A stretch of 57,503 nucleotides of DNA from contig CAZFQP010000005.1 of NCBI GenBank assembly GCA_964520505.1, positions 1 through 57,503 on the forward strand, written 5' to 3'. Shown one piece after another: positions 1 through 57,503 of the stretch. Under the pieces are notes generated by a model. The model worked only from the letters and a program-made list of their open reading frames with translations. It made no database searches and was not told the origin of the DNA. Numbering within the stretch: the first letter of the stretch is position 1; every line of letters begins with the position of its first letter. Origin of the DNA: an uncultured Candidatus Saccharibacteria bacterium (GTDB lineage Bacteria; Patescibacteriota; Doudnabacteria; UBA920). The translations under genes were made by a program, and so were the position numbers.

Positions 1-117
1 AGCAAAACCGAAGCCCTCGACATCCTAAAAACCGAACTAAAACCCGGTGACGTCGTCATAATAATGGCCGTAGGCTCCTTCAACCGCCTAGCCTATGAAC
101 TTAAGGAAGTAATATAA
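1..117 (+). CDS. 3' end of a Mur-ligase-like gene (partial, start outside window)
   Basis: Frame 1 is open from base 1 to TAA at 115-117 (SKTEALDILKTELKPGDVVIIMAVGSFNRLAYELKEVI). The GDxVxxMxxG tail resembles MurC/Mpl-type ligase C-termini. The fragment is short, so the call is weak. Confidence 0.35.
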   Translation, partial: SKTEALDILKTELKPGDVVIIMAVGSFNRLAYELKEVI

Positions 118-127
118 AAATAATTAT

Positions 128-751
128 ATGTTAGTTTTTATTGACGATTCCGGAGATGCCGGCTTTAAACTTGAAAAAGGTTCAACTAATTTTTTTATTA
201 TTGCTATGGTTGTGTTCGATGATGAGTTGGAAGCGGAAAAGGTTGCCGTCGCCATTAAAGAATTAAGAAGAAGTTTGGGCTGGGAAAATTATAGAGAGTT
301 CAGATTTTTTAAACTCTCAAGAGATATTAGACTAAAGTTTCTAAAAGCTATTTCACATTTTGATTTTCGAGTTAGGGCTTTGGTTGTTGAAAAAAAATTA
401 ATTCGAAGTGACGAACTTCGCAATAAAAAAGACAAATTTTACAGTTACTTTATTAAAGAAGCTTTAAAACACAATGGCGGAAAAATTTTAAATGCAAAAA
501 TAAAAATTGACGGCAGCGGTGATAGGATTTTTAGGAAAAGTTTTCTTGGATACTTGCGCAGAGAATTGAACAGTATTGATCATACAGTCATGAAGCATTG
601 CAAAATGGAAGATTCTAAAAATAATGTTTTAATTCAAATGGCGGATGTCGTTGCTGGTAGTATTCACCGTTATTATTCAGAAAAAAAGGACGCAAAAGAT
701 TATAAAATTTTAATAAAAAACCATATTGAGGATGAGTGGAAATTTGGATAA
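128..751 (+). CDS. DUF3800 family protein
   Basis: The N-terminus MLVFIDDSGD and the C-terminal LIQMADVVAGSI match the acidic-residue pattern of DUF3800 (RNase H-like fold) proteins. Confidence 0.7.
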   Translation: MLVFIDDSGDAGFKLEKGSTNFFIIAMVVFDDELEAEKVAVAIKELRRSLGWENYREFRFFKLSRDIRLKFLKAISHFDFRVRALVVEKKLIRSDELRNKKDKFYSYFIKEALKHNGGKILNAKIKIDGSGDRIFRKSFLGYLRRELNSIDHTVMKHCKMEDSKNNVLIQMADVVAGSIHRYYSEKKDAKDYKILIKNHIEDEWKFG

Positions 752-753
752 TA

Positions 754-779
754 AAAAAAAGCCCAATTAAGGGCTTTTT
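754..779 (+). terminator. Rho-independent terminator-like hairpin after the DUF3800 gene
   Basis: AAAAAGCCC-AATTAA-GGGCTTTTT lies directly after the stop codon. Confidence 0.55.
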
Positions 780-951
780 CCAACCACGTTCCTAGATTAG
801 TGTCCTAATCACGCCACCATACGGAGACAGTTCGGAGTACAGGTTTTTGTATGCCTATTATACCATATCCACTACCAAGTTGTCCACAAGGTACGAAAGT
901 GCTAAAATAAGCGGGTAATGGCTAATAAAATGCGTAATAAGAGTTTTACGT

Positions 952-1614
952 ATGCCTATAAAAAACATACACAAAATTGAACAACCCAGAGAGCGATTAA
1001 TTAAATACGGAGCGGGCAAGTTAAATAATCCCGATCTCCTGGCTATTTTATTGCATACCGGTCCAAAGGGGACAGGAGTAATGGAACTTGCGGCTAAAAT
1101 TTTTAAACAATTTCCGGAAAACAAACTGGCTAACGCGAGTTTTAAGGAACTAAAAAATATCCACGGCATTGGCCCGGCCAAGGCTTGTGAAATTGTGGCA
1201 ATGTTTGAACTTGGCCGTAGACTGCTTTTGGACAAGCCGGCGGCGTTAATTATTTCACCAAGGGAAGTTTGGGATCAGCTTAAAGATATTCGGACAAACA
1301 AAAAGGAACACTTTGTTGTGTTCTTTTTAAATACCCAAAACCAGGAAATTCAGCGAGAGCTTGTATCTGTTGGCACACTAAATGCTTCTTTAATCCACCC
1401 GCGCGAAGTGTTTGAACCGGCTATAAAACATTTAGCCGCGCACGTTATACTTGCCCACAACCACCCTTCCGGGAGCCTTGATCCTAGTAATGAAGATATC
1501 GCAGTCACCAAACGCCTGTCAGACGCCGGCCGTTTACTGGGAATTGAAGTGCTTGACCAAGTAATCGTCACTGCCAAAGGATACACAAGTTTTAAAGAAA
1601 AGAACTTGTTATAG
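952..1614 (+). CDS. radC: RadC-like JAB-domain protein (UPF0758)
   Basis: An N-terminal HhH-like region (PRERLIKYGAGKLNNPDLLAILL) is followed by the JAMM motif HNHPSGSLDPSNEDIAVTKRL. Confidence 0.85.
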   Translation: MPIKNIHKIEQPRERLIKYGAGKLNNPDLLAILLHTGPKGTGVMELAAKIFKQFPENKLANASFKELKNIHGIGPAKACEIVAMFELGRRLLLDKPAALIISPREVWDQLKDIRTNKKEHFVVFFLNTQNQEIQRELVSVGTLNASLIHPREVFEPAIKHLAAHVILAHNHPSGSLDPSNEDIAVTKRLSDAGRLLGIEVLDQVIVTAKGYTSFKEKNLL

Positions 1615-1623
1615 TTTTTTATT

Positions 1624-1682
1624 GTCATTGCGAGTACATCCGAAGCAATCTCTTATGTGTCATCCCGGACCCCGATCCGGGA
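1624..1682. repeat. GC-rich hairpin repeat cluster
   Basis: The 29-nt motif GTCATTGCGAGTACATCCGAAGCAATCTC (1624-1652) recurs with one mismatch at 33887-33915 inside murD. It is followed by the hairpin TCCCGGA-CCCCGA-TCCGGGA (1663-1682). Confidence 0.8.
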
Positions 1683-1752
1683 TCCAGATGATAGGCATGT
1701 TTTAATTCTGCGACATGTAACAGTCGGAGCGCTTTTCCGTCTATATTTAGCT

Positions 1753-2034
1753 ATGCGCAAAATCAAAAAAACAATTAAATTAAGACTCAATAGAATTTGC
1801 TCATGTTGCGGAAAGCCGCTCGCGGTAATTATATATACAGATAAATCTTACAGAGGCGGACACTATTTTGGAAAGATTCCAATTTCAACAGACAAAGAGT
1901 GGAAAAAGGCAATAAAGGCTGGCACCAAGCCATGGAATTTTCATGGTACTATTTTACAAGTAATGAAAAAAGACCCTGTGCCTTACAAGTTACTTGAGGA
2001 TTGGGAATGCTCTAAGTGTTATTGGAAAAGATAA
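1753..2034 (+). CDS. small Cys-rich (zinc-ribbon-like) protein
   Basis: The ORF-track entry 1657-2034 begins inside the repeat cluster. ATG at 1753 (MRKIKKTIK...) is the more plausible start. There are CxxC pairs at both ends (CSCC...; CSKC). Confidence 0.45.
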   Translation: MRKIKKTIKLRLNRICSCCGKPLAVIIYTDKSYRGGHYFGKIPISTDKEWKKAIKAGTKPWNFHGTILQVMKKDPVPYKLLEDWECSKCYWKR

Positions 2035-2059
2035 TGTCTTAAGTTATTACTTTATATAT

Positions 2060-2082
2060 ACCCGCCCAAACGCGGGTTTTGT
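2060..2082 (+). terminator. terminator-like hairpin
   Basis: ACCCGC-CCAAAC-GCGGGT is followed by TTTGTTG. Confidence 0.5.
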
Positions 2083-2088
2083 TGTATT

Positions 2089-2116
2089 TTGAGTGGAAAA
2101 AGAGTAAAATTATAAA
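2089..2116 (+). promoter_or_regulatory. candidate sigma70-type promoter for the hsd operon
   Basis: TTGAGT (2089-2094), 16-nt spacer, TATAAA (2111-2116), about 50 nt upstream of hsdM. Confidence 0.3.
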
Positions 2117-2166
2117 GTGAATATTAGCTCCTAAAGAGTGGGCTCCCAATTAAACATTAGTAATAA

Positions 2167-3747
2167 ATGCAAAATAATAAATCAAATTTAAACACAACTA
2201 AAGAACAAGAGCGAGCAGAGCTTCATAGGGCTATTTGGCAGATTGCCAATGACTTGAGGGGAAGCGTAGATGGTTGGGATTTTAAGCAATATGTGTTAGG
2301 AATACTTTTTTATCGTTTTATTAGCGAAAATCTTACTAACTATATTAATACTGACGAACATCGGTCGGGGAAAAAAGATTTTGATTACACTAAACTTTCA
2401 GACAAAGAAGCGGAGTTTGGTCGCGCTGACACTGTAAAAGAAAAGGGGTTTTATATTTTACCCAGCGAGTTATTTGTTAATGTTCGCAAAAATGCTCGCA
2501 ATGACGCGAACTTAAACGAAACACTTTCGAATATTTTTAGTAATATTGAAAACTCCGCGAAAGGCTCAAGCAGTGAAGACGACTTAAAAGGACTGTTTGA
2601 TGACTTAGATGTTAATTCGAATAAACTTGGTGCTAATGTTGAAAAAAGAAATCAAAGGTTAGTTAAACTCTTAGAAGCTATTGGCGATTTACGTCTTGGT
2701 GATTATGGAGATAATACAATTGATGCATTCGGCGATGCCTATGAGTTTCTTATGACTATGTATGCTTCCAATGCCGGCAAGTCCGGAGGAGAATTTTTTA
2801 CTCCTCAGGAAGTAAGTGAGCTCCTTGCAGAAATTACCACCGTTGGTAAAAAAGAAGTTAACAAAGTTTATGATCCTGCCTGTGGTTCAGGTTCTTTACT
2901 TCTTAAATTTTCCAAAGTTCTCGGTAAGGAAAATGTCCGGCAAGGTTTCTTCGGTCAGGAAATAAACCTTACTACATACAACCTTTGCCGTATTAATATG
3001 TTCCTGCACGATATTAATTATAATAATTTTGACATTGCTCACGGCGACACGCTTATTGACCCAAAACATTGGGACGACGAGCCGTTTGATGCCATAGTTT
3101 CTAATCCGCCATACTCCATTAAGTGGGAAGGCGATGCAAACCCACTTTTAATAAATGATCCTCGTTTTTCTCCTGCCGGAGTTCTTGCCCCAAAAAGCAA
3201 GGCCGATTTGGCATTTACTATGCATATGCTTTCCTGGCTTTCAACAAGCGGTACTGCGGCTATTGTTGAGTTTCCTGGCGTTCTTTACCGCGGGGGAGCT
3301 GAACAAAAAATTCGTAAATATTTAATTGATAACAACTATGTTGATGCGGTTATCCAATTACCGCCCGATCTTTTTTTTGGGACAACAATAGCAACTTGTG
3401 TTGTAATTTTAAAAAAGAGCAAAAAAGACAATAAAACTTTGTTTATTGATGCTTCGGCTGAGTTTGTGAGAGGTGGTAATAAAAATAAATTAAGTGAAGA
3501 AAACCGCAAAAAGATTCTCAATGCTTTTATTGAACGTAAAGATGTAGAATACTTTGTAAAAGTTGTAGATAACAAAGTAATTTCCGAAAACGACTACAAT
3601 ATAGCTGTTTCAAGCTATGTTACCGCAGAAGACACTCGCGAAATAGTAGACATAACCACCCTCAATGCAGAAATTACTAAGATAGTTGCAAGACAAAACG
3701 AACTTCGCACGGCGATTGATAAGATTGTGGCGAATATTGAAAATTAA
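2167..3747 (+). CDS. hsdM: type I restriction-modification system, methyltransferase subunit HsdM
   Basis: HsdM N-terminal domain (LWQIANDLRGSVDGWDFKQYVLGILFYRF), AdoMet motif YDPACGSGSLL and catalytic NPPYS motif (SNPPYSIKW). Confidence 0.95.
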   Translation: MQNNKSNLNTTKEQERAELHRAIWQIANDLRGSVDGWDFKQYVLGILFYRFISENLTNYINTDEHRSGKKDFDYTKLSDKEAEFGRADTVKEKGFYILPSELFVNVRKNARNDANLNETLSNIFSNIENSAKGSSSEDDLKGLFDDLDVNSNKLGANVEKRNQRLVKLLEAIGDLRLGDYGDNTIDAFGDAYEFLMTMYASNAGKSGGEFFTPQEVSELLAEITTVGKKEVNKVYDPACGSGSLLLKFSKVLGKENVRQGFFGQEINLTTYNLCRINMFLHDINYNNFDIAHGDTLIDPKHWDDEPFDAIVSNPPYSIKWEGDANPLLINDPRFSPAGVLAPKSKADLAFTMHMLSWLSTSGTAAIVEFPGVLYRGGAEQKIRKYLIDNNYVDAVIQLPPDLFFGTTIATCVVILKKSKKDNKTLFIDASAEFVRGGNKNKLSEENRKKILNAFIERKDVEYFVKVVDNKVISENDYNIAVSSYVTAEDTREIVDITTLNAEITKIVARQNELRTAIDKIVANIEN

Positions 3748-3760
3748 GTATAAGTATTAT

Positions 3761-4204
3761 ATGGAAAATGAAAATTTAAAACAGAACAACCATGGTCCAA
3801 ATAAAATTGCACATCTACAAATGATTCAAGGCGTAATTGACAGAATGGGCGGTAATTTATTTTATCTACGTGGGTGGTCAATTACTTTGCTCGCAGGTCT
3901 TTTTGCTTTTTCTACATCTGGAATTTTACCAGATGGTAAATGGTCAATTTTTCTATTAGTGATTTTATTATTTCTATTTTGGGTTTTGGATGGTTATTTC
4001 CTTTCTCTAGAACGATGTTTTAGAGATTTGTATGATAAAATACGAAAAACAAATGAGAACGAAATTGATTTTTCAATGAATATTAGTGAGTTTATAAAAT
4101 TACGAGACAGATCTCCATTACGAACCATGTTCAGACCAACATTATTTTGGTTTTACGGAATACTTTTAATTTCTATGTCAATAATTATGAAATTAACTTG
4201 GTAA
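3761..4204 (+). CDS. small multi-pass membrane protein (147 aa), unknown function
   Basis: ATG lies 13 nt after the hsdM stop. There are three hydrophobic segments (WSITLLAGLFAFSTSGIL, WSIFLLVILLFLFWVLDGYFL, TLFWFYGILLISMSIIMKL). The track ORF start at 3686 overlaps hsdM and is unlikely. Confidence 0.6.
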   Translation: MENENLKQNNHGPNKIAHLQMIQGVIDRMGGNLFYLRGWSITLLAGLFAFSTSGILPDGKWSIFLLVILLFLFWVLDGYFLSLERCFRDLYDKIRKTNENEIDFSMNISEFIKLRDRSPLRTMFRPTLFWFYGILLISMSIIMKLTW

Positions 4205-4208
4205 AAAT

Positions 4209-4901
4209 ATGGCAAAAATATTTATTAGCTATAAATATGGGGATAAATATGTGGGGCAGCATAATTCTTATAATCACACTGAGTGGTTACTCGATTCAGA
4301 AAATGGCAATTACTTAACAGCAAGAGATTATGTGACTTATTTAATGGAAAAAGTTTTAACAGACCATACAAATAAAGCAGAAAAAGATGATGAAGATCTT
4401 AGCTATCTTACTGAGGAAACGATACAGAAAAAATTATATGATAGAATCTACGATAGCACCGTAACTATAATTTTGCTTTCCAAAAATATGAAAGAATCCA
4501 AAGAGGAAAAATTGCAATGGATTCCGCGTGAAATTTCTTATTCTCTTAGAGAGAAAACAAAAGAAGATAGGACTAGTTATACAAATGGGATTTTAGTGGT
4601 GGCTTTGCCTGATGAAAAAGATAATTATGATCACGCAGTAATTAATAAAAATTGTGGGGTGAGAAGTTGGCAAACGGGATCATTTTTCAAAATCATTTAT
4701 AAAAATATGTTTAATAGGAAAGACAAAAAACAAACAATGTGCGATTCTTGTTTTAATTATCACCACAACGGAGATGATCACTCATACATTCATCCGGTTA
4801 AATGGGATGATTTTATAAAAGATCATAATAAATATATTAATTTTGTTTTAAATTTAAAGGAAAGACTTGATGAATTTGAATTGACTAAGATTCACGATTA
4901 A
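4209..4901 (+). CDS. ThsB-like TIR-domain (DUF1863-type) protein
   Basis: MAKIFISYKYGD, then STVTIILLSKNM, LQWIPREISYSL and GILVVALPD. This reproduces the strand pattern and conserved Glu of bacterial ThsB-type TIR domains. The C-terminal part is Cys/His-rich. Confidence 0.65.
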   Translation: MAKIFISYKYGDKYVGQHNSYNHTEWLLDSENGNYLTARDYVTYLMEKVLTDHTNKAEKDDEDLSYLTEETIQKKLYDRIYDSTVTIILLSKNMKESKEEKLQWIPREISYSLREKTKEDRTSYTNGILVVALPDEKDNYDHAVINKNCGVRSWQTGSFFKIIYKNMFNRKDKKQTMCDSCFNYHHNGDDHSYIHPVKWDDFIKDHNKYINFVLNLKERLDEFELTKIHD

Positions 4902-4902
4902 T

Positions 4903-6090
4903 ATGGCCAAACATACTAGTAAAATTGAAAAATTAATCGCTGAACTCTGTCCGAATGGGGTTGAGTTTAAAAAATTGGGTAAATTAGCAAGTATAGAAAC
5001 CGGAACCCAGCTAAATAAAACTACAATGGCAAAAACTGGCGATTATCCGGTTTTGAATGGTGGTATAAATCCATCTGGTTTTTATCATGAATTCAATACT
5101 GAAGAAAATACAATAGCAATAAGTCAAGGTGGCGCGTCGGCTGGTTATGTAAATTTTGTTACAACAAAATTTTGGGCAGGTGCACATTGTTTTGTCGTAA
5201 AACCCACAAATAACGAAGTTAATAACCGGTATTTATATTTTCTTTTAAAAAATGGGCAGGAAAAATTACAAAGCGCAAAATTAGGCGCAGGTATACCAGG
5301 ACTTAATAAAAAGGAATTACAAAATTTCAAAATTCCTCTGCCACCACTTGCAATTCAAGAAGAAATTGTAAAAATTCTTAATAATTTTACAGAACTAGAA
5401 GCAGAACTAGAAGCAGAACTAGAAGCAAGAAAGAAACAGTATGAGCATTATCGCTCTCAGCTTTTGACATTTAAGGAAGAGGGGGGGGTACAATGGGTTA
5501 GGCTTAATGATATTGGCACTTTAATCAGAGGAAATGGATTGCAAAAGAAAGATTTTGCTGAAGCTGGCGTTGGTTGCATTCACTATGGGCAAATTTACAC
5601 ATATTACGGAACATTTACTGATAAAACTAAATCATTTGTGTCACCTGAGTTGGCAAAAAAATTGAAAAAAGTACAAAAAGGAGATGTGATAATAACTAAC
5701 ACCAGTGAAAACTTAGAAGATGTTGGTAAAGCGGTTGTTTGGTGCGGAGATAATGAAATTGTAACGGGTGGACACGCAACAATTTTTAAACCAAAAAATA
5801 TTCTTGGAAAATATTTTGCTTATTACACACAAACTAAAATGTTTTTTGACGAGAAAAGAAAATATGCAAAAGGCACAAAAGTTATAGATGTTTCAGCAAG
5901 AGATATGGGTAAAATAAAAATTCCGCTTCCGCCAATTGATATGCAAGAACGAGTTGTGTCAATTCTTGATAAATTTGACGCATTGGTGAACGATATTTCA
6001 ATAGGTCTGCCGGCGGAGATTAAGGCGCGGAGGCAACAGTATGAATATTATAGAGGAAAACTTTTAACTTTTAAGGAATATGTCAAGTAA
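4903..6090 (+). CDS. hsdS: type I restriction-modification system, specificity subunit HsdS
   Basis: Two target-recognition halves are each followed by a conserved helix (LPPLAIQEEIVKIL...YEHYRSQLLTF and LPPIDMQERVVSIL...YEYYRGKLLTF). Confidence 0.9.
   Translation: MAKHTSKIEKLIAELCPNGVEFKKLGKLASIETGTQLNKTTMAKTGDYPVLNGGINPSGFYHEFNTEENTIAISQGGASAGYVNFVTTKFWAGAHCFVVKPTNNEVNNRYLYFLLKNGQEKLQSAKLGAGIPGLNKKELQNFKIPLPPLAIQEEIVKILNNFTELEAELEAELEARKKQYEHYRSQLLTFKEEGGVQWVRLNDIGTLIRGNGLQKKDFAEAGVGCIHYGQIYTYYGTFTDKTKSFVSPELAKKLKKVQKGDVIITNTSENLEDVGKAVVWCGDNEIVTGGHATIFKPKNILGKYFAYYTQTKMFFDEKRKYAKGTKVIDVSARDMGKIKIPLPPIDMQERVVSILDKFDALVNDISIGLPAEIKARRQQYEYYRGKLLTFKEYVK
5392..5427 (+). repeat. perfect 12-bp x3 tandem repeat (GAACTAGAAGCA) in the hsdS central spacer helix
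   Basis: Read directly from the sequence. It encodes ELEAELEAELEA. Confidence 0.95.
5481..5488 (+). repeat. G8 homopolymer tract inside hsdS
   Basis: gaG GGG GGG Gta encodes E-G-G-V, just after the central conserved region. Confidence 0.95.
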
Positions 6091-9000
6091 TTTTAAATAC
6101 AATTTAGTTTCGGAAAATCCGCAAAGTACTGTGGTGGGTGAGTATGTGGCGGAAACTGCGCGCGTGGCTTATTATCAAAGCGAGGCGGAGTTAGAAAGTG
6201 CGTTTATAAAACAACTTGAAACACAGGCATACGATTATTTAAAAATAACGTCGGAGGCTGACTTAATTTTAAATTTACGCAAGCAGTTAGAAAAGCTCAA
6301 CGGTTTTACTTTTACCAATATTGAATGGGACCATTTTTTTGTTAGTGAATTAGCAAATCCAAATCAGAGTATTGAAGAAAAAACCGCAACAATTCAAGAA
6401 GATCATATTAAAAACTTAACCCGCGACGACGGGTCGATTAAGAATATTTACCTGATTAAAAAAGATAATATTCACGACAATAGTTTGCAGGTAATTAATC
6501 AATACTCAACCGAAGACGGGCAGAGTTCTAATAGGTATGATGTAACTGTACTTGTAAATGGTTTGCCTCTTATTCATATTGAACTTAAACGCCGTGGAGT
6601 TGCCATTAAAGAAGCCTTTAATCAAATTAACCGCTACCAAAGGGAGAGTTTTTGGGCTTCGTCTGGGCTTTTTGAATATGTTCAGTTGTTCGTAATTTCT
6701 AACGGAACCCATACCAAGTATTACAGTAATACAACAAGGTTAGAACATATTAAAGAAGCAAACGAAGGCGCAGCGAAAAAAGGGAAAAGAACGAGTAATA
6801 GTTTTGAATTTACCAGTTGGTGGGCAGATGCGACTAATCGCCCAATAACTGACCTTATGGATTTTGCAAAAACTTTTTTTGCAAAGCATGTAATTTTAAA
6901 TATTTTAACCAAGTATTGTGTATTTACTACTGATCGTCTTTTGTTGGTTATGAGGCCGTATCAGATAGTGGCTACTGAAAGAATACTCAGCCGCATAGAA
7001 GTGAGTACAAATTATAAAAAACTTGGGACAACGGAAGCGGGTGGATATATTTGGCATACGACAGGATCCGGAAAAACTTTAACTAGTTTTAAAACCGCAC
7101 AATTGGTTAGTAAATTGCCTTATATCGAAAAGGTATTGTTTGTGGTTGACCGTAAAGATTTGGATTATCAGACAATGCGTGAATACGATAAGTTTGAAAA
7201 AGGCGCTGCAAATAGCAATACAAGTACCGCTATTCTTAAAAAACAATTAGAAAATCCAAATTCAAGAATAATTATTACCACAATTCAGAAATTGGATCGA
7301 TTTATTGGTCGCAATGTAGGGCATAATATTTTTGATGGCCATATAGTTATTATTTTTGACGAATGCCACCGTTCACAGTTTGGCGATATGCATGCGGCAA
7401 TTGCCAAAGCATTTAAGAACTACCACATTTTTGGGTTTACCGGCACTCCTATTTTTGCAATTAATGCTTCTTCTAGTGGTCGGCCAGACCTAAAAACAAC
7501 AGAGCAGGCATTTGGTAATAAGTTACATACATATACAATTGTTGATGCGATTGCAGATAAGAACGTCTTACCTTTTAAAGTGGATTATATTTCTACTGTT
7601 CATGAAGCTGAAAATATTGAAGATAAAAAAGTAAGCGATATTGATCGTGAGGCAATACTTGCCGCCCCAGAGCGTTTAGAGAATATTGTTCGTTATATTT
7701 GCGAACATTTTGACCAAAAAACTAAGCGCAATAGTTATTACAAGATAAAGGAAAGAAGGTTGGCCGGATTCAATTCAATTTTCGCTGTATCTTCTATTGA
7801 AATTGCAAAAAAGTATTACGCCGAGTTTAAAAAACAGCTTGCAGATCTACCAAGTGATAAACGACTGAAAGTCGCGACAATCTATAGTTTTGGAGTAAAT
7901 GATGAAGATGCAGATGGAATGATTGATGAAAACTCAGAAGACACCAGTGGATTGGATGTAAGTTCCAGAGATTTTCTTGAAAACGCTATTGCGGATTATA
8001 ACGTAATGTTTGGAACCTCATACGATACATCTTCCGATAAATTCCAAAATTACTACAAAGACGTTAGCCAGAGAGTAAAAGATAGAGAAATAGATATACT
8101 TATTGTGGTGAATATGTTTTTAACTGGATTTGATGCAACTACTCTAAACACTCTTTGGGTAGACAAGAATTTGCGTTTACATGGCCTTTTGCAGGCTTAT
8201 TCTCGAACTAATCGAATATTAAATAGTGTAAAGACTTTTGGTAATATTATTTGTTTCCGTAATTTAGAAAAGGCTACCAATGAAGCTATTGCTCTTTTTG
8301 GTGACAAAGAAGCAAGCGGCATTGTTCTTCTCAAAGCATACGCTGATTATTACCATGGGTACAAAGATGGGGATAAAGAAGTTCGGGGTTATGAGAGTTT
8401 TGTTAAAGAACTTCTCGAAAAATTCCCTGTTGGCCAAAGAATTTTGGGGGAACAAAACCAAAAGGACTTTATAAAATTGTATGGAGCTATTTTACGCCTC
8501 CGAAATATATTGGTAACTTTTGATGAATTCGCTGGAAATGAAATATTGACGGAAAGAGATGTACAGGATTATCACAGCATGTACATTGATATTTATAATG
8601 AATTTAGAAAGATTGCAGAAGAAGAGAAAGAGAATGTTAATGATGATGTTGTCTTTGAGATGGAGCTTATCAAACAAATTGAAATTAATATTGATTATGT
8701 ATTAAGTCTTGTTAAAAAATATCATGAAGACCATACTAAGAATCGTGAGCTTTTGATTGATATAAATAAGGCAATTGATTCAAGTGTTGAACTTAGAAAC
8801 AAGAAAGACCTTATTAATCAATTTATTACATCTTTAAATGTTAATTCTGTTGTCGATAAAGACTGGCAGAAGTTTGTGGAACAGAAGAAGGTTGAAGAAT
8901 TGGAAAAGATAATCGAAAACGAAAATCTTGATCGAGAAGCTACATATACATTTATAACCAATGCTTTCCGCGATGGCCGTGTGGCGACCACCGGCACAGC

Positions 9001-9136
9001 AATAACGAAGGTTCTGCCAGCCGTATCCCGCTTTTCTCCAACTGGTGAACGTACGCAGAAACGAGATAGTGTTATTGATAAATTGACAAAATTCTTTGAG
9101 AGATTTTTTGATATTTCTGGTGGAAAATTAAACTAA
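6080..9136 (+). CDS. hsdR: type I restriction enzyme, endonuclease/translocase subunit HsdR
   Basis: 1018 aa with a nuclease-type N-terminal domain, helicase motif I HTTGSGKTLT, motif II FDECHRSQ and a C-terminal helical domain. The start overlaps the hsdS end by 11 nt. Confidence 0.95.
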   Translation: MSSNFKYNLVSENPQSTVVGEYVAETARVAYYQSEAELESAFIKQLETQAYDYLKITSEADLILNLRKQLEKLNGFTFTNIEWDHFFVSELANPNQSIEEKTATIQEDHIKNLTRDDGSIKNIYLIKKDNIHDNSLQVINQYSTEDGQSSNRYDVTVLVNGLPLIHIELKRRGVAIKEAFNQINRYQRESFWASSGLFEYVQLFVISNGTHTKYYSNTTRLEHIKEANEGAAKKGKRTSNSFEFTSWWADATNRPITDLMDFAKTFFAKHVILNILTKYCVFTTDRLLLVMRPYQIVATERILSRIEVSTNYKKLGTTEAGGYIWHTTGSGKTLTSFKTAQLVSKLPYIEKVLFVVDRKDLDYQTMREYDKFEKGAANSNTSTAILKKQLENPNSRIIITTIQKLDRFIGRNVGHNIFDGHIVIIFDECHRSQFGDMHAAIAKAFKNYHIFGFTGTPIFAINASSSGRPDLKTTEQAFGNKLHTYTIVDAIADKNVLPFKVDYISTVHEAENIEDKKVSDIDREAILAAPERLENIVRYICEHFDQKTKRNSYYKIKERRLAGFNSIFAVSSIEIAKKYYAEFKKQLADLPSDKRLKVATIYSFGVNDEDADGMIDENSEDTSGLDVSSRDFLENAIADYNVMFGTSYDTSSDKFQNYYKDVSQRVKDREIDILIVVNMFLTGFDATTLNTLWVDKNLRLHGLLQAYSRTNRILNSVKTFGNIICFRNLEKATNEAIALFGDKEASGIVLLKAYADYYHGYKDGDKEVRGYESFVKELLEKFPVGQRILGEQNQKDFIKLYGAILRLRNILVTFDEFAGNEILTERDVQDYHSMYIDIYNEFRKIAEEEKENVNDDVVFEMELIKQIEINIDYVLSLVKKYHEDHTKNRELLIDINKAIDSSVELRNKKDLINQFITSLNVNSVVDKDWQKFVEQKKVEELEKIIENENLDREATYTFITNAFRDGRVATTGTAITKVLPAVSRFSPTGERTQKRDSVIDKLTKFFERFFDISGGKLN

Positions 9137-9161
9137 AATAAAACAGCAACTTATTTTATTT

Positions 9162-9557
9162 ATGAAAAAACTTAGTGTAATTCCCGAAGATAAAGTTATT
9201 GAGGCTGTTTTGGGGTGGGCTTATAAACAGGGTTGGGGCCTGAGGCCAAAAATTAAACATGGTCACAAGCAGGGGGTGGACTTGGAATTAACCAACGAAA
9301 AAACTAAGCACAAGTATTTTATTGAATGTAAAGGTGGGCCTCATGACGAGGTAAATTTTGTTTATTCTTTGGGGCAAATAATCACCCGAATGAACCGCAT
9401 TCCAAAAGGTGTAAATTATGGTATTGCCTTGCCAACCAAATCTGCTGAAATAGCCAGACGAAGAATTCCAAAAGGCTTTGCAACCAGAAATAAATTAACC
9501 ATATTTTCAGTATCGAATTCTGGGGTTGTGAAAAGATTTGTGCCAACTGAATTTTAA
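9162..9557 (+). CDS. small PD-(D/E)XK-like (restriction-endonuclease-fold) protein, hypothetical
   Basis: GVDLEL...KYFIECKG fits a D...E-x-K nuclease motif. It lies 25 nt downstream of hsdR. Confidence 0.4.
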   Translation: MKKLSVIPEDKVIEAVLGWAYKQGWGLRPKIKHGHKQGVDLELTNEKTKHKYFIECKGGPHDEVNFVYSLGQIITRMNRIPKGVNYGIALPTKSAEIARRRIPKGFATRNKLTIFSVSNSGVVKRFVPTEF

Positions 9558-9594
9558 TTTAGGAAAATAAATGAGAATATAGCCCATTAATTAC

Positions 9595-9987
9595 ATGTTT
9601 AATTTTCTTTTTCATATGGATTCTCACGAACAAAGATTAGAGGAATATATTCAAAAACCTGAGAAAGATTTGCTCAGAGTTATTGAGTATGAGCAAGTCT
9701 CTCCAAATGTTGATTTTGCAAAATCCGTTTTACAGGTCAAGTTACAGCAAAGTATCTCCGCGCTTAATAAAACCGTTGAAGCAAGCACTAAGGAGACCGA
9801 AAAACAAAACAGTGTAATGATAAATTTGACCATGGTTTTATTTTTTGTGGCTGTGTTGCAAATTATTGTACCTATTTGGATGAGCAATCTAGCTCAATGG
9901 CCCAAAGCAGGAATAAGCATCGTTACTATTTTAATAATAGCTTGGGCTTTTTGGTATATCTTTAAAGAACAAAAGATTAAAAAATAA
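9595..9987 (+). CDS. hypothetical protein with two C-terminal TM helices
   Basis: A helical N-terminal half is followed by the hydrophobic segments INLTMVLFFVAVLQIIVPIWM and ISIVTILIIAWAFWYIF. Confidence 0.5.
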   Translation: MFNFLFHMDSHEQRLEEYIQKPEKDLLRVIEYEQVSPNVDFAKSVLQVKLQQSISALNKTVEASTKETEKQNSVMINLTMVLFFVAVLQIIVPIWMSNLAQWPKAGISIVTILIIAWAFWYIFKEQKIKK

Positions 9988-10021
9988 TTACATATTTAAT
10001 TACTTGATTTCAACAAATTTT

Positions 10022-10534
10022 ATGTCTAAAATCATTTGGATTGTAGTAATAATGTTGGTTGTAATAGCAATTAAGTATGTAGCTGAAACATATTTTAAAG
10101 AGGGTAAAAGTACGTTAGATTTTTCGGTTTACGAGCGAAAGACTTATTTGTTTGATGCCGCTTCGGAATTTAACTTGTTTAAAGTTCTTGTTCAATTATT
10201 TGGCGATAAATATTATATCTTTCCCCAGGTAAATTATAGCCATTTAATCCAACCCAAAAAAACTACTTGGGCAGAAGAAAAAAAGTACAGAAGTCGCATA
10301 GACAGAAAATCGGCAGATTTTGTTTTATGCGATAAAGACCGCGTTGTGCCCCAGCTTATTATTGAGTTAGACGGGAGTGTGCATAATTTTAAGAGTAAGC
10401 AGGCGAGAGACGAATTTATAAATGCAATTACAAATATCGTAAACCTTCCCTTATTGCACATTAAAACCGGAATTATGGATAAAGAATACATTCGCGCCAC
10501 TATCACCGAAAAATTAAACCAATCAAAAACTTAA
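10022..10534 (+). CDS. membrane-anchored DUF2726-like (nuclease-fold) protein
   Basis: An N-terminal TM (IIWIVVIMLVVIAIKYV) is followed by YYIFPQVNYSHL, SADFVLCD and IIELDGSVH, typical of DUF2726. ATG at 10022 is preferred over the TTG at 10004 in the track. Confidence 0.6.
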   Translation: MSKIIWIVVIMLVVIAIKYVAETYFKEGKSTLDFSVYERKTYLFDAASEFNLFKVLVQLFGDKYYIFPQVNYSHLIQPKKTTWAEEKKYRSRIDRKSADFVLCDKDRVVPQLIIELDGSVHNFKSKQARDEFINAITNIVNLPLLHIKTGIMDKEYIRATITEKLNQSKT

Positions 10535-10555
10535 TAATGCCAAATCCTCCCTGGG

Positions 10556-10579
10556 TGGACAATTCGCGCGAATTGTCCA
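10556..10579. repeat. perfect 24-bp palindrome TGGACAATTCGCGCGAATTGTCCA, copy 1
   Basis: Read directly. Flanking bases extend the inverted repeat to about 10542-10590. Confidence 0.95.
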
Positions 10580-10635
10580 GTGGAGAGGATTAAGATTATT
10601 GGGGTTAGTGCGGACATTTTTTTCGCAAAACTTTT

Positions 10636-11280
10636 ATGAAACCAAAATTTAGGTTCAAACCGCCAAAGTGGTGGGAATGTCAGTGGAGAAGAATTACTTG
10701 CGGGAAAGATTCTTGCCGGCTATGCGGTAGCATAAATAAACGCAGAAGATATCATTTAGCCAAAGGAGAAGACCCGGATAGCATGGAAAGTGTATTTTCA
10801 GATGTAAGCAGCTCGTTTATTGAAACACTTGAATTACTCAAGAAGCAAAGTGAGAAACTTGGAGTAAATTTGGCAGACATGGAAGATGTTGAAGAAAATG
10901 AGCCGCCTGATTATTCCAGCAATCCAATTTTTCAGCGAGTAGAAAAATGGCACAAAGGAATTGCTAAGCTGGGCTTAGAGGCTGAAGATGCTTTTTTAGC
11001 TTGGAGGCACAGTGACGCCGGCAAAGATTTACTTTGGTATCCATCCATGTTGGTAGTTAAACTACGAAGACAGCTAGATAATCTTTGGGAGCTATCTAAC
11101 GGACACGAATATATAGATATGGATATTGAATATACTGCTTATATTTTAAGGGAATCCATAACGATTTTAAAAAAAGCCTTGGTAGAACTTTCCTCTTTGC
11201 GAACACCGCAAAAAATTGACTTCACACTTTATTTAAACGAACTGGAAAACATTGAGCCCGATATTTTAAAACTTAAGTAA
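10636..11280 (+). CDS. hypothetical protein with N-terminal Cys cluster
   Basis: 214-aa ORF. The N-terminus carries CQWRRITCGKDSCRLCG and the remainder is helical and acidic. I do not recognise the family. Confidence 0.55.
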   Translation: MKPKFRFKPPKWWECQWRRITCGKDSCRLCGSINKRRRYHLAKGEDPDSMESVFSDVSSSFIETLELLKKQSEKLGVNLADMEDVEENEPPDYSSNPIFQRVEKWHKGIAKLGLEAEDAFLAWRHSDAGKDLLWYPSMLVVKLRRQLDNLWELSNGHEYIDMDIEYTAYILRESITILKKALVELSSLRTPQKIDFTLYLNELENIEPDILKLK

Positions 11281-11296
11281 CCTGACATCTCCCGGG

Positions 11297-11320
11297 TGGA
11301 CAATTCGCGCGAATTGTCCA
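11297..11320. repeat. perfect 24-bp palindrome TGGACAATTCGCGCGAATTGTCCA, copy 2
   Basis: Read directly. It extends to GGGTGGACAATTCGCGCGAATTGTCCACCC (11294-11323). Confidence 0.95.
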
Positions 11321-11341
11321 CCCACAGAAAAGTGGTATAAT
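11314..11341 (+). promoter_or_regulatory. candidate promoter of the ArsR-family gene, with its -35 inside palindrome copy 2
   Basis: TTGTCC (11314-11319), 16-nt spacer, TGG-TATAAT (extended -10, TATAAT at 11336-11341), 25 nt upstream of the ATG. Confidence 0.4.
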
Positions 11342-11366
11342 TAGAGCAAAGAAGTAACAAAATTAT

Positions 11367-11633
11367 ATGAGCAAGCGTTGGACAATAGTTTTTAAGGCTT
11401 TGGGTAACCTAAACCGAATTAAAATCATCCAAATGTTATCTAAGGGGGTAAAATTAAACGTTACTGATATAGCCGATGAGCTTGGAATTTCACTAAAAGC
11501 AACATCGCAGCATTTAATTATTTTGCAAAATTTAGATGTGCTAGAGGCCGAAGGAATGCAAGGCCACGTATTTTATTCTTTAAACACCTCTCTGCCTACC
11601 GATATAAAAAATGCTACTAAGCTATTTTTATAA
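11367..11633 (+). CDS. ArsR/SmtB-family winged-helix transcriptional regulator
   Basis: ALGNLNRIKIIQML...VTDIADELGISLKATSQHLIILQNLDVLEAE...VFYSLN matches the ArsR HTH and wing pattern. Confidence 0.8.
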   Translation: MSKRWTIVFKALGNLNRIKIIQMLSKGVKLNVTDIADELGISLKATSQHLIILQNLDVLEAEGMQGHVFYSLNTSLPTDIKNATKLFL

Positions 11634-11645
11634 TAATTTTTCAAC

Positions 11646-11669
11646 TGGACAATTCGCGCGAATTGTCCA
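11646..11669. repeat. perfect 24-bp palindrome TGGACAATTCGCGCGAATTGTCCA, copy 3
   Basis: Read directly. It lies 12 nt after the ArsR-family stop codon and is followed downstream by a GGGTTTTTTT stretch. Confidence 0.95.
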
Positions 11670-11750
11670 CCCGGGGATTGGTGGGGTGTGGGTTTTTTTG
11701 GGATTTAAGGGCTGCGGGGTGGGGTGAAATAGTATATAATATATTACATC

Positions 11751-12806
11751 ATGCAAATTCAGGAAAATGTTCTTTTAGCCCCATATACTACATTCAAAAT
11801 TGGCGGACAGGCCAGGTATTTTTGTATTGTTAAAGATCAATTTGATGCTTTAGAGGCTTATGAGTTTGCCCAAAAGCATAAGCTAGGTGTATTTATTTTA
11901 GGCGGCGGGAGTAATTTGCTGGTCAGCGACCAGGGTTTTAACGGCCTGGTAATTAAAGTAGTTAACAAAGGCATTGAGATTTTAAGCGAAGAGGATAATA
12001 AAGTTTTACTTAAAGTGGCATCCGGCGAAGTTTGGGACGAGGCCGTGGCTTTTGCCGTAAATAATAACTGGTGGGGAATGGAAAATTTGTCTCACATTCC
12101 GGGCTCTACCGGAGCCATTGCCGTGCAGAATGTTGGCGCTTACGGCCAGGAAGCCAGTAAAATTATTACCGAAGCCTCGGTGTTCGACACAAAGACACAT
12201 CAAATTATTAGCATTAACAATGCCGACTGCGGCTTTGCGTATAGGCAAAGTATTTTTAATACCTCACAAAAAGGCCGCTACATAATTTTTCATATTGTCT
12301 TTTGCTTGAGCAAAACTCCACAGCCTATTTTAAGCTACCGGGATTTGCAAAACAAATTTGCCGGAGCTAGCCCGAGCCTTGAGGAAATAAGACAAGCGGT
12401 TATAGAAATCCGCGACAAAAAATTTCCGTTTCCGGTGCAGGCAAAAAACGGCAACGCCGGATCTTTCTTTAAAAATCCGATTTTAACCCAACAAGAATTT
12501 AAAAATCTATTAAACGTTTTAGGAAAAAACTTTGGTGCGGAAGCCGGGGAAAATTTTCAGAAAAAAAAGTTTGAAGAAAACGGACAAATAAAAATCCCGG
12601 CTGCTTACTTAATAGATATTTGCGGCTTAAAAGATTTGCAGAGCGGGGGAGCGGCTATTAACAAAAATCAACCACTGGTTATTGTAAACCAAAGCGGCAG
12701 TGCCACAGCTGCGGACGTTTTAGCCTTAGCCGAAAAGGTTAAAACCGAGGTTAGCCGTAAAACCGGAATTTCTTTAAAATTTGAACCGGAATTTTTAGGA
12801 TTTTAG
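11751..12806 (+). CDS. murB: UDP-N-acetylenolpyruvoylglucosamine reductase
   Basis: [29 protein letters not shown] and a C-terminal MurB domain (GSFFKNP...AAYLID). Confidence 0.9.
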
Positions 12807-12823
12807 GACACCTGTGCTATAAT
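12795..12823 (+). promoter_or_regulatory. candidate promoter for hpf (extended -10)
   Basis: TTAGGA, 17-nt spacer, TGC-TATAAT (TATAAT at 12818-12823). Confidence 0.35.
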
Positions 12824-12850
12824 TTAAGAGTAAACTTTAACCAATATCAA

Positions 12851-13171
12851 ATGAAATTTAACATAAAAGCCACCAACACCACAGCCACCCCCTCAATTAA
12901 AGCCTTTATAGACGAAAAATTAGAAACTCTGGCTAAATTTTTAAAGCCGGAAGATAAAATTCGCGTAGAAATTGAAGTAGACAAAAAACGCACCGGTGAA
13001 TTTCCGTTCCGCGCGGAAATAGACATTCAGCCCCGTGGCCATTACGCCGAAGCTCGCGGTATAGATATTTACGCCGCTTTTGACCTGGTCATCCCGAAAA
13101 TTAAGGAACAACTGACCAGATTAAAAGACAAACAAATTAGCCAGCGCCGCAGAATTAAGAGAGTTAAATAA
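12851..13171 (+). CDS. hpf: ribosome hibernation factor (HPF/RaiA family)
   Basis: It has the length and pattern of S30AE/HPF proteins (NIKATN...[12 protein letters not shown]..., AEIDI..., [17 protein letters not shown]). Confidence 0.8.
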
Positions 13172-13263
13172 AAACAATGCTCAATATCGCCAAAATTCAA
13201 CAGAACTGGTGGACCTTGCGTAACCCGCAAGGCTTGGTTTAGATTACTTTTCGTTTCAATCTA

Positions 13264-13291
13264 CGCCTCCCTTAAGCGGGAGGCGTTTTTT
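13264..13291 (+). terminator. rho-independent terminator
   Basis: CGCCTCCC-TTAAGC-GGGAGGCG is followed by TTTTTT. Confidence 0.75.
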
Positions 13292-13321
13292 AATGTAGAC
13301 AAATGCCAAAGGAGGCAAAAT

Positions 13322-13492
13322 ATGAGTTACGAACTGCAATCTGCTTGTTGGATTAACAACAACCAGTTAACGGTAAGTTACCGAACAAAAAGCATGCTTG
13401 GCGTGACGTCCGGCTTAAAAATCGAGCTAATGGCCAGAGATGAGTTTATTACAAAGTTCGGCCGCCGCTGCCTGCCGCCCAAACCTCGTTAG
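13322..13492 (+). CDS. unannotated 56-aa ORF upstream of secA
   Basis: MSYELQSACWINNNQLTVSYRTKSMLGVTSGLKIELMARDEFITKFGRRCLPPKPR, preceded by AAAGGAGG 6 nt upstream. It is too short to appear in the supplied ORF track. Confidence 0.4.
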   Translation: MSYELQSACWINNNQLTVSYRTKSMLGVTSGLKIELMARDEFITKFGRRCLPPKPR

Positions 13493-13511
13493 AGGTTTGG
13501 GCGGCCTTTTC
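13474..13511 (+). terminator. 14-bp perfect stem hairpin overlapping the stop codon of the small ORF
   Basis: GCCGCCCAAACCTC-GTTA-GAGGTTTGGGCGGC is followed by CTTTTC. The T-tract is weak. Confidence 0.55.
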
Positions 13512-13535
13512 ACATTCAGCGTTTTTTGGTATAAT
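13509..13535 (+). promoter_or_regulatory. candidate secA promoter (extended -10)
   Basis: TGG-TATAAT (TATAAT at 13530-13535) with a weak TTCACA at 13509-13514 and a short 15-nt spacer. Confidence 0.35.
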
Positions 13536-13580
13536 TTAACCACTGTTTTCACGGATTAAATCTTCTAAGAAAGGATTAAA

Positions 13581-16277
13581 ATGTCATTTTTAAGCAGCTT
13601 TTTTAACGCCGACAAGAGCCCTTTGGAAAAATATGCCGCCGAGTTAAAACTGGCCGACTCATTTCAAAATGAAGTCGCGGGCTTAAGCCAGGAGCAAATA
13701 AGGGTGGAAATAAAAAACTACCGCGAGGAAATTAAAAAACTGGAAGAAGACAAAGAAGTTTTTGAGTATTTAATTAAAATCGCGCCAAAAGTTTTTGCCT
13801 TAACGCGCGAAGCCTCCAAGAGAGCCATTGGACAATTTCACTATCAAGTTCAATTAGCCGGAGGTTTGGCCTTGGCTACCGGAAAAATCGCGGAAATGAA
13901 AACCGGTGAAGGTAAAACTTTAACCGCCACTTTGCCGTTGGTGCTTTACGCCTTGGCCGGCCGCGGCGCGCACTTGGTGACCGTTAACGACTACTTGGCC
14001 AGATGGCAAGCCAGTTTAATGGGTCCCATATATTCTTACTTAGGTCTTTCCGTGGCCTCTATTCAGCACGAGGCGTCTTTTATGTATGACAACAGCTATC
14101 AGCCGGTGCAGGAAGAAATAGACAAGCTGGAAGGCGAGACGCAAGGTCTGGTTTTGGACGTAAAACATATGCGCCCGGTATCAAGGCGCGAAGCTTACGG
14201 TGCGGATATTACTTACGGCACCAACAACGAATATGGGTTTGATTATTTGCGCGACAACATGGTGCAAAACGTGGATCAGTTGGTCCAGCGTGAGTTATTT
14301 TTTGCCATTGTAGATGAAGTAGACAGCATTTTAATTGACGAGGCCAGAACTCCGTTAATTATTTCCACGCCCGACACCGAGCCAACCAGCAAATATTACG
14401 AATTTGCCAAATTAGTTGAACGGCTAACAGATACCGAAGACTATGTGGTGGACGAAAAACACAAAGCCGCTTCGCTTAACGACTCCGGCATCAACAAAAT
14501 TGAAAAAATATTAAAAGTGGCGAATATTTATGACACGTCCAAAGGCGTGACTACCATTCACCATATAGAGCAAGCCCTGCGAGCCAAAACATTGTTTAAA
14601 AAAGACCGCGATTACGTGGTGCGCGACGGTGAAATAATTATTGTAGACGAATTTACCGGCCGCTTAATGTTTGGCCGGCGCTATAGCGAAGGGTTGCATC
14701 AGGCCATAGAAGCCAAAGAAAACGTAAAAATTCAGGCCGAGAGCAAAACCTTGGCCACTATTACTTTCCAAAACTTATTTCGTTTGTATAAAAAATTGTC
14801 CGGAATGACCGGTACGGCCAAAACCGAAGAAGAAGAATTCTTTAAAATTTACCAGTTGACGGTAGAACAAATTCCAACCAACCAGCCAATGGTACGCGAC
14901 GACAAGGCCGATATGGTTTATAAAACAGAAGAAGCCAAGTTTAAAGCCATTGCCCAAGAGGTTAAGGCGCGCCACAAAAATAACCAGCCGGTGTTAATTG
15001 GTACGGTGAGCATTGCGAAAAATGAAATGCTGGCCGAAGTGCTAAAACAAGAAGGTTTACCGTTTGAAATTTTAAACGCGAAAAACCATGAACGGGAAGC
15101 GCATATTATTTCCCAAGCCGGCCGACCCGGACAAATTACTTTGGCGACCAACATTGCCGGACGTGGGGTGGACATTTTACTCGGTGGTAACCCCATAGAC
15201 CAGGAAGAAGCAAAAAAAGTGCGGGAGTCTGGTGGTTTGCATATTTTAGGAACCGAGCGCCACGAATCCCGGCGCATAGACAACCAGTTGCGTGGACGCG
15301 CGGGACGCCAAGGCGACCCGGGCAGTTCGCAGTTCTTTGTGTCTATGGAAGACGACCTTATGCGTTTGTTTGGCGGCGACCGGATGAAGAGTTTAATGAA
15401 TACTTTAGGTATGGCCGACGACCAGCCCATAGAAGCCAAAATGGTTTCCCGCAGCATTGAACAAGCGCAAAAAAAGATTGAAGGCCTAAACTTTGACACC
15501 AGAAAACACGTGCTTGAGTTTGACGATGTCTTAAACCATCAGCGCAATATTATTTATAAAAAGCGCCGCGGTTATTTGGCCGGCACCGAAGAAAGCAAAC
15601 AGGTTGATTTGAAAGCAGACATTCTTGGTATGGCCAAAGAGGAATTGGGCGAGCTGGTGCAAATGCATTTAAACCAAATTGACGAGGGAGGAAACAGAAA
15701 AGAAGATTGGGACAGTTTGGTTAAGGCCGTTGGCACAATAATTCCGGTGGATCAAAAAATTATCAATGCCGCCAAAGAAGCCGGCAGTAACGCAGCCGAC
15801 AAAGAGTTTGCCATTACTGACACGTTTTATAAAGCCGTTTCTGATTATTGGGAAGCCAAGGAAAAGGAAATGGGTAAGGAAGTGTTTGAAGGAGCACAAA
15901 GGTTTGTGGCTTTGCAGTCGTTAGATAATTTGTGGATGGAGCACTTAGACACTATGGACCATTTGCGCGACTCTGTGCGTCTACGCGGTTATGGCCAGCG
16001 CGACCCGTTGGTGGAATATAAAAAAGAAGGTTTTATTATGTTCCAAAGTCTGGTTAAGGAAATGAATAAGCAAATTGTTTATACCATCTTCCACATTTCT
16101 ATTCAGGTAAACCAACAACCGAACCAGCAACAGCCGCTAAAAGAATTAGTCACCAGCTCCGCTTCCGGCTCAGTGCAAACCGGTGGCGCAGCCGACCCCA
16201 AATACGCCGGCGTAGGCCGCAACGACCCTTGCCCATGTGGGAGTGGAAAGAAATTTAAAAAGTGTCATAGAAAGTAA
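13581..16277 (+). CDS. secA: preprotein translocase ATPase SecA
   Basis: Walker A MKTGEGKTL, DEVDSILIDEARTPLIIS, TNIAGRGVDI, and a C-terminal zinc finger CPCGSGKKFKKCH. Confidence 0.97.
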   Translation: MSFLSSFFNADKSPLEKYAAELKLADSFQNEVAGLSQEQIRVEIKNYREEIKKLEEDKEVFEYLIKIAPKVFALTREASKRAIGQFHYQVQLAGGLALATGKIAEMKTGEGKTLTATLPLVLYALAGRGAHLVTVNDYLARWQASLMGPIYSYLGLSVASIQHEASFMYDNSYQPVQEEIDKLEGETQGLVLDVKHMRPVSRREAYGADITYGTNNEYGFDYLRDNMVQNVDQLVQRELFFAIVDEVDSILIDEARTPLIISTPDTEPTSKYYEFAKLVERLTDTEDYVVDEKHKAASLNDSGINKIEKILKVANIYDTSKGVTTIHHIEQALRAKTLFKKDRDYVVRDGEIIIVDEFTGRLMFGRRYSEGLHQAIEAKENVKIQAESKTLATITFQNLFRLYKKLSGMTGTAKTEEEEFFKIYQLTVEQIPTNQPMVRDDKADMVYKTEEAKFKAIAQEVKARHKNNQPVLIGTVSIAKNEMLAEVLKQEGLPFEILNAKNHEREAHIISQAGRPGQITLATNIAGRGVDILLGGNPIDQEEAKKVRESGGLHILGTERHESRRIDNQLRGRAGRQGDPGSSQFFVSMEDDLMRLFGGDRMKSLMNTLGMADDQPIEAKMVSRSIEQAQKKIEGLNFDTRKHVLEFDDVLNHQRNIIYKKRRGYLAGTEESKQVDLKADILGMAKEELGELVQMHLNQIDEGGNRKEDWDSLVKAVGTIIPVDQKIINAAKEAGSNAADKEFAITDTFYKAVSDYWEAKEKEMGKEVFEGAQRFVALQSLDNLWMEHLDTMDHLRDSVRLRGYGQRDPLVEYKKEGFIMFQSLVKEMNKQIVYTIFHISIQVNQQPNQQQPLKELVTSSASGSVQTGGAADPKYAGVGRNDPCPCGSGKKFKKCHRK

Positions 16278-16278
16278 T

Positions 16279-16632
16279 ATGAAAATAGAAACAGGAAATC
16301 TTGATGTTCTAAGAGAAAATGATCCTGAGCGAAAAGGATGGGTGGCTGGCGATTTTATTGATCACCAATCACTGAGATATTCAAATAACTGCTCGATAAA
16401 ATGGGCATATCATCCAAAAGGATTGAGAAAGACTTCAGGTTCTGGCTTGAATGCCAATACCCGAACTATGGTCATATTAATTTCCGGAGTATGGCTAACT
16501 AGGCTTCTAGAAGATGGTCGAGAAATCATCCTATCTAACCCGGGAGATTATTTAATTTACGAAAATGCCAAGCATGAAAACGAAGCGATAGAAGATAGTA
16601 GGGTAATGGTTATTAGGTGGAAAGAAAAATAA
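16279..16632 (+). CDS. hypothetical beta-barrel (cupin-like) protein
   Basis: ATG lies 1 nt after the secA stop. The track start at 16237 lies inside secA. The pattern WVAGDF...MVILISG...PGDYLIYE...H is cupin-like, but this is a weak call. Confidence 0.45.
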   Translation: MKIETGNLDVLRENDPERKGWVAGDFIDHQSLRYSNNCSIKWAYHPKGLRKTSGSGLNANTRTMVILISGVWLTRLLEDGREIILSNPGDYLIYENAKHENEAIEDSRVMVIRWKEK

Positions 16633-16667
16633 TAATTTAAAGATTAATTAATTTATAAAGGAAAAAT

Positions 16668-16994
16668 ATGGCGAAAGATTTTTTGAAGAAAGAACCGAGC
16701 AAAACAGAAAAAGTGCTTTACGAATTAATGATGGCACAAAACTCCATGGAAAAAGGATTATGGTCCACTTCCAGTTTGGTTTTGGTTTTGGCTATTTTAA
16801 CCAAGCAAGACCCTAAGGCGATTGCGGAAATGATGGTTAACGGTGATGAGAAATTAAAAGAATTTAGCGGTAAAATTAACGAAGAAATTAAAAAGCTGGA
16901 AGCAGAAAAGCGCCCCGCAGCTCAACCGGCCGGCGCAGATGAACATAATCACAACCACTCACACCAAGAACCCGCCGCCACCCCACAAGCTTAA
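16668..16994 (+). CDS. hypothetical protein with His-rich tail
   Basis: 108-aa ORF with an AAAGGA Shine-Dalgarno-like sequence. The C-terminus is ADEHNHNHSHQEP. Confidence 0.5.
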   Translation: MAKDFLKKEPSKTEKVLYELMMAQNSMEKGLWSTSSLVLVLAILTKQDPKAIAEMMVNGDEKLKEFSGKINEEIKKLEAEKRPAAQPAGADEHNHNHSHQEPAATPQA

Positions 16995-16996
16995 TT

Positions 16997-17028
16997 AAGC
17001 ACTGTATTACTTTCTTGTAATACAGTAA
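16997..17028. repeat. 32-nt hairpin repeat AAGCACTGTATTACTTTCTTGTAATACAGTAA, copy 1
   Basis: 10-bp perfect stem ACTGTATTAC/GTAATACAGT. An identical 32-mer lies at 51460-51491. It is probably a terminator. Confidence 0.9.
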
Positions 17029-17039
17029 AACAAAAAAAT

Positions 17040-17477
17040 ATGGAGCAAAAACCACAAAACATTCAACAAAGACCAATCGTCGGCATTGGAGTAATGCTTT
17101 TTAAAGATGGTAAAATTTTACTTGGAAAAAGAAAAGGCTCGCACGGCTCAGGGCTCTATGCCTGGCCCGGGGGCAAATTGGATTTAATGGAATCCATTTT
17201 TGACTGCGCAAAAAGAGAAGTAAAAGAAGAAACCGGTTTGGAAATAACCGACTTAAAATTTTTGCGGGTAATGAATTTGAAAACTCCGGACAATTATCAT
17301 TTTCTTGATATTGCTGTATCGGCCCAATGGAAAAGCGGTGAGCCGCAAACACTAGAGCCGGAAAAATGCGAAGGCTGGGCCTGGTATGATATAAATAACC
17401 TCCCGGAGCCATTATTTAGTGCCGAACCATCCGCTATTGAAGCCTATAAAACAGGAAAAAACTTTTTTGATTCATAA
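17040..17477 (+). CDS. NUDIX hydrolase (MutT-like)
   Basis: Nudix box GGKLDLMESIFDCAKREVKEETGLE. Confidence 0.85.
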   Translation: MEQKPQNIQQRPIVGIGVMLFKDGKILLGKRKGSHGSGLYAWPGGKLDLMESIFDCAKREVKEETGLEITDLKFLRVMNLKTPDNYHFLDIAVSAQWKSGEPQTLEPEKCEGWAWYDINNLPEPLFSAEPSAIEAYKTGKNFFDS

Positions 17478-17478
17478 T

Positions 17479-18012
17479 ATGCTTAAATTCATTACCGGGA
17501 ACAAAAATAAATTTGAGGAAGCCAAGTTGGTTTTTAGCGATATTGAGCAGTTAGATATTGATTTGGCGGAAATACAAGAAGTTGACCCTAAAAAGATTAT
17601 TGAGCATAAATTACTGGAAGCTGCTAAAAAATATGAGGGTGAGTTTTTTGTGGAAGATCAGTCTATGCACTTGGACGCCTTAAACGGACTGCCCGGGCCT
17701 TTTATTAAATGGTTTTGGCAAGGCTTGGGTAATCAAGGTCTTTTTGATTTAGTCAGCAAGCTCAAAAATGATAAAGCCCACAACAGAATTAGCGTGGGTT
17801 ATTTTAAAAGTCCGACGGAAATAGTTTATTTTGAAAATATTGTTAGCGGCAGAATTGTAGAACCAAAAGGGGATTTAGATTTTGGCTGGGGACCGGTGTT
17901 TATGCCGGACGGCAGCCAAAAAACTTACGGCGAAATGAAAAAATCCGAAAAAGATTTTTTTAATCCGCGAACAATGGCATTTAAGCAACTAAAAAAATAT
18001 TTAGAAAAATAA
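17479..18012 (+). CDS. rdgB: non-canonical purine NTP pyrophosphatase (HAM1/RdgB family)
   Basis: MLKFITGNKNKFEEA..., VEDQSMHLDALNGLPGPFIKWF, GWGPVFMP. ATG at 17479 is preferred because the track start lies inside the preceding gene. Confidence 0.85.
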   Translation: MLKFITGNKNKFEEAKLVFSDIEQLDIDLAEIQEVDPKKIIEHKLLEAAKKYEGEFFVEDQSMHLDALNGLPGPFIKWFWQGLGNQGLFDLVSKLKNDKAHNRISVGYFKSPTEIVYFENIVSGRIVEPKGDLDFGWGPVFMPDGSQKTYGEMKKSEKDFFNPRTMAFKQLKKYLEK

Positions 18013-20561
18013 TGAAACAAGTCAGACTTCCAAAACATATTAAGCCGGAGCGCTACCGCTTATTTATTAAACCCGATCTCAAAGGGTTTGTTTTTGAAGG
18101 TGAAGAAACAATTTATTTAAAAATCACCAAGCCGACAAACGAGATCACACTTCATGCTAAGGAGTTAGAAATTTTAAATGTTGAATTTCAAATTTTAAAT
18201 AACAAATTTAAAATTTTAAAGCAGATTCAAAATTCTAAATTAGAAACGATTACATTAAAGTTCAAAAATAAAATACCGGCAGGAAAAGGGGAGTTGAGCT
18301 TGAAATTTAAGGGTATTTTAAACGATAAATTACGGGGTTTTTACCGCAGCAGCTACAACCATCAAGGTCGCCAAAAACACCTCGCTACAACCCAATTTGA
18401 GGCTACAGATGCCCGTCGGGCTTTCCCGTGCTTTGACGAGCCGGCCCAAAAAGCCATATTTGACGTGACATTAATGGTGCCAAAAAAACTGGCTGCGATT
18501 TCCAATACCATTGAAACCGAAGTCATTGAACATAAAGGCGAATACAAAACCGTTAAGTTTGCGCCAACGCCAAAAATGTCTACCTATTTGCTGGCGTTTA
18601 TTGTCGGTGATTTGGAATTTATAGAAGGCAAAACCAAAGACGGCGTTCTGGTGCGGGTGTTTACCACGCCGGGGAAAAAACATCAAGGCAAGTTTGCCTT
18701 AGGCACCGCCATTCGCTGTTTGGAATTTTATAACCAATATTTTAATATTCCTTACCCGCTGCCGGTGCTGGATTTAATTGCCATTCCGGATTTTTCCAGC
18801 GCTGCTATGGAAAATTGGGGAGCAATTACTTACCGCGAAACCGCATTGCTGGTTGACGCGGAAAATTCTTCACTATCAAACAAACAATGGGTGGCCATTG
18901 TTATTTCGCACGAAATTGCGCACCAATGGTTTGGCAATTTGGTGACAATGGAATGGTGGACGCACTTGTGGCTAAATGAAGGTTTTGCTTCGTATATGGA
19001 ATATTTATGCACCGACTCGTTATTCCCCCAGTGGCATATGTGGGAGCAATATGTTGGCCAGAGATTCAACCATGCACTGGAACTGGACGCCCTTTCTAAC
19101 ACTCACCCAATAGAAGTGGAAGTTCACCATCCCGACGAGATTAGCGAAATATTTGATGCTGTTAGTTATGCCAAAGGTTCGGTGGTTATTCGCATGCTTG
19201 CCGAATATTTGGGCGCGAAAAATTTTCGGGACGGCCTGAGATATTATTTAAAAAAACATTCCTACCAAAATGCTTCCACAGTGCATTTGTGGGAGGCTTT
19301 TGAAAAGGTCTCAAAAAAACCGGTGAAAGCATTAATGAAAAACTGGACAGCGACTTCCGGTTATCCGTTGCTTAAAATTACCGAGGGGCAAAAACATTTA
19401 ACTGTTTCGCAGTCGAGATTTTTTTCCAGCCCGCTTTCGCAAAAAAAGTCTCTCCACAAAGAACAGTGGCAAATTCCTTTTACTTTGGAAACCCCAAACG
19501 GGAAAAAAGACAAACACTTTTTAACCGGAAAAACTTTAACTCTAAAAAAACCAAGCGGTAAATGGGTAAAATTTAATTCCCAGGAAACTTCATTTTTCCG
19601 GACCGATTATCCGGCACAAATGCTTGGAGCTTTTTCTTCGGCTATTAAAAACAAGGAACTTTCATCCATTAACCGCCTGGGAATTATTCGCGATGCCTTT
19701 GCTTTGGCTGAAGCCGGACATTTGCCGACCGTTCAGGCTTTGGCCTTAGCCAAAAATTTTATAAACGAAACGGACTATAACGTTTGGCTGGTATTGGCCG
19801 TTGGTATAAATACTGCTGGCGCCGCAGCTTTTGGCCAGTCTTATTATGAAGATTTTAAACAATATGCGGGCAATATTTTTGTAAACGTGGCGCATAAAAG
19901 CGGCTGGCAGGAAAAACCAAATGAAAGTAGCGCACAAGTTTTGCTTCGCAGTTTAAGTTTGTTGCAGGCCGGCAAATGGGGTAACCAAAAAATTATTACT
20001 CAGGCAAAAAAGCTGTTTGCCTCAAAACAAAAACCGCCGGTTGACATTCGCTCGGTTGTTTATTCGCTGGCCGCAAACAATGGCGGCGCCAAAGAACATA
20101 ATAAATTAATGAAGTTATACCAAACCGAAACCTTACACGAAGAAAAAGACCGGATTGCCCGGGCTTTAGCCCAATTTAGCAACCCAAAGCTGCTGAAAAA
20201 AACTTTGACTTTCGCTTTAAGTAATAAAGTTCGCGCCCAGGACGCGCCGTTTATTATTGCCGGGGTCTTCCGCAACCCGGCCGGTTCAACATTGGCCTTG
20301 GATTTCGTCTTTAAAAATTGGAACTGGTTGCTTAACCGCTATTCTTCCGGCCTGAGTATGATTTCCCGAATTATCGGCGTAATGGATAATTTTTACACCA
20401 ATGAGGCGGCTAACAAAATTGCCAAATTTTATAAAACTCACAAAGCTCCCGGCGCCAAGCGCACCTTAGCGCAGACTTTGGAAAAAATCCGCAGCAATGC
20501 CGCCTGGGTCAAACGTGACGGCGAGCATATTGCTGCTTGGCTAAAACAAAATTTAGACTAA
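18012..20561 (+). CDS. M1-family zinc aminopeptidase (aminopeptidase N / PSA-F3-like)
   Basis: AAMENWGA exopeptidase motif, HEIAHQWFGNLVTMEWWTHLWLNEGFA zinc motif (HExxH-18-E) and a long helical C-terminal domain. The start overlaps the previous stop (TAATG). Confidence 0.9.
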   Translation: MKQVRLPKHIKPERYRLFIKPDLKGFVFEGEETIYLKITKPTNEITLHAKELEILNVEFQILNNKFKILKQIQNSKLETITLKFKNKIPAGKGELSLKFKGILNDKLRGFYRSSYNHQGRQKHLATTQFEATDARRAFPCFDEPAQKAIFDVTLMVPKKLAAISNTIETEVIEHKGEYKTVKFAPTPKMSTYLLAFIVGDLEFIEGKTKDGVLVRVFTTPGKKHQGKFALGTAIRCLEFYNQYFNIPYPLPVLDLIAIPDFSSAAMENWGAITYRETALLVDAENSSLSNKQWVAIVISHEIAHQWFGNLVTMEWWTHLWLNEGFASYMEYLCTDSLFPQWHMWEQYVGQRFNHALELDALSNTHPIEVEVHHPDEISEIFDAVSYAKGSVVIRMLAEYLGAKNFRDGLRYYLKKHSYQNASTVHLWEAFEKVSKKPVKALMKNWTATSGYPLLKITEGQKHLTVSQSRFFSSPLSQKKSLHKEQWQIPFTLETPNGKKDKHFLTGKTLTLKKPSGKWVKFNSQETSFFRTDYPAQMLGAFSSAIKNKELSSINRLGIIRDAFALAEAGHLPTVQALALAKNFINETDYNVWLVLAVGINTAGAAAFGQSYYEDFKQYAGNIFVNVAHKSGWQEKPNESSAQVLLRSLSLLQAGKWGNQKIITQAKKLFASKQKPPVDIRSVVYSLAANNGGAKEHNKLMKLYQTETLHEEKDRIARALAQFSNPKLLKKTLTFALSNKVRAQDAPFIIAGVFRNPAGSTLALDFVFKNWNWLLNRYSSGLSMISRIIGVMDNFYTNEAANKIAKFYKTHKAPGAKRTLAQTLEKIRSNAAWVKRDGEHIAAWLKQNLD

Positions 20562-20621
20562 TCAGTTAAAAAATGGTTTTAGCCACTGCTGTAGATGATA
20601 ACCGGCCTGAAGCCTTAAATA

Positions 20622-20649
20622 TTGCCAAAAGCCCAGGTTTTGCTATAAT
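20622..20649 (+). promoter_or_regulatory. candidate secDF promoter
   Basis: TTGCCA, 16-nt spacer, TGC-TATAAT (TATAAT at 20644-20649). Confidence 0.45.
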
Positions 20650-20694
20650 ATCAAAAGCGTTTTAAATTTACTTAAATCTAACTAATAACCTCAC

Positions 20695-22185
20695 ATGCAC
20701 CCAAAACTCAAAGTATTCGCCTCGCTTTTCGCGATTTTGCTGATTGCCGCGGCCGCGGTTTGGATAACTCTCCCTGCCGGCAGTAAAATTAACTTAAACC
20801 CAATTAAAATACCTTACCGCCAAGATTTTAAAGTTCACTTGGGACTAGATTTGCAAGGCGGCAGCCACTTGGTTTACCAAGCCGACTTTAGGGACATTAA
20901 ACAAGCAGACCAGGCTGAGGCCTTAAACGCCATTCGCGACACAATTGAGCGCCGTGTTAACAGTTTTGGCGTGAGCGAACCGCTTGTGCAGGTGACTGGT
21001 ACCGACAGAATTATTATTGAACTGCCGGGCATTAAAGATATTAACGAGGCCATAAACCAAATCGGGCAAACTCCGTTTTTGGAATTTAAAGTTCAAAGCA
21101 GCAAAACTCCGGAATTAAAACCTGATAAGGACGGCAAAATTGTTGTTGACGGCAACCCGGGCTGGGAAACCACCGGACTTTCCGGAAAACAACTCAAAAA
21201 AGCCAGCGTAGATTTTGAACAAGGCAAAAGTCTTTCCAGCCAAGTCGTGGTGCGCTTAGAATTTAATGATGAAGGAAAGCAATTATTTTCCGATATTACT
21301 TCAGCCAATGTGGGCAAGCCCGTGGCTATATTTTTAGACGGCCAGGTACTTAGCGCCCCAACCGTACAAAATGCCATTAAAGACGGTGTGGCTATTATTA
21401 CCGGTAACTTTACCGTGCAGGATGCCAAAGCTTTGGCGACTCGCTTAAACAGCGGCGCCTTGCCGGTACCAATCAAACTTATTTCCCAACAAAATGTTGG
21501 AGCGACCTTGGGTAAGGAATCGGTGCAAAAATCTGTCGTAGCCGGGCTTATTGGCCTTTTAATGATCGCCATTTTTATGATGGTCTACTATCGCTTCCCG
21601 GGATTTTTGGCGGTTATTGCCTTACTGCTTTACGCCGTGGTCTCATTCTCTGTGTTTAAAATAGGTATTTCATTTACGGCTCTCGCTTTAGTCGGTGTAT
21701 TTTTCTTTTTAGGACTTACTGTAAATTCCTGGTTTGGCATTTTAGCTTTTGTCAGCTATTTGGTTTTAATATTGCTCAAAGGACTTTCCCCGGTTACTCT
21801 AACTTTGGCCGGTATTGCCGGATTTATTTTGTCCATCGGTATGGCGGTAGATGCCAACATCTTAATTTTTGAAAGGTTGAAAGAAGAAATCCGCGCCGGC
21901 AAGGAAATTCACAAAGCCGTGGAAGACGGTTTTGCAAGAGCGTGGCTGTCTATTCGTGACTCCAACGTTTCCAGTTTAATCACCACAGTTATTTTGTATT
22001 TCTTTGGCACCCCGGCAATTAAAGGTTTTGCTTTAACTTTAGGTATCGGTATTTTAATTTCGATGTTCACGGCCATTACCGTTACCAGAACCTTACTCAA
22101 ACTTTTTGTTGGCAACAACATCCTTACCCACCCATGGCTGTTTGGAGTTAGTAAACTTAAAAAAACTGTAACAACTAATAATTAA
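20695..22185 (+). CDS. secD: protein translocase subunit SecD
   Basis: LGLDLQGGSHLVYQ, a periplasmic domain, and a C-terminal six-TM block with GMAVDANILIFERLKEE. Confidence 0.92.
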   Translation: MHPKLKVFASLFAILLIAAAAVWITLPAGSKINLNPIKIPYRQDFKVHLGLDLQGGSHLVYQADFRDIKQADQAEALNAIRDTIERRVNSFGVSEPLVQVTGTDRIIIELPGIKDINEAINQIGQTPFLEFKVQSSKTPELKPDKDGKIVVDGNPGWETTGLSGKQLKKASVDFEQGKSLSSQVVVRLEFNDEGKQLFSDITSANVGKPVAIFLDGQVLSAPTVQNAIKDGVAIITGNFTVQDAKALATRLNSGALPVPIKLISQQNVGATLGKESVQKSVVAGLIGLLMIAIFMMVYYRFPGFLAVIALLLYAVVSFSVFKIGISFTALALVGVFFFLGLTVNSWFGILAFVSYLVLILLKGLSPVTLTLAGIAGFILSIGMAVDANILIFERLKEEIRAGKEIHKAVEDGFARAWLSIRDSNVSSLITTVILYFFGTPAIKGFALTLGIGILISMFTAITVTRTLLKLFVGNNILTHPWLFGVSKLKKTVTTNN

Positions 22186-22234
22186 AATAATAGATACAAG
22201 TAAGTGGATTTGTATCGCGTATTAGCAAACTCTC

Positions 22235-23128
22235 ATGTTCAACACTCTAAAATATTACAAGCTATGGTTCGCGGTTTCCGGAATTATTCTGTTGTTCGGT
22301 ATTGTCTCGTTGGCTATGTTTGGCCTCAAGCTCGGCATTGACTTTAAGGGCGGAACCTATTTGGAGCTACAGTTTAACCAACAGGTAGATCAAGCCAAAA
22401 TTAAATCTGCCGCCGATCAACTTGGTTTAAAAAATTACCAGCTCCAAGCTGCGGAAAACTACCATGTCATTATTAAAACCGAGAGTCTCGAAAAAGAGCA
22501 ACACGACAAGCTCTTGTCTTTAATTAAAACTGAGGTAGGGGATTATAAAGAAGTCCGTTTTGATTCCATAGGTCCGGTTATTGGTAAAGAATTAAAACAA
22601 AACGCAATTTACCAGTTGATTTTAGTTTCTTTGGGTATAGTAATATATATTGGCTACGCTTTTCGCAAAGTAGCCAAACCCGTCACCTCTTGGCGTTTTG
22701 GCTGGGCTGCGGTTATTGCCTTACTACACGACTTGCTGTTTGTGCTCGGACTATTCTCTCTTCTTGGACATTTTCGGGGAGTTGAAGTAGATAGTTTGTT
22801 TGTGACCGCCATGCTCACAGTGCTCGGATTTTCAGTTCACGACACTATAGTGGTCTTTGACAGGATTCGTGAAAACTTAAAACTGTACCCGGGACAAAGC
22901 ATAGACTACGTGGTCAACCACAGCATTGCCCAAACTATTGTTCGTTCTTTAAACACCAGCTTGACGGTATTATTCGTCTTACTCAGCTTACTTCTGTTTG
23001 GTGGAGAAACAATCAAATATTTTGTCTTAGCGCTGTTTAGTGGAATTATCGTCGGGACTTATTCCTCCATATTTATTGCCAGTCCGGTTTTAGTGTTAAT
23101 GCAAAAGTGGAGAACAAGAAGAGCTTAA
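22235..23128 (+). CDS. secF: protein translocase subunit SecF
   Basis: GIDFKGGT and a C-terminal TM block with GFSVHDTIVVFDRIREN. Confidence 0.92.
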   Translation: MFNTLKYYKLWFAVSGIILLFGIVSLAMFGLKLGIDFKGGTYLELQFNQQVDQAKIKSAADQLGLKNYQLQAAENYHVIIKTESLEKEQHDKLLSLIKTEVGDYKEVRFDSIGPVIGKELKQNAIYQLILVSLGIVIYIGYAFRKVAKPVTSWRFGWAAVIALLHDLLFVLGLFSLLGHFRGVEVDSLFVTAMLTVLGFSVHDTIVVFDRIRENLKLYPGQSIDYVVNHSIAQTIVRSLNTSLTVLFVLLSLLLFGGETIKYFVLALFSGIIVGTYSSIFIASPVLVLMQKWRTRRA

Positions 23129-23133
23129 TATTT

Positions 23134-23161
23134 AAATCCCCCTTAAATAAGGGGGATTTTT
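23134..23161 (+). terminator. rho-independent terminator after secF
   Basis: AAATCCCCC-TTAAATAA-GGGGGATTT is followed by TT. Confidence 0.8.
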
Positions 23162-23162
23162 A

Positions 23163-23221
23163 TTAGCGACGTAGAGCGAATCCGTCCCAATTTGATCGGG
23201 ACGAGTGAGCCGAGGAGCTAA
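23163..23221. repeat. GC-rich hairpin element
   Basis: TTAGC...CGTCCC-AATTTGAT-CGGGACG...GCTAA. It has the same style as the other GC-rich hairpin repeats in this window, and only one copy of this exact sequence was seen. Confidence 0.4.
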
Positions 23222-23268
23222 TACAGGTTCAATACCTCAAGGGAGGAACCTTTATTGCCCAGGTATAT

Positions 23269-23297
23269 TTGACATACGCTATTGTTTATGCTATACT
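23269..23297 (+). promoter_or_regulatory. near-consensus sigma70 promoter
   Basis: TTGACA (23269-23274), 17-nt spacer, TGC-TATACT (TATACT at 23292-23297), 50 nt upstream of ATG 23348. Confidence 0.6.
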
Positions 23298-23347
23298 GTA
23301 AAAGATTTAAAATCTTTCAGACAAACATTAGCAATCAAATTAATTTT

Positions 23348-24430
23348 ATGGGAATTTTAGATACAATAATTCACACCAAGCAAACGGAATCTTTAACCAA
23401 TTTTAAACCTTCGGAAATTGTTAAGGAAGTTTTAGAATTGCTTAAAGAGCGCGATCGCCAAATTTTAACTCATCGTTACGGCCTGGAAGGCAAGGAAACC
23501 AAAACCTTAGCTGCTATTGGGCAGGAACAAAATTTAACCCGCGAGCGCGTGCGCCAAATTGAAAAAGATTTGATCAAGCATCTCAAAAAAACCAGTTTAC
23601 AGAAAGAAAATTTTGCATCTACTAAAGAATTTTTAATAAATATTATTACCGAACACGGCCGCATTATTGCCGAGGAAAATTTGTTAATGCACCTGAGCAT
23701 TTCTGATCCAAAGGAAAAAAATGCACTTGTGTTTATTTTGCATTTAATTGAAGAGTTAGACCATTTTATTCACGATAACTACAAAAAAAGCTGGGTAAGC
23801 GTGCTGTTTGCCACCGATATGCTCCACGGATTTATTGCCGAAAGCAAAAAAATCATTGCCAATAAAAACGCGCCGTTGCCGGCTGAAGAATTTTTAGAAA
23901 ATTTCAAACAAACTAAGTTTTTTGCCGACAACCAAAAAGAACTGAGTGACCGGGTTATTCTAAATTACCTGGAGTTAACCATGGAAATTGAAAAAAATGT
24001 ATTTGGCCAATGGGGTCTTTCACTATGGAAAGAAGTTAAGCCAAAAGACGTCGGCGACAAAGCTTATTTGGTTATGAAGCACCACAAAAAGCCCGAGCAC
24101 TATTCTCAAATTACCGAAATGATCAATAAGGCCAAGTTTGACGAACGCACGGCCTACAAAGAAACCGTTCACAATGAACTAATTAAAGATCCGCGCTTTA
24201 TTCTTATTGGTCGGGGCATTTATGCTTTGTCCGAATGGGGTTTTAAGCCCGGTGTGGTTGCCGATGTTATTGCCGAAATTCTCAAAGAGCAAGGCCAACC
24301 AATGGCTAAGGATAAAATTATTGAAGAAGTTTTAAAACGCCGCCAAGTCAAAAAGAATACTATTTTGGTCGGCTTATCCAACAAAAAAGTTTTTAAGAAG
24401 GTCGGAAAAAATGCCTACGCATTAGCCTAA
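23348..24430 (+). CDS. sigma-70 region-4-like HTH protein with C-terminal HARE-HTH-like domain
   Basis: RDRQILTHRYGLEG..KTLAAIGQEQNLTRERVRQIEKDLIKHL matches sigma region 4. The C-terminal DKAYLVMKHHKKPEHYSQITEMI...RFILIGRGIYALSEWG looks like HARE-HTH or an RpoE-delta N-terminal domain. The track start at 23282 (TTG) precedes the predicted transcription start. Confidence 0.7.
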   Translation: MGILDTIIHTKQTESLTNFKPSEIVKEVLELLKERDRQILTHRYGLEGKETKTLAAIGQEQNLTRERVRQIEKDLIKHLKKTSLQKENFASTKEFLINIITEHGRIIAEENLLMHLSISDPKEKNALVFILHLIEELDHFIHDNYKKSWVSVLFATDMLHGFIAESKKIIANKNAPLPAEEFLENFKQTKFFADNQKELSDRVILNYLELTMEIEKNVFGQWGLSLWKEVKPKDVGDKAYLVMKHHKKPEHYSQITEMINKAKFDERTAYKETVHNELIKDPRFILIGRGIYALSEWGFKPGVVADVIAEILKEQGQPMAKDKIIEEVLKRRQVKKNTILVGLSNKKVFKKVGKNAYALA

Positions 24431-24464
24431 AAAGTTTTTGGGTTAACAAGAAACAAAATTCAAA

Positions 24465-25814
24465 ATGGATATCTTCGCAAACATCTTCCCCAATTTTATA
24501 GATATTTTTAAAATTTCCTACCTCGTTTTTATTAAAGGGGGGTGGGTTCTTTTTGTTGTCGGGCTAATTTATGTTTTATGGAGAATGTATTACGTGGAAA
24601 TTCGCCACCAATATGTCCATAATCAGGAATGGATATTTATAAGCATCAAAGTGCCACGAGAAAATATGGTTAGCACTATGGCAGTAGACACTGTTTTTTC
24701 GCAGTTGCATTCCTTACATAGCAGTAAGACTTTTGTGGAAAAATTTGTGGAAGGCCACGACCAGCTATGGTACAGCCTAGAGTTGGTGTCTTTGGGCGGC
24801 AAAATCTCCTTTGTGATGCGCATTCCCAAAAATGCTAAAAATTTGGTGGAAGCGGCTATTTATGCCCACTACCCGCAGGCTGAAATTAATATTATAAATG
24901 ACTACTTGGAAAATATTTCCTATGACCCGGAAACTTCCACGGACATAGACGTCTTTGGGACCGAATGGAAATTGGAAGAAGATGATGTTTTGCCCCTTAA
25001 AACTTTTAGGGATTTTGAGCATCCCGCGGCCGAAGAAACAATTATCGATCCTTTAGCTAACCTTTTTGAAAGTTTAACCAAAATTGAACCTCACGAAATT
25101 TTTGCCATTCAAATTATTATTCAACCTCTGGGGGACGACGAGTGGAAGCCAAGAGGCGAGCTTAAAGTCAAACAATTAATTGGCGAAGAGATTCCGCACC
25201 ATGCAAGTTTTTGGGACTTTATAATGGCGCCATTTAACTGGTTTGCCAAGTTTAGCTACAAAGAAACCTTTTTTGGCGGCGGCCACGGACATGGGCACGA
25301 GGAAGTAAAACCGACCAAAAATAATTGGATGAGTATGACGGAAACCGAAAAAGAACGGGTAACTTTAATTGAGAAAAAAATCAGCAAGCCCGGCTACCGT
25401 ACCAAAATTCGCTTTTTGTATTTGGCGCCAAAAGATAAAATGGATTTAACCAAGAGGGGAATATTTATTGGAGCATTTCGCCCATTTGGATCTGCACAAA
25501 GCAACAAACTAAAACCTGACACCGGTAAAACATGGACCGGACTAACTTACAAATTTTCCAAAGAGCTAGAAACTCCGTATATGGATCACATCTTAAAAAT
25601 CCGCAAACGCCGAATTTTTAAAGGCTTTAAAGACCGCGATATTCACCTAGGAATCCCGATGTTTATTTTAAACACCGAAGAAATTGCCACCCTTTACCAT
25701 TTCCCAATTACCACTAAAACAACAATGGCACCTTCGGCCATTGAAAAAACCGAAAGCAAAAAATCCCAGCCACCGGTTAATTTGCCGATTCCGGAAGATC
25801 TGCTTAACTTTTAA
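24465..25814 (+). CDS. hypothetical membrane-anchored protein (partner of the downstream ATPase)
   Basis: 449 aa with an N-terminal TM (ISYLVFIKGGWVLFVVGLIYVLW) and a GGGHGHGHEE stretch. I cannot name the family. Confidence 0.65.
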   Translation: MDIFANIFPNFIDIFKISYLVFIKGGWVLFVVGLIYVLWRMYYVEIRHQYVHNQEWIFISIKVPRENMVSTMAVDTVFSQLHSLHSSKTFVEKFVEGHDQLWYSLELVSLGGKISFVMRIPKNAKNLVEAAIYAHYPQAEINIINDYLENISYDPETSTDIDVFGTEWKLEEDDVLPLKTFRDFEHPAAEETIIDPLANLFESLTKIEPHEIFAIQIIIQPLGDDEWKPRGELKVKQLIGEEIPHHASFWDFIMAPFNWFAKFSYKETFFGGGHGHGHEEVKPTKNNWMSMTETEKERVTLIEKKISKPGYRTKIRFLYLAPKDKMDLTKRGIFIGAFRPFGSAQSNKLKPDTGKTWTGLTYKFSKELETPYMDHILKIRKRRIFKGFKDRDIHLGIPMFILNTEEIATLYHFPITTKTTMAPSAIEKTESKKSQPPVNLPIPEDLLNF

Positions 25815-25843
25815 AATATTTTTGCCATTAAAATCTAAACCAA

Positions 25844-27721
25844 ATGGAACCTAAAGACCCGGAAAAAATTATTACAGTCTTTGCCAAAACCAACTTCCGC
25901 AACCAGGAGGTACCTTTTGGCATAAAAACAGACGATCGCCGGCGCCATATGTACCTAATAGGTAAGACCGGTATGGGTAAGACCACGGTAATGGAAAATA
26001 TGGCCATTCAGGACATTCGCAATGGCCACGGCATTGCCTTTTTGGACCCGCACGGTGACAGTATCGGCAGAATTTTGGATTCCATTCCCTCCAGCCGGGT
26101 AAACGACGTTATCTACTTTAACCCGGCCGACCTGGAATTTCCGGTGGCCTTTAATATTTTAGAAGCGGTGGATACCAAGTATAAACACTTGGTAGCTTCC
26201 GGACTAATGGGCGTGTTTACTAAAATTTGGGCCAACTTGTGGTCCGCCAGAATGGAATACATTTTAAATAATACGATTTTAGCCCTGCTCGACAGCCCCG
26301 GCAATACTTTGCTTGGAATTACCCGTATGTATGTGGACAAAAAATATCGGAAAAAAATTGTCGACAACGTAAAAGACCCTATGGTCAAAGCTTTTTGGAC
26401 CGACGAGTTTGCCAATTATAACGAAAAGTACCGTACCGAGGCCATAGCTCCAATCCAAAACAAAGTTGGGCAATTTTTATCGTCCGGAATTATCCGCAAC
26501 ATTGTTGGCCAACCTAAAAGCACTATTGACTTGCGTGAAATTATGGACAAAAAGAAAATTCTAATAATGGATTTGTCTAAAGGAAAAGTTGGTGAAGACA
26601 ATAGCGCGCTTTTGGGGGCAATGATAGTAACCAAGCTGCAACTTGCCGCCATGTCCCGCACCGACATTCCGGAGCACGAACGCAAGGATTTTTATTTGTA
26701 TGTGGACGAGTTTCAGAACTTTGCAACCGACAGCTTTGCCACAATTTTAAGCGAGGCTAGAAAATACCGCCTTAACTTAATTGTCGGGCACCAATACATT
26801 GGCCAGTTAGTGCAAGAACGAAACACAAAAGTTCGCGACGCCATATTCGGCAACGTGGGAACTTTGGTGGTTTTTCGCGTCGGCGCGGAAGACGCGGAAT
26901 TTTTAGTAAAAGAATTCGAACCGATTTTTACAGAAGTTGATATTGTAAATTTGCCAAAATACCACATTCTGCTCAAACTAATGATCAACGGCGTGGCCTC
27001 AGACCCGTTTTCCGCCGTTACAGTGCCGGCAAGTCCTGCTTACATAACCAACAACGCGGAAAAAACCATAAAAGTTTCCCGTGAGCGTTACAGTAATCCT
27101 GTTGCGGAAGTTGAAGAAAAAATTTCCCGTTGGATGGGTTCCGACTTACATCAGGAATCTGCAATGATGATAAACGAAGATAAAACAGAAGGGGACGAAG
27201 GCCAAGAAAAAACAGAAAGTACCCCCACTCCTGTAAGGCAACCCAAAACCGAAATACCGGCTCAGCTGGTTTTTGTTTCCGAACCGGAAATGAATACTAA
27301 AATTGTGGAAACTGAAGTTGAAATTCCTCAAAAAAAGTTTGTAGATAAGCCTCATAATTCGCTTGCTCGAAGTCAACTGGCTCACTCTCATGACCATAAC
27401 CGAAGTCAACCTCAACGCAGCCACAACGCGCCTCATCATGACCACGGCAGAAGCCAAACGACAAGAAATTTTTCTAAAAACGCTCAACCTCAAAAAACTT
27501 CTATAACAAAAAAAACTAACCCTATTTGGGACAAGGTGGCAGACTTGCACCACCAAAGAAACACCCAAGTGCAACAGCAAAACCAGGAAAACTTAGGAAA
27601 AATTATCGAAAGCTCCTTTCAAAGCTCGCCGCCAATGCCAAAACCCGAGCCGGATATTCAAAAACCCGGCCCCGACCAGCACCGTACAGTTATTAAACCC
27701 GGCGAATCACACTCAATGTAG
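25844..27721 (+). CDS. VirD4/TraD-like (type IV coupling protein family) P-loop ATPase with disordered C-terminal tail
   Basis: Walker A GKTGMGKTT and Walker B FYLYVDEFQNF, then ARKYRLNLIVGHQYIGQL. The last ~190 aa are low-complexity and rich in His, Gln and Pro. Confidence 0.75.
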   Translation: MEPKDPEKIITVFAKTNFRNQEVPFGIKTDDRRRHMYLIGKTGMGKTTVMENMAIQDIRNGHGIAFLDPHGDSIGRILDSIPSSRVNDVIYFNPADLEFPVAFNILEAVDTKYKHLVASGLMGVFTKIWANLWSARMEYILNNTILALLDSPGNTLLGITRMYVDKKYRKKIVDNVKDPMVKAFWTDEFANYNEKYRTEAIAPIQNKVGQFLSSGIIRNIVGQPKSTIDLREIMDKKKILIMDLSKGKVGEDNSALLGAMIVTKLQLAAMSRTDIPEHERKDFYLYVDEFQNFATDSFATILSEARKYRLNLIVGHQYIGQLVQERNTKVRDAIFGNVGTLVVFRVGAEDAEFLVKEFEPIFTEVDIVNLPKYHILLKLMINGVASDPFSAVTVPASPAYITNNAEKTIKVSRERYSNPVAEVEEKISRWMGSDLHQESAMMINEDKTEGDEGQEKTESTPTPVRQPKTEIPAQLVFVSEPEMNTKIVETEVEIPQKKFVDKPHNSLARSQLAHSHDHNRSQPQRSHNAPHHDHGRSQTTRNFSKNAQPQKTSITKKTNPIWDKVADLHHQRNTQVQQQNQENLGKIIESSFQSSPPMPKPEPDIQKPGPDQHRTVIKPGESHSM

Positions 27722-27729
27722 TATATGAC

Positions 27730-27793
27730 CCCAAATAAAAAATCCGTCCAGCTCTTTTATAGTAAAAGGCTTGGACGGATTTTTTTATTTGGG
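27730..27793. terminator. bidirectional terminator between convergent genes
   Basis: CCCAAATAAAAAATCCGTCCA ... TGGACGGATTTTTTTATTTGGG is a long inverted repeat with an A-tract and a T-tract. Confidence 0.75.
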
Positions 27794-27794
27794 T

Positions 27795-28115
27795 TTAAAT
27801 ATGCTTCTTAATTTCAGCTTCCAGAGTGCTTTTAGGAGCGGCGCCGATTAATTCTCCGACCACTTTGCCGCCTTTAAAGAATTTTAACGTTGGAATACTC
27901 ATAATTCCGTAGCGACCGGCTAATTGGTTGTTTTCATCGACATTAACCTTGCCGACTTTCAGCTTTCCCTGATACTCATTGGCTAGCTCTTCTACAATCG
28001 GCCCTAAAACCTTGCATGGACCGCACCACACCGCCCAAAAATCCACCATTACCGGCAATTCAGAATTTAAAACTTCTTGTTCAAAATTACCCTCAGTCAA
28101 AGTTATTTCAGACAT
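27795..28115 (-). CDS. trxA: thioredoxin
   Basis: WAVWCGPCK active site, 106 aa. Confidence 0.95.
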
Positions 28116-28217
28116 ATTATTATATATTAATGGTTATTGGGTTTGAAAACCCTTTTTAGAGTTGCTCATTAATATTATCCACAAGTGTAAGCTTTGTCAA
28201 CCTAAAAAACGGGTATT

Positions 28218-28244
28218 AATTTGCTATAATAAACATAGCAAATT
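28218..28244 (+). promoter_or_regulatory. 10-bp inverted repeat overlapping an extended -10 box
   Basis: AATTTGCTAT-AATAAAC-ATAGCAAATT, with TGC-TATAAT (TATAAT at 28225-28230) about 25 nt upstream of the DD-carboxypeptidase gene. Confidence 0.35.
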
Positions 28245-28253
28245 AATTACAAA

Positions 28254-29237
28254 ATGGAAGAAACAGAAATAAAAATCCAGGTAAAAAATACAGTTTTAAA
28301 AGTACTACCATTTTGGTTGATTTTTTTAATTTTGGTCACCGCGGTCCAAATCGGAGCTTTTCAGTTAATTAAAGCTCCTGTGTCGAGCAAAGTGACAAAC
28401 CAAACTCCGGTTCCTCAGGTTTTGGGGGCTAGTATTTCGCTTCGAGGCGAAGCGCCATCAACAGTTTCCGAAATCCCAAAGCTCAAAGAACCTGATTTAA
28501 GCAATATTTCTGCGAAAAGTTTTTTAGCATTTGACCTCGACAGTGGCCGAGAATACATTAAAGAAAATGAAAACGGAAAGTTAAGCATTGCCAGTCTTAC
28601 CAAACTACTTACTGCCCTAGTAGCTTATAAAACGGCCGATTTAAATGCCAACTTTACGATATCGGCCAAAAGCAACATAGACACCAAACCGGTTTTGGGG
28701 CTAGTTGCTGGTGACAGCGTAAAAGCAGTGGACGTTTTAAACTCAATGATCGTCGGCTCTTGTAATGATGCCGCTTTAGCTCTGGCACAGTACGTTTCTG
28801 ACTCAGAAAATAAAAGTTTTATTACTTTAATGAACGACACCGCTAAGGAAATTGGAATGAATAATAGTAATTTTTCCAACCCGATGGGTTTTGATAGCCG
28901 AAATAATTATTCCACGGCCGAGGACTTAAAAATTCTTATTACCGAAACCGAAAAATTAGCAATTTTTAATAATTTAGGGCGTCGCACCAGCTACAGCTTT
29001 TCCGGAAGCAATCAGAAAACCTATACCGCTTATGCCACCAATAAACTTATTAAAAACCATCCCGACATTCAAGCTATAAAAACCGGCTTCACTGAGAGTG
29101 CGGGCGGAGCCATGGCTACAAAAATAACCCTAGGGTCGCGAGACATAGCAATTTTAGTGTTGAACAGTCAAAATCGGGAAGGGGATACGCTAAAAATAAA
29201 GCAGCAGTTAGAAAATAGCTTTAATTGGCAGCCTTAA
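28254..29237 (+). CDS. serine-type D-Ala-D-Ala carboxypeptidase (peptidase S11, PBP5-like)
   Basis: SxxK (SIASLTKLL), SxN (SCND) and KTG (KTGFT) motifs, with an N-terminal TM anchor. Confidence 0.85.
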   Translation: MEETEIKIQVKNTVLKVLPFWLIFLILVTAVQIGAFQLIKAPVSSKVTNQTPVPQVLGASISLRGEAPSTVSEIPKLKEPDLSNISAKSFLAFDLDSGREYIKENENGKLSIASLTKLLTALVAYKTADLNANFTISAKSNIDTKPVLGLVAGDSVKAVDVLNSMIVGSCNDAALALAQYVSDSENKSFITLMNDTAKEIGMNNSNFSNPMGFDSRNNYSTAEDLKILITETEKLAIFNNLGRRTSYSFSGSNQKTYTAYATNKLIKNHPDIQAIKTGFTESAGGAMATKITLGSRDIAILVLNSQNREGDTLKIKQQLENSFNWQP

Positions 29238-29245
29238 TATATCAT

Positions 29246-29266
29246 CCGTCCGCCTCAGGCGGACGG
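29246..29266 (+). terminator. hairpin after the DD-carboxypeptidase gene (no T-tract)
   Basis: CCGTCCGCC-TCA-GGCGGACGG. Confidence 0.4.
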
Positions 29267-29578
29267 GATCCATACCTTAACAATATTTATTCTCAGAATC
29301 GGATATCCCCATAACTCATGTTGTTTAAGAATAACGTGACAAATTAACACCTCCATTTCTATATGTGTCTGCGCAATCTTGCGTTTCTGAAAGAAATTGA
29401 AATAATTCATTCAGTTAAATCCCTTATTTTCGATGTATTAGCTACTATATAAAAGTCATAAATGCTATTATTTGATTTACAAATAAACCCTTGCTTTTGC
29501 GAGGGTTTTCTGCTAATATAAAGGGTCTTTTAGCAATTTTGGCTTTTCCTGAAAGCTAAGAGATGATGGAAGGAGAAT

Positions 29579-30067
29579 ATGTTTATGACTGTTGCGGAGA
29601 GGGTTAAGAAAGCGATTGCCGAATACTACCGGATTGACGTTTCGGAAGTGACCGACGACCGCAAGCTGAACGATCACATGTTGTTGGTCTTCATCACTAT
29701 CAAACTCGACATTCCTTCGAGTGGCACGGTCGGGGAAGAACAGACCGTGGGGCAGCTCATTGCCCAGTTCGAGAAGATGGCCAAACTTCATGACTCGGGA
29801 ACCTATGCTGAAACACCCGTGATTAATTCCGTACGCGATGCTGTTGCCGTGGCAACTGCCAAGCACAACGGAATTAAGGTTGAAGAAATCACCGACAACA
29901 CGACTGTGTTGTTTGCTGATTACCAAGCAAGTAATGCTTTCAGCAACCACATGTGCTATCTCCTCGGCTACACCTTAGGCTTGAATTGTCGGGAGAAAAA
30001 TCTCAGCGTTAAAAAAATCACTGAGATGTTCGAGAGTTTGCGAGAAGCCGCACGGCACGGCATATAA
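29579..30067 (+). CDS. hypothetical protein with two degenerate ACP-like repeats (GC-rich island gene 1)
   Basis: GGAAGGAG Shine-Dalgarno sequence. ATG at 29585 has better spacing than 29579. VAERVKKAIAEYYRIDVSEVTDD resembles the acyl-carrier-protein N-terminal helix, and a second similar segment is present (GIKVEEITDNT). No DSL phosphopantetheine serine motif is present. Confidence 0.6.
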   Translation: MFMTVAERVKKAIAEYYRIDVSEVTDDRKLNDHMLLVFITIKLDIPSSGTVGEEQTVGQLIAQFEKMAKLHDSGTYAETPVINSVRDAVAVATAKHNGIKVEEITDNTTVLFADYQASNAFSNHMCYLLGYTLGLNCREKNLSVKKITEMFESLREAARHGI

Positions 30068-30129
30068 AAATGCAACAGCCGCCAGCTTGAGCGGAAATCA
30101 AACAGTCAATGAACAAAGGAGGCTAAATT

Positions 30130-30618
30130 ATGTGTGGTTCGTTTATGCCACCGCCCTCAGCGAAACAAGGTGAATCCAAGTTTGGATTTACAGCCAGCCA
30201 GCGGGTCAAGGTCATTAAAGACACCCATTTTCAAGACTGGCACGGCCACGTGCGGGCGTTCCGTGACGTTATTGTCGCCGTCGACCTCGACGAGCCGCCA
30301 CCCGGTCATCAAAAGAATGGCCAGTGGTTTCTGCCGGAGAACCTTCGAAAGGCACCAATCAACATCGTCGTCAAGTACGGAAATCACTACGTCGCTCAAT
30401 TCCATCTCGAGCGGCACCCGTTCAAACGTCAAGAACTTGCACTAATGTCGGAGACCGATGATCAGGACTGGGGTTACAACGGCATTTACCGTATCTCCCA
30501 TGTCGGGCCGCCGCCGGCAATTGCTAGTCAGTTCCAGTGGGAAGTCCAACTGGAGAAGATTCGCGACTTGCTCGAAAGCGACCAAGCCATCCTCGTCGAC
30601 TACTATCCACACACGTAA
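30130..30618 (+). CDS. hypothetical protein (GC-rich island gene 2)
   Basis: AAGGAGG Shine-Dalgarno sequence 7 nt upstream, 162 aa, no recognised motif. This is the longest of several overlapping frames in this GC-rich stretch. Confidence 0.55.
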   Translation: MCGSFMPPPSAKQGESKFGFTASQRVKVIKDTHFQDWHGHVRAFRDVIVAVDLDEPPPGHQKNGQWFLPENLRKAPINIVVKYGNHYVAQFHLERHPFKRQELALMSETDDQDWGYNGIYRISHVGPPPAIASQFQWEVQLEKIRDLLESDQAILVDYYPHT

Positions 30619-30619
30619 C

Positions 30620-30666
30620 CGAAGCGCCGCCCTGCAAACCGCAGGCTCCGGCGCTTCTTCTTTTTG
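30620..30666 (+). terminator. rho-independent terminator ending the GC-rich island
   Basis: GAAGCGCCG...(CCTGC-AAACC-GCAGG)...CGGCGCTTC is followed by TTCTTTTTGT. Confidence 0.7.
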
Positions 30667-30758
30667 TATAATTTTGTGTACGAACTTACTTTAAAACCTA
30701 TCCAATAAAATTTAAGATTAGGGCATCTGTTAATTCGCAACCTTAAATACAGAGTTTT

Positions 30759-30794
30759 AAAACCTTTTGCTAAATTTCCCAAAAGGTTTTTTTT
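30759..30794 (+). terminator. terminator-like hairpin abutting the mraY ORF
   Basis: AAAACCTTTTG-CTAAATTTCC-CAAAAGGTTTT followed by TTTT, ending 1 nt before ATG 30795. Confidence 0.55.
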
Positions 30795-31883
30795 ATGGTA
30801 AAATTAATTCAGATTCTAGATATAATTTTCCTGGATTTTTTCTTTATGGTTGATCAAATTTTAACCAAAATCTTCACTTTAACTTCCTTCGGTTTTGCTT
30901 TTGCCCTGCTGGCCACTCCTGTTCTCACAAAATTTTTATACCACAATAAACTTGGCAAAAATATTCGCAACGACGGTACCACCCCGCTATTTTCCGAAAT
31001 GCATAAAGAAAAGGCCGGCACGCCGACAATGGGAGGGATTTTAGTCTGGGGCACACTAGCCGCCTTAATGCTTGCTTTCTGGCTTCTGGGCTCAATAATG
31101 CACATTGAATTTTTTGCGAACTTAAACTTCTTTTCACGCAAAGAAACCCTGCTTCCATTAGGCGCACTACTTGGCGCAGCCATTGTAGGATTAGTTGACG
31201 ACTGGCTGGACATCCGCCATATGGGTCACAAAGGACGAGGTTTACGATTTCGTTTTAAATTTATTATTTACGCCATTGTGGCGGCCATTGGCGCCTGGTG
31301 GTTCTTTTTTAAGCTCGGGTTCTCCACTGTTCATATTCCATTTATTGGCAGTGTAGATTTTGGTTTGTGGTTTATTCCATTTTTTATTTTGGCGGTTGTT
31401 GGTGTAAGTTTTGCCGTTAACGAAACAGATGGCCTAGACGGTCTGGCTGGAGGCACCTTAATGATAGCTTTTTTTGCCTACGAAATTATTGCCTTCGCCC
31501 AAGGGAAATATGACCTGGCTGCCTTTATCGCGGTAATTTTTGGCGCTCTGTTGGCCTTTTTATGGTTTAACGTTTACCCTGCCAGATTTTTTATGGGTGA
31601 CACGGGCTCAATGGGGCTTGGGGTACTTTTAGCTATTGTGGCTTTTTTAACTAACTCGGTTTTTATTTTGTTCTTTATTGGTTTTATTTTTATGATTGAG
31701 GCGGTTTCTGTATTCCTGCAACTATTTTGGAAAAAAGTTTTCAAACGAAAATTGTTTTTATCCGCGCCGATTCACCATCATTTCCAAGCGCTCGGCTGGC
31801 CGGAAACAAAAGTCACAATGCGATTCTGGATAATTGCCGGAGTGATGAGCATTATTGGAGTTATAATTTATTTTTTGGGATAA
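30795..31883 (+). CDS. mraY: phospho-N-acetylmuramoyl-pentapeptide transferase
   Basis: GKNIRNDGTTPLFSEMHKEKAGTPTMGG, NETDGLDGLA and FMGDTGSMGLG. The true start may be ATG 30846, because a terminator hairpin ends at 30794 and a TATAAT lies at 30821-30826. Confidence 0.9.
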   Translation: MVKLIQILDIIFLDFFFMVDQILTKIFTLTSFGFAFALLATPVLTKFLYHNKLGKNIRNDGTTPLFSEMHKEKAGTPTMGGILVWGTLAALMLAFWLLGSIMHIEFFANLNFFSRKETLLPLGALLGAAIVGLVDDWLDIRHMGHKGRGLRFRFKFIIYAIVAAIGAWWFFFKLGFSTVHIPFIGSVDFGLWFIPFFILAVVGVSFAVNETDGLDGLAGGTLMIAFFAYEIIAFAQGKYDLAAFIAVIFGALLAFLWFNVYPARFFMGDTGSMGLGVLLAIVAFLTNSVFILFFIGFIFMIEAVSVFLQLFWKKVFKRKLFLSAPIHHHFQALGWPETKVTMRFWIIAGVMSIIGVIIYFLG

Positions 31884-31905
31884 CTTAAAAAGCTAACACA
31901 AAAAT

Positions 31906-33471
31906 ATGTACTCATTACTTATTAAAAATGCCAAAGTTATAGACGGCACCGGGCGGACCGGAGAAATTGCAGATGTTGCCGTGCAAGATGACGAAATTGT
32001 TGCCGTTGCACCAAACATTACCACCGAGGCACAAACTGTAATCGATGCAGCCGGCAAAATTCTAGTTCCCGGTTTTATTGACTTGCAAAATCATAGTGAC
32101 AGCTACTGGCAAATTTTTGACAACCCCTCTTTAGACAGCATGGTCAGCCAGGGCTATACCACAATTCTAGTCGGTAATTGCGGTGCCAGCTTAGCTCCAT
32201 TGCTTACCAACGATGCCCTGTTGTCTATGCAAAAATGGCACAGTCTGGAGGCTGCCAATATCAACTGGCGCAGCTTTTCAGAATATATGGAAGAGCTGGA
32301 AAAAAATCACTATGGCTGCAATATTGCCAGCTTGGTTGGTTATTCAACTTTGCGCCGCGCGGTTGTGGGCGACCAAATTCGTTCATTAGAAAAAAATGAA
32401 CTGGATTCGTTAAAAAAAGTTTTGGAACAAAGTTTAAAAGCCGGAGCATTTGGGCTTTCCAATGGTCTTTCTTATGCCCACGAAATTATTATTTCTGAAC
32501 TGGAACTATTTGAACTTGCCAAAATTGTTAAAAAATCAGACGGACTATTTTCTATCCACTTAAGAAGTGAGGGGGCAGAAATTATTGAAGCCGTAGACGA
32601 AGCTTTAGATATCGCAAAATCTACCGAGGTTAATCTAAAAATTTCCCATTTAAAATTGCGTAACGAGGCCAATTGGCCCAAATTTGACGAGTTAGTCAGC
32701 ATAATTGATACAGCCTACCACCGAGGTATAAATGTCCACTTTGACCTTTACCCTTATGACACTGTCTGGCAAGCGTTATACAGCTATTTGCCAAAATGGG
32801 CAATAGAAGGCGGACGGGCAATTTTACTTAAACACTTTGAAGACCCGGTACAAAAAAATAAAATTTTAATGTACCTCAACAATTCAGGTATAAAATTTTC
32901 CACCATGCAAATAGCTTCCACGGCTAGCAAGCTGAGTTTTACAGGAAAAACAATCGGGCAAGTTGCTAAAAATTTAGAGGTTTCATCCGAGCAAGCAGTT
33001 TTGCATATAATTGCCAATGGTGGCAGTGAGGTTTTGGTGTTTGAAAAAAATCTTAATGAGGATCATGTAAATAAATTATTGTTGCATCCGCTATCCTTTA
33101 TTGGCACGGACGGAGCCGGATTTTCAAAAAATATTAAAGACCGCCTGGTTCACCCTCGGTGTTTTGGCAGTGCGCCAAAATTTTTAAATTTCGCCCAAAA
33201 ATCCGGACAAATTACTTTAGAACAAGCAATAAAAAAACTTACTTCTGCGCCGGCCAAAAAACTTGGACTATACAAACGCGGCGAAATTAAAGTCGGCAAT
33301 TTTGCGGATTTGGTTATAATGGACGCGGATAAAATTGCCGACAAATCAACTTACACTAACCCCGGCCAGTTTAGCGAAGGAATCGAGCAAGTTTTTGTTA
33401 ACGGAAATATTGTTATGCAAGGAGGGCAAGCAACCGGAACTCTGTCCGGACGAGCTTTAAGAAAAAATTAA
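31906..33471 (+). CDS. N-acyl-D-amino-acid deacylase (D-aminoacylase) family amidohydrolase
   Basis: LIKNAKVIDGTG...ADVAVQDDEIVAV...IDAAGKILVPGFIDLQNHSD and the overall length fit Amidohydro_3 D-aminoacylases. The usual HxH is QNH here. Confidence 0.75.
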   Translation: MYSLLIKNAKVIDGTGRTGEIADVAVQDDEIVAVAPNITTEAQTVIDAAGKILVPGFIDLQNHSDSYWQIFDNPSLDSMVSQGYTTILVGNCGASLAPLLTNDALLSMQKWHSLEAANINWRSFSEYMEELEKNHYGCNIASLVGYSTLRRAVVGDQIRSLEKNELDSLKKVLEQSLKAGAFGLSNGLSYAHEIIISELELFELAKIVKKSDGLFSIHLRSEGAEIIEAVDEALDIAKSTEVNLKISHLKLRNEANWPKFDELVSIIDTAYHRGINVHFDLYPYDTVWQALYSYLPKWAIEGGRAILLKHFEDPVQKNKILMYLNNSGIKFSTMQIASTASKLSFTGKTIGQVAKNLEVSSEQAVLHIIANGGSEVLVFEKNLNEDHVNKLLLHPLSFIGTDGAGFSKNIKDRLVHPRCFGSAPKFLNFAQKSGQITLEQAIKKLTSAPAKKLGLYKRGEIKVGNFADLVIMDADKIADKSTYTNPGQFSEGIEQVFVNGNIVMQGGQATGTLSGRALRKN

Positions 33472-34937
33472 TGCCAACATCCGAATTAACAAATAAATTA
33501 GTGGCCATTTTAGGCTTTGGCCAGGAAGGCCAAAGCACTGCAGAATATTTACTGAAAGCCGGAATTCGTCCGGTTTTATTTGACCAGCGTCCCTGGGGAG
33601 ATTGGGCAAAAGAAGATCAGGAAAAAATTAAAAACTTAGGCGTTAACTTTATTTTTGGCCCGGATGCTTTTTTAGAGTTAAAAGGTTTTGACGTGGCTTT
33701 TAGAAGTCCGGGCATTAAATTGTCTGATCCTCATTTGCAGGCAAGGATAAAAGATAAAAAATCAAAACTAGTTATTACCAGTCAGACCAAATGGTTTTTT
33801 GACCACTGCCCGGCCAAAATTATTGGCGTCACCGGAACCAAAGGCAAAGGTACCACAGCTTCATTAATATATAGAATCCTTTCCTCGTCATTGCGAGTGC
33901 ATCCGAAGCAATCTCAAACAATAAAGGGATTGTCACACCCCTCAGATACATTCGAGGTTCGCAATGACAAACGTTCAGTCTACTTAACCGGGAATATCGG
34001 CAAAATCCAACCATTCGAAATTTTAGATACCCTGTCGGAACTCGACTGGGTAGTTTACGAGCTCTCCAGTTTTCAATTACAAGATTTAACCAAGAGCCCG
34101 CAAATTGGCGTCGTATTAATGGTTACAAAGGAACATTTAGATTACCACAAAAATTTAAACGAATACCATTCGGCTAAAAATGCAATTACCAAATTCCAGA
34201 CAGTGGACGATACTGCGGTAATCAACGCCGACTATCCGGCTTCCAAGAAAATTGGGAACTTAGGTAAAGGCCAAAAGATTTACGTAAGCCGTTTTCAACC
34301 GGTAAAGCCCGGGTGTTTTGTTAAACAAGGGGAAATATTTTACTGTGCCCCAAAAAGCAAACCGGAAAAAATTCTGCAGCTAAGTAAATTAAAATTGCTC
34401 GGGGAGCATAATTGGGAAAATGTTTGCGCCGCCGTAGCCGCAGCTAAAGCTGCCGGCTGCGGACAAAAAGCCATTGTCAAAGCGTTAACCACTTTTTCCG
34501 GCTTACCCAACCGGCTGGAGTTAGTGGCCGAAAAAAACGGAATAAAATTTTATAATGATTCATTTTCAACAACGCCGGAGACCACTATTGCCGCAGTTGA
34601 GGCCATAAAGGAGCCTAAAATTTTAATTCTTGGGGGGTCTTCCAAAAAGTCAGATTTTAAGGCTCTAGCCACCACTATAAATAATGATAAAAATATTCGT
34701 GGATTAATTCTAATTGGCCAAGAAGCGTTGAATATCAAAAATGCTTTAGGAAAAAAGAGCTCGATTCCAATACAAGAAGGAGCCACCAATATGACTGAAA
34801 TATTTAAGCAGATTAAAACCTTTGCCAGACCAGGGGACACAGTTTTGTTAAGCCCCGCCTGCGCTTCATTCGGGATGTTTAAAAATTATAATGATCGAGG
34901 CTCGCAATTCGCTCAAGCCGCAAAAAACTGGAACTAA
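33471..34937 (+). CDS. murD: UDP-N-acetylmuramoylalanine--D-glutamate ligase, with an in-frame repeat insertion
   Basis: P-loop GVTGTKGKGTT, LTGNIG, SSFQL, and a C-terminal domain LPNRLE...FYNDSFSTTPE. The start overlaps the previous stop (TAATG). Confidence 0.9.
   Translation: MPTSELTNKLVAILGFGQEGQSTAEYLLKAGIRPVLFDQRPWGDWAKEDQEKIKNLGVNFIFGPDAFLELKGFDVAFRSPGIKLSDPHLQARIKDKKSKLVITSQTKWFFDHCPAKIIGVTGTKGKGTTASLIYRILSSSLRVHPKQSQTIKGLSHPSDTFEVRNDKRSVYLTGNIGKIQPFEILDTLSELDWVVYELSSFQLQDLTKSPQIGVVLMVTKEHLDYHKNLNEYHSAKNAITKFQTVDDTAVINADYPASKKIGNLGKGQKIYVSRFQPVKPGCFVKQGEIFYCAPKSKPEKILQLSKLKLLGEHNWENVCAAVAAAKAAGCGQKAIVKALTTFSGLPNRLELVAEKNGIKFYNDSFSTTPETTIAAVEAIKEPKILILGGSSKKSDFKALATTINNDKNIRGLILIGQEALNIKNALGKKSSIPIQEGATNMTEIFKQIKTFARPGDTVLLSPACASFGMFKNYNDRGSQFAQAAKNWN
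33887..33968. mobile_element. ~82-bp palindromic (MITE/RPE-like) element inserted in frame in murD
   Basis: Terminal inverted repeats GTCATTGCGAG ... TTCGCAATGAC. The first 29 nt match 1624-1652 at 28 of 29 positions. It encodes about 27 extra residues (SLRVHPKQSQTIKGLSHPSDTFEVRNDK) directly after the P-loop helix. Confidence 0.65.
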
Positions 34938-34940
34938 CTT

Positions 34941-36059
34941 ATGCAAAAAAAACACTCCACAACTGATTTCTCCCTCCTGTTGATTGTTTTGAGTTTGCTT
35001 GTTTATGGTTTGGTTGTTCTCTATTCCGCCTCTACCGTGGATTCATTCCAAAATTTCGGGAATACCAACTATTACATTCTGCACCAGTTATTTTACGGAG
35101 CGATTTTAGGACTGGCAGTAATGTATGTTTTGTCAAAAATCGACTACCACGTCTGGCAAAAAAATCTCCCATTGCTAATCTTCGCCTCACTTTTTCTGCT
35201 GGCGCTTGTAAAAATCCCGGGGATTGGGTTTTCTGCCGGCGGTGCCACCAGATGGATTCATATTGGACCCCTAGTATTTCAACCGGCTGAGCTAGCAAAA
35301 CTAGTAATTATTTTTTACCTGGCTTCTTGGGTGGACAAAAAACGTGCCGAGTTAAATAATTTTTACTTTGGACTGTTGCCATCCTTGTGTATTGTCGGCC
35401 TTTACGCCTTACTAATTATTTGGCAGCCGGATTTTGGCACAATGCTCGTGCTTCTTTTGGTGGCTTTTTTTATGTTGTTTGTGGCCGGTATTAACTGGAA
35501 ATATTTTTTTTACAGCGCCCTAGCCGGAATATTATCCTTGTATCTAATTATTAAAATTGAACCTTACCGTGTCCGTCGCATAACCACTTTTTTAAACCCG
35601 GATCTTGACCCTAAGGGAATTGGCTATCAAATTAACCAAGCCTTATTAGCTATAGGCTCAGGCGGACTCTGGGGCTTTGGTTACGGTCTGTCCAGACAAA
35701 AACACAGCTACTTGCCAGAGGTGATGACCGACTCAATTTTTGCCGTTATTGGCGAGGAGCTTGGTTTTTTAAGAATACTTGCTATTTTAGGTTTATTCTT
35801 CTTATTTGCTTTAAAAGGTTACCAAATTGCCAAAAGAGCTCCGGATACTTTTGGACGAATGGTAGCTTTTGGAATTACTTCCTGGATTGTTCTACAAGCT
35901 TTTATTAATATTGGCGCCATTCTTAATCTGCTTCCCTTAACCGGTATTCCTTTGCCATTTTTTTCCTACGGTAGTACAGCCTTGGTGGCCAACTTAGGAG
36001 CCATTGGAATTTTAATAAATATCTCGCAAAACAAAAAATCCTCCTTTAAAACCGCTTAG
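34941..36059 (+). CDS. ftsW: SEDS-family peptidoglycan glycosyltransferase FtsW/RodA
   Basis: Ten-TM pattern with RWIHIGPLVFQPAELAKL, QPDFGT and TDSIFAVIGEELGF. Confidence 0.88.
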   Translation: MQKKHSTTDFSLLLIVLSLLVYGLVVLYSASTVDSFQNFGNTNYYILHQLFYGAILGLAVMYVLSKIDYHVWQKNLPLLIFASLFLLALVKIPGIGFSAGGATRWIHIGPLVFQPAELAKLVIIFYLASWVDKKRAELNNFYFGLLPSLCIVGLYALLIIWQPDFGTMLVLLLVAFFMLFVAGINWKYFFYSALAGILSLYLIIKIEPYRVRRITTFLNPDLDPKGIGYQINQALLAIGSGGLWGFGYGLSRQKHSYLPEVMTDSIFAVIGEELGFLRILAILGLFFLFALKGYQIAKRAPDTFGRMVAFGITSWIVLQAFINIGAILNLLPLTGIPLPFFSYGSTALVANLGAIGILINISQNKKSSFKTA

Positions 36060-36062
36060 CTT

Positions 36063-38285
36063 ATGGCCAAACAGCTCAAATTCAAATTTTATACCCAACG
36101 AAGGAACTTTTTAGATTTAACTGTTAAAGCCGGAGACAAGGCCGGGAAGTTTAAATCGTTTACCGGGGCTGTGGTAAATTTTTTCTACTACATAGGTTTA
36201 GGCGTGATTAAATTTTTTAGCAAATTTTTTGGGACAGCTATTGCCATTTGTTTTCATACCGGACAAGTTTTAATTTCCGTTATTATTAAAACTTACAAGG
36301 CCGCCGGAAGTGACATTAGCAAAACTGCAAAAAATTTCCCGGCTAGAATTAAACTATTTACCCAGCGTCAATCCGGGCGTTCTTTGGCGATTTTTACCAT
36401 AATTGCTTTTTTCGGATTTTTTAGTATTCAGTCTCTGCATTTAGTTGCCAAAGGCGTGGCTCTAAAAAATAAAATTATTACCTCGGCTTTTTTAGGCAAC
36501 CATTATTTAAACCAAGCCAAGGATGCATTTGGCCAAAAAGACTTCACAGGAGCGCAAAATCGCTTTGCCTTGGCTTATCAGGCTTTTAATCAAGGACAGA
36601 AAGAAACTTTGGAAGCCGGACAATTATTCAACCAATTACTTGGTCTGCTGCCGCAAAAGCAGGATGCGGACAACTTGCTGTCAGCAGCCTCGTTGGTGGC
36701 ACAAAGCGGACAGGATTTTATTGACTTGCAAACTAAGGCCTCGCTGTTAAAAATTTCTGCGGCTGGAATTTCTGCCGGAGATGCCCCGCTGGCAGATGTT
36801 TTTGCAGAAATCGGCAGCAGTTTACAGCAAGCCGAAAATCGATTAAACTTGGCCGCTTCGCGCCTGGATAAAGTTAAGCCGCAAAGCCTCCCTCCTTCAC
36901 AGCGCGACACCTTTTTACAGCTAAAATCCAAACTCGGTATTTTATTATTATCCTTGAATAATTTTGACGAGGTTTTCACTTTGTCTCAGAGTTTTTTGGT
37001 AGGTCAAAAAAATCTTTTACTAATTTTTGCCAATAACAATGAACTGCGAGCAGGTGGAGGTTTTATGGGCACTTACGGTAATTTAAAAATTTCCAATGGC
37101 CAAATAGCTTCTATGAAGGTTAGCAGTATTTACGACCTCGACGGCCAACTACAAGAAATAATTAAACCACCTCATCCGTTACTAAACGTTAATGACCGTT
37201 GGTTTTTGCGCGATGCCAATTGGTTTGCGGATTTTCCATCGGCCGCTAAAACGATTACAACATTTTACGAAAAGGAGGGTGGGGAAACTCCGGATCTTAT
37301 TATTAGCATTACTCCACAACTGATTGTTGACTTGTTAAAAATTGTTGGGCCGGTTAGTTTGCCCAAATACGGGGTCGTATTAACACCGGAAAATTTTGTT
37401 GAACAAACTCAAGTCGCAACCACTCTTACCGAAGGCCTGCCGACAAATTCACCCAAACAAATTCTGGCAGATTTGGTTCCGATTCTGTTGCAAAAATTAA
37501 GCGAACAGGAATCCGGGGCATGGCCACAAATTATTTTGGCCCTACAAAATAATCTAAATGAAAAACAAATTGTGGCTTTCGCTAAAGATCTAAACAGCCA
37601 ACAACAACTTAAAGATTTCCATTGGGCGGGAGCTATAGAGAATACTGACCGTGATTATTTGGCCGTGGTCTCCAGCAATCTGGGCGGGACAAAAAGCGAT
37701 CTATCTATTAAACAGGCATTGGATTTAACCACAACAATCAAACCTGACGGTGCTATTATTAATGACCTGTCTATTACCAGGACTAACCTTCTGCCGCCTT
37801 TGGCAAAAACGAACAACGACAGTTTTTTGCGAATTTATGTTCCCAAGGGCAGTAAGTTAATATCTAATACCGGCTTTGACTTTAAAGACTTAAGTTATCC
37901 CGAGCGACTAGACTACAAGATTAACGACGATCTTTATACTTGGGAGGTTAACTCGGTTCAAGACGTGGTCACGGGCACAACCATTGGCCAAGAAGCCGGT
38001 AAAACATTTTTTGGCAATTGGTTAAACGTTAAAGGCGGGGAAACCCGAACTGTTAAATTGAGTTATGAATTGCCTTTCAAAGTAAGCAACATTGACCGTT
38101 ACAGCCTCCTGGCACAAAAACAAATTGGTAGCTTGCCGCCAACCTTAAATTGGCACTTAAACTTTAGCGGCTGGCAGATAGCCTGGAAAAATTTTGACAC
38201 TGAAAGTTTAAACACATCCGATTTAAGCCAAACCTGGACTTTAAACAAAGATTATTTACCCGGACTAGTTTTGCAAAAAAGATAA
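36063..38285 (+). CDS. DUF4012-like membrane-anchored protein
   Basis: N-terminal TM region and NNNELRAGGGFMGTYGNLKISNGQI, which I recognise as the DUF4012 signature (xELRxxGGxxGxYG). Confidence 0.6.
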   Translation: MAKQLKFKFYTQRRNFLDLTVKAGDKAGKFKSFTGAVVNFFYYIGLGVIKFFSKFFGTAIAICFHTGQVLISVIIKTYKAAGSDISKTAKNFPARIKLFTQRQSGRSLAIFTIIAFFGFFSIQSLHLVAKGVALKNKIITSAFLGNHYLNQAKDAFGQKDFTGAQNRFALAYQAFNQGQKETLEAGQLFNQLLGLLPQKQDADNLLSAASLVAQSGQDFIDLQTKASLLKISAAGISAGDAPLADVFAEIGSSLQQAENRLNLAASRLDKVKPQSLPPSQRDTFLQLKSKLGILLLSLNNFDEVFTLSQSFLVGQKNLLLIFANNNELRAGGGFMGTYGNLKISNGQIASMKVSSIYDLDGQLQEIIKPPHPLLNVNDRWFLRDANWFADFPSAAKTITTFYEKEGGETPDLIISITPQLIVDLLKIVGPVSLPKYGVVLTPENFVEQTQVATTLTEGLPTNSPKQILADLVPILLQKLSEQESGAWPQIILALQNNLNEKQIVAFAKDLNSQQQLKDFHWAGAIENTDRDYLAVVSSNLGGTKSDLSIKQALDLTTTIKPDGAIINDLSITRTNLLPPLAKTNNDSFLRIYVPKGSKLISNTGFDFKDLSYPERLDYKINDDLYTWEVNSVQDVVTGTTIGQEAGKTFFGNWLNVKGGETRTVKLSYELPFKVSNIDRYSLLAQKQIGSLPPTLNWHLNFSGWQIAWKNFDTESLNTSDLSQTWTLNKDYLPGLVLQKR

Positions 38286-38288
38286 TTT

Positions 38289-39875
38289 ATGATGAGACTT
38301 TTAAAATCTGCTGAGAAAAATTTTAGCGTTTCCAAAGCTGCCCTAATTGTCGGATTTTTTAGCCTGCTGTCGCGTCTGGTCGGGCTAATTCGTGACCGCT
38401 TATTTGCCAGTCAGTTTGGAGCAGGGGATACTTTAGACATTTACTACGCTGCTTTTCGAATTCCCGATTTTATTTTTAATTTATTAATTTTGGGCACTCT
38501 ATCTGTGGCTTTCATTCCGGTATTTACCGAGCTGCTGACGCGTGACGAAGAAAAAGCCTACAAAGTCGCCAATTCAATTTTAAATTTTTCCTTTTTAGCC
38601 ATGGCTGTAATTTGCGCCGGTTTAATGTTGGCCGCGGAACCAATAACCAAACTTTTAGTGCCCGGATTCACCGGACAAAAGTTTTTAGATACCGTCATCC
38701 TTACCAGAATCTTTTTAGTATCGCCGATAATTTTTACCATTTCTAATATTTTTTCCAGCATTTTAAATTCACAAAAAAAATTTATTATTGCCAATGTGGC
38801 TCCCATAATGTATAACGTCGGCATAATTTTTGGACTTCTGGTTTTATACCCGCGCTTTGGCTTAAAAGGTTTAGGATTTGGCGTTGTAATTGGGGCACTT
38901 TTGCACTTGCTGGTGCAAATTCCCGAAGCAATACATTTTGGCTACCGCTGGCAACCGATAGTAGATTTAAGAGACGGGCACTTTAAAAAGATTTTAAAAC
39001 TTTTTTTACCGAGAATTTTAGGAGTCGACAATTCTCAAATTAGTTTGTTAATTGGTTCCGTGGTTGGTTCGGTTTTAGCCGCCGGTTCAATTTCTGTTTT
39101 TAACCTGGCCAATAATCTTCAAGCTGTGCCCCTCGGCGTGTTTGCTATTTCCACGGCCGTGGCGGTCTTTCCGCTACTTTCCGAACTGTTTGCCAAAGGC
39201 AATGAAGAAATTTTTGCTAAAAATTTAGCCGGCGCAGTCAATCAAATTTTATTTTTTTTGATTCCTTTTACCATTTTAGTTTTACTTTTCAGAGCTCATA
39301 TTGTCCGCTTGGCCTTTGGCGCGGGGAAATTTAACTGGGAAGACACCATTTTAACCTTTAACACGCTAGGGATGTTTAGCCTGTCGCTTTTTGCACAAGG
39401 CTTAAGCCCGCTGTTTGCGCGTGCCTTTTACGCCCGCCAGAATACCAAGACTCCAGTTGTGGTTAGCTTGCTAACTATGGTACTTAACGCGTGGTTAGCT
39501 TATTACTTAGGCAAAACTTATGGTGTTGTGGGTATGGCTGCCGGGTTTTCCATTGCCGCGGCATTTAACGCGGGCCTGCTGTATTTACTGCTCAGAAAAA
39601 TTTTGGTTAAAAATATTTCACTAGGCGCTATTCATAACATCGAGTCAGATATTATTAACCGCACGATAAAAATTACTGTCACTTCGGTACTTATGGGACT
39701 GGTCGGTTATGCCACTTTATATTTGTTAGCTCCGTGGTTTAACACCCATACGACCACCGGACTGTTAATGCAGTCCGGGATTTCATTTATTGCCTGTTTA
39801 GTTGTTTTTGCAGTCGTAGGCTGGTATTTGCGCATTCATCAAGTTGTCAATTTTTTTCAGACACGGCGAAATTAA
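38289..39875 (+). CDS. murJ: lipid II flippase MurJ (MviN)
   Basis: FSLLSRLVGLIRDRLFASQFGAGDTLDIYYAAFRIPDFIFNLL, about 14 TM segments. Confidence 0.9.
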   Translation: MMRLLKSAEKNFSVSKAALIVGFFSLLSRLVGLIRDRLFASQFGAGDTLDIYYAAFRIPDFIFNLLILGTLSVAFIPVFTELLTRDEEKAYKVANSILNFSFLAMAVICAGLMLAAEPITKLLVPGFTGQKFLDTVILTRIFLVSPIIFTISNIFSSILNSQKKFIIANVAPIMYNVGIIFGLLVLYPRFGLKGLGFGVVIGALLHLLVQIPEAIHFGYRWQPIVDLRDGHFKKILKLFLPRILGVDNSQISLLIGSVVGSVLAAGSISVFNLANNLQAVPLGVFAISTAVAVFPLLSELFAKGNEEIFAKNLAGAVNQILFFLIPFTILVLLFRAHIVRLAFGAGKFNWEDTILTFNTLGMFSLSLFAQGLSPLFARAFYARQNTKTPVVVSLLTMVLNAWLAYYLGKTYGVVGMAAGFSIAAAFNAGLLYLLLRKILVKNISLGAIHNIESDIINRTIKITVTSVLMGLVGYATLYLLAPWFNTHTTTGLLMQSGISFIACLVVFAVVGWYLRIHQVVNFFQTRRN

Positions 39876-39971
39876 AAGGGTCTTTTCTAAAGCTTAAAAA
39901 CCAGGTAAAATAAGCCTATACCTTATTAACTCAGGCTAATTTAGATGTGGCTATCTGGCGGCAATCAACTT

Positions 39972-41786
39972 ATGACAAATTTAGACAATATTCGTAATTT
40001 TTGTATTATTGCACACATCGACCATGGGAAATCAACCTTGGCCGACAGACTTTTAGAAGTGACAAATACCGTTTCTAAAAGAGAAATGAAGGCTCAATTG
40101 CTTGACCAGATGGACTTAGAACGCGAACGCGGCATTACTATCAAACTCCAGCCGGTGAGAATGAATTATGAGTACTCCGACAGTGATATCTTACATCCTA
40201 AATCTTACATCCTAAATCTGATAGACACCCCCGGTCACGTGGACTTTACCTATGAAGTTTCCCGCTCTTTAAACGCCTGTGAAGGCGCGATTTTAGTTGT
40301 GGATTCGACCCAAGGCATAGAAGCGCAAACTTTAGCCAACGTCTATTTGGCTTTGGAACAAAATTTAGTTTTAATTCCCGTAGTTAACAAAATAGATCTG
40401 CCTAATTCCGACCGGCAAAAAACCGCGGAAGAATTAAAAACCGCTTTTGGCTTTAAAGACGAAGAAATTTTATACGCTTCCGGCAAAACCGGCGAAGGCG
40501 TGGAAGAAATTTTAAAAGCGGTTATAGAGCGAGTGCCGGCACCAAAAGGAGACAGTACCAAACCATTTACCGGATTAATTTTTGATTCAATGTATGACAT
40601 CCATCGCGGCGTGGTGGTTTTTGTCCGCGCAATGGACGGGCAGCTTCTCCCGCGACAAAAAATCTTTATGATCGGCAGTCAAACCCAAGCGGAAAGTTTG
40701 GAGGTCGGATATTTTCACCCGAAAATGGAAAAATCCGATGGTATTAAAACCGGCGAGGTGGGATATATTGTTACGGGCTTACGCGATGTAAGCAAAGCGA
40801 GAGTTGGGGATACCGTCACTTTGTTTGAAAGAAAAACAGATGTCCAGCAGTTGCCCGGCTACAAACACGTAAAACCAATGGTCTACGCCACCATCTTTCC
40901 TGTTAGCGGCGACGACTATCCGGTCTTGCGCGATGCAATGGACAAATTAAAACTAAGTGATGCCGCTTTGGAATTTGAACCAATTAATATTCCTTCCATT
41001 GGTTTTGGTTTCCGCACCGGATTTTTAGGACTGCTGCATATGGACATTGTGCAGGAACGCTTAACGCGCGAATATAATTTAGATTTAGTCTTAACGGCGC
41101 CGTCCGTGGCGTACCATATTGTCACCAACGCGGGCAAAGATCTATACGTCCACAACCCGGCGGAATTTCCCGACCCGTCGATTATAAAAGAAATTTACGA
41201 ACCCTGGATGAAAGTGGAAGTGTTAACACCGCAAGAATATATCGGCCCGATTATGGAAATTGCCAACCAACGCCGCGCGATCTCCAAAGACATTAAATAC
41301 ATCGGCAACACACGCGTGGATATGCATTTTGAAATGCCGCTTAACAACATTATTCTGGATTTTTACGACAAACTTAAATCCGTGTCTTCCGGTTATGCGT
41401 CTTTAAACTATGACTTTATAGAGGAGCGGGTAGGGGATTTGGTTAAAGTGGATATTCTGGTCGCCACCGAGCCAGTGCCGGCCTTGGCGGCCATAATGCA
41501 CCGCTCTGTAGCCGCGCAAGACGGCAAAGAGCTGGTGGAAAAATTAAAGCAGCTAATTCCCAAGCACCAATTTGAAGTGGCCATTCAAGCCACCATTGGC
41601 GGCAAAATTATTGCCCGCGAAACTATTTCCGCGCTTAGAAAAGACGTTACCGGCTATTTATATGGCGGTGACGTTACCCGTAAAATGAAGCTCCTAAACA
41701 AACAGAAAAAAGGCAAAAAGCGTATGAAAAAAATCGGCCGTGTCGATATCCCCCAGGAAGCGTTTTTAGCTGTGCTTAAAAAGTAG
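39972..41786 (+). CDS. lepA: elongation factor 4
   Basis: IRNFCIIAHIDHGKSTLADR, LNLIDTPGHVDF, VVNKIDL, and the C-terminal LepA domain GGDVTRKMKLLNKQKKGKKRMK. ATG at 39972 is preferred over the track start at 39945. Confidence 0.95.
   Translation: MTNLDNIRNFCIIAHIDHGKSTLADRLLEVTNTVSKREMKAQLLDQMDLERERGITIKLQPVRMNYEYSDSDILHPKSYILNLIDTPGHVDFTYEVSRSLNACEGAILVVDSTQGIEAQTLANVYLALEQNLVLIPVVNKIDLPNSDRQKTAEELKTAFGFKDEEILYASGKTGEGVEEILKAVIERVPAPKGDSTKPFTGLIFDSMYDIHRGVVVFVRAMDGQLLPRQKIFMIGSQTQAESLEVGYFHPKMEKSDGIKTGEVGYIVTGLRDVSKARVGDTVTLFERKTDVQQLPGYKHVKPMVYATIFPVSGDDYPVLRDAMDKLKLSDAALEFEPINIPSIGFGFRTGFLGLLHMDIVQERLTREYNLDLVLTAPSVAYHIVTNAGKDLYVHNPAEFPDPSIIKEIYEPWMKVEVLTPQEYIGPIMEIANQRRAISKDIKYIGNTRVDMHFEMPLNNIILDFYDKLKSVSSGYASLNYDFIEERVGDLVKVDILVATEPVPALAAIMHRSVAAQDGKELVEKLKQLIPKHQFEVAIQATIGGKIIARETISALRKDVTGYLYGGDVTRKMKLLNKQKKGKKRMKKIGRVDIPQEAFLAVLKK
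40188..40219 (+). repeat. 14-nt tandem repeat (ATCTTACATCCTAA x2 plus ATCT) inside lepA
   Basis: Read directly. It encodes ILHPKSYILNL in the G-domain variable loop. Confidence 0.85.
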
Positions 41787-41897
41787 ATCAAAAGATTAAA
41801 ACCAGGATTAAGTTACTTTTGAGTTTTAAGCCATATTTACAAATTTATCCCTTAGGTATATGCTAAATTCGTTTGGGATTAAAATTAAATTAAAAAT

Positions 41898-43895
41898 ATG
41901 GCTACTCAAATTGAGCCTAAGGTAAGGAATTTTAAAAAATTCTTTCTTGTGGCTTTGGGGTTTGTGCTGTTATATATTTATTATTTTATTGGCGACAAAG
42001 AAGTCTTTAGAGCCGAGTTTTTAACCGCCGCGGCTAAAGTTCCAAGTATTCGCAATTACGGCGGCACTTCCGTGGCCGACACAATTAAATTTTTCTCCGC
42101 TTACGGAGTTTACATAGGCATTGGTTTGGGCGTGCTGGCCTGGCTGGTGTCTTTATTGTTATTGGGCGTGCTTAAACTTGTGCGCCTGGCAAAATATAAA
42201 CTGGCCGGCACTGTAGTTTTACTTGCGGTTTATGGCTCCTATTTTGCTTTGGCTTTTGAATTATTAAACTATGAAAAGAGGTATGCTGTTTGGGCTTTAG
42301 GAATAATATTATATGTAGGCAACCCACTCTATAGCGCGGCTTTGGCAATTTTGATTTTGATTGTTTTGATGTATATATTACAGTTCATAAGATCTTTATT
42401 TAAAAAGAAGGAGCTGCCCCCGCCAACTACCCCAAGCACGGGGGAAAAAGTTTTAGAACCGATTATGAATCCGAAAAAAGAAAGCGTTAATCCAACGCCA
42501 TCATCCACAGCAGTTAAAGCGCTTGGGCTTTGTGCCATTATGTTTGTGGCAGCCGGGTGTAACTTGCTTGGCGACAGTGAAGACGCCGGTTGTCCGTTTA
42601 TGCCAGATCCGGCGCATTGTTACCAGGGAGCGGCGGTTTCCGGCGGCAACCCGGACATTTGCGACAAAATCAAACAACCGGAAAAATTTAAAGGTATGGG
42701 CTCAAACCCGCCGCAAGACAAATGCTATTTAATGGTCGCGCAAAATACCGGTAATTTGGACGCCTGCGAAAAAATTAAAGGCGGGCTAATGTCTTACACC
42801 CGCGAGCAATGCGTGCTAGAAACTTCCGTAGAAACACAAAATCCCGAAGGATGTAGCAGGCTCAAAGGCGCGGACAAAGCCAAATGTGCGCAGTCACTGG
42901 GACCATTAATGACAGCAGACAAAGCCTTGGAGGTGGACAGCCAAATTGAACTGATTAACGATCAATTAAAAAAAGGCAGTGACCCGGACTTGGAAAAACA
43001 ACTAGCCGGACTTCAAACTAAACTGGACGCGATGCTGGGCATAATGAGCAAAGACAACAAAGCTCAGTTTGAATTGCAAAAAGACCCGATTAACAAAGAA
43101 ATTTTAGGCGAGTGGGCAACTGGAGGCTTTGACAGCGAAACAAAAAATAAACTAATCAGCCTGAACGAAAAACTTAAAATCCAAGGAACTGGACTTTCCA
43201 AGGAGCAATATACAGCCGTTCGTGACTATTATAAGTTTATTAACGATCCTGCTAACGACATAGAAAAAATGGACAACGCCCAAATAGTTAAGGATCGTTT
43301 TGGCGAAAAAGTCGGCAACCTGGTTGATAAAATGAAATTTTGGAACAGCAATGACACAGCACAAGAACAGGCCTTAGACCAACAGTTAAGATTCTACGAA
43401 AGGATGCTGGAGCGCCAGGCCGCTATTAATAAGGGCTTAAGTGAAAAGCAAATGAATTTTGAAAATACAGCCGACGCCATCGGTGAAAAAGTTAAAGACA
43501 AAGTTGTAGATAAAGCCAAAGAAAAAATTATTGAAGAATTGTTCGGCTCAGTGACGGAAAAAACCACCAACATAACTACGGCAGTAGTTGGTGAAGCCAT
43601 AGATACCGTAAAAAAAGAGGCTAAGTCGGCGGAATTTCGAGGTTTAGTAAAAGCATATAACGACGGAATGGCCGAGGAACTTTCCAAATTCGGCGGCAAT
43701 GTGGAAAAAGCGCATGCCGAAGTGGTTAAAAAAATTAATGCAGACCCGTATACATACGCCAGCGGCAACAGTTTTGCCAAATACGGCAATTTGGTAGAAA
43801 ACAAAAATTGCGATGGCACAAATCCGCATTGTATTGACCACAATGTCTTTTGGAAAGCTATGAAAAAGTCTTACAACTACCAACATCAGTCATAA
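41898..43895 (+). CDS. large hypothetical membrane protein (N-terminal TM block, Cys-rich and coiled-coil regions)
   Basis: 665-aa ORF with about 5 N-terminal hydrophobic segments, a Cys-rich middle and a Lys/Glu-rich helical C-terminal half. Confidence 0.65.
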   Translation: MATQIEPKVRNFKKFFLVALGFVLLYIYYFIGDKEVFRAEFLTAAAKVPSIRNYGGTSVADTIKFFSAYGVYIGIGLGVLAWLVSLLLLGVLKLVRLAKYKLAGTVVLLAVYGSYFALAFELLNYEKRYAVWALGIILYVGNPLYSAALAILILIVLMYILQFIRSLFKKKELPPPTTPSTGEKVLEPIMNPKKESVNPTPSSTAVKALGLCAIMFVAAGCNLLGDSEDAGCPFMPDPAHCYQGAAVSGGNPDICDKIKQPEKFKGMGSNPPQDKCYLMVAQNTGNLDACEKIKGGLMSYTREQCVLETSVETQNPEGCSRLKGADKAKCAQSLGPLMTADKALEVDSQIELINDQLKKGSDPDLEKQLAGLQTKLDAMLGIMSKDNKAQFELQKDPINKEILGEWATGGFDSETKNKLISLNEKLKIQGTGLSKEQYTAVRDYYKFINDPANDIEKMDNAQIVKDRFGEKVGNLVDKMKFWNSNDTAQEQALDQQLRFYERMLERQAAINKGLSEKQMNFENTADAIGEKVKDKVVDKAKEKIIEELFGSVTEKTTNITTAVVGEAIDTVKKEAKSAEFRGLVKAYNDGMAEELSKFGGNVEKAHAEVVKKINADPYTYASGNSFAKYGNLVENKNCDGTNPHCIDHNVFWKAMKKSYNYQHQS

Positions 43896-43898
43896 AAC

Positions 43899-43938
43899 AA
43901 AAAATCGGCTTCTTGCCTACTGCTCGAGCCGATTTTTT
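43899..43938 (+). terminator. rho-independent terminator
   Basis: AAAAAATCGGCT...AGCCGATTTTTT. Confidence 0.75.
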
Positions 43939-43972
43939 GATATACTAAATTTAGATAATTAATAATATCACC

Positions 43973-44599
43973 ATGAAAAAAATCTTAATCTTTACTGCGG
44001 TTCTGCTACTGGCGGCGAGCTGCGGGAAAAAAGTGTCGAACGAAAATAAGCAACCGACGCCGGAGCAAAGCCAAAAAACCTCCGGGCAACAAAGTTTTAA
44101 AGCCTTAGCTTCTGGCAAGCCACAAAAATGTGAAGTGACTTTTAACCAAGGCGGCAACGCCGAGACCAAAGGCTCAACCTTTGTGGGCAACGGCAAAATG
44201 CGCGGCGACTACACCAGCACTGTGGCCGGTAAAACCATTGTCTCGCATATGATTATGGTTGACCAAACAGTTTACACCTGGATGGATGGCCAAACTACCG
44301 GCTTTAAAATGAAAGCCGAGCAGGGGACAGCTAACCAAACTCAAGGCCAAACCGCGAAGCCGGTTGATTTGGAACAAAAAGTTGATTATGTTTGTGAGAA
44401 CTGGTCGGAAGACCCAAGCCAGTTTACCCCACCTGCGTCGGTCACCTTCAGCGATTTTAGCGCTCTTGTGCCAAAGGCAGATGGAGTAAAATCAATCCAG
44501 CCGTCAGGCGTCGGCGGACAGTCTGCAGCCTGTTCTGCTTGCGACCAAGCCCCGGCCGAGGCCAAAGCCCAGTGCAAAGCAGCTTTAGGCTGTAAATAA
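43973..44599 (+). CDS. putative lipoprotein
   Basis: Signal peptide MKKILIFTAVLLLAASCG with a lipobox-like Cys. Confidence 0.65.
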   Translation: MKKILIFTAVLLLAASCGKKVSNENKQPTPEQSQKTSGQQSFKALASGKPQKCEVTFNQGGNAETKGSTFVGNGKMRGDYTSTVAGKTIVSHMIMVDQTVYTWMDGQTTGFKMKAEQGTANQTQGQTAKPVDLEQKVDYVCENWSEDPSQFTPPASVTFSDFSALVPKADGVKSIQPSGVGGQSAACSACDQAPAEAKAQCKAALGCK

Positions 44600-44617
44600 T
44601 TAGTTAAAAACAATTTT

Positions 44618-45118
44618 ATGTTTAGAAAAATTCAAGACTTTATAAATATTTGGGATGAGGAAAGCAAATCAACCTTAAAAGTTTTGAATTCCGTTACGGA
44701 ACAAAACAAAAAACAAGCCGTAGCGGAAGGTTTTAGGACATTGGAACGCCTGGCTTGGCATATAACTACCACACTTCCTGAAATGTGCGGCAAAATTGGC
44801 GTTGAATTTAAAAGCCATTTAGACGAGAATACAGTCCCTGGCACAGTTGCGGAAATTGTTTCTGTTTACGAAAAAGTAAGCGACGAGCTGGTTGAAGGTT
44901 TAAAAAAATGGACAGATGCCGATTTGGAAAAAGAAACCAATATGTATGGCGAGCCTTGGAAGAACGGTACAACCCTAATGGTTCTTATTTCGCATCAAGC
45001 TCACCACCGCGGACAAATGACAGTTCTGCTTAGGCAGGCAGGACTAAAAGCTCCCGATGTTTGCGGGCCGGCAAAAGAAGATTGGGCAAATTTTGGCGCC
45101 CAGCCCCCAATAGTTTAA
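44618..45118 (+). CDS. DinB-family (four-helix bundle) protein
   Basis: RLAWHITTT...LISHQAHHRGQMTVLLRQAG has His-triad spacing typical of DinB/DinB_2. Confidence 0.8.
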   Translation: MFRKIQDFINIWDEESKSTLKVLNSVTEQNKKQAVAEGFRTLERLAWHITTTLPEMCGKIGVEFKSHLDENTVPGTVAEIVSVYEKVSDELVEGLKKWTDADLEKETNMYGEPWKNGTTLMVLISHQAHHRGQMTVLLRQAGLKAPDVCGPAKEDWANFGAQPPIV

Positions 45119-45160
45119 ATATCTTCATTAAACCAAAATAATTTAATAACTTTAAAAAAT

Positions 45161-45325
45161 ATGTCTATTGAAAAAATTCCTCCGGTTCCCGGACCGGAAC
45201 AACCAAACTTAGATCCCAAAAATAAACCAAAACCGGAAACAGGTAAACAAATAAAAAAACCTGATACCGAAAAAACATTTGAAGAAATTTTAAAAGAAGA
45301 ACAAGAACGACAAGAAAACCAATAA
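45161..45325 (+). CDS. possible 54-aa Pro/Lys/Glu-rich small protein
   Basis: MSIEKIPPVPGPEQPNLDPKNKPKPETGKQIKKPDTEKTFEEILKEEQERQENQ, followed by a strong palindromic terminator. The antisense 78-aa track ORF (45115-45351) looks like a shadow of it. Confidence 0.35.
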   Translation: MSIEKIPPVPGPEQPNLDPKNKPKPETGKQIKKPDTEKTFEEILKEEQERQENQ

Positions 45326-45338
45326 ACTTCAGTCATAA

Positions 45339-45384
45339 AACTTGTGTGCAAAATAGGACGATCGTCCTATTTTGCACACAAGTT
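45339..45384. terminator. 46-bp perfect palindrome (bidirectional terminator-like)
   Basis: AACTTGTGTGCAAAATAGGACGA|TCGTCCTATTTTGCACACAAGTT. Confidence 0.7.
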
Positions 45385-45460
45385 AAAATAGAATAAATTT
45401 AAGCGAAAGGGCGGAACCGATTGGGTCCCGCCCTTTATGGTTGAGTGATGTTTGCTAGGC

Positions 45461-45712
45461 TTACGGCCTGAAAGTGATGGGTATGAACCCCCGTGTGACA
45501 ATACTGTGAACGTAACTTAGAAAGACAGGCAGGCTAAGTTTTTTCCGTTCGCTCGCCAGGGCACATTCCCAAAGCAGCTCTCGCTGCCTAGGTGCTGCTT
45601 CACCTGGCGGAAATCCTGCCAGCTTTATCGCGGTACTGGCCAGTTCGGCCAGCTTGCCCTTTTGGTAGCAGGCATAATAAACGCTCGTCAAACCCTCTTC
45701 AATGTTTTCCAT
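45461..45712 (-). CDS. orphan 83-aa ORF in a GC-elevated patch (protein or structured RNA uncertain)
   Basis: It is the only long minus-strand ORF apart from trxA that is not antisense to a better gene. No Shine-Dalgarno sequence was seen. The hairpin AAAGGGCGG...CCGCCCTTT at 45406-45436 lies downstream on the minus strand. Confidence 0.3.
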   Translation of the reverse strand: MENIEEGLTSVYYACYQKGKLAELASTAIKLAGFPPGEAAPRQRELLWECALASERKKLSLPVFLSYVHSIVTRGFIPITFRP

Positions 45713-45784
45713 AAGCTAAATATAGAATATTTGGCCTGGTTTGGCAAAACCTGCAAAAAAAGCAATTATGTGGTAAAATAAATT

Positions 45785-46411
45785 ATGATTAAAGCGGTAA
45801 TTTTTGACATAGACGGGGTTTTGGTTGACTCATTTGAAGCAAACCATCAGTTTCTAAAAAACGTGACCAAGCTTCTAAAACTCAAGTTCGCGAGTAAAAA
45901 ATCTTATAAGGTAAATTTTGCCTTACCATTTAGAGAATTGCTTAAGAAAGAGAACGATATTGTCGACCATTCAAAGCTGGATAAATTAATTGAAAAAGCC
46001 AGAAAAAAAGTTAAATACCCATTCCACCTAATAAAAACTTTCGACGAATGTGAAGAAACCTTAAATAAATTAAATAAAAAATATAAACTGGCTTTAGTCA
46101 CCGGCAGAACGCTTAGCGGGTTAAAAGTTTACTACCAACATTCAAAAAATCGAAAACTTTTTAAGGCCGCTGTGACTCTCACAGATGTAAAAAATCACAA
46201 GCCCCATCCGGAATCCTTGTTGCAAGCCGCAAAAAAATTGAAAATAAAACCAAGCGAAGCAATATACATAGGGGACGCAAAAAGCGATATGTTGGCAGCT
46301 AAAGCTGCTGGCATGAAATCTATTATTTTTAACAAAAAGCCGGTTAAGGGTGCTTCCGCTAATATATCTCATTTTAAGCAATTAATCCCAACCATTAACA
46401 AACTTATTTAA
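45785..46411 (+). CDS. HAD-superfamily hydrolase (phosphatase)
   Basis: Motif I VIFDIDGVLVDS, motif II LVTGR, and KPHPE...IGDAKSDMLAAKAAG. Confidence 0.85.
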   Translation: MIKAVIFDIDGVLVDSFEANHQFLKNVTKLLKLKFASKKSYKVNFALPFRELLKKENDIVDHSKLDKLIEKARKKVKYPFHLIKTFDECEETLNKLNKKYKLALVTGRTLSGLKVYYQHSKNRKLFKAAVTLTDVKNHKPHPESLLQAAKKLKIKPSEAIYIGDAKSDMLAAKAAGMKSIIFNKKPVKGASANISHFKQLIPTINKLI

Positions 46412-46518
46412 TGTTTAAAAACCGAAAACTCATAAATAAAGTAATGACAGTTGTTATGCTTTTGGTAGTTATTAGTATGGTGGTGTCTCTATTTGCCGCA
46501 GCTTTCATTAAATACTAA
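46411..46518 (+). CDS. possible 35-aa single-TM micro-protein
   Basis: MFKNRKLINKVMTVVMLLVVISMVVSLFAAAFIKY. The start overlaps the HAD stop (TAATG), and the next gene starts 1 nt after its stop. Confidence 0.35.
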   Translation: MFKNRKLINKVMTVVMLLVVISMVVSLFAAAFIKY

Positions 46519-46519
46519 C

Positions 46520-47002
46520 ATGTTTAAATTCGAACTTGTTCAAAACGAAAAACTAATAGCCAGCTATCGCCAAAGTGAAGCAGCGCTTATAAAAACCGGC
46601 GTCATTACACCGCTGGCAATTTATATCCCGTGGTATTTTTTATTAAAGTATGAACTCGCGGCAAATTTTGTTACATGGTTATCACTTTGGACAGCTTTCG
46701 TTTTAATATATGCCCTAAACAGTTATTTGCTCTGGCTGCTTAATTGCTATTTGGTAACCAATAAACGGCTGGTAGTAATTCGTTACAAAAGCCTACTCAC
46801 CAAACAAGTTTTAGAAGCACCGTTAGAGCGAATATTAAATGTCAGTTATAGCAGCTCCGGGTTAATGGCTTCGCTATTTAATTTTGGTGACGTTCTGGTG
46901 CAAACGGCGGGCTTAGCCGAACCTCTACAACTAGCTAGGGTTTCCGAACCCGGAAAAATAAAAGATTTTATTTGGCAGATACATCAAAAAATCAATCACT
47001 AA
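46520..47002 (+). CDS. bacterial PH-domain (bPH_2/YdbS-like) membrane protein
   Basis: Two TM segments, then YLVTNKRLVVIRYKSLLTKQVLEAPLERILNVSY...FGDVLVQTAG. Confidence 0.7.
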   Translation: MFKFELVQNEKLIASYRQSEAALIKTGVITPLAIYIPWYFLLKYELAANFVTWLSLWTAFVLIYALNSYLLWLLNCYLVTNKRLVVIRYKSLLTKQVLEAPLERILNVSYSSSGLMASLFNFGDVLVQTAGLAEPLQLARVSEPGKIKDFIWQIHQKINH

Positions 47003-47004
47003 AT

Positions 47005-47376
47005 ATGCCGATACTTTCAAAACAAAACCTTACATCTAAGCTGGCAATCTTTTTACTTTTTATCCTGCTCGCATTTTTAGGCAACTTAAAATATCAACAG
47101 TGGAAAAATCAAAAGAAAATTGAAGCTGAAAAACAAAGCTTGCAAAAACAAGCCGACAGCTTAATGAAAAAAAATAACGAACTGTCAGAATCTCTGGAAT
47201 ACATTAATTCGCCAAATTTTAAAGAGCGTGTTGCCAGACAGCAGCTAAATTTAAAGAAAGAAGGGGAAACGGTGTACAGTTTTATTGAACTAAAAAACAC
47301 TAACGAAAATACGGAGCAGCAAAACAAAGGCGAAAGCAACGCCAGTAAATGGTGGAATTATTTTTTTGTTAACTAA
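47005..47376 (+). CDS. septum formation initiator (FtsB/DivIC-like)
   Basis: An N-terminal TM is followed by a coiled coil (KKIEAEKQSLQKQADSLMKKNNELSESLEYINSPNFKERVARQQLNLKKEGE). Confidence 0.7.
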   Translation: MPILSKQNLTSKLAIFLLFILLAFLGNLKYQQWKNQKKIEAEKQSLQKQADSLMKKNNELSESLEYINSPNFKERVARQQLNLKKEGETVYSFIELKNTNENTEQQNKGESNASKWWNYFFVN

Positions 47377-47387
47377 ACTATTAGGAA

Positions 47388-48251
47388 ATGAAAACAATTC
47401 GGAAAAATTTTAGTAAAATTTTAATCGGGACTCTCTTAACATTTATTTTACTGTTTGCCATTTGTTTATTTTGGCTCTATAACGGCAATCTGACGTTAAG
47501 CAAAGAAAAAATCTTTAAACTTTTACCTTTTCCTGCGGCTTATGTCGGCGGCCATACGCTTAGTGTAAAGGACTACTTATTTCGTAATACTTTAGCACAA
47601 AAGGTGTATAAAAATAATGGCAAGCCAACCCCTAATAATTTTCAAAAAACTATTCTGGAACGTTTAGTCGAAGAAGAAAAAGTTAGGTTAATTGCCGCCT
47701 CTCATGGCGTTTATGTTTCTCAAGCGGAAATTAACAAAAATTTTAACGAACGAGCCTCGCAAGGCAACTCTGAGGATTTTAAAAAAACGCTTGCTACTTA
47801 CGGATTTTCGGAAAATTATTTTAAAAATCAAGTTGTAGAATTTGATTTGCTACAAAATAATTTACAAGTCTGGTTTGTTAAACAAAAAAACCTTAACGCC
47901 GAAGCTTACGCTCAAATAGACCGCGTGGAGCAACGCTTAAGCAATGGTGAGGACTTCGGACAACTGGCCAGACAAATTAGCCAGGACAGCTCCAGCCGCG
48001 ACACGGCAGGGGATTTAGGGTTTGTAGATCCTGCACAATTAGTTACGGAAATGCGCGAGCCGGTGTTTGCGATGACACCTGGCGAAACCAAAGTGATCCC
48101 CTCCAGATACGGCCTAAGCTTAATTAAGTTACAAGAAAAAAATGGCAACCTATACCACCTCTACCAAATTTTTATTGCCTCAAGCGACTTTGATACTTGG
48201 TTAAACAAACAAACTCAAGCAATTAAAACTATTAATTTTATAAAAATTTAA
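47388..48251 (+). CDS. parvulin-type peptidyl-prolyl isomerase (PrsA/SurA-like)
   Basis: An N-terminal TM is followed by FGQLARQISQDSSSRDTAGDLGFV...GETKVIPSRYGLSLIKL. Confidence 0.8.
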   Translation: MKTIRKNFSKILIGTLLTFILLFAICLFWLYNGNLTLSKEKIFKLLPFPAAYVGGHTLSVKDYLFRNTLAQKVYKNNGKPTPNNFQKTILERLVEEEKVRLIAASHGVYVSQAEINKNFNERASQGNSEDFKKTLATYGFSENYFKNQVVEFDLLQNNLQVWFVKQKNLNAEAYAQIDRVEQRLSNGEDFGQLARQISQDSSSRDTAGDLGFVDPAQLVTEMREPVFAMTPGETKVIPSRYGLSLIKLQEKNGNLYHLYQIFIASSDFDTWLNKQTQAIKTINFIKI

Positions 48252-48260
48252 AACAAAAAT

Positions 48261-50330
48261 ATGAATGAAGAAATATCAGACTATATTGTTCAGGCACAAA
48301 AACATGGCCTGACCGAAATGGAAATTAAACAAAACTTGCTTGGCGCAGGCTGGGAAGCCGCCGCGGTGGAAGAAGCTTTTGTTTTTTCCCGAGCTTTGGA
48401 AACTAAAAATCAAACTCCCGGCAAGCCGGCTAATTCCGGCTACGTTAGCCAACCGCTAAGCCAAAATATTAAGCCGATTATTATGCCCGGGCAACAGCCC
48501 GCAGCTAGCCCTTTCCACCAAAACATTAATATTTCCGAACAACATTTTTCCTCAAACAGCAGTGCCCCAATTTTTAAAAAACCGACATTTTGGGCAGCTT
48601 TAATTTTAATATTATTCTTAGGAGCAGGCGCTTACGGATATTACCAATACGTTTATGCGTCTCCGGCAAAAATTTTAGAAAAATACTTTGCCGGACGCGG
48701 CACTGCCGAAACATTCAGCGCTTCATTTAGTTTAAGCTACACTGACAAAAATGCTCCTTTAGGCATGTCCGGAGATTCAGCAACGCAAGAACTAACCCTC
48801 GGTGTTTCAGGCGACGGCTTCTACGATAACAGTGACAAAAATACACCTAAAACAGAAGCAACAACCAAACTATTTACCAAGTCGGGGGGAAGCGAGTTTA
48901 GCGTTGAACTGCAAACAATGAATATTGGCAAAGTTATTTATTTTAACTTGGACAAAATTCCTCAAATTAAAAATTTATTGGACGACAAAAATATTTCGTG
49001 GCTTAAATTAGATTTGGATGAACTACAAAAGTACGCTTCAGAAAACTTTCCGGCCAGCATGGCCAGTTCAACGGAAAGCCTGGCTTCAAATGTTGAACTA
49101 AAAAATAAAATAGTAAAAATTTGGAAAGACTCTAAATTTTTTACCCCCGGAACCACAATGGCTAAGGAAGATATAAACGGAACTCCAACATACCGGTTAG
49201 AGCCGCAAATAGATTCTGCAAAAATTAATGAAGCGGTAATAAACTCCATTAATACAATTCAAAGCTACCAAAAGTCCGAGGATCCAAAGCTGACTGACGA
49301 ACAAAAAAGGGCCATATCATTACTCATTGAAAAATTTAAAGTCAAAGATCTCAAAATTTGGATAGGACAAAAAGACTATAAGTTATATAGAATGAATCTG
49401 GTATTAGCTGCTCCGTCTATTTCTGATTTTAGCTTAACTAACGGTGGAGACTATATTCCAGCCCTCAGTACTGCTAGGGCAAAAAGCCGAGACGCAAAAC
49501 GACTTGCAGATATTAGGCAAATGGCAAGTGCCTTAGAGCTGTATGCCAATGAAAACAACGGCGGATACCCGGAAGGTCAAAATGGCGTCCCAATCGATAT
49601 TTCCCCAAAATTTATCGGCGTAATGCCCACAGCCCCGACCCCTACTGACGGAAATTGTACTGACTACTTCAACACATATTGGTATACACCAACCGGAAAA
49701 GCAAATACAAAAAATGGTAAAACAACTTACCCGGATTATCAGCTAACTTTTTGTGTCGGCGATACAGTAAGTGGCTATTCTGCGGGAATAGGAAAATTGA
49801 CAAGAATGGGTATTGAAACTGGTATAGCTTGTCCCTCCAGCCAAGAAAATTGTGTAAAACTTCAAACTGGTATCGACGAGCAAGTTTCGGAAGAAATAAA
49901 TAAAATGACTTTCGGTGCGGAAATTTCTTACCAGACAAGCTTAAAAGATTACGGGAGCACAAGGGAGTTAAAGGAACCTGAGGGAGCGGTTGATATTATA
50001 GATTTAATCACCAAAACTTTAGGCCAAACACGAGCAAAGGCCGCGGATGCAAAAAGGTTGGCCGATATAAGACAGTTAGCCTCGGCTCAAGAATTATATT
50101 TTAATGACTTTAATTCCTACCCGGACAACCAAAACAAGCTTGTACCAAATTATATTGGGGCATTGCCGACCAGTCCAACTCCGGCCGAAGGCTCCTGCAC
50201 AGAACAGGATAACGCCTATACCTATAAATTTATCAATAAGGACAAATACGAATTAAGTTTTTGTCTTGGTGCTACTACCGGAGGCTACGCGGCCGGAAAA
50301 CATACACTGAGCCAAGCGGGAATACAATAA
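48261..50330 (+). CDS. membrane-anchored protein with two pilin-like (GspG/type IV pilin core) repeats
   Basis: TM PTFWAALILILFLGAGAYGYY. It has repeats RAKSRDAKRLADIRQMASALELYANENNGGYPEG... (from about 49474) and RAKAADAKRLADIRQLASAQELYFNDFNSYPDN... (from about 50031). Confidence 0.7.
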   Translation: MNEEISDYIVQAQKHGLTEMEIKQNLLGAGWEAAAVEEAFVFSRALETKNQTPGKPANSGYVSQPLSQNIKPIIMPGQQPAASPFHQNINISEQHFSSNSSAPIFKKPTFWAALILILFLGAGAYGYYQYVYASPAKILEKYFAGRGTAETFSASFSLSYTDKNAPLGMSGDSATQELTLGVSGDGFYDNSDKNTPKTEATTKLFTKSGGSEFSVELQTMNIGKVIYFNLDKIPQIKNLLDDKNISWLKLDLDELQKYASENFPASMASSTESLASNVELKNKIVKIWKDSKFFTPGTTMAKEDINGTPTYRLEPQIDSAKINEAVINSINTIQSYQKSEDPKLTDEQKRAISLLIEKFKVKDLKIWIGQKDYKLYRMNLVLAAPSISDFSLTNGGDYIPALSTARAKSRDAKRLADIRQMASALELYANENNGGYPEGQNGVPIDISPKFIGVMPTAPTPTDGNCTDYFNTYWYTPTGKANTKNGKTTYPDYQLTFCVGDTVSGYSAGIGKLTRMGIETGIACPSSQENCVKLQTGIDEQVSEEINKMTFGAEISYQTSLKDYGSTRELKEPEGAVDIIDLITKTLGQTRAKAADAKRLADIRQLASAQELYFNDFNSYPDNQNKLVPNYIGALPTSPTPAEGSCTEQDNAYTYKFINKDKYELSFCLGATTGGYAAGKHTLSQAGIQ

Positions 50331-51457
50331 TGCATACATCAATTACCGAATACCGAACCTGGATAGAAATATCACGCGCTGCAATTAGGCATAACTATCA
50401 AACTTTTCGCCGGCTAATAAAACCAAAAACTAAGCTTATGGCCGTAGTTAAATCTAATGCTTACGGCCATGAGCTAATTGGATTTGCCAAGGCGACGGCG
50501 GCTTTAGGCGCGGATTTTTTAGGAGTTGACTCTATTACCGAAGCCAAAAGTCTAAGAGAAGCAGGAATAAAAAAACCAATTTTAGTTTTAGGCTATACTT
50601 TGCCGATCCATTTTGGTTTGGCGGAAAAAAATAAAATATCCTTAACCATTTCCAGCGCCCAGGGTCTTTCGGCGCTCATAAACAGCGGGAAAAAAGTTTC
50701 TATTCATTTGAAAGTTGATACAGGAATGCACCGCCAAGGTTTTTTTGCTAAAGACCTGGGAACAATTTGTAAGCTTATTAAACAGCACCAAAAAATTTCT
50801 GTTGAGGGTTTATATACTCATTTCGCCAGCGCTAAAAAACCAGACTCTCACAAAGAGACAGAAAAACAAATTACTATTTTCAGGCAAGCTATAAATCAAG
50901 TTCGAGCAGCGGGTTTGCACCCAATCGTCCACGCAGCCGCAACTGCCGGAACTTTAAATTATCCGGAAGCCCATTTTGACATGGTTAGAATCGGCATTGG
51001 GCTATACGGCCTTTGGCCATCTCCCGAAACCCAAAAAGCTCTTGGTAAAAAATACCCGCTAAAGCCGGTTTTAACTTGGAAAAGCATTATTTCTGAAGCA
51101 AAGTGGGTTGAAAAAGGGGAGAAAGTAGGTTATGATTACACGGAAACCCTTAAAAAAAGGTCTTTCTTGGCGGTTGTGCCGATAGGTTATTGGCATGGCT
51201 ACTGGAGAGCGTTTTCCGGTAAGGCTTATGTGTTAGTAGGCGGCAAGAGATGTAAAGTAGTTGGCCGGGTCGCTATGGATATGATTGTGGTTGATGTGAC
51301 ACAAGCAACTTCAACTAAGGCAGGGGACGAAGTTGTTTTGATTGGGCAGCAGGGCAAAGAAGAAATTTCTGCAGGTGAATTGGCTAAATTTGCAGCAACA
51401 ACACATTACGAGGTTGTAACCAGGCTAAACCCGCTAATAAAAAAACTTTATCTCTAG
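50330..51457 (+). CDS. alr: alanine racemase
   Basis: PLP-lysine motif AVVKSNAYGHE, plus VDTGMHRQGF and a C-terminal beta domain. ATG at 50330 overlaps the previous stop (TAATG); the track start at 50261 lies inside the upstream gene. Confidence 0.92.
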   Translation: MHTSITEYRTWIEISRAAIRHNYQTFRRLIKPKTKLMAVVKSNAYGHELIGFAKATAALGADFLGVDSITEAKSLREAGIKKPILVLGYTLPIHFGLAEKNKISLTISSAQGLSALINSGKKVSIHLKVDTGMHRQGFFAKDLGTICKLIKQHQKISVEGLYTHFASAKKPDSHKETEKQITIFRQAINQVRAAGLHPIVHAAATAGTLNYPEAHFDMVRIGIGLYGLWPSPETQKALGKKYPLKPVLTWKSIISEAKWVEKGEKVGYDYTETLKKRSFLAVVPIGYWHGYWRAFSGKAYVLVGGKRCKVVGRVAMDMIVVDVTQATSTKAGDEVVLIGQQGKEEISAGELAKFAATTHYEVVTRLNPLIKKLYL

Positions 51458-51459
51458 CC

Positions 51460-51491
51460 AAGCACTGTATTACTTTCTTGTAATACAGTAA
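51460..51491. repeat. 32-nt hairpin repeat, copy 2 (identical to 16997-17028)
   Basis: AAGCACTGTATTACTTTCTTGTAATACAGTAA lies 2 nt after the alr stop codon. Confidence 0.9.
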
Positions 51492-51519
51492 GGGAGAACG
51501 AAGATAAAAAATAATTCAA

Positions 51520-51595
51520 GCCGGCTTAGCTCATCTGGTAGAGCAGCGGTATCGTAAACCGCAGGTGGTCGGTTCAAGTCCGACAGCCGGCTCCA
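51520..51595 (+). tRNA. tRNA-Thr (anticodon CGU), CCA encoded
   Basis: Hand-folded cloverleaf: acceptor GCCGGCT/AGCCGGC, D-arm GCTC/GAGC, anticodon arm GCGGT-AT CGT AA-ACCGC, T-arm GTCGG-TTCAAGT-CCGAC, discriminator T, then CCA. Confidence 0.9.
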
Positions 51596-51616
51596 CTCCA
51601 TAATTAACTTATACAT

Positions 51617-51943
51617 ATGGACACAAATTCAATTTTTACTTTTGACTTCTCAAATAAGGAATATTATCAGCAAAGAGCAGGTAGAAAATGGTTAGATTTT
51701 TGTTTTGGCATAGTTGTTGGTCTTTTTATTGCTTTTTTAATGGCTTACCCGGACTTTTTTTCAGTTAAATCCAATGATATTTTAAATATGGTCATTCCGG
51801 TTGCAACTTGGACAACTTTAACCTTTGGGTTTTTATTTTCAAAGAGAAAATTAATTTCCGTCGGCTTGATTGTCTCCTTGCTTTTAGATGTAGTAATTTT
51901 TTTGAGCATTTTTGCTTATGGTTTTTCACACTTATTACAATAG
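51617..51943 (+). CDS. hypothetical 3-TM membrane protein
   Basis: 108-aa ORF with hydrophobic segments FCFGIVVGLFIAFLMAY, VIPVATWTTLTFGFLF and VGLIVSLLLDVVIFLSIFAYGF. Confidence 0.5.
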   Translation: MDTNSIFTFDFSNKEYYQQRAGRKWLDFCFGIVVGLFIAFLMAYPDFFSVKSNDILNMVIPVATWTTLTFGFLFSKRKLISVGLIVSLLLDVVIFLSIFAYGFSHLLQ

Positions 51944-52001
51944 GTTAAATTAAATAATACCCACATCGTCCATTACTCCTAATCCCTATAAATATATAAA
52001 A

Positions 52002-52607
52002 ATGCAAGTTCCTAAATCAGCAAAAAAAGTTTTTAGCGGGATAATTTTTGAAGTTTACCAATGGCCGCAGGAAATGTATGACGGCAGCGTGGCTACTTTT
52101 GAAAAAGCGGTTAGGCAAAACACGGTTGTTATAATTCCTACAGTGGGAAACAAAATTATGATGGTAAAACAGAAACAGCCTGGCACAGACTGGTTTTTTG
52201 ATCTGCCGAGCGGGCGAATGGATAAAAAAGGCGAATCCCCAAAAAATGCTGCTTTGCGAGAACTTTTGGAAGAAACCGGATTGAAACCAAAATCTATTAA
52301 ACTCTGGCGAACTTACAGCCCCAGCGGAAAACTGCAACAAACTATTTATTTTTTTGTGGCCCAAGATTGTAAAAAGGTGACGGAACAAAAACTCGACCCC
52401 GGTGAAAACATTATTCCGTTTTTAACAACTTTCGATGAGTTTTTAAAATTAACCGACAACCAGAGGTGTTTTTTAGGACCGTTAATGATTGACGCTCTGC
52501 TTGCCCGAATCCATAAGGAAAATTACGACTATTTGCGCAAATCCTTCTTCACACCATGGGAAAAACCTCTTCCGCTGCCAAAAAACGGACCCAAGAGCAA
52601 TTGGTAG
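52002..52607 (+). CDS. NUDIX hydrolase (ADP-ribose pyrophosphatase-like)
   Basis: Nudix box GRMDKKGESPKNAALRELLEETGL. Confidence 0.8.
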   Translation: MQVPKSAKKVFSGIIFEVYQWPQEMYDGSVATFEKAVRQNTVVIIPTVGNKIMMVKQKQPGTDWFFDLPSGRMDKKGESPKNAALRELLEETGLKPKSIKLWRTYSPSGKLQQTIYFFVAQDCKKVTEQKLDPGENIIPFLTTFDEFLKLTDNQRCFLGPLMIDALLARIHKENYDYLRKSFFTPWEKPLPLPKNGPKSNW

Positions 52608-52639
52608 CAAAAAGTCAAGGGCTTAAAAAACAGCCAGTC

Positions 52640-52668
52640 TTGACAAAACAGGCCATTTTAGATAAATT
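52640..52668 (+). promoter_or_regulatory. candidate atp operon promoter
   Basis: TTGACA (52640-52645), 17-nt spacer, TAAATT (52663-52668). Confidence 0.4.
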
Positions 52669-52680
52669 AAACTCGTTCTA

Positions 52681-52959
52681 ATGGAAAATTATCCTCTTGA
52701 GCCTAAACCAAACAAGCCCACAAAAGACCCCAAGCAAAAGCTCTTTGCCATGCTAATGCTAGAAGCGGGTACTGAGTTTGCTTTTTTAATTGGAGGCCCC
52801 TTGGTTTTAGGGATTTTGGCGGGCAAATGGTTGGATAATAAGTACCACCATAATTTTTTTGTAATTATCGGCATACTCTTAGGTTTATTTATTACCTGCG
52901 TAGCGATTTACAAAAGAACAATGGATTATAAAAAGATGTTAGATAACAAGAATAAATAG
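52681..52959 (+). CDS. AtpZ/AtpI-like small membrane protein
   Basis: It has two TM helices (FAFLIGGPLVLGILAGKWLD; FFVIIGILLGLFITCVAIY) and lies immediately upstream of atpB. Confidence 0.6.
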   Translation: MENYPLEPKPNKPTKDPKQKLFAMLMLEAGTEFAFLIGGPLVLGILAGKWLDNKYHHNFFVIIGILLGLFITCVAIYKRTMDYKKMLDNKNK

Positions 52960-52960
52960 T

Positions 52961-53827
52961 ATGGCTTTAATTTTGCCGCCGTTGGCGGCCGAAGAAATAT
53001 TTAAAATAGGATCGTTTGGGGTAACCAATTCCCTTATTAATTCCGTAATTGCCACGGTCTTATTCGCCATCTTCGCCTTCTTTATTAACTTGGGCGTAAA
53101 AAAATATTATTCCAAAGACCAAGCCCCCAAAGGCGTGCTTAATTTTTTTGAAAGCATTCTGGAAGTTTTATTATCTCAAGTTGATGCCGTAACCCACGAC
53201 CGGAAAAAGACTTTAAAATTTCTGCCGATAGTTGGCGGCATTTTCCTGTTTATTTTAATTTCTAACTTACTGGGACAGCTCCCTGGCACCGGCAGCATCG
53301 GCATGTGGCATGGCCACGAATTAATTCCTTTCTTGCGTCCCGCCAATACAGACCTGAACCTGACCTTGGGTATGGCAGTTTTTGCAGTTATTTTGTCGCA
53401 CTTCGTTGGAATTTTTACCATCGGCTTTTTTAAGTACGCCAACAAATTTATAAAACTTGGCGATATTTGGCATGCGGTTAAAAGCGGCAAGCCTATAAAC
53501 ATAATGGTGGCCTTTATTGAATTTTTTGTCGGTTTGCTGGAAATTATTTCCGAAGTTGCCAAAATGGTTTCCCTGTCTTTGAGGTTATTTGGCAACATTT
53601 TTGCCGGTGAAGTTTTACTTACCGTTATAGCCTCGTTAATCGCAGGTTATGGAGCATTTTTAATTCCGTTACCATTTATGGTTTTGGAAATTTTAGTGGC
53701 GGTTATTCAAGCTATGGTCTTCTCTATTTTGACTTTGGTTTATTTGACTATTGCCACTACGGAAGTTCATGGCCACGACGAAGAAAAGCACGAAGAAGTG
53801 GTCATAGATAAAATTCCGGCGGTATAA
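52961..53827 (+). CDS. atpB: F0F1 ATP synthase subunit a
   Basis: LSLRLFGNIFAGEVLL (essential Arg helix) plus a multi-TM pattern. Confidence 0.93.
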   Translation: MALILPPLAAEEIFKIGSFGVTNSLINSVIATVLFAIFAFFINLGVKKYYSKDQAPKGVLNFFESILEVLLSQVDAVTHDRKKTLKFLPIVGGIFLFILISNLLGQLPGTGSIGMWHGHELIPFLRPANTDLNLTLGMAVFAVILSHFVGIFTIGFFKYANKFIKLGDIWHAVKSGKPINIMVAFIEFFVGLLEIISEVAKMVSLSLRLFGNIFAGEVLLTVIASLIAGYGAFLIPLPFMVLEILVAVIQAMVFSILTLVYLTIATTEVHGHDEEKHEEVVIDKIPAV

Positions 53828-53987
53828 ATACGTATCTGCGAATGCCTGCGGTATTTGTCCGCAGCTATTCGTAGATCTGGATTTAGTATCCCAGATCGAG
53901 TTAATAATTCACAGTTCGTAGCGACAGGGGACGTTAAACAATAAAAAAAAGTTTGTCCACCTAAAATACGAACAAAAGGAAACTAAT

Positions 53988-54209
53988 ATGGAAGCAGAAG
54001 CAGTATTAAACCTTGCCAAAGCCTTGGCCATTGCCGTTGGTGGTATTGCCCCAGCCTTTGCCATTGGTAAAATCGCCGCCAAAGCCATGGAATCCATTGG
54101 CCGCAACCCGGAAAGCTCCGACAGAATTTTCGTACCTATGCTATTAGGTATGGCTTTTGCCGAAGCTATTGCCATTTACGCTTTGGTTGTCACCTTTACA
54201 TTGAAATAG
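53988..54209 (+). CDS. atpE: F0F1 ATP synthase subunit c
   Basis: 73-aa hairpin protein with IGRNPE loop and the carboxylate helix MAFAEAIAIYALVV. Confidence 0.93.
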   Translation: MEAEAVLNLAKALAIAVGGIAPAFAIGKIAAKAMESIGRNPESSDRIFVPMLLGMAFAEAIAIYALVVTFTLK

Positions 54210-54276
54210 TTGGAAGCTAGTTTTAGATCTTTGGGAGGAAAATTTCTTCCCTTAGATTTACAACTTAACCAAAACT

Positions 54277-54360
54277 CTCTACTAAATACGAAAAAACTAA
54301 ACTACTAAACTTTTAAAAAATCGATTTCGTAATTTCGTTCATTTAGTATTTAGTAGAAAA
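54277..54360. repeat. ~85-nt imperfect-hairpin repeat, copy A (upstream of atpF)
   Basis: CTCTACTAAATACGAAA...CGATTTCGTAATTTCGTTCATTTAGTATTTAGTAGAAAA. The ends are reverse complements (TCTACTAAATAC / GTATTTAGTAGA). Confidence 0.85.
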
Positions 54361-54365
54361 CTTTT

Positions 54366-54932
54366 ATGATTGACTTTCACAATATTGCACAACTTTTAAT
54401 TCCTGTAGCTCATGCGGCGGAAGAAGCCGCGACAGAGGGCGGTATTGCCGGAACTTTTGGCATTGACTGGATGAAATTTATTGCTCAGTTAATTAACTTT
54501 GGCATTGTACTATTTATTCTTTGGAAATGGGTTTTCGGTCCGGTAACCAAAAAATTGCAGGAACGCACCGACAAAATAGAAAAGGCCATGCGCGACGCCA
54601 ACTCCACAGAAAAAGAAAAACAGGAATTTGCCGTGTGGAAACAGCAAGAAATGACCAAAGCCAAAACTGAAGCCAACAGCATAATTAACAGCGCGCAAAC
54701 AGAAGCCGGTAAAGTTAAAGAAGATATTTTAAAACAAGCAAAAGAAGAACAGTTGAAATTAGTTGAACTGAGCAAGAAACAAATTGAACAAGAAAAAGCC
54801 CAAGCTCTTTCTTCCGCAAAGTCTGAACTGGCAGATATAATTACCACAGCAACAGAAAAGATACTAAGGCAGAAATTGGACGACAAAAAGGATAAAGAAC
54901 TAATTAAAGAGTCGCTTAATGACATTAAATAG
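54366..54932 (+). CDS. atpF: F0F1 ATP synthase subunit b
   Basis: An N-terminal TM (FIAQLINFGIVLFILWKWVF) is followed by a long charged helix; its position in the operon fits. Confidence 0.88.
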   Translation: MIDFHNIAQLLIPVAHAAEEAATEGGIAGTFGIDWMKFIAQLINFGIVLFILWKWVFGPVTKKLQERTDKIEKAMRDANSTEKEKQEFAVWKQQEMTKAKTEANSIINSAQTEAGKVKEDILKQAKEEQLKLVELSKKQIEQEKAQALSSAKSELADIITTATEKILRQKLDDKKDKELIKESLNDIK

Positions 54933-54933
54933 C

Positions 54934-55018
54934 CTCTACTAAATACGAAAGACACTAAACTACTAAAACTTCAAACATTCGATTTCGTAATTTCGTTTAT
55001 TTAGTATTTAGTAGAAAA
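54934..55018. repeat. ~85-nt imperfect-hairpin repeat, copy B (downstream of atpF)
   Basis: About 85-90% identical by eye to 54277-54360. Confidence 0.85.
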
Positions 55019-55025
55019 AGGATAT

Positions 55026-55418
55026 ATGAAATATACACCTTTACAATACGCGCAAGCCCTATACGAAGCTGTCCACGAGACGAACGCCAAAGATCACGAC
55101 GTGGTTTTGGATAATTTCGTGAAAATACTGGCCCAGGCAGGGGACTTGAATAAATATCCTGAAATTGAGAAAGAATATCACCTTCTGGAAATGAAAGAAA
55201 AAGGGATATCCAGCGCCGAGGTTACCGTAGCTAAAGATATGGAAGTAAACGCAAATCTTTTAAAAGATTTGAATGAAATAATCGGAAACAAGTTAGAAAT
55301 TAAGAAACAAGTTGACGAAGGCATTATTGGCGGAGTTGTAGTAAGAGTAGACGATACACTAATAGACGCGAGTATAAAGACCCAATTGGAAAGTTTAAAT
55401 AAATCATTAAAAGAATAG
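55026..55418 (+). CDS. atpH: F0F1 ATP synthase subunit delta (short form)
   Basis: The call rests on its position between atpF and atpA, on YAQALYEA... at the N-terminus and on GGVVVRVDDTLIDASIKTQLESL at the C-terminus. It is 130 aa, shorter than typical delta subunits. Confidence 0.75.
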   Translation: MKYTPLQYAQALYEAVHETNAKDHDVVLDNFVKILAQAGDLNKYPEIEKEYHLLEMKEKGISSAEVTVAKDMEVNANLLKDLNEIIGNKLEIKKQVDEGIIGGVVVRVDDTLIDASIKTQLESLNKSLKE

Positions 55419-55586
55419 TGAACCCGACCCAGATATACGCCTGCCTACCGGCAGGCAGGGATGCATCCGAATCTGCAGATAACTTCGGACAGAACATCCG
55501 CAAGAATCCGTTGATCCGGATATAATCCGTAAATCAGGATCGGAATAAAATTTTAAATCTTATATCTTAAATCCTAAATTACTACT

Positions 55587-57083
55587 ATGTCACAAAATAT
55601 TGTAGAACAGCTTAAAACTAAAATCACTGCCTTTCAACCCGGAGCCAAAGTAGAAAAAGTCGGCACGGTTTTGGAAGTCGGGGACGGCGTAGCCCGCGTT
55701 TCCGGCTTAACCCAGGCTGCCAGCATGGAAATGTTGGATTTTGGCAATGACACTTTTGGCGTTGCCCTAAACTTGGAAGAAAACTTAATTGGCAGCATTA
55801 TTTTAGGTGATTATTTGCATATTAAAGTTGGCGACACAGTTCGCGCTACAGGTAAAATCCTTTCTGTTCCGGTAGGTGAAAACTTAATTGGCAGGACTGT
55901 TGGCGCACTTGGCAACCCGAAAGACGGTAAAGGCGCAATAGACGCCAAAGCCTTTTACCCGGTGGAAAAAATCGCACCGGGCGTAATTACCCGCCAAGGC
56001 GTTAGACAGCCCGTACAGACCGGAATTAAAGCAATTGACGCCCTTATTCCAATTGGTCGCGGTCAACGCGAACTTATTATTGGTGATAGACAAACCGGAA
56101 AGACAGCCGTGGCTGTAGACACTATTATCAACCAAAAAGGCCAGGATATGATTTGTATTTATGTTGCCATTGGTCAGAAAGAAAGCAAGGTTGCAAAAAT
56201 TGTCACTGAGCTGGAAAAAAATGGCGCCATGGAATATACAATTGTTGTTTCCGCTTCCGCGTCTGAGCCGGCGGCTTTGTCTTACATCGCCCCTTACGCC
56301 GCAACCGCTATGGGTGAATATTTTATGGGCCAAGGCAAAGATGTTTTGGTAGTTTATGACGATCTTTCCAAACAAGCTGTGGCTTACCGTGAAATTTCTT
56401 TGCTGCTCCGCAGGCCTCCGGGAAGAGAAGCTTACCCGGGAGATGTTTTCTATTTACACTCACGCCTTTTGGAACGCGCGGCAAAACTGAATCCGGATTT
56501 TGGCGGCGGCTCTTTAACCGCGTTGCCGATTATTGAAACCCAAGCCGGCGATATTTCCGCTTACATTCCGACAAACGTTATTTCCATTACCGACGGACAA
56601 ATCTTTTTGGAAACTGACTTATTCTATAAAGGTATTCGCCCCGCGTTAAACGTTGGTATTTCCGTATCCCGTGTCGGCTCCGCTGCTCAAACCAAAGCTA
56701 TGAAAAAAGTAGCCGGCAAATTAAAATTGCAGTTAGCCCAATTCCGTGAATTGGAAGCGTTTGCGCAATTTGGATCAGATTTGGACGAAGGCACCAAGCG
56801 CACTTTGGAACTAGGTAAAAGAATGAGCGAAATTTTAAAACAGCCTCAATATCAACCTTACTCTTTGGAAAAACAGGTAACTATTATGTATGCCGTTAAC
56901 AATGGCTTGTTTAACGAAATCCCCGTGGAAAAAATGCCGGAAACAGAAAAAGCCTTCCACAAATATATGGAAGTCCAAGGTAAAGATGTTCTAAAAGCCA
57001 TCCGGGACAGTAAAGAATTAACTGAAGATACAGAAAGCAAATTAAAAGAAGCCGTTAGCAATTTTTTGCAAACAGTAAAGTAA
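55587..57083 (+). CDS. atpA: F0F1 ATP synthase subunit alpha
   Basis: Walker [55 protein letters not shown]. Confidence 0.97.
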
Positions 57084-57181
57084 ATAACAAGATTGACCAT
57101 GGCCGAACAAAAATGACAAGAATTCCTGCACAAAATCATGTCAATCATTTAAATCTTATTTAATCTTGTTCAATACCCCTT

Positions 57182-57503
57182 ATGCCCGGAATTAAAGAGC
57201 TCAAAACCAGAATTAAAAGCATTCAAAGCACCCGCAAAATTACCCGCGCGATGCAGATGGTTTCGGCTGCCAAAATGCGCAAAGCACAAAATGCCGCGCT
57301 AAACAGCCGCACATATTCAGACCTGGCTTGGGAGCTAATTCACAATCTGGCGCAAAAAACCCACTTGGAAAATCCGCTTCTGCAAGTTTTCCCCGAGGCT
57401 ACCAAAACCGGCATAATTGTTATTTCCACAAATAAAGGTTACGTTGGCAGTTTTAATACTAACCTGGCCAACAAAGTTACCGAAACCGAAACTGCCGTAG
57501 AAA
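57182..57503 (+). CDS. atpG: F0F1 ATP synthase subunit gamma (partial, runs off window)
   Basis: MPGIKELKTRIKSIQSTRKITRAMQMVSAAKMRKAQ is the canonical gamma N-terminus. Confidence 0.9.
   Translation, partial: MPGIKELKTRIKSIQSTRKITRAMQMVSAAKMRKAQNAALNSRTYSDLAWELIHNLAQKTHLENPLLQVFPEATKTGIIVISTNKGYVGSFNTNLANKVTETETAVE

Follow-up and report, generated by a model that had tools for sequence, protein, structure and literature searches.

Thoeris types V–XI were described in December 2025 (Yirmiya et al., bioRxiv 10.64898/2025.12.03.692087). Type V consists of ThsB and ThsF, the latter a three-TM protein annotated as DUF2270, and the validated systems are two-gene operons that are active in Bacillus subtilis without an R-M partner. 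The type V system of B. thuringiensis DAR 81934 protects B. subtilis. Infection leads to production of 3'cADPR by the type V ThsB, which suffices alone; added 3'cADPR harms only cells carrying the type V system, and Tad1, a 3'cADPR sponge, abolishes type V defense. The AF3 model of ThsF is a homo-heptameric ring with positively charged pockets between protomers. In the same study, a second type V system, from Bacillus sp. 1NLA3E, showed no toxicity on exposure to 3'cADPR, and the type V system of Vibrio cholerae gave no defense in Escherichia coli (bioRxiv 10.64898/2025.12.03.692087).

The type I Thoeris system of Bacillus dafuensis is composed of ThsA (SIR2-SLOG), TIR1/ThsB1 (PDB 9VYL), and TIR2. 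TIR1 sets phage specificity and, on infection, makes a cADPR isomer that activates ThsA (Ofir et al.). A further candidate, PDC-M50, came from a search of BREX, DISARM, and type I R-M systems for embedded genes, and corresponds to cassette CAS_00164 (FAM_00415>>FAM_00416) with 57 instances (Payne et al., bioRxiv 10.1101/2024.01.29.577857). In that work, embedding is a common habit of many autonomous defense systems, and PrrC is nearly always located within type I R-M. A full-text literature search returned no paper naming PDC-M50, which was located in a supplementary table only; it stands as a candidate with no mechanism assigned.

Results

A thsF–thsB pair inside a type I R-M operon

The window is the whole stretch of DNA that was analyzed, 57,503 nucleotides in length. 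It contains a pair of small genes, encoding a membrane protein and a TIR protein, located between hsdM and hsdS of a type I R-M system. The relevant features are as follows.

2060–2077, + strand: terminator-like hairpin upstream of hsdM, five of six pairs G–C, then a T-run (consensus scan only)
2167–3747, + strand: hsdM, type I R-M methyltransferase (Pfam N6_Mtase 1.1e-114, HsdM_N 1.8e-19; PADLOC MTase_I 2.4e-131)
3761 (ATG)–4204, + strand: thsF, 147-aa three-TM protein (PADLOC PDC-M50A 3.7e-41)
4209–4901, + strand: thsB, 230-aa TIR protein (PADLOC ThsB1 PDLC00428 1.7e-61)
4903–6090, + strand: hsdS, type I specificity subunit (Pfam Methylase_S 1.3e-50, two stretches; PADLOC Specificity_I 5.4e-124)
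6080–9136, + strand: hsdR, type I restriction subunit (Pfam HSDR_N, SWI2_SNF2, T1R_D3-like, and EcoR124_C; PADLOC REase_I 1167 bits)

An earlier sequence-only reading of this DNA had described the same five-gene layout, and its coordinates, gaps, and peptide strings were all present in the ORF map and the sequence, with all five genes on the + strand. The very strong Pfam and PADLOC scores for hsdM, hsdS, and hsdR verified the type I R-M host operon. In the operon that hosts the cassette, hsdM is the first gene. The ORF map places gaps of 13 nt between hsdM and thsF, 4 nt between thsF and thsB, and 1 nt between thsB and hsdS; the last 11 nt of hsdS also belong to hsdR. The hairpin at 2060–2077 probably terminates the preceding transcription unit. 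The consensus scan found no comparable hairpin at the gene junctions from hsdM to hsdR, and the other + strand hairpin matches in 2167–9136 have weak stems (three G–C pairs) and all lie within coding sequence. Given the tight spacing and the lack of a convincing internal terminator, a single hsdM-thsF-thsB-hsdS-hsdR transcript fits. Co-transcription of thsF and thsB with the hsd operon, which the sequence-only reading had proposed from the look of the locus, is thus most likely, as judged from the compatible gene spacing.

Both cassette ORFs represent genuine genes. A 5.8-billion-protein collection contains 391 relatives of the membrane protein, none of them Pfam-annotated and many from Patescibacteria, and 4788 representatives of 50%-identity clusters match the family profile at E<=1e-3; the TIR protein has 574 relatives. 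A longer thsF ORF beginning at an alternative TTG start (3686) was rejected, because homologs start at the ATG (alignment A1). Two database homologs, P0018 and P0049, show an apparently conserved N-terminal extension of ThsF, but this is most likely the 3' end of hsdM in another reading frame, which likewise argues against the TTG start.

The 147-aa membrane protein is ThsF

The 147-aa protein matched all four PADLOC PDC-M50A models (best PDLC04686, 3.7e-41), with no usable match in Pfam or NCBIfam. The connection to a validated system came from P0390, whose sequence is 100% identical to that given for B. thuringiensis DAR 81934 ThsB in Table S1 of Yirmiya et al. The gene downstream of P0390 (L087:3773-4198) encodes a 141-aa protein that shares 43% identity with the window protein (BLASTP 6e-34; hhalign 99.9%, E 1.4e-32) and matches PDC-M50A (1.8e-48). 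On the strength of this 43% identity to the neighbor of a ThsB equal in sequence to the validated one, the window protein was assigned as ThsF. The same direct identity led to rejection of two other assignments: the type VII SLATT effector, for which there was also no SLATT match, and the "3TM" class of Table S1 (Yirmiya et al.). Plasmid homologs of B. thuringiensis ThsB also adjoin ThsF homologs, for example on Terribacillus pT1 and on a Klebsiella plasmid, and the pT1 membrane protein matched the ThsF-family profile (hhalign 99.9%, E 9e-31).

The published DUF2270 annotation corresponds to a remote similarity. The window protein had no match to Pfam PF10028 (DUF2270) at E<=0.1. Among 150 ThsF-family representatives, weak DUF2270 matches occurred in 18 (best 1.4e-5), and other weak matches were to DUF3278 (41/150) and 8xMP (9/150); ten divergent relatives gave the same three Pfam families, all sub-threshold. 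The 141-aa B. thuringiensis ThsF is likewise without a Pfam match on record, so the label in the type V paper is understood as a remote annotation from more sensitive profile-level comparison. PF10028 is therefore not a practical criterion for ThsF.

The sequence-only reading had ascribed to the protein an amphipathic N-terminal helix and three hydrophobic segments, and both structure prediction and hydropathy agreed. The AF2 monomer, of moderate confidence (pLDDT 69.9), contains helices at residues 13–52, 59–96, and 126–146. By hydropathy, TM2 and TM3 are strong and TM1 is weaker, and the loop at 82–125 holds 10 K+R. Together, these describe an N-terminal helix leading into TM1, followed by TM2 and TM3. 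A Foldseek search of the PDB with the AF2 model returned nothing below E=1, a result that carries no information when the protein is small and helical. All of the family-conserved residues (K15, H18, Q23, R28, G38, W39, F73, W74, D77, E84, R88, and Y91) are kept in the window ThsF. They form one cluster in the N-terminal amphipathic helix (K15, H18, Q23, R28) and another that spans the TM2 end and the cytoplasmic helix that follows (F73, W74, D77, E84, R88, Y91). Four of the conserved residues are basic (K15, H18, R28, and R88) and could fit the positive pockets between protomers of the predicted ring. In the relative P0315, a SLOG sensor domain (LD_cluster2, 1.7e-15) is naturally fused to a ThsF-like TM module, an architecture that supports an output role for the TM module.

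The 230-aa TIR protein is a long ThsB

The TIR protein scored just above the gathering threshold for Pfam ThsB_TIR (22.9 versus 21.2 bits), and PADLOC ThsB1 PDLC00428 covered residues 2–227 (1.7e-61); the only PADLOC ThsB models that it matched were this one and PDLC00438, also ThsB1. Its best match in the PDB, over the full length, was 9VYL ("Crystal structure of BdThsB1 with NAD"; phmmer 1.1e-40), for which a full-text literature search found no paper. The AF2 model (pLDDT 89.4, pTM 0.87) superimposed on 9VYL in Foldseek with E 1.9e-20, TM-scores of 0.80/0.82, and 40% identity. This full-length match places the window TIR protein, a ThsB with two domains, in the B. dafuensis TIR1/ThsB1 subfamily.

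In a 47-sequence TIR alignment that included divergent short TIRs, the only invariant columns were F5, S7, and E108. E108, within WIPREI, aligned with E85, within WVRYEI, of B. cereus ThsB (6LHY) in a profile search of PDB sequences, and the E85Q substitution in B. cereus ThsB abolished signal production (Ofir et al.). The TIR fold and the alignment of the catalytic Glu were the points on which a ThsB-type assignment of 4209–4901, with a Glu near residue 108, had been staked in the sequence-only reading, and both were found. The C-terminal domain is rich in Cys and His, with C149, C178, C181, H185, H186, and H191 nearly invariant.

Distribution and genomic context of the pair

A scan of 185,579 species genomes identified at least 546 loci with the ThsF family, and the best 80 were fetched. 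These best 80 of at least 546 loci are mostly from Patescibacteria and also from Gammaproteobacteria, Acidobacteriota, Neobacillus, Aquincola, Electronema, and others. Gene pairing is conserved: the neighbor downstream of ThsF fell in a BLAST-linked cluster with the window TIR at 69 of 77 loci (~90%; best 80 of at least 546), and three more downstream neighbors (L068, L076, and L078) are TIR-like by eye. The pair thus exists well beyond the window.

Embedding in hsd genes recurs. Among the best 80 of at least 546 loci, hsd genes lie on both sides of the pair at 7 of the 37 well-flanked loci (~19%) and adjoin it at 13 of the 80, and ~80% of the well-flanked loci have no hsd gene next to the pair. 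The pair therefore occurs both with and without hsd, and embedding is frequent, not obligatory; homologous pairs on plasmids stand alone, without hsd. The hsdM–hsdS junction hosts the cassette in two unrelated hsd families, one with hsdM 82–85% identical to that of the window (L003, L005, and L008) and one with hsdM 31–36% identical (L012, L015–L017, L019, L027, L031, and L041). At L003, identity to the window counterpart is 85% for hsdM and 84% for hsdR but only 36% for ThsB; here the sensor gene has been exchanged within a conserved hsd frame. At several embedded loci, an additional short ThsB gene separates hsdM from thsF, and at L001 and L002 a type II DNA methylase gene lies upstream of the pair.

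Comparison with described systems

Like type V Thoeris, the window locus comprises two genes, for a TIR protein and a ~140-aa three-TM effector, and TIRs of the window subfamily are present in Table S1 of Yirmiya et al. There, TIR cluster 2742576382 is labeled "DUF2270 - Type V", one of its members contains WIPREISYSL, and its TIRs are 50–57% identical to TIRs that follow ThsF in the fetched loci. The differences concern order, subfamily, and setting. The window order is thsF then thsB, whereas that in B. thuringiensis is thsB then thsF; the DefenseFinder Thoeris_V model permits ThsF followed by at least one ThsB gene. The window ThsB is long and ThsB1-like, whereas the B. thuringiensis ThsB is of another subfamily, and the two fall in separate TIR clusters. 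When the three tested type V TIR sequences were compared by BLAST with the best 80 of at least 546 loci, all matches were weak. Finally, the window pair lies inside an hsd operon of a probable Patescibacterium and is known from its sequence. By homology, the window pair is a new example of type V Thoeris and not a new kind of system.

This identification bears differently on several proposals of the sequence-only reading. The pairing of a TIR with a small three-TM membrane protein as its likely effector proved correct, the two being ThsB and ThsF. An effector logic distinct from Thoeris types I and II was also correctly anticipated, with three-TM ThsF in place of ThsA, and that logic has since been described. 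The implied novelty of the module did not survive, given that the pair belongs to the already described type V Thoeris and its membrane protein to the PDC-M50A family, catalogued earlier as an R-M-embedded candidate. Nor did the argument that 147 aa is too small for a nucleotide sensor, which is answered by the pockets between ThsF protomers in the AF3 model.

PDC-M50 shares with the window the PDC-M50A family, to which the window ThsF belongs, and the R-M embedding. The two differ in the TIR: PDC-M50B is a short 162-aa ThsB (PDLC04688), and the PADLOC PDC-M50B model was not matched by the long ThsB1 of the window. The short ~162-aa TIRs of related loci do match PDC-M50B, which indicates that PDC-M50 is type V Thoeris with a short ThsB. 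Because the window TIR matches the long ThsB1 model, the PDC-M50 rule (M50A plus short M50B) may miss the window locus.

No SIR2, SLOG, or Macro domain was detected in the scanned genes of the first 12 kb of the window; the sequence-only reading had excluded these domains for the whole window, and its statement holds for that scanned portion. The neighbors of thsB are thsF and hsd genes, with no ThsA (SIR2-SLOG) as in type I Thoeris, and the 147-aa protein had no match in Pfam, NCBIfam, or PADLOC to the Macro domain of type II, being homologous to ThsF instead. The window ThsB is of the same two-domain subfamily as BdThsB1 (40% identity, TM-score 0.80), and its signal is therefore probably of the same class. 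The systems differ in that the window effector is a membrane protein, with no ThsA in the scanned first 12 kb, and membrane disruption is accordingly the expected outcome rather than NAD+ depletion.

PrrC is an ABC-ATPase-like anticodon nuclease. Its EcoprrI locus resembles that of the window in that an abortive-infection module is nested in a type I hsd operon, but PrrC has no sequence relationship to the window pair, and neither ThsF nor ThsB matched an ABC-ATPase-like anticodon nuclease domain in Pfam, NCBIfam, or PADLOC. PrrC is also R-M-regulated and almost always embedded, whereas pairs of the window type are mostly outside hsd (best 80 of at least 546 loci).

Discussion

The region 3761–4901 is interpreted, with a probability of about 0.85, as a type V Thoeris abortive-infection system in the order thsF then thsB, placed at the hsdM–hsdS junction and most likely co-transcribed. 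By analogy with published homologs, which are the source for defense activity, signal identity, oligomerization, and membrane disruption, ThsB (ThsB1 subfamily, catalytic Glu108) would detect a phage cue, probably via its conserved Cys/His-rich C-terminal domain, and would convert NAD+ to a cyclic ADP-ribose isomer, most likely 3'cADPR. ThsF would bind the signal on its cytoplasmic side, made up of the N-terminal amphipathic helix and the helix that follows TM2, where the conserved K15, H18, R28, R88, and Y91 are located. ThsF, the likely effector partner of ThsB, is predicted to form a three-TM homo-oligomeric ring that, on binding signal, would open or disrupt the membrane and so halt phage replication. 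R-M would then provide first-line restriction, and Thoeris a second layer from the common transcript.

The identity of the signal is the element of this scheme for which a different answer is most readily conceived. Assignment of 3'cADPR to the window ThsB is an extrapolation, because its TIR cluster differs from that of B. thuringiensis ThsB, and a type V architecture might instead employ 2'cADPR, canonical cADPR, or an undescribed ADPR derivative. Several TIR types yield other isomers or unknown molecules, and one type V system was unresponsive to 3'cADPR (bioRxiv 10.64898/2025.12.03.692087). However, the window ThsF is 43% identical to a ThsF activated by 3'cADPR, and the closest characterized TIR, B. 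dafuensis TIR1/ThsB1 (40%), makes the ThsA-activating isomer, 3'cADPR; another signal is thus unlikely, although it retains an appreciable chance. Inversion of the pathway, with the TIR protein as an NAD+-depleting toxic effector and the membrane protein as sensor, anchor, or regulator, would draw on the frequency of NADase effectors among bacterial TIRs and on a caveat raised by Yirmiya et al. for unverified configurations (bioRxiv 10.64898/2025.12.03.692087). Type V is a verified configuration, however, in which ThsB alone accumulates 3'cADPR and exogenous 3'cADPR poisons only cells that have the system (bioRxiv 10.64898/2025.12.03.692087), and the SLOG fusion in P0315 also identifies the ThsF-like TM module as output, leaving the inverted arrangement extremely improbable.

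The remaining alternatives give the R-M genes a larger part. The hsdM–hsdS junction could be a dedicated docking site that ties Thoeris modules functionally to type I restriction, with the sensor gene swapped inside an otherwise conserved hsd frame to retune the coupling; ThsB could, for example, sense products or states made by Hsd, or anti-restriction proteins aimed at Hsd. L003 fits such a picture, because its hsdM and hsdR are closely similar to those of the window and its ThsB is not, yet coupling of this kind is very improbable. A PrrC-like guard, in which ThsB or ThsF is held by, or monitors, HsdM/S/R and fires when a phage anti-restriction protein disables the enzyme, is likewise very improbable. 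It would account for use of one junction in two unrelated hsd families, for hsd embedding at 7 of 37 well-flanked loci (best 80 of at least 546), and for the position of the pair after type II methylase genes at L001 and L002, and it has a precedent in PrrC, which is found almost exclusively in type I R-M (bioRxiv 10.1101/2024.01.29.577857). Against it, most well-flanked loci (~80%; best 80 of at least 546) have no adjacent hsd gene, homologous plasmid pairs occur alone, validated type V defends B. subtilis without R-M (bioRxiv 10.64898/2025.12.03.692087), and embedding is general among autonomous defense systems (bioRxiv 10.1101/2024.01.29.577857).

As a type V Thoeris system, the window pair raises no mechanistic question beyond those that already exist for the type. 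In annotation, such pairs should be named Thoeris V (ThsF/ThsB) instead of "hypothetical + TIR". The genome that carries this type V Thoeris locus very probably belongs to the Patescibacteria (CPR), and the wider comparison shows that the ThsF family is large, that its partners come from several ThsB subfamilies, and that, in unrelated type I R-M operons, the pair turns up repeatedly between hsdM and hsdS. Its residual interest lies in the probable CPR host, the long-ThsB1 variant, and the reuse of the hsdM–hsdS junction with swapping of the sensor.

Surroundings of the type V Thoeris operon

The genes flanking the hsd/Thoeris operon in the window are of types common in defence or mobile islands:

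128-751, upstream of the operon, DUF3800 protein (4.9e-15)
952-1614, upstream of the operon, RadC-like JAB protein (7.8e-42)
9162-9557, downstream of hsdR, 131-aa protein with a weak, NOV_C-like match
9595-9987, downstream of hsdR, 130-aa membrane protein
10004-10534, downstream of hsdR, DUF2726 protein (6.6e-23)

The window has a GC content of 40% and 52 non-overlapping ORFs that reach 90 aa or more, 51 of which lie on the + strand. The nearest homologues of both ThsF and ThsB are found in Patescibacteria MAGs (Yonathbacteria, Uhrbacteria, Moranbacteria, and Pacebacteria). The host is probably a member of the CPR.

Variation in the sensor

The operon (window 2167-9136) was compared with positions 54-6654 of L003, a related locus from an Uhrbacteria MAG. 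The two share 85% identity in hsdM, 84% in hsdR, and 63% in ThsF, whereas identities are low for ThsB (36%) and hsdS (38%). On these values, the TIR sensor appears to have been exchanged, as does the specificity subunit, within an otherwise conserved operon.

Several related loci, the majority of them hsd-embedded, encode an extra short ThsB upstream of thsF, identified by Pfam as ThsB_TIR (1e-19 to 1e-27) and by PADLOC as PDC-M50B. The resulting gene order is hsdM-thsB(short)-thsF-thsB(long)-hsdS-hsdR; L041 contains only thsF and a short ThsB, and the window operon is without the second (short) ThsB. The short ThsBs are:

L017:2444-2935, second short ThsB
L015:6013-6507, second short ThsB
L012:7586-8002, second short ThsB
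L041:7444-8007, short ThsB
L004:7485-7994, second short ThsB
L026:116-628, second short ThsB

At three further loci, the ThsF homologue is followed by a larger protein in place of the usual ThsB:

L076:8484-9488 and L078:4778-5797 (Neobacillus), 334-339 aa
L073:8442-10511 (Ca. Electronema), 689 aa

By inspection of the sequence, their N termini resemble TIR domains or nucleoside 2-deoxyribosyltransferases, and these proteins may be additional sensor variants. On a B. cereus plasmid (L084, NZ_CP053657.2, 1285-5726), a homologue (53% identical) of the type V ThsB from B. thuringiensis is clustered with two further TIR genes and a SIR2 gene; approximately 780 nt 3′ of this homologue carry no annotation and could include a ThsF gene.

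ThsF-like TM modules also occur fused to other domains in relatives recovered with the ThsF family profile. In P0315 (378 aa), the module (residues ~242-376) follows an N-terminal SLOG domain (LD_cluster2, 1.7e-15), and this type of fusion is a version of the module with sensor and effector in a single chain. P0268 (362 aa) has the same arrangement, with the module at residues ~225-354, and its N-terminal domain gave no match in Pfam.

Methylase neighbours and the C-terminal domain of long ThsB

The two closest genome loci outside hsd operons have a DNA methyltransferase gene immediately 5′ of thsF:

L001:5702-7996, N6_N4_Mtase gene (5.8e-46)
L002:6827-7996, EcoRI methylase gene (6.7e-140)

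The association of the thsF/thsB pair with R-M systems may therefore be wider than type I.

The long ThsB subfamily has a C-terminal domain in which C149, C178, C181, H185, H186, and H191 are nearly invariant (within residues ~149-191 of the protein encoded at window 4209-4901), which points to a metal-binding site; this domain perhaps plays a part in phage sensing.

Follow-up and report, generated by a model that had tools for sequence, protein, structure and literature searches.

The ~1.5-kb segment at positions 29238-30732, between dac and mraY, is probably a self-contained accessory cassette that was acquired horizontally. It lies within the window, by which we mean the whole 57,503-nt stretch of DNA analysed here, and carries two small orphan genes together with what appear to be their own expression signals. 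The features of the segment and of the adjoining native sequence are as follows.

29238-30732, no strand assigned: insert of ~1.5 kb that separates the dac stop codon from the native dac-mraY spacer
29246-29266, no strand assigned: perfect 10-bp-stem hairpin, REP-like repeat (CCGTCCGCCT-C-AGGCGGACGG)
29267-29484, no strand assigned: A+T-rich non-coding spacer (~33% G+C)
29485-29508, + strand: stem-loop (AAACCCTTGC-TTTT-GCGAGGGTTT), directly upstream of and overlapping the predicted promoter
29491-29519, + strand: predicted sigma-70-type promoter, TTGCTT, 17 nt, TG-n-TAATAT (extended -10), read from the sequence
29505-29531, + strand: 27-nt promoter/5'-leader element, the same as C6:1851-1877 upstream of a second G+C-rich islet
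29585-30067, + strand: gene 1, predicted tandem pseudo-ACP, 160 aa (162 aa from 29579)
30130-30618, + strand: gene 2, 162-aa protein with two predicted domains
30621-30668, + strand: predicted intrinsic terminator of the cassette, a G+C-rich hairpin followed by a T-run
30733-30794, + strand: native dac-mraY spacer, containing a conserved palindrome at 30759-30790

The segment is inserted between dac and mraY

Across the order, dac and mraY are separated by 0-500 nt in about 36 of 40 relatives, compared with 1557 nt here. Relative to these genomes the segment is an insertion. Its left boundary was set by convention at the dac stop codon and its right boundary was inferred by eye. The spacer of the relative G016 opens with TTTGCAACC right after the dac stop codon, and here TTCGCAACC starts at position 30733. 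Positions 30755-30794 are 85-93% identical to the G016 dac-mraY spacer (BLAST), which also contains the palindrome found ahead of mraY (inverted repeat I3). This palindrome (30759-30790) was probably the original dac terminator. The cassette would have entered immediately behind the dac stop codon, with the native spacer following it. In another relative, G007, the same junction holds other cargo.

The surrounding block, comprising genes for a VirD4-like ATPase and a thioredoxin with dac and mraY, is conserved core of this ~1.1-Mb Patescibacteria genome. The Dac protein of the nearest species representative is only 58% identical. The VirD4-like ATPase gene 2 kb upstream could have tied the segment to a conjugative element. 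This idea was dropped: the gene belongs to the genus-wide core, with 86-93% identity among genus members and conserved synteny with dac. A computed repeat search had the same outcome as the earlier note, which by eye had found neither an integrase nor flanking direct repeats. No integrase, transposase, tRNA or flanking direct repeats were detected inside or adjoining 29238-30732, and the direct or inverted matches between the flanks were at chance level only. An 18-nt inverted pair (29332/30728, 78%) overlaps native spacer sequence and was discounted.

The islet is compositionally foreign

The highest 1-kb G+C content in the window coincides with the two genes. G+C reaches 50.7% in the coding island (29579-30618), whereas the window averages 40.0% (sd 3.5%, 1040-nt windows); the island value is the maximum for the window, at a level reached by 0.18% of 1040-nt windows. 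In the genome as a whole (41.8% G+C), 1-kb windows have 41.8±3.9% G+C and 2% of them have at least 50%. The full calculation therefore bears out the local elevation proposed in the earlier note, whose four hand counts (28/60, 41/60, 23/60 and 21/60) were all exact on recount. GC3 was 0.60 for gene 1 and 0.63 for gene 2, compared with 0.43±0.08 for the genome (847 ORFs), 0.39 for dac and 0.42 for mraY.

We compared codon usage as the deviation from the genome. The island correlated with the second G+C-rich islet, on contig C6, at r = 0.92 and with highly expressed genes of the host (EF-Tu, EF-G and ribosomal-protein genes) at r = 0.41. Cassettes from other metagenomes gave r = 0.67-0.84, and their host genes r = 0.29-0.54. 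The codon usage of the cassette is foreign and unlike that of the host's highly expressed genes. Constant high G+C among members that are only ~50% identical could reflect selection on the sequences instead of repeated recent transfer.

Predicted expression signals of the cassette

The hairpin near the left end (29246-29266) has a folding energy of -18.8 kcal/mol (z = -4.6), and 15-18 nt copies of it occur on contigs C1, C3 and C16. The leader had been described as non-coding and A+T-rich, which holds: it is 32% G+C and without a noteworthy ORF. Within the spacer at 29267-29484 there is no plus-strand ORF of at least 30 aa, and a 51-aa minus-strand ORF has no family match. Rfam and tRNA scans of the leader found nothing in Rfam at threshold and gave a sub-threshold match to the hairpin only. 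A search of 25 relatives yielded no homologue of the leader.

The stem-loop at 29485-29508 (-15.3 kcal/mol, z = -5.8) is predicted to act as a terminator-like insulator, and a weaker hairpin occupies the equivalent position in the C6 islet. It would be followed by an extended -10 promoter (TTGCTT, 17 nt, TGcTAATAT) driving one bicistronic mRNA, with strong ribosome-binding sites on both genes and its end at the terminator at 30621-30668. With a predicted promoter and terminator of its own, the cassette would neither depend on the cell-wall genes nor read into them. A consensus promoter scan did not call the predicted promoter at 29491-29519. However, TTTTCTGCTAATATAAAG of this promoter recurs 10 nt ahead of a tRNA gene on C1, the two promoters being identical over 19 nt, and the motif TTTCTGnTAnnAT has 13 recurrences in the genome.

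The 27-nt promoter/leader element matched its C6 counterpart at 27/27 positions (E = 2e-8, blastn against the whole genome). The stem-loop/promoter element with this specific leader is present in two copies in the genome. A similar stem-loop-plus-promoter precedes one further foreign-type gene at C3:22919; these copies are too few to define a family. A related leader (…TGGTATAAT-AAAAAGTCTTTTTAGGAGGA) lies ahead of gene 1 homologues at four other loci.

Both genes had been credited with strong Shine-Dalgarno sequences, and these were found: GGAAGGAG (29568-29575), 9 nt ahead of the ATG at 29585, for gene 1, and AAGGAGG (30116-30122), 7 nt ahead of the ATG, for gene 2. Folding energy and z-score support the GC-rich terminator that had been noted at the end of the island. 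Its hairpin (30621-30657) has -26.4 kcal/mol (z = -4.4) and is followed by UUCUUCUUUUU.

Gene 1 is a predicted tandem pseudo-ACP

The two ORFs are each 162 codons long, as first listed. From the sequence, gene 1 probably starts at its second ATG (29585), which gives a product of 160 aa; its 10 homologues begin MTT(A)EKV. The earlier note had read gene 1 as two acyl carrier protein (ACP)-like repeats without the serine, and fold, alignment and internal repeat all agree with this reading. Foldseek comparison of the AF2 model (pLDDT 75) with the PDB returned nearly all ACPs, with probability 0.8-0.98 and TM 0.6-0.7 per domain, at E values of only 0.05-2. As in ACPs, each half is predicted to form a helical bundle (TM 0.65-0.70 and rmsd 2-3 Å to AcpP-type proteins), and the N-terminal helix is similar in sequence (…AEKVrkaVAEylgIe..qVTDD…). 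The best match was the doublet ACP 5y08 of the prodigiosin pathway, in which the domains are also in tandem. Comparison with hhalign shows the halves of gene 1 to be homologous to each other (probability 94.7%, E 6e-8); BLASTP between them found nothing, the duplication being visible by profile comparison only.

In contrast to ACPs, in which the DSL serine bears phosphopantetheine, repeat 1 has a histidine at the carrier serine position (His33, in D-H-M), and His33-Met34 is invariant in the 11 sequences of the family. In repeat 2, N-H-M (123-125) aligns with the DHM of repeat 1 (hhalign); this position is variable among the homologues and without a conserved serine. None of the 11 members matched the Pfam PP-binding family (PF00550) at E <=10, and the gene 1 profile reached E 0.05 at best against PDB ACPs. 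The 94%-complete genome has no PF00550 match, no canonical ACP and no PF01648 match (AcpS-type PPTase), with controls positive in 10 of 14 genomes. Because the serine is replaced by an invariant histidine and the genome has no AcpS-type PPTase, the modelled gene 1 product is a duplicated ACP fold that would be unable to carry phosphopantetheine.

No biosynthetic genes adjoin gene 1, and the literature yielded nothing relevant on serine-less ACP-like proteins. Its product most likely acts by binding other proteins, as an adaptor or decoy. Gene 1 represents a conserved family with a predicted duplicated acyl-carrier fold minus the carrier serine, in organisms without an ACP system. Such repurposing of the ACP fold merits structure determination and a search for binding partners.

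Gene 2 has two predicted beta domains

Gene 2 is modelled with an N domain (~14-77) forming a small SH3/CAP-Gly-like barrel and a C domain (~78-160) forming a six-stranded beta domain, and each domain is also found alone in small proteins. The C domain is modelled at pLDDT ~80-90 and the N domain poorly, at pLDDT <50. The N domain gave weak matches to CAP-Gly/SH3 (best E 0.11, in 3 of 19 members) and to NdhS, KOW and RimP-SH3. Its likeness to CAP-Gly extends over the core (G-f-x-v-G-x-R-V…G-x-v-r-f…vAV-x-LDEP…G…F). However, where the GKNDG signature of CAP-Gly (PF01302) is expected, gene 2 has PP-x-GH-xx-NGQW. All of its matches to CAP-Gly/SH3-like barrels are below threshold (E at least 0.1), and the fold is modelled without confidence. 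CAP-Gly domains are essentially eukaryotic. A Foldseek search of the PDB with gene 2 gave nothing significant.

Neither protein has a long hydrophobic stretch and the mean hydropathy of both is negative. The two products are probably soluble cytoplasmic proteins of very rare families, found so far only on Patescibacteria-like contigs.

Both families are extremely sporadic

Among 60 relatives, gene 1 was found in one, the same-genus genome G003, and it was absent from a 400-genome sample of the phylum. Gene 2 was not found in any of 460 genomes other than its own. The gene 1 family comprises 10 proteins in 5.8 billion, and gene 2 had 29 matches in 1.84 billion representatives. Members of either family turn up extremely sporadically. 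All recorded homologues with a known source are on Patescibacteria-like contigs, and the sole match in a scan of GTDB genome contigs was one NCBI Patescibacteria MAG that was already known. Pfam, NCBIfam, PHROGs and PADLOC gave nothing noteworthy for either protein at E <=1.

Alternative origins of the segment

The segment could be a remnant, as a 'moron' or other cargo, of a Patescibacteria phage or mobile element that has since been lost or that delivered this piece alone. We consider this unlikely. The attributes of a moron (PMC3594210) are present, the promoter by prediction, except for residence in a phage, and the C domain of gene 2 resembles small uncharacterised phage proteins of 60-70 aa in BFVD (TM 0.6-0.75, probability 0.9-1.0), but these matches are below significance (E 0.1-0.3). 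Cassette codon usage is uniform across different hosts, which suggests a common reservoir. However, the flanks are core genes with no phage genes nearby, PHROGs had no match, and no relatives of either protein were found among IMG/VR sequences, GenBank phages or PLSDB plasmids.

The earlier note had suggested a two-component module, toxin/immunity-like or an adaptor plus partner. As a toxin-antitoxin or toxin-immunity module, the ACP-fold gene 1 would neutralise gene 2, or the reverse, with the promoter autoregulated. The two genes are small and adjoining, with one predicted promoter and one terminator, and gene 1 cassettes have a 7+1+7 palindrome (TAAAAAGTCTTTTTA) where transcription is predicted to start. 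The genome has a second copy of gene 2 (56% identity, C6:2294-2776), one gene 1 homologue shares an island with Zeta-toxin and HNH genes, and 'mix and match' of partners is typical of toxin-antitoxin and immunity modules. However, the genes do not overlap; 62 nt separate them, and each is preceded by a strong ribosome-binding site. Neither protein has a DNA-binding antitoxin fold, and PADLOC, Pfam, NCBIfam and PHROGs gave no toxin, antitoxin or defence match. The gene 1-gene 2 neighbourhood occurs in this genome only. The gene 1 homologues elsewhere have a DksA/TraR zinc-finger gene or unrelated genes of 106 or 82 aa next downstream, or lack a co-oriented partner, as in L032, a contig of 52% G+C. 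Gene 2 homologues elsewhere have 125-aa and 209-aa genes just upstream that are unrelated to gene 1 and to one another, and the gene 2 N domain also stands as a lone gene amid housekeeping genes (L016, L020 and L022). The pairing of gene 1 with gene 2 is not obligate. Because each gene elsewhere has other partners or stands alone, the module suggested earlier is unsupported, and we regard a toxin-antitoxin function as quite improbable.

It is very improbable that the genes are native and owe a high GC3, a tRNA-type promoter and strong ribosome-binding sites to translational selection for very high expression. The predicted promoter does share 19 nt with that of a tRNA gene, and GC3 is raised in host translation genes (EF-Tu 0.54, EF-G 0.53 and rpsL 0.58, against the mean of 0.43), but the island exceeds all of these. 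Codon adaptation to high expression was rejected on codon preferences and on the adaptation score. The two sets favour different codons: Leu CTC, for instance, stands at 0.37 in the island and at 0.04 among the highly expressed genes, Arg CGG at 0.36 and 0.02, Ser TCG at 0.28 and 0.04, and Glu GAG at 0.46 and 0.14. The score places both genes amid the bulk of genes, at the 63rd and 86th percentiles, below every gene of the reference set, and the genes are missing from all but one of the relatives searched.

It is hardly likely that misassembly or misbinning spliced a piece of some higher-G+C organism into the contig. The genome is a 54-contig metagenome bin with many other G+C-rich ORFs on short contigs, but an independent Logan contig (L008, run SRR12487046) matches at 100% identity over 5439 nt that include both junctions, evidence against a chimera, the junctions have no repeat >18 nt, the predicted promoter is host-type, and the G+C-rich islet within low-G+C flanks recurs in other assemblies.

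A proposed origin in a Patescibacteria gene pool

A horizontally acquired, self-contained cassette remains our preferred reading. The proposal in the earlier note of a recent acquisition from a higher-GC donor stands as to the horizontal, higher-G+C signature (synteny, codons and sporadic families), while a distant high-G+C phylum is the less likely donor. Another Patescibacterium, or its mobile gene pool, is more likely because the predicted extended -10 promoter is host-type and the homologues of known source are all on Patescibacteria-like contigs. Codon usage and a promoter/leader common to cassettes with related genes from unrelated metagenomes point to a common Patescibacteria mobile gene pool. 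Both genes, along with other orphan genes, would circulate among Patescibacteria as G+C-rich cassettes (GC3 0.6-0.7) that bring a conserved promoter/leader with them, as a chromosomal equivalent of phage 'morons'. We suggest, with low confidence, that the cassette plays an accessory part in conflict or host interaction and has no metabolic role.

More tentatively, these observations could fit a wider pool of promoter-bearing, G+C-rich orphan-gene cassettes in Patescibacteria, or 'chromosomal morons', a possibility we raise by analogy and do not favour. Their codon usage would be independent of the host, recombination at the stem-loop/promoter/leader would shuffle and insert them, natural transformation or unrecognised CPR phages would be the vehicle, and the His-for-Ser pseudo-ACP and SH3-like-plus-β proteins would be two of the cargo families.

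Small horizontally acquired islets are common, and this one is a fairly ordinary gene acquisition in a tiny-genome (CPR) bacterium. For a streamlined CPR genome it is a well-documented case, with the site empty in dozens of relatives, and it would place its own expression signals into a cell-wall gene cluster.

Comparison with known mobile cassettes

The moron concept (Juhala/Hendrix) has been reviewed (PMC3594210). Like phage morons, the cassette appears to be an independent transcription unit with its own predicted promoter and terminator, lies between two genes that are adjacent in relatives, deviates in G+C, and carries cargo without a role in the flanking operon. It differs from them in having two genes and in its location in a core chromosomal block of cell-wall genes, not a phage or prophage; its flanks are syntenic core and phage matches were absent. 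Compared with classical genomic islands and integrative elements, it is much smaller and is without an integrase or transposase, a tRNA target or direct repeats.

Promoter-early stem-loop (PeSL) elements are mobile regulatory cassettes of T4-type phages (Arbiol et al. 2010, PMC2839356). Here, too, a stem-loop adjoins a predicted sigma-70-type promoter ahead of orphan genes, and the element is near-identical (27/27 nt) at two loci whose downstream genes differ, the pattern expected from recombination at such elements. Cassettes may therefore be exchanged by recombination at the stem-loop/promoter element, as proposed by analogy with PeSL cassettes. Unlike in PeSL, the stem-loop here lies ahead of the -35 region of a chromosomal promoter and overlaps it, and it belongs to a CPR bacterium instead of a phage. 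With just two copies of the leader-specific element in the genome, shuffling of the PeSL type is no more than an analogy.

Horizontal gene transfer is frequent in Patescibacteria and occurs mostly among themselves (PMC12455944). The cassette resembles the islets described there in being a compositionally deviant, sporadic accessory segment of a streamlined CPR genome, with other Patescibacteria as its likely exchange partners. It differs from them in that it would bring its own promoter/leader, one that is common to related cassettes.

Composition and codon usage of the island

The four 60-nt hand counts of the earlier note, which had described a G+C-rich two-gene island between the DD-carboxypeptidase gene (dac) and the cell-wall gene mraY, were all exact on recount, and sliding-window and codon calculations upheld the local elevation. 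The coding part (29579-30618) has 50.7% G+C compared with 40.0% for the window, the highest 1040-nt value in it and ~3 sd over the mean. Over the whole 1.09-Mb genome, 1-kb windows have 41.8±3.9% G+C, and 2% of them reach at least 50%. The surplus sits in synonymous positions, with GC3 values of 0.60 (gene 1) and 0.63 (gene 2) compared with 0.43±0.08 across 847 ORFs; in the flanking genes it is 0.39 (dac) and 0.42 (mraY). An independently built Logan contig of run SRR12487046 matches the window at 100% identity along 5439 nt (28476-33914) that include both junctions, which argues against an assembly artefact. The following features are referred to below.

29246-29266: perfect hairpin CCGTCCGCCT-C-AGGCGGACGG, just 3' of the dac stop
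29485-29508: strong stem-loop (-15.3 kcal/mol, z = -5.8), just upstream of gene 1, overlapping its predicted promoter
Upstream of gene 1: predicted promoter (TTGCTT, 17 nt, TG-c-TAATAT), overlapped by the stem-loop
29585-30067, plus strand: gene 1
30130-30618, plus strand: gene 2
30621-30657: terminator hairpin (-26.4 kcal/mol, z = -4.4), then a T-run
30759-30790: palindrome AAAACCTTTTGC…GCAAAAGGTTTT, directly 5' of the mraY start, kept in the relative G016

Highly expressed host genes are slightly raised in GC3 (0.43-0.58), as codon adaptation to high expression would have it. This explanation was rejected because the island's codons differ from those of translation genes (r = 0.41 between the two deviations from the genome). 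The corresponding correlation with a second G+C-rich islet of the same genome, on contig C6, is r = 0.92. CTC, GTC, ATC, TTC, CGG, TCG and GAG are several-fold commoner in the island than in bulk or highly expressed genes.

Island-type codon usage was also seen in ~35 ORFs, each 120 aa or longer, which together make up ~24 kb (~2% of the genome); many encode secreted-looking proteins without assigned function. Several lie inside the long contigs C1, C2, C3, C4, C9, C11 and C13; some are on short contigs and could be mis-binned.

The insertion site

Homologues of Dac and MraY were placed in 40 relatives of the same genus, family or order. The two genes are co-oriented neighbours with a gap of 0-500 nt in ~36 of these, an adjacency that the island breaks; the gap is 64-85 nt in the closest relatives compared with 1557 nt here. 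A conjugative element as the setting was ruled out, since the gene for a VirD4-like ATPase, 2 kb upstream, is syntenic with dac and shows 86-93% identity within the genus; the neighbourhood is therefore core chromosome. About 60 nt just 5' of mraY, including the palindrome at 30759-30790, share homology with the short spacer between dac and mraY in G016, where their counterpart directly follows the dac stop. The insert therefore extends over ~29238-30732. The palindrome is likely to be dac's native terminator, and the mraY start itself, ATGGTAAAAT, looks like an extended -10 box.

Neither an integrase, a tRNA nor a target duplication was found at the insertion site, in agreement with the earlier inspection by eye for integrase and flanking direct repeats. 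The hairpin at 29246-29266 recurs as 15-18-nt copies on contigs C1, C3 and C16, and the dac-mraY spacer of the relative G003 contains one like it; it is probably a member of a REP-like palindrome family. G007, a different species within the genus, carries another insertion of ~1.3 kb at the same junction (L009, G007:C18:8800-10400), with two minus-strand genes; one encodes an Ala/Gln-rich secreted-looking protein of 250 aa and the other a lipoprotein-like protein of 94 aa. It seems that this junction takes cargo repeatedly.

Expression signals and related cassettes

Strong ribosome-binding sites precede both genes, the leader is A+T-rich (32% G+C) and a G+C-rich terminator closes the island, all as first described. 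Both of the 162-codon ORFs reported are present; gene 1, however, most likely starts at ATG 29585, giving 160 aa, because all homologues start MTT(A)EKV. This start lies 9 nt downstream of GGAAGGAG instead of 3.

A 27-nt segment (29505-29531), taking in the spacer, the -10 box and the first predicted transcribed bases, is identical to C6:1851-1877 (E = 2e-8), which fronts the other islet. Since 19 of the 27 nt also occur ahead of a tRNA gene on C1, the predicted promoter is host-type and probably strong. The C6 islet (L005, C6:1500-5900) is larger and starts with this promoter/leader; it holds an unrelated 125-aa gene, a 160-aa paralogue of gene 2 (GC3 0.72), an orphan of 379 aa in convergent orientation and more orphans, with a GIY-YIG gene just upstream.

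Gene 1 homologues in four other assemblies have a clearly related promoter/leader (…TGGAC, 17 nt, TGGTATAAT-AAAAAGTCTTTTTAGGAGGA…). Upstream of those at L006 (5900-5970), L031, L033 and L034, the -10 box is immediately followed by a conserved palindrome (7+1+7), TAAAAAGTCTTTTTA, and then by TAGGAGGA; in gene 1 cassettes the palindrome may act as an operator or as a leader element. Such cassettes are G+C-rich islets with flanks lower in G+C, and their codon usage correlates with that of the island (r = 0.67-0.84) better than their host genes do (r = 0.29-0.54). On L032, a 52%-G+C contig, the homologue does not deviate in composition, a hint of a home lineage among higher-G+C Patescibacteria.

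The two proteins

Neither protein matched Pfam, NCBIfam, PHROGs or PADLOC. Both look soluble and cytoplasmic, since their sequences lack a long hydrophobic stretch and have mean hydropathy below 0.

The two acyl-carrier-protein (ACP)-like repeats without the DSL serine that had been noticed in gene 1 were borne out. Its AlphaFold model (pLDDT 75) has two similar helical domains, and profile comparison shows its halves to be homologues (hhalign probability 94.7%, E 6e-8). Foldseek matches in PDB were almost exclusively ACPs, with weak E-values (best, the doublet ACP 5y08; TM 0.65-0.70 and rmsd 2-3 Å to single ACPs), and ACPs made up the majority of the family profile's sub-threshold PDB matches. 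His (D-H-M) takes the place of the phosphopantetheinylated Ser in all 11 family members, and the genome search gave no PP-binding protein and no AcpS-type transferase. Gene 1 therefore encodes an ACP-fold protein that is not a carrier protein.

Among 1.84 billion representatives, a full HMMER scan recovered 29 relatives of gene 2, in which its N domain (~14-77) and C domain (~78-160) are independent modules, each also occurring as stand-alone proteins of 70-90 aa. The N domain (…GESKFGF-x3-RV-x-V…WHGHVR-x-F…VAVDLDEPP-x-GH-xx-NGQWF…) weakly matches CAP-Gly and other SH3-like barrels (E ~0.1). In the metagenome protein P0014 the β domain is replaced by a winged-helix-like C terminus matching EutK_C, MarR_2 and FeoC (E 0.016-0.04), a hint that the N domain may cooperate with nucleic-acid-binding modules. 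The C domain is predicted with good confidence to be a six-stranded β domain and resembles, below significance, small uncharacterised phage proteins. In the family alignment many N termini read M-C-x-G… (MCGSF, MCGPC, MCVGV, MCMGG, MCFGV) and continue with a Pro-rich stretch, and full-length and C-domain members terminate in …(V/G)-x-Y-D.

Distribution and gene partners

Homologues of both proteins are sparse. The gene 1 family, single-copy in this genome, was found in 1 of 60 relatives (G003, same genus), in none of 400 phylum-sample genomes and in 10 clusters among 5.8 billion proteins, otherwise in metagenome contigs only. Gene 2 has its C6 paralogue (56% identity), no homologue in 460 other genomes and one in an NCBI 'Patescibacteria group bacterium' MAG; its N domain occurs on six JGI/ENA metagenome contigs.

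A two-component module had been suggested as a possibility, but the two genes adjoin each other in this genome only. The gene 1 homologue of G003 is followed by a DksA/TraR zinc-finger gene, others by an unrelated 106-aa or 82-aa ORF, and one has a MerR-type gene 175 nt downstream. Unrelated 125-aa and 209-aa genes precede gene 2 homologues, and N-domain genes also stand alone among housekeeping genes. These varied or absent partners argue against an obligate module, and the two-component idea gained no support.

Origin of the cassette

The best-supported reading is a self-contained accessory cassette, which would have been gained horizontally and placed between dac and mraY. Insertion into a conserved block and deviant codon usage both support the horizontal acquisition first suggested by the earlier note, and such transfer is frequent among Patescibacteria (PMC12455944). 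Phage and plasmid databases, searched for a transfer vehicle, gave no match to either protein. Tentatively, both proteins may serve an accessory or conflict function as non-enzymatic binding or adaptor proteins.

The kind of feature is already known, and this is a well-delimited further case; a possible cassette pool and the tandem ACP-fold family without the serine make it moderately more interesting. Phage morons carry a promoter and a terminator of their own, deviate in G+C and sit between genes adjacent in relatives (PMC3594210). The cassette, with its predicted promoter and terminator, would be their chromosomal counterpart. Its stem-loop/promoter element may also recall the PeSL cassettes of T4-type phages, which shuffle orphan genes (PMC2839356).

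Follow-up and report, generated by a model that had tools for sequence, protein, structure and literature searches.

The murD gene and its additional segment

The window, the whole 57.5-kb stretch of DNA analysed here, carries a gene for the peptidoglycan enzyme MurD, with a palindromic element of 82 nt (33887-33968) lying in frame inside it. The encoded protein is a three-domain Mur ligase with a P-loop, matching the Pfam families MurD-like_N, Mur_ligase_M and Mur_ligase_C (PF21799, PF08245, PF02875), and it matches E. coli MurD in a search of PDB sequences (E=1e-49). The gene, the parts of the element and two related repeats elsewhere in the window are as follows.

33471-34937, forward strand: murD (UDP-N-acetylmuramoylalanine--D-glutamate ligase), 488 aa, host gene of the 82-nt element, from the ORF list
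33886-33969, forward strand: complete inverted REP dimer with its outer tags, from the sequence, the 10/10 inverted repeat and the fold
33886-33889 and 33966-33969: outer tags, from the sequence, the left one CGTC and the right one GACA (TGTC when read in reverse complement)
33887-33915, forward strand: REP unit 1, GTCATTGCGAG-TGCATC-CGAAGCAATC-TC, well preserved
33916-33927, forward strand: spacer between the units, AAACAATAAAGG, forming the apical loop of the long hairpin, from sequence and fold
33928-33968, reverse strand: REP unit 2, inverted and degenerate, with the minus-strand reading GTCATTGCGAA-...-CAATC
1624-1652, forward strand: intergenic solo unit belonging to this family, 10 nt downstream of the stop codon of a radC-like ORF (952-1614)
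1658-1686, forward strand: second REP, of classical CGTC type, TGTC-ATCCCGGAC-CCCG-ATCCGGGAT-CCA, from a tagged-hairpin scan and the fold

In the order of reading, MurD passes from GTKGKGTTASLIYRIL to SSSLRVHPKQSQTIKGLSHPSDTFEVRNDKRS, which stands directly after the P-loop helix, and then to VYLTGNIG. An earlier note on this DNA had proposed that residues have been added at this point, and the alignment with E. coli MurD does break here, splitting into query 7-136 with chain 5-126 and query 172-486 with chain 136-436. The gap sets 35 residues of the window protein against nine in E. coli, leaving about 26 extra. From the P-loop to GNIG the distance is exactly 30 aa in 61 of 77 more distant murD loci of the Candidate Phyla Radiation (CPR), and 56 aa in the window.

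The insert codes for MurD residues 140-166 (27 residues), and the frame is open throughout, as the earlier note had stated. In an AF2 model of the protein (pLDDT 92, pTM 0.90), which matches MurD crystal structures with TM values of up to 0.84 in a fold search, these residues are the sole long stretch of low confidence. Residues 141-170 have a mean pLDDT of 46-62, while the remainder of MurD is modelled with confidence. The stretch sits between helix 126-141 and strand 170-174, and regular secondary structure in it is limited to a short helical turn (145-147) and to the residue with which the strand starts. This unstructured segment in an otherwise confident MurD fold agrees with the previous suggestion of a tolerated surface loop; lying where the P-loop helix has its C-terminal end, the loop is predicted to be on the MurD surface, far from the ATP site. 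As the frame is kept across copies of differing length, the insert is presumably translated, giving a 27-residue disordered surface loop that MurD tolerates.

Structure of the element

The element is bounded by an inverted repeat (33887-33896 and 33959-33968) that is complementary at 10 of 10 positions, or has one mismatch when its arms are taken as 11-mers. The flanking base is C at the left end and A at the right, which makes the tags CGTC and TGTC. The bounding repeats described in the earlier note are present, not as terminal repeats of transposon type, but as the outer stems of two inverted REP units. The first unit is identical to that of L001, another murD locus carrying the element (29/29), and agrees with the intergenic unit at 1624-1652 at 28 of 29 positions, a match previously noticed and obtained in 0 of 100 shuffles. 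The second unit carries the 11-mer on the minus strand with one mismatch, and is homologous to the second arm of L001. The same dimer layout is found in the window and in loci L001-L005, and consists of GTCATTGCGAG-variable-CGAAGCAATC, a spacer, and GATTGCTTCG-variable-CTCGCAATGAC.

Folded as a whole, the element forms one long hairpin, with an energy of -27.9 kcal/mol as RNA (z -3.7) and -14.4 as DNA (z -3.6); single units give no significant fold under standard parameters. Inspected by eye, the units each enclose a GA-rich centre in a 5-bp ATTGC/GCAAT stem, which starts with AT but has only five continuous Watson-Crick pairs. No Rfam family was found at the element. With a 40-aa stretch of the translated element as query, no protein in a set of 5.8 billion had sufficient 5-residue words in common with it, an outcome that has no bearing in either direction. 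The window copy appears to be old, with unit 1 intact, and unit 2 degenerate and drifted to A/T.

Two other identities were tried and rejected. A target-site duplication, which comparison with orthologues had been expected to reveal if one existed, was found at none of six copies (the window and L001-L005), the flanks being ...CCTC / AAACG... in the window and ...TCTC / AAAGA... in L001; a MITE was ruled out on this absence. A terminator was likewise ruled out, since the hairpin is not followed by a run of T on the coding strand, and the single terminator-like match, at chance level, is on the minus strand.

Relation to known palindromic repeats

The CGTC superfamily of REPs was described by Di Nocera, De Gregorio & Rocco (2013, BMC Genomics 14:522; PMC3733652). 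According to that paper, its members have a CGTC tag (variants TGTC and CCTC), a stem of 8-9 bp starting with A-T pairs, a loop of 4-5 nt and a CCA tail. They occur mainly as dimers, mostly in intergenic positions near the 3' ends of genes, have no associated transposase, and are enriched in Alphaproteobacteria while being present in deep phyla. The Rickettsia elements RPE-4 and RPE-6, and dRS3 of Neisseria, are members. By the same account, intragenic copies code for 20-30 aa, more than half are dimers or groups and many lie in repair genes, and in Xanthomonas recB different REPs are found at about the same site in related species. A term search of the paper's text and supplements returned neither Patescibacteria nor murD.

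The murD element shares with CGTC REPs the unpaired CGTC/TGTC tag, a stem starting with AT and an inverted-dimer layout, and the CCA tail is found in most copies of its family, although the murD and other CPR copies differ, having CTC or CTT. It departs from them in its interrupted 5-bp ATTGC/GCAAT stem, which is atypical and stands in place of a continuous 8-9 bp stem with a 4-5 nt loop. Inspection by eye further suggests that inside the unit there is a GA-rich internal loop, together with either an inner hairpin of GCGAAGC type or a variable insert. The assignment is made from tag, tail and dimer layout, and at the level of the superfamily rather than of its four families.

On these features the earlier comparison with Rickettsia palindromic elements holds: the murD element is an in-frame palindromic repeat in a housekeeping gene, tolerated as an extra peptide segment, with the tag, tail and inverted-dimer layout of a superfamily that includes RPE-4 and RPE-6. 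The link goes through the assignment of these two to CGTC families in PMC3733652, rather than through comparison with an RPE consensus. Unlike that of RPEs, the host is a free-standing CPR lineage and not Rickettsia. RPE-1 is also longer, at about 100-150 bp.

With REPINs (Bertels & Rainey; PMC3337134, bioRxiv 10.1101/2022.05.22.493013) the element has in common the arrangement of two inverted REPs and a spacer in one hairpin. The long hairpin of REPINs behaves as an evolving unit (PMC3337134, bioRxiv 10.1101/2022.05.22.493013), and the copies in the window and L001 have the whole dimer in common, idiosyncratic parts included. REPINs proper, however, consist of GTAG-type REPs and are dependent on a RAYT gene flanked by them, whereas the murD element has the CGTC/TGTC tag, and a motif regex for the RAYT-like HUH motif found none in any frame of the 57.5-kb window. 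A literature search with the element's sequence words gave unrelated primer matches only, and none of the papers retrieved from the library searched dealt with REPs lying in frame in proteins of CPR bacteria.

Related units in the window and across phyla

The solo unit at 1624 is preceded by T and directly followed by the second REP (1658-1686), whose 9-bp stem with one mismatch, 4-nt loop and CCA tail agree with the CGTC-family features in PMC3733652. Together with the murD dimer, the unit at 1624-1652 makes up the only two family loci in the 57.5-kb window. The 11-mer also has a third match, at 2495-2505 on the minus strand; falling within a type I methylase ORF and lacking a second half, it is probably due to chance.

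A species-representative genome collection was scanned once with GTCATTGCGAG-N(3-30)-CGAAGCAATC, giving at least 120 family loci. By record title, the matches listed belong to Alpha- and Gammaproteobacteria, Chloroflexota, Bacteroidota, Cyanobacteria, Melainabacteria, Zixibacteria, Desulfobacterota, Planctomycetota and Latescibacterota, with a few Firmicutes and a Helicobacter. Patescibacteria are also among them, including a named Doudnabacteria genome (L020) in which an intergenic solo unit lies amid other repeats. Tag-outward inverted dimers, with the same layout as the murD element, account for 31 of the 38 adjacent pairs among the matches listed, and several units per 8-kb locus occur among these matches in Bradyrhizobium, Chloroflexus and one Patescibacteria MAG. 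No RAYT gene was found between the paired dimers of L047 or L070.

In other phyla most dimers have C...G as flanks, giving CGTC...GACG, and GCAAT is followed by a CCA tail; the typical form is GCAAT-CCA(G), as against the CTC or CTT of CPR copies. One of their arms often has a 5-nt centre and the other a centre of 11-13 nt. Across the family the 5-nt centre (CGAAG) is the commonest, a 5-nt centre being present in 60 of 171 units, and variants of 11-13 nt also occur. In 782 kb of CPR murD loci there are 12 units, nine of them in murD itself.

Carriers at the same site in MurD orthologues

The closest homologues of the window protein are MurD proteins of Doudnabacteria and Patescibacteria, with at most 63% identity. 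Among the best 120, seven carry the element, the window included, and 113 do not. The six other carriers, all from Doudnabacteria, are 57-63% identical to the window and have the insert at the same codon, and the peptide signature SLR..KQS...RND stands at the same alignment position in all seven. A metagenome scan showed no further carriers among the matches listed, which are mostly more distant MurD proteins (39-57% identity) and helped to establish the canonical length of the loop.

Six carriers were compared as DNA (the window and L001-L005). The element has the same phase and orientation in each, and its lengths of 82, 82, 100, 97, 85 and 121 nt are all stop-free and in frame. The carriers share 96.8% identity over three conserved blocks (31 nt), while the centres and the spacer are free to vary. 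Elsewhere in murD, third codon positions of the carriers are 39% identical, with synonymous sites saturated, and the same codon is used at identical six-fold-degenerate residues in only 24% of cases. Within the element, TCA TTG CGA is invariant in five of the six carriers, and the residues it encodes, Ser, Leu and Arg, are all six-fold degenerate. Two stem substitutions were seen, T to C in L004 and T to C in L005, both uncompensated; with stems that hardly vary and these two changes, the six copies provide no covariation support for the hairpin.

Carriers are 57-65% identical to each other, no closer than carrier is to non-carrier. Statements on kinship are based here on tight pairs and on the identity ranking, and not on the neighbour-joining tree of MurD homologues, which is star-like and without bootstraps. 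The earlier note had named a similar loop in distant orthologues as a sign of an ancestral feature. Such a loop does occur, in six orthologues 57-63% identical to the window, but its conservation is at the nucleotide level and the carriers are scattered among non-carriers, so that the element is not an ordinary ancestral protein loop. Seven lineages have the element at one codon, in one frame and in one orientation, which is hard to explain by insertion at random and subsequent survival. This sharing calls for target specificity, transfer between alleles, or a single origin with constraint at the nucleotide level.

Turnover at the murD site

The MurD protein of L001 (P0002), a carrier, and that of L126 (P0031), a non-carrier, are 89% identical as proteins and 91% as DNA. 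The loop tract is wholly different in P0031, being a run of TGTCAAA-like heptamers coding for KLQCQMSNFKYQT. The next five relatives of P0002 (75, 74, 68, 67 and 67% identity) are also without the element, and no other carrier among the best 120 homologues is more than 63% identical to it. With the six nearest relatives lacking the element, it has either been gained recently in the P0002 lineage or been lost several times, and recent turnover at the murD site is supported by these comparisons. The earlier claim that the repeat family is, or was, mobile is to this extent upheld; within the present genome mobility is suggested rather than shown, as the window holds one other family unit.

The elements of P0002 and the window are 82% identical over 82 nt, the idiosyncratic second arm included, and in that arm all differences are transitions. 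Over a 105-nt tract including flanking codons, 15 of 20 differences are transitions, and 15 of 20 set A/T in the window against G/C in L001. The two murD genes are only 64% identical in DNA, yet the few flanking codons agree as well. Among all fetched loci the idiosyncratic second arm was found in L001 only, and no 'master copy' was seen. This likeness would fit either a short piece of murD passing from one divergent allele to another, or arrival of the same dimer lineage at a preferred target, in which case A/T-biased decay may have followed in the window lineage. The shared second arm and flanking codons seem to fit better with segment transfer than with fresh transposition.

Other repeats in the same loop

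The loop tally for the best 120 orthologues comprises at least seven CGTC-type carriers and at least four that look GTAG-type, in addition to heptamer arrays. A PING-type peptide, encoded by a GTAG-looking repeat, occurs in four MurD proteins. In L207 the loop contains a strong hairpin (-31.5 kcal/mol, z -6.3) in which an inverted dimer of palindromes with GTAG tags can be read by eye, and in L129 it contains an 18-nt perfect palindrome. The heptamer tandem arrays found in this same loop are lineage-specific, with the units TGTCAAA, TTTTCAA, GATACTA/CACCTAA, TCGCCAA, AATCAGA and TTTCCAA. Compared with Xanthomonas recB, the recurrence in murD concerns an essential cell-wall gene, and involves both REP types as well as heptamer arrays across the 120 best orthologues.

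Other loops of MurD hold the peptides LTPNPSPRGRGE and GAGLKPAPT, which look like translated hairpin repeats; hairpin-repeat-like peptides of this kind are rarer there than at the turn after the P-loop helix. On the simplest reading MurD is at its most permissive in this turn, and repeat events there survive for that reason. REPs attract further repeat or insertion events, and an extra targeting effect at the turn is possible.

Origin and maintenance of the element

The insert is probably a non-autonomous palindromic repeat, an inverted REPIN-like dimer of a CGTC/TGTC REP that belongs to a multi-phylum family and lies in the turn between the P-loop helix and the following beta-strand of MurD. 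Its arrival in murD would have involved events at the level of DNA and not protein evolution. One possible route is transposition by some enzyme acting on single-stranded hairpins, and a further or alternative one is short-tract transfer between murD alleles. Once in place, the element may persist as a nearly neutral passenger. Repeats would recur at this loop because MurD has few other sites at which additional residues do no harm, and those already present may attract further events. As a counterpoint, two family loci in 57.5 kb do not demonstrate proliferation in this genome.

A stronger form of targeting appears unlikely, in which the turn is a landing site where CGTC- and GTAG-type dimers and heptamer arrays arrive repeatedly, via a hairpin-processing enzyme or the local DNA structure. 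In a variant of it, the whole loop could be exchanged as a 'cassette' between very divergent murD alleles. If such targeting were true, nature would offer in this turn a system, replicated across the phylogeny, in which to look for the missing mechanism that mobilises CGTC REPs.

It is decidedly unlikely that the element goes back to a single ancient insertion preserved by selection at the nucleic-acid level, its stems remaining invariant while the gene diverged, for instance as a co-opted hairpin serving mRNA processing or stability in a cell-wall gene cluster, or as the site of a DNA-structuring protein. Such selection would account for stems 97% identical against 39% at third codon positions, for the position, frame and orientation shared by seven lineages, and for a stable hairpin (z about -3.7), and roles as RNA or DNA elements have been proposed for REPs elsewhere. 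The distribution speaks against it, with the element missing from 113 of the 120 best homologues and from P0031, 89% identical to a carrier, and with a minimal loop in most distant CPR MurD proteins. So does the state of the copies: the stem substitutions of L004 and L005 are uncompensated, the second arm of the window is decaying, unrelated repeats occupy the same loop in other lineages, and the coding strand has no terminator-like signal.

Very improbable is a lineage-specific functional loop of Doudnabacteria MurD, for example an interaction surface, whose likeness to a repeat is incidental. The recurrence of SLR..KQS...RND at the same place in seven orthologues would favour it, but what is conserved is codons and not residues (TCA TTG CGA, invariant in five of six carriers), while the middle varies freely in sequence and in length (82-121 nt). 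Low pLDDT with no stable secondary structure, and the presence of the same DNA in intergenic positions in the window and across phyla, also count against a protein function.

Ribosomal bypassing is known from a few systems in which strong hairpins can promote it, and repeats can confuse metagenome assemblers, but it is scarcely credible that the insert is present in the DNA and not in the protein, through translational bypassing or other removal, or is an assembly artefact at a repeat: the six copies come from independent samples and assemblers, none of them contains a stop, and all preserve the frame at differing lengths, as a bypassed or spurious segment need not, and both flanks of the element are contiguous murD sequence.

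Implications and in-frame copies in other proteins

Intragenic REP and RPE insertions are already known, and the element itself is no surprise. Read as a REP dimer, it extends in-frame insertions of this kind to the Candidate Phyla Radiation and to the essential peptidoglycan gene murD. Orthologues from many metagenomes form a natural time series at one site, which is found filled, empty, replaced and decayed, and this series bears on how CGTC REPs, without a known transposase, move and stay uniform across phyla. It also carries a warning for annotation, comparative and structural work on CPR, in that differences in length among conserved enzymes can stem from repeat DNA and not from functional loops.

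Among the genome-scan loci, 77 of 205 units lie in stop-free frames of at least 150 aa, a count that is unreliable owing to long spurious frames in GC-rich genomes, and only cases confirmed by Pfam were retained. These are in-frame copies of the ATTGCGAG family in UvrA (L117) and GMP synthase (L093); several other frame-located units are upstream of the first domain, or in frames with no domain. In L047, a Patescibacteria MAG, a dimer forms the C-terminal tail of a membrane protein.

Repeats in MurD and other coding sequences

Repeat-like insertions extend beyond the loop that follows the P-loop helix. When relatives were aligned with the window MurD as query, extra loop peptides appeared after query residues 93, 297 and 428; the peptides in these other loops include GGSASGG, GAGLKPAPT, LTPNPSPRGRGE and RLRQGYVGQG, all of which we take to be typical of translated hairpin repeats. 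Judged from sequence, in-frame insertion of repeats therefore seems common in these CPR proteins. A further coding case lies in L047, a Patescibacteria MAG locus, where a membrane protein takes its C-terminal ~35 residues (...SLRGSLATKQSPVSRNKSEIASLPSVARNDRQF) from a REP dimer, and a near-identical dimer occupies the next intergenic gap, 2.2 kb away.

L047 features
3691-5265, minus strand: gene for the 524-aa membrane protein with the REP-dimer-encoded end
3703-3793: REP dimer
5977-6067: REP dimer, near-identical to the first

The murD loop itself holds other repeats in relatives. In P0020 (L207:811-2235) the hairpin found there is strong (dG -31.5, z -6.3) but of another kind. By eye, two GTAG-tagged palindromes make it up as an inverted dimer, GTAG-TTT-GCCGAT-TT-ATCGGC ... 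GCCCAT-AA-ATGGGC-AGA-CTAC, and the encoded peptide is CSLPIYRL..PINGQTT; proteins P0003, P0043 and P0061 share this PING-type loop peptide. Across many CPR lineages (L126, L128, L163, L178, L183, L208, L209) the loop is made up of tandem heptamer arrays with lineage-specific units: TGTCAAA, TCGCCAA, AATCAGA, TTTCCAA, TTTTCAA, GATACTA and CACCTAA. A 7-nt period is odd within coding DNA, because the frame is kept only by three-unit changes.

The short loop of the non-carrier orthologue P0031 (L126, about 2404-2416) includes TTGCAATGTCAAA, which differs little from TCGCAATGACAAA, the right end of the REP, and TTGCAATG occurs in CPR loci at only about 0.024 per kb. On this resemblance, which was spotted post hoc, TTGCAATGTCAAA may be the scar of a lost REP dimer.

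Repeats and gene layout in the window

The solo ATTGCGAG unit at 1624-1652 is followed directly, head-to-tail, by a textbook CGTC-type REP, the pair lying 10 nt downstream of a radC-like ORF.

1658-1686: CGTC-type REP, TGTC-ATCCCGGAC-CCCG-ATCCGGGAT-CCA

The GTG start of the listed ORF 1657..2034 falls within this REP, and the N-terminus of that ORF is thus probably spurious.

All long ORFs resembling real genes, throughout the window, are on the plus strand. Relatives conserve the surroundings of murD (amidohydrolase, murD, ftsW), and in them the series runs on with DUF4012, murJ and lepA (Pfam). A DUF3800-IX RNA lies just downstream of an ORF with a DUF3800-like look.

128-751, plus strand: DUF3800-like ORF
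778-845, minus strand: DUF3800-IX RNA (Rfam, 48.9 bits, exceeding its own gathering score)
2167..3747: type I restriction-modification methylase
51520-51592: tRNA

Further palindromes were noted. One family, CCTGCC-N-GGCAGG (peptide LPAGRQ), was seen at three sites.

Window 55440-55459: intergenic
L020 4842-4860: adjoining a REP unit in a named Doudnabacteria genome
L129 murD loop: in frame

Hairpin-forming inverted repeats at 54271-54364 and 54935-55015, with arms of up to 33 nt (82% complementary), share the motif CTCTACTAAATACGAAA and flank ORF 54366..54932 on both sides; they are a separate local repeat family. A 46-nt perfect palindrome (45339-45384; 23-nt arms, no spacer) sits in the gap between an ORF end at 45118 and the next ORF start at 45785. 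A short perfect palindrome, CGCTTCG-AGG-CGAAGCG (about 28437-28460), lies in frame (ISLRGEAPS) within the 327-aa ORF 28254..29237 and is related to the REP-family core, GCGAAGC.
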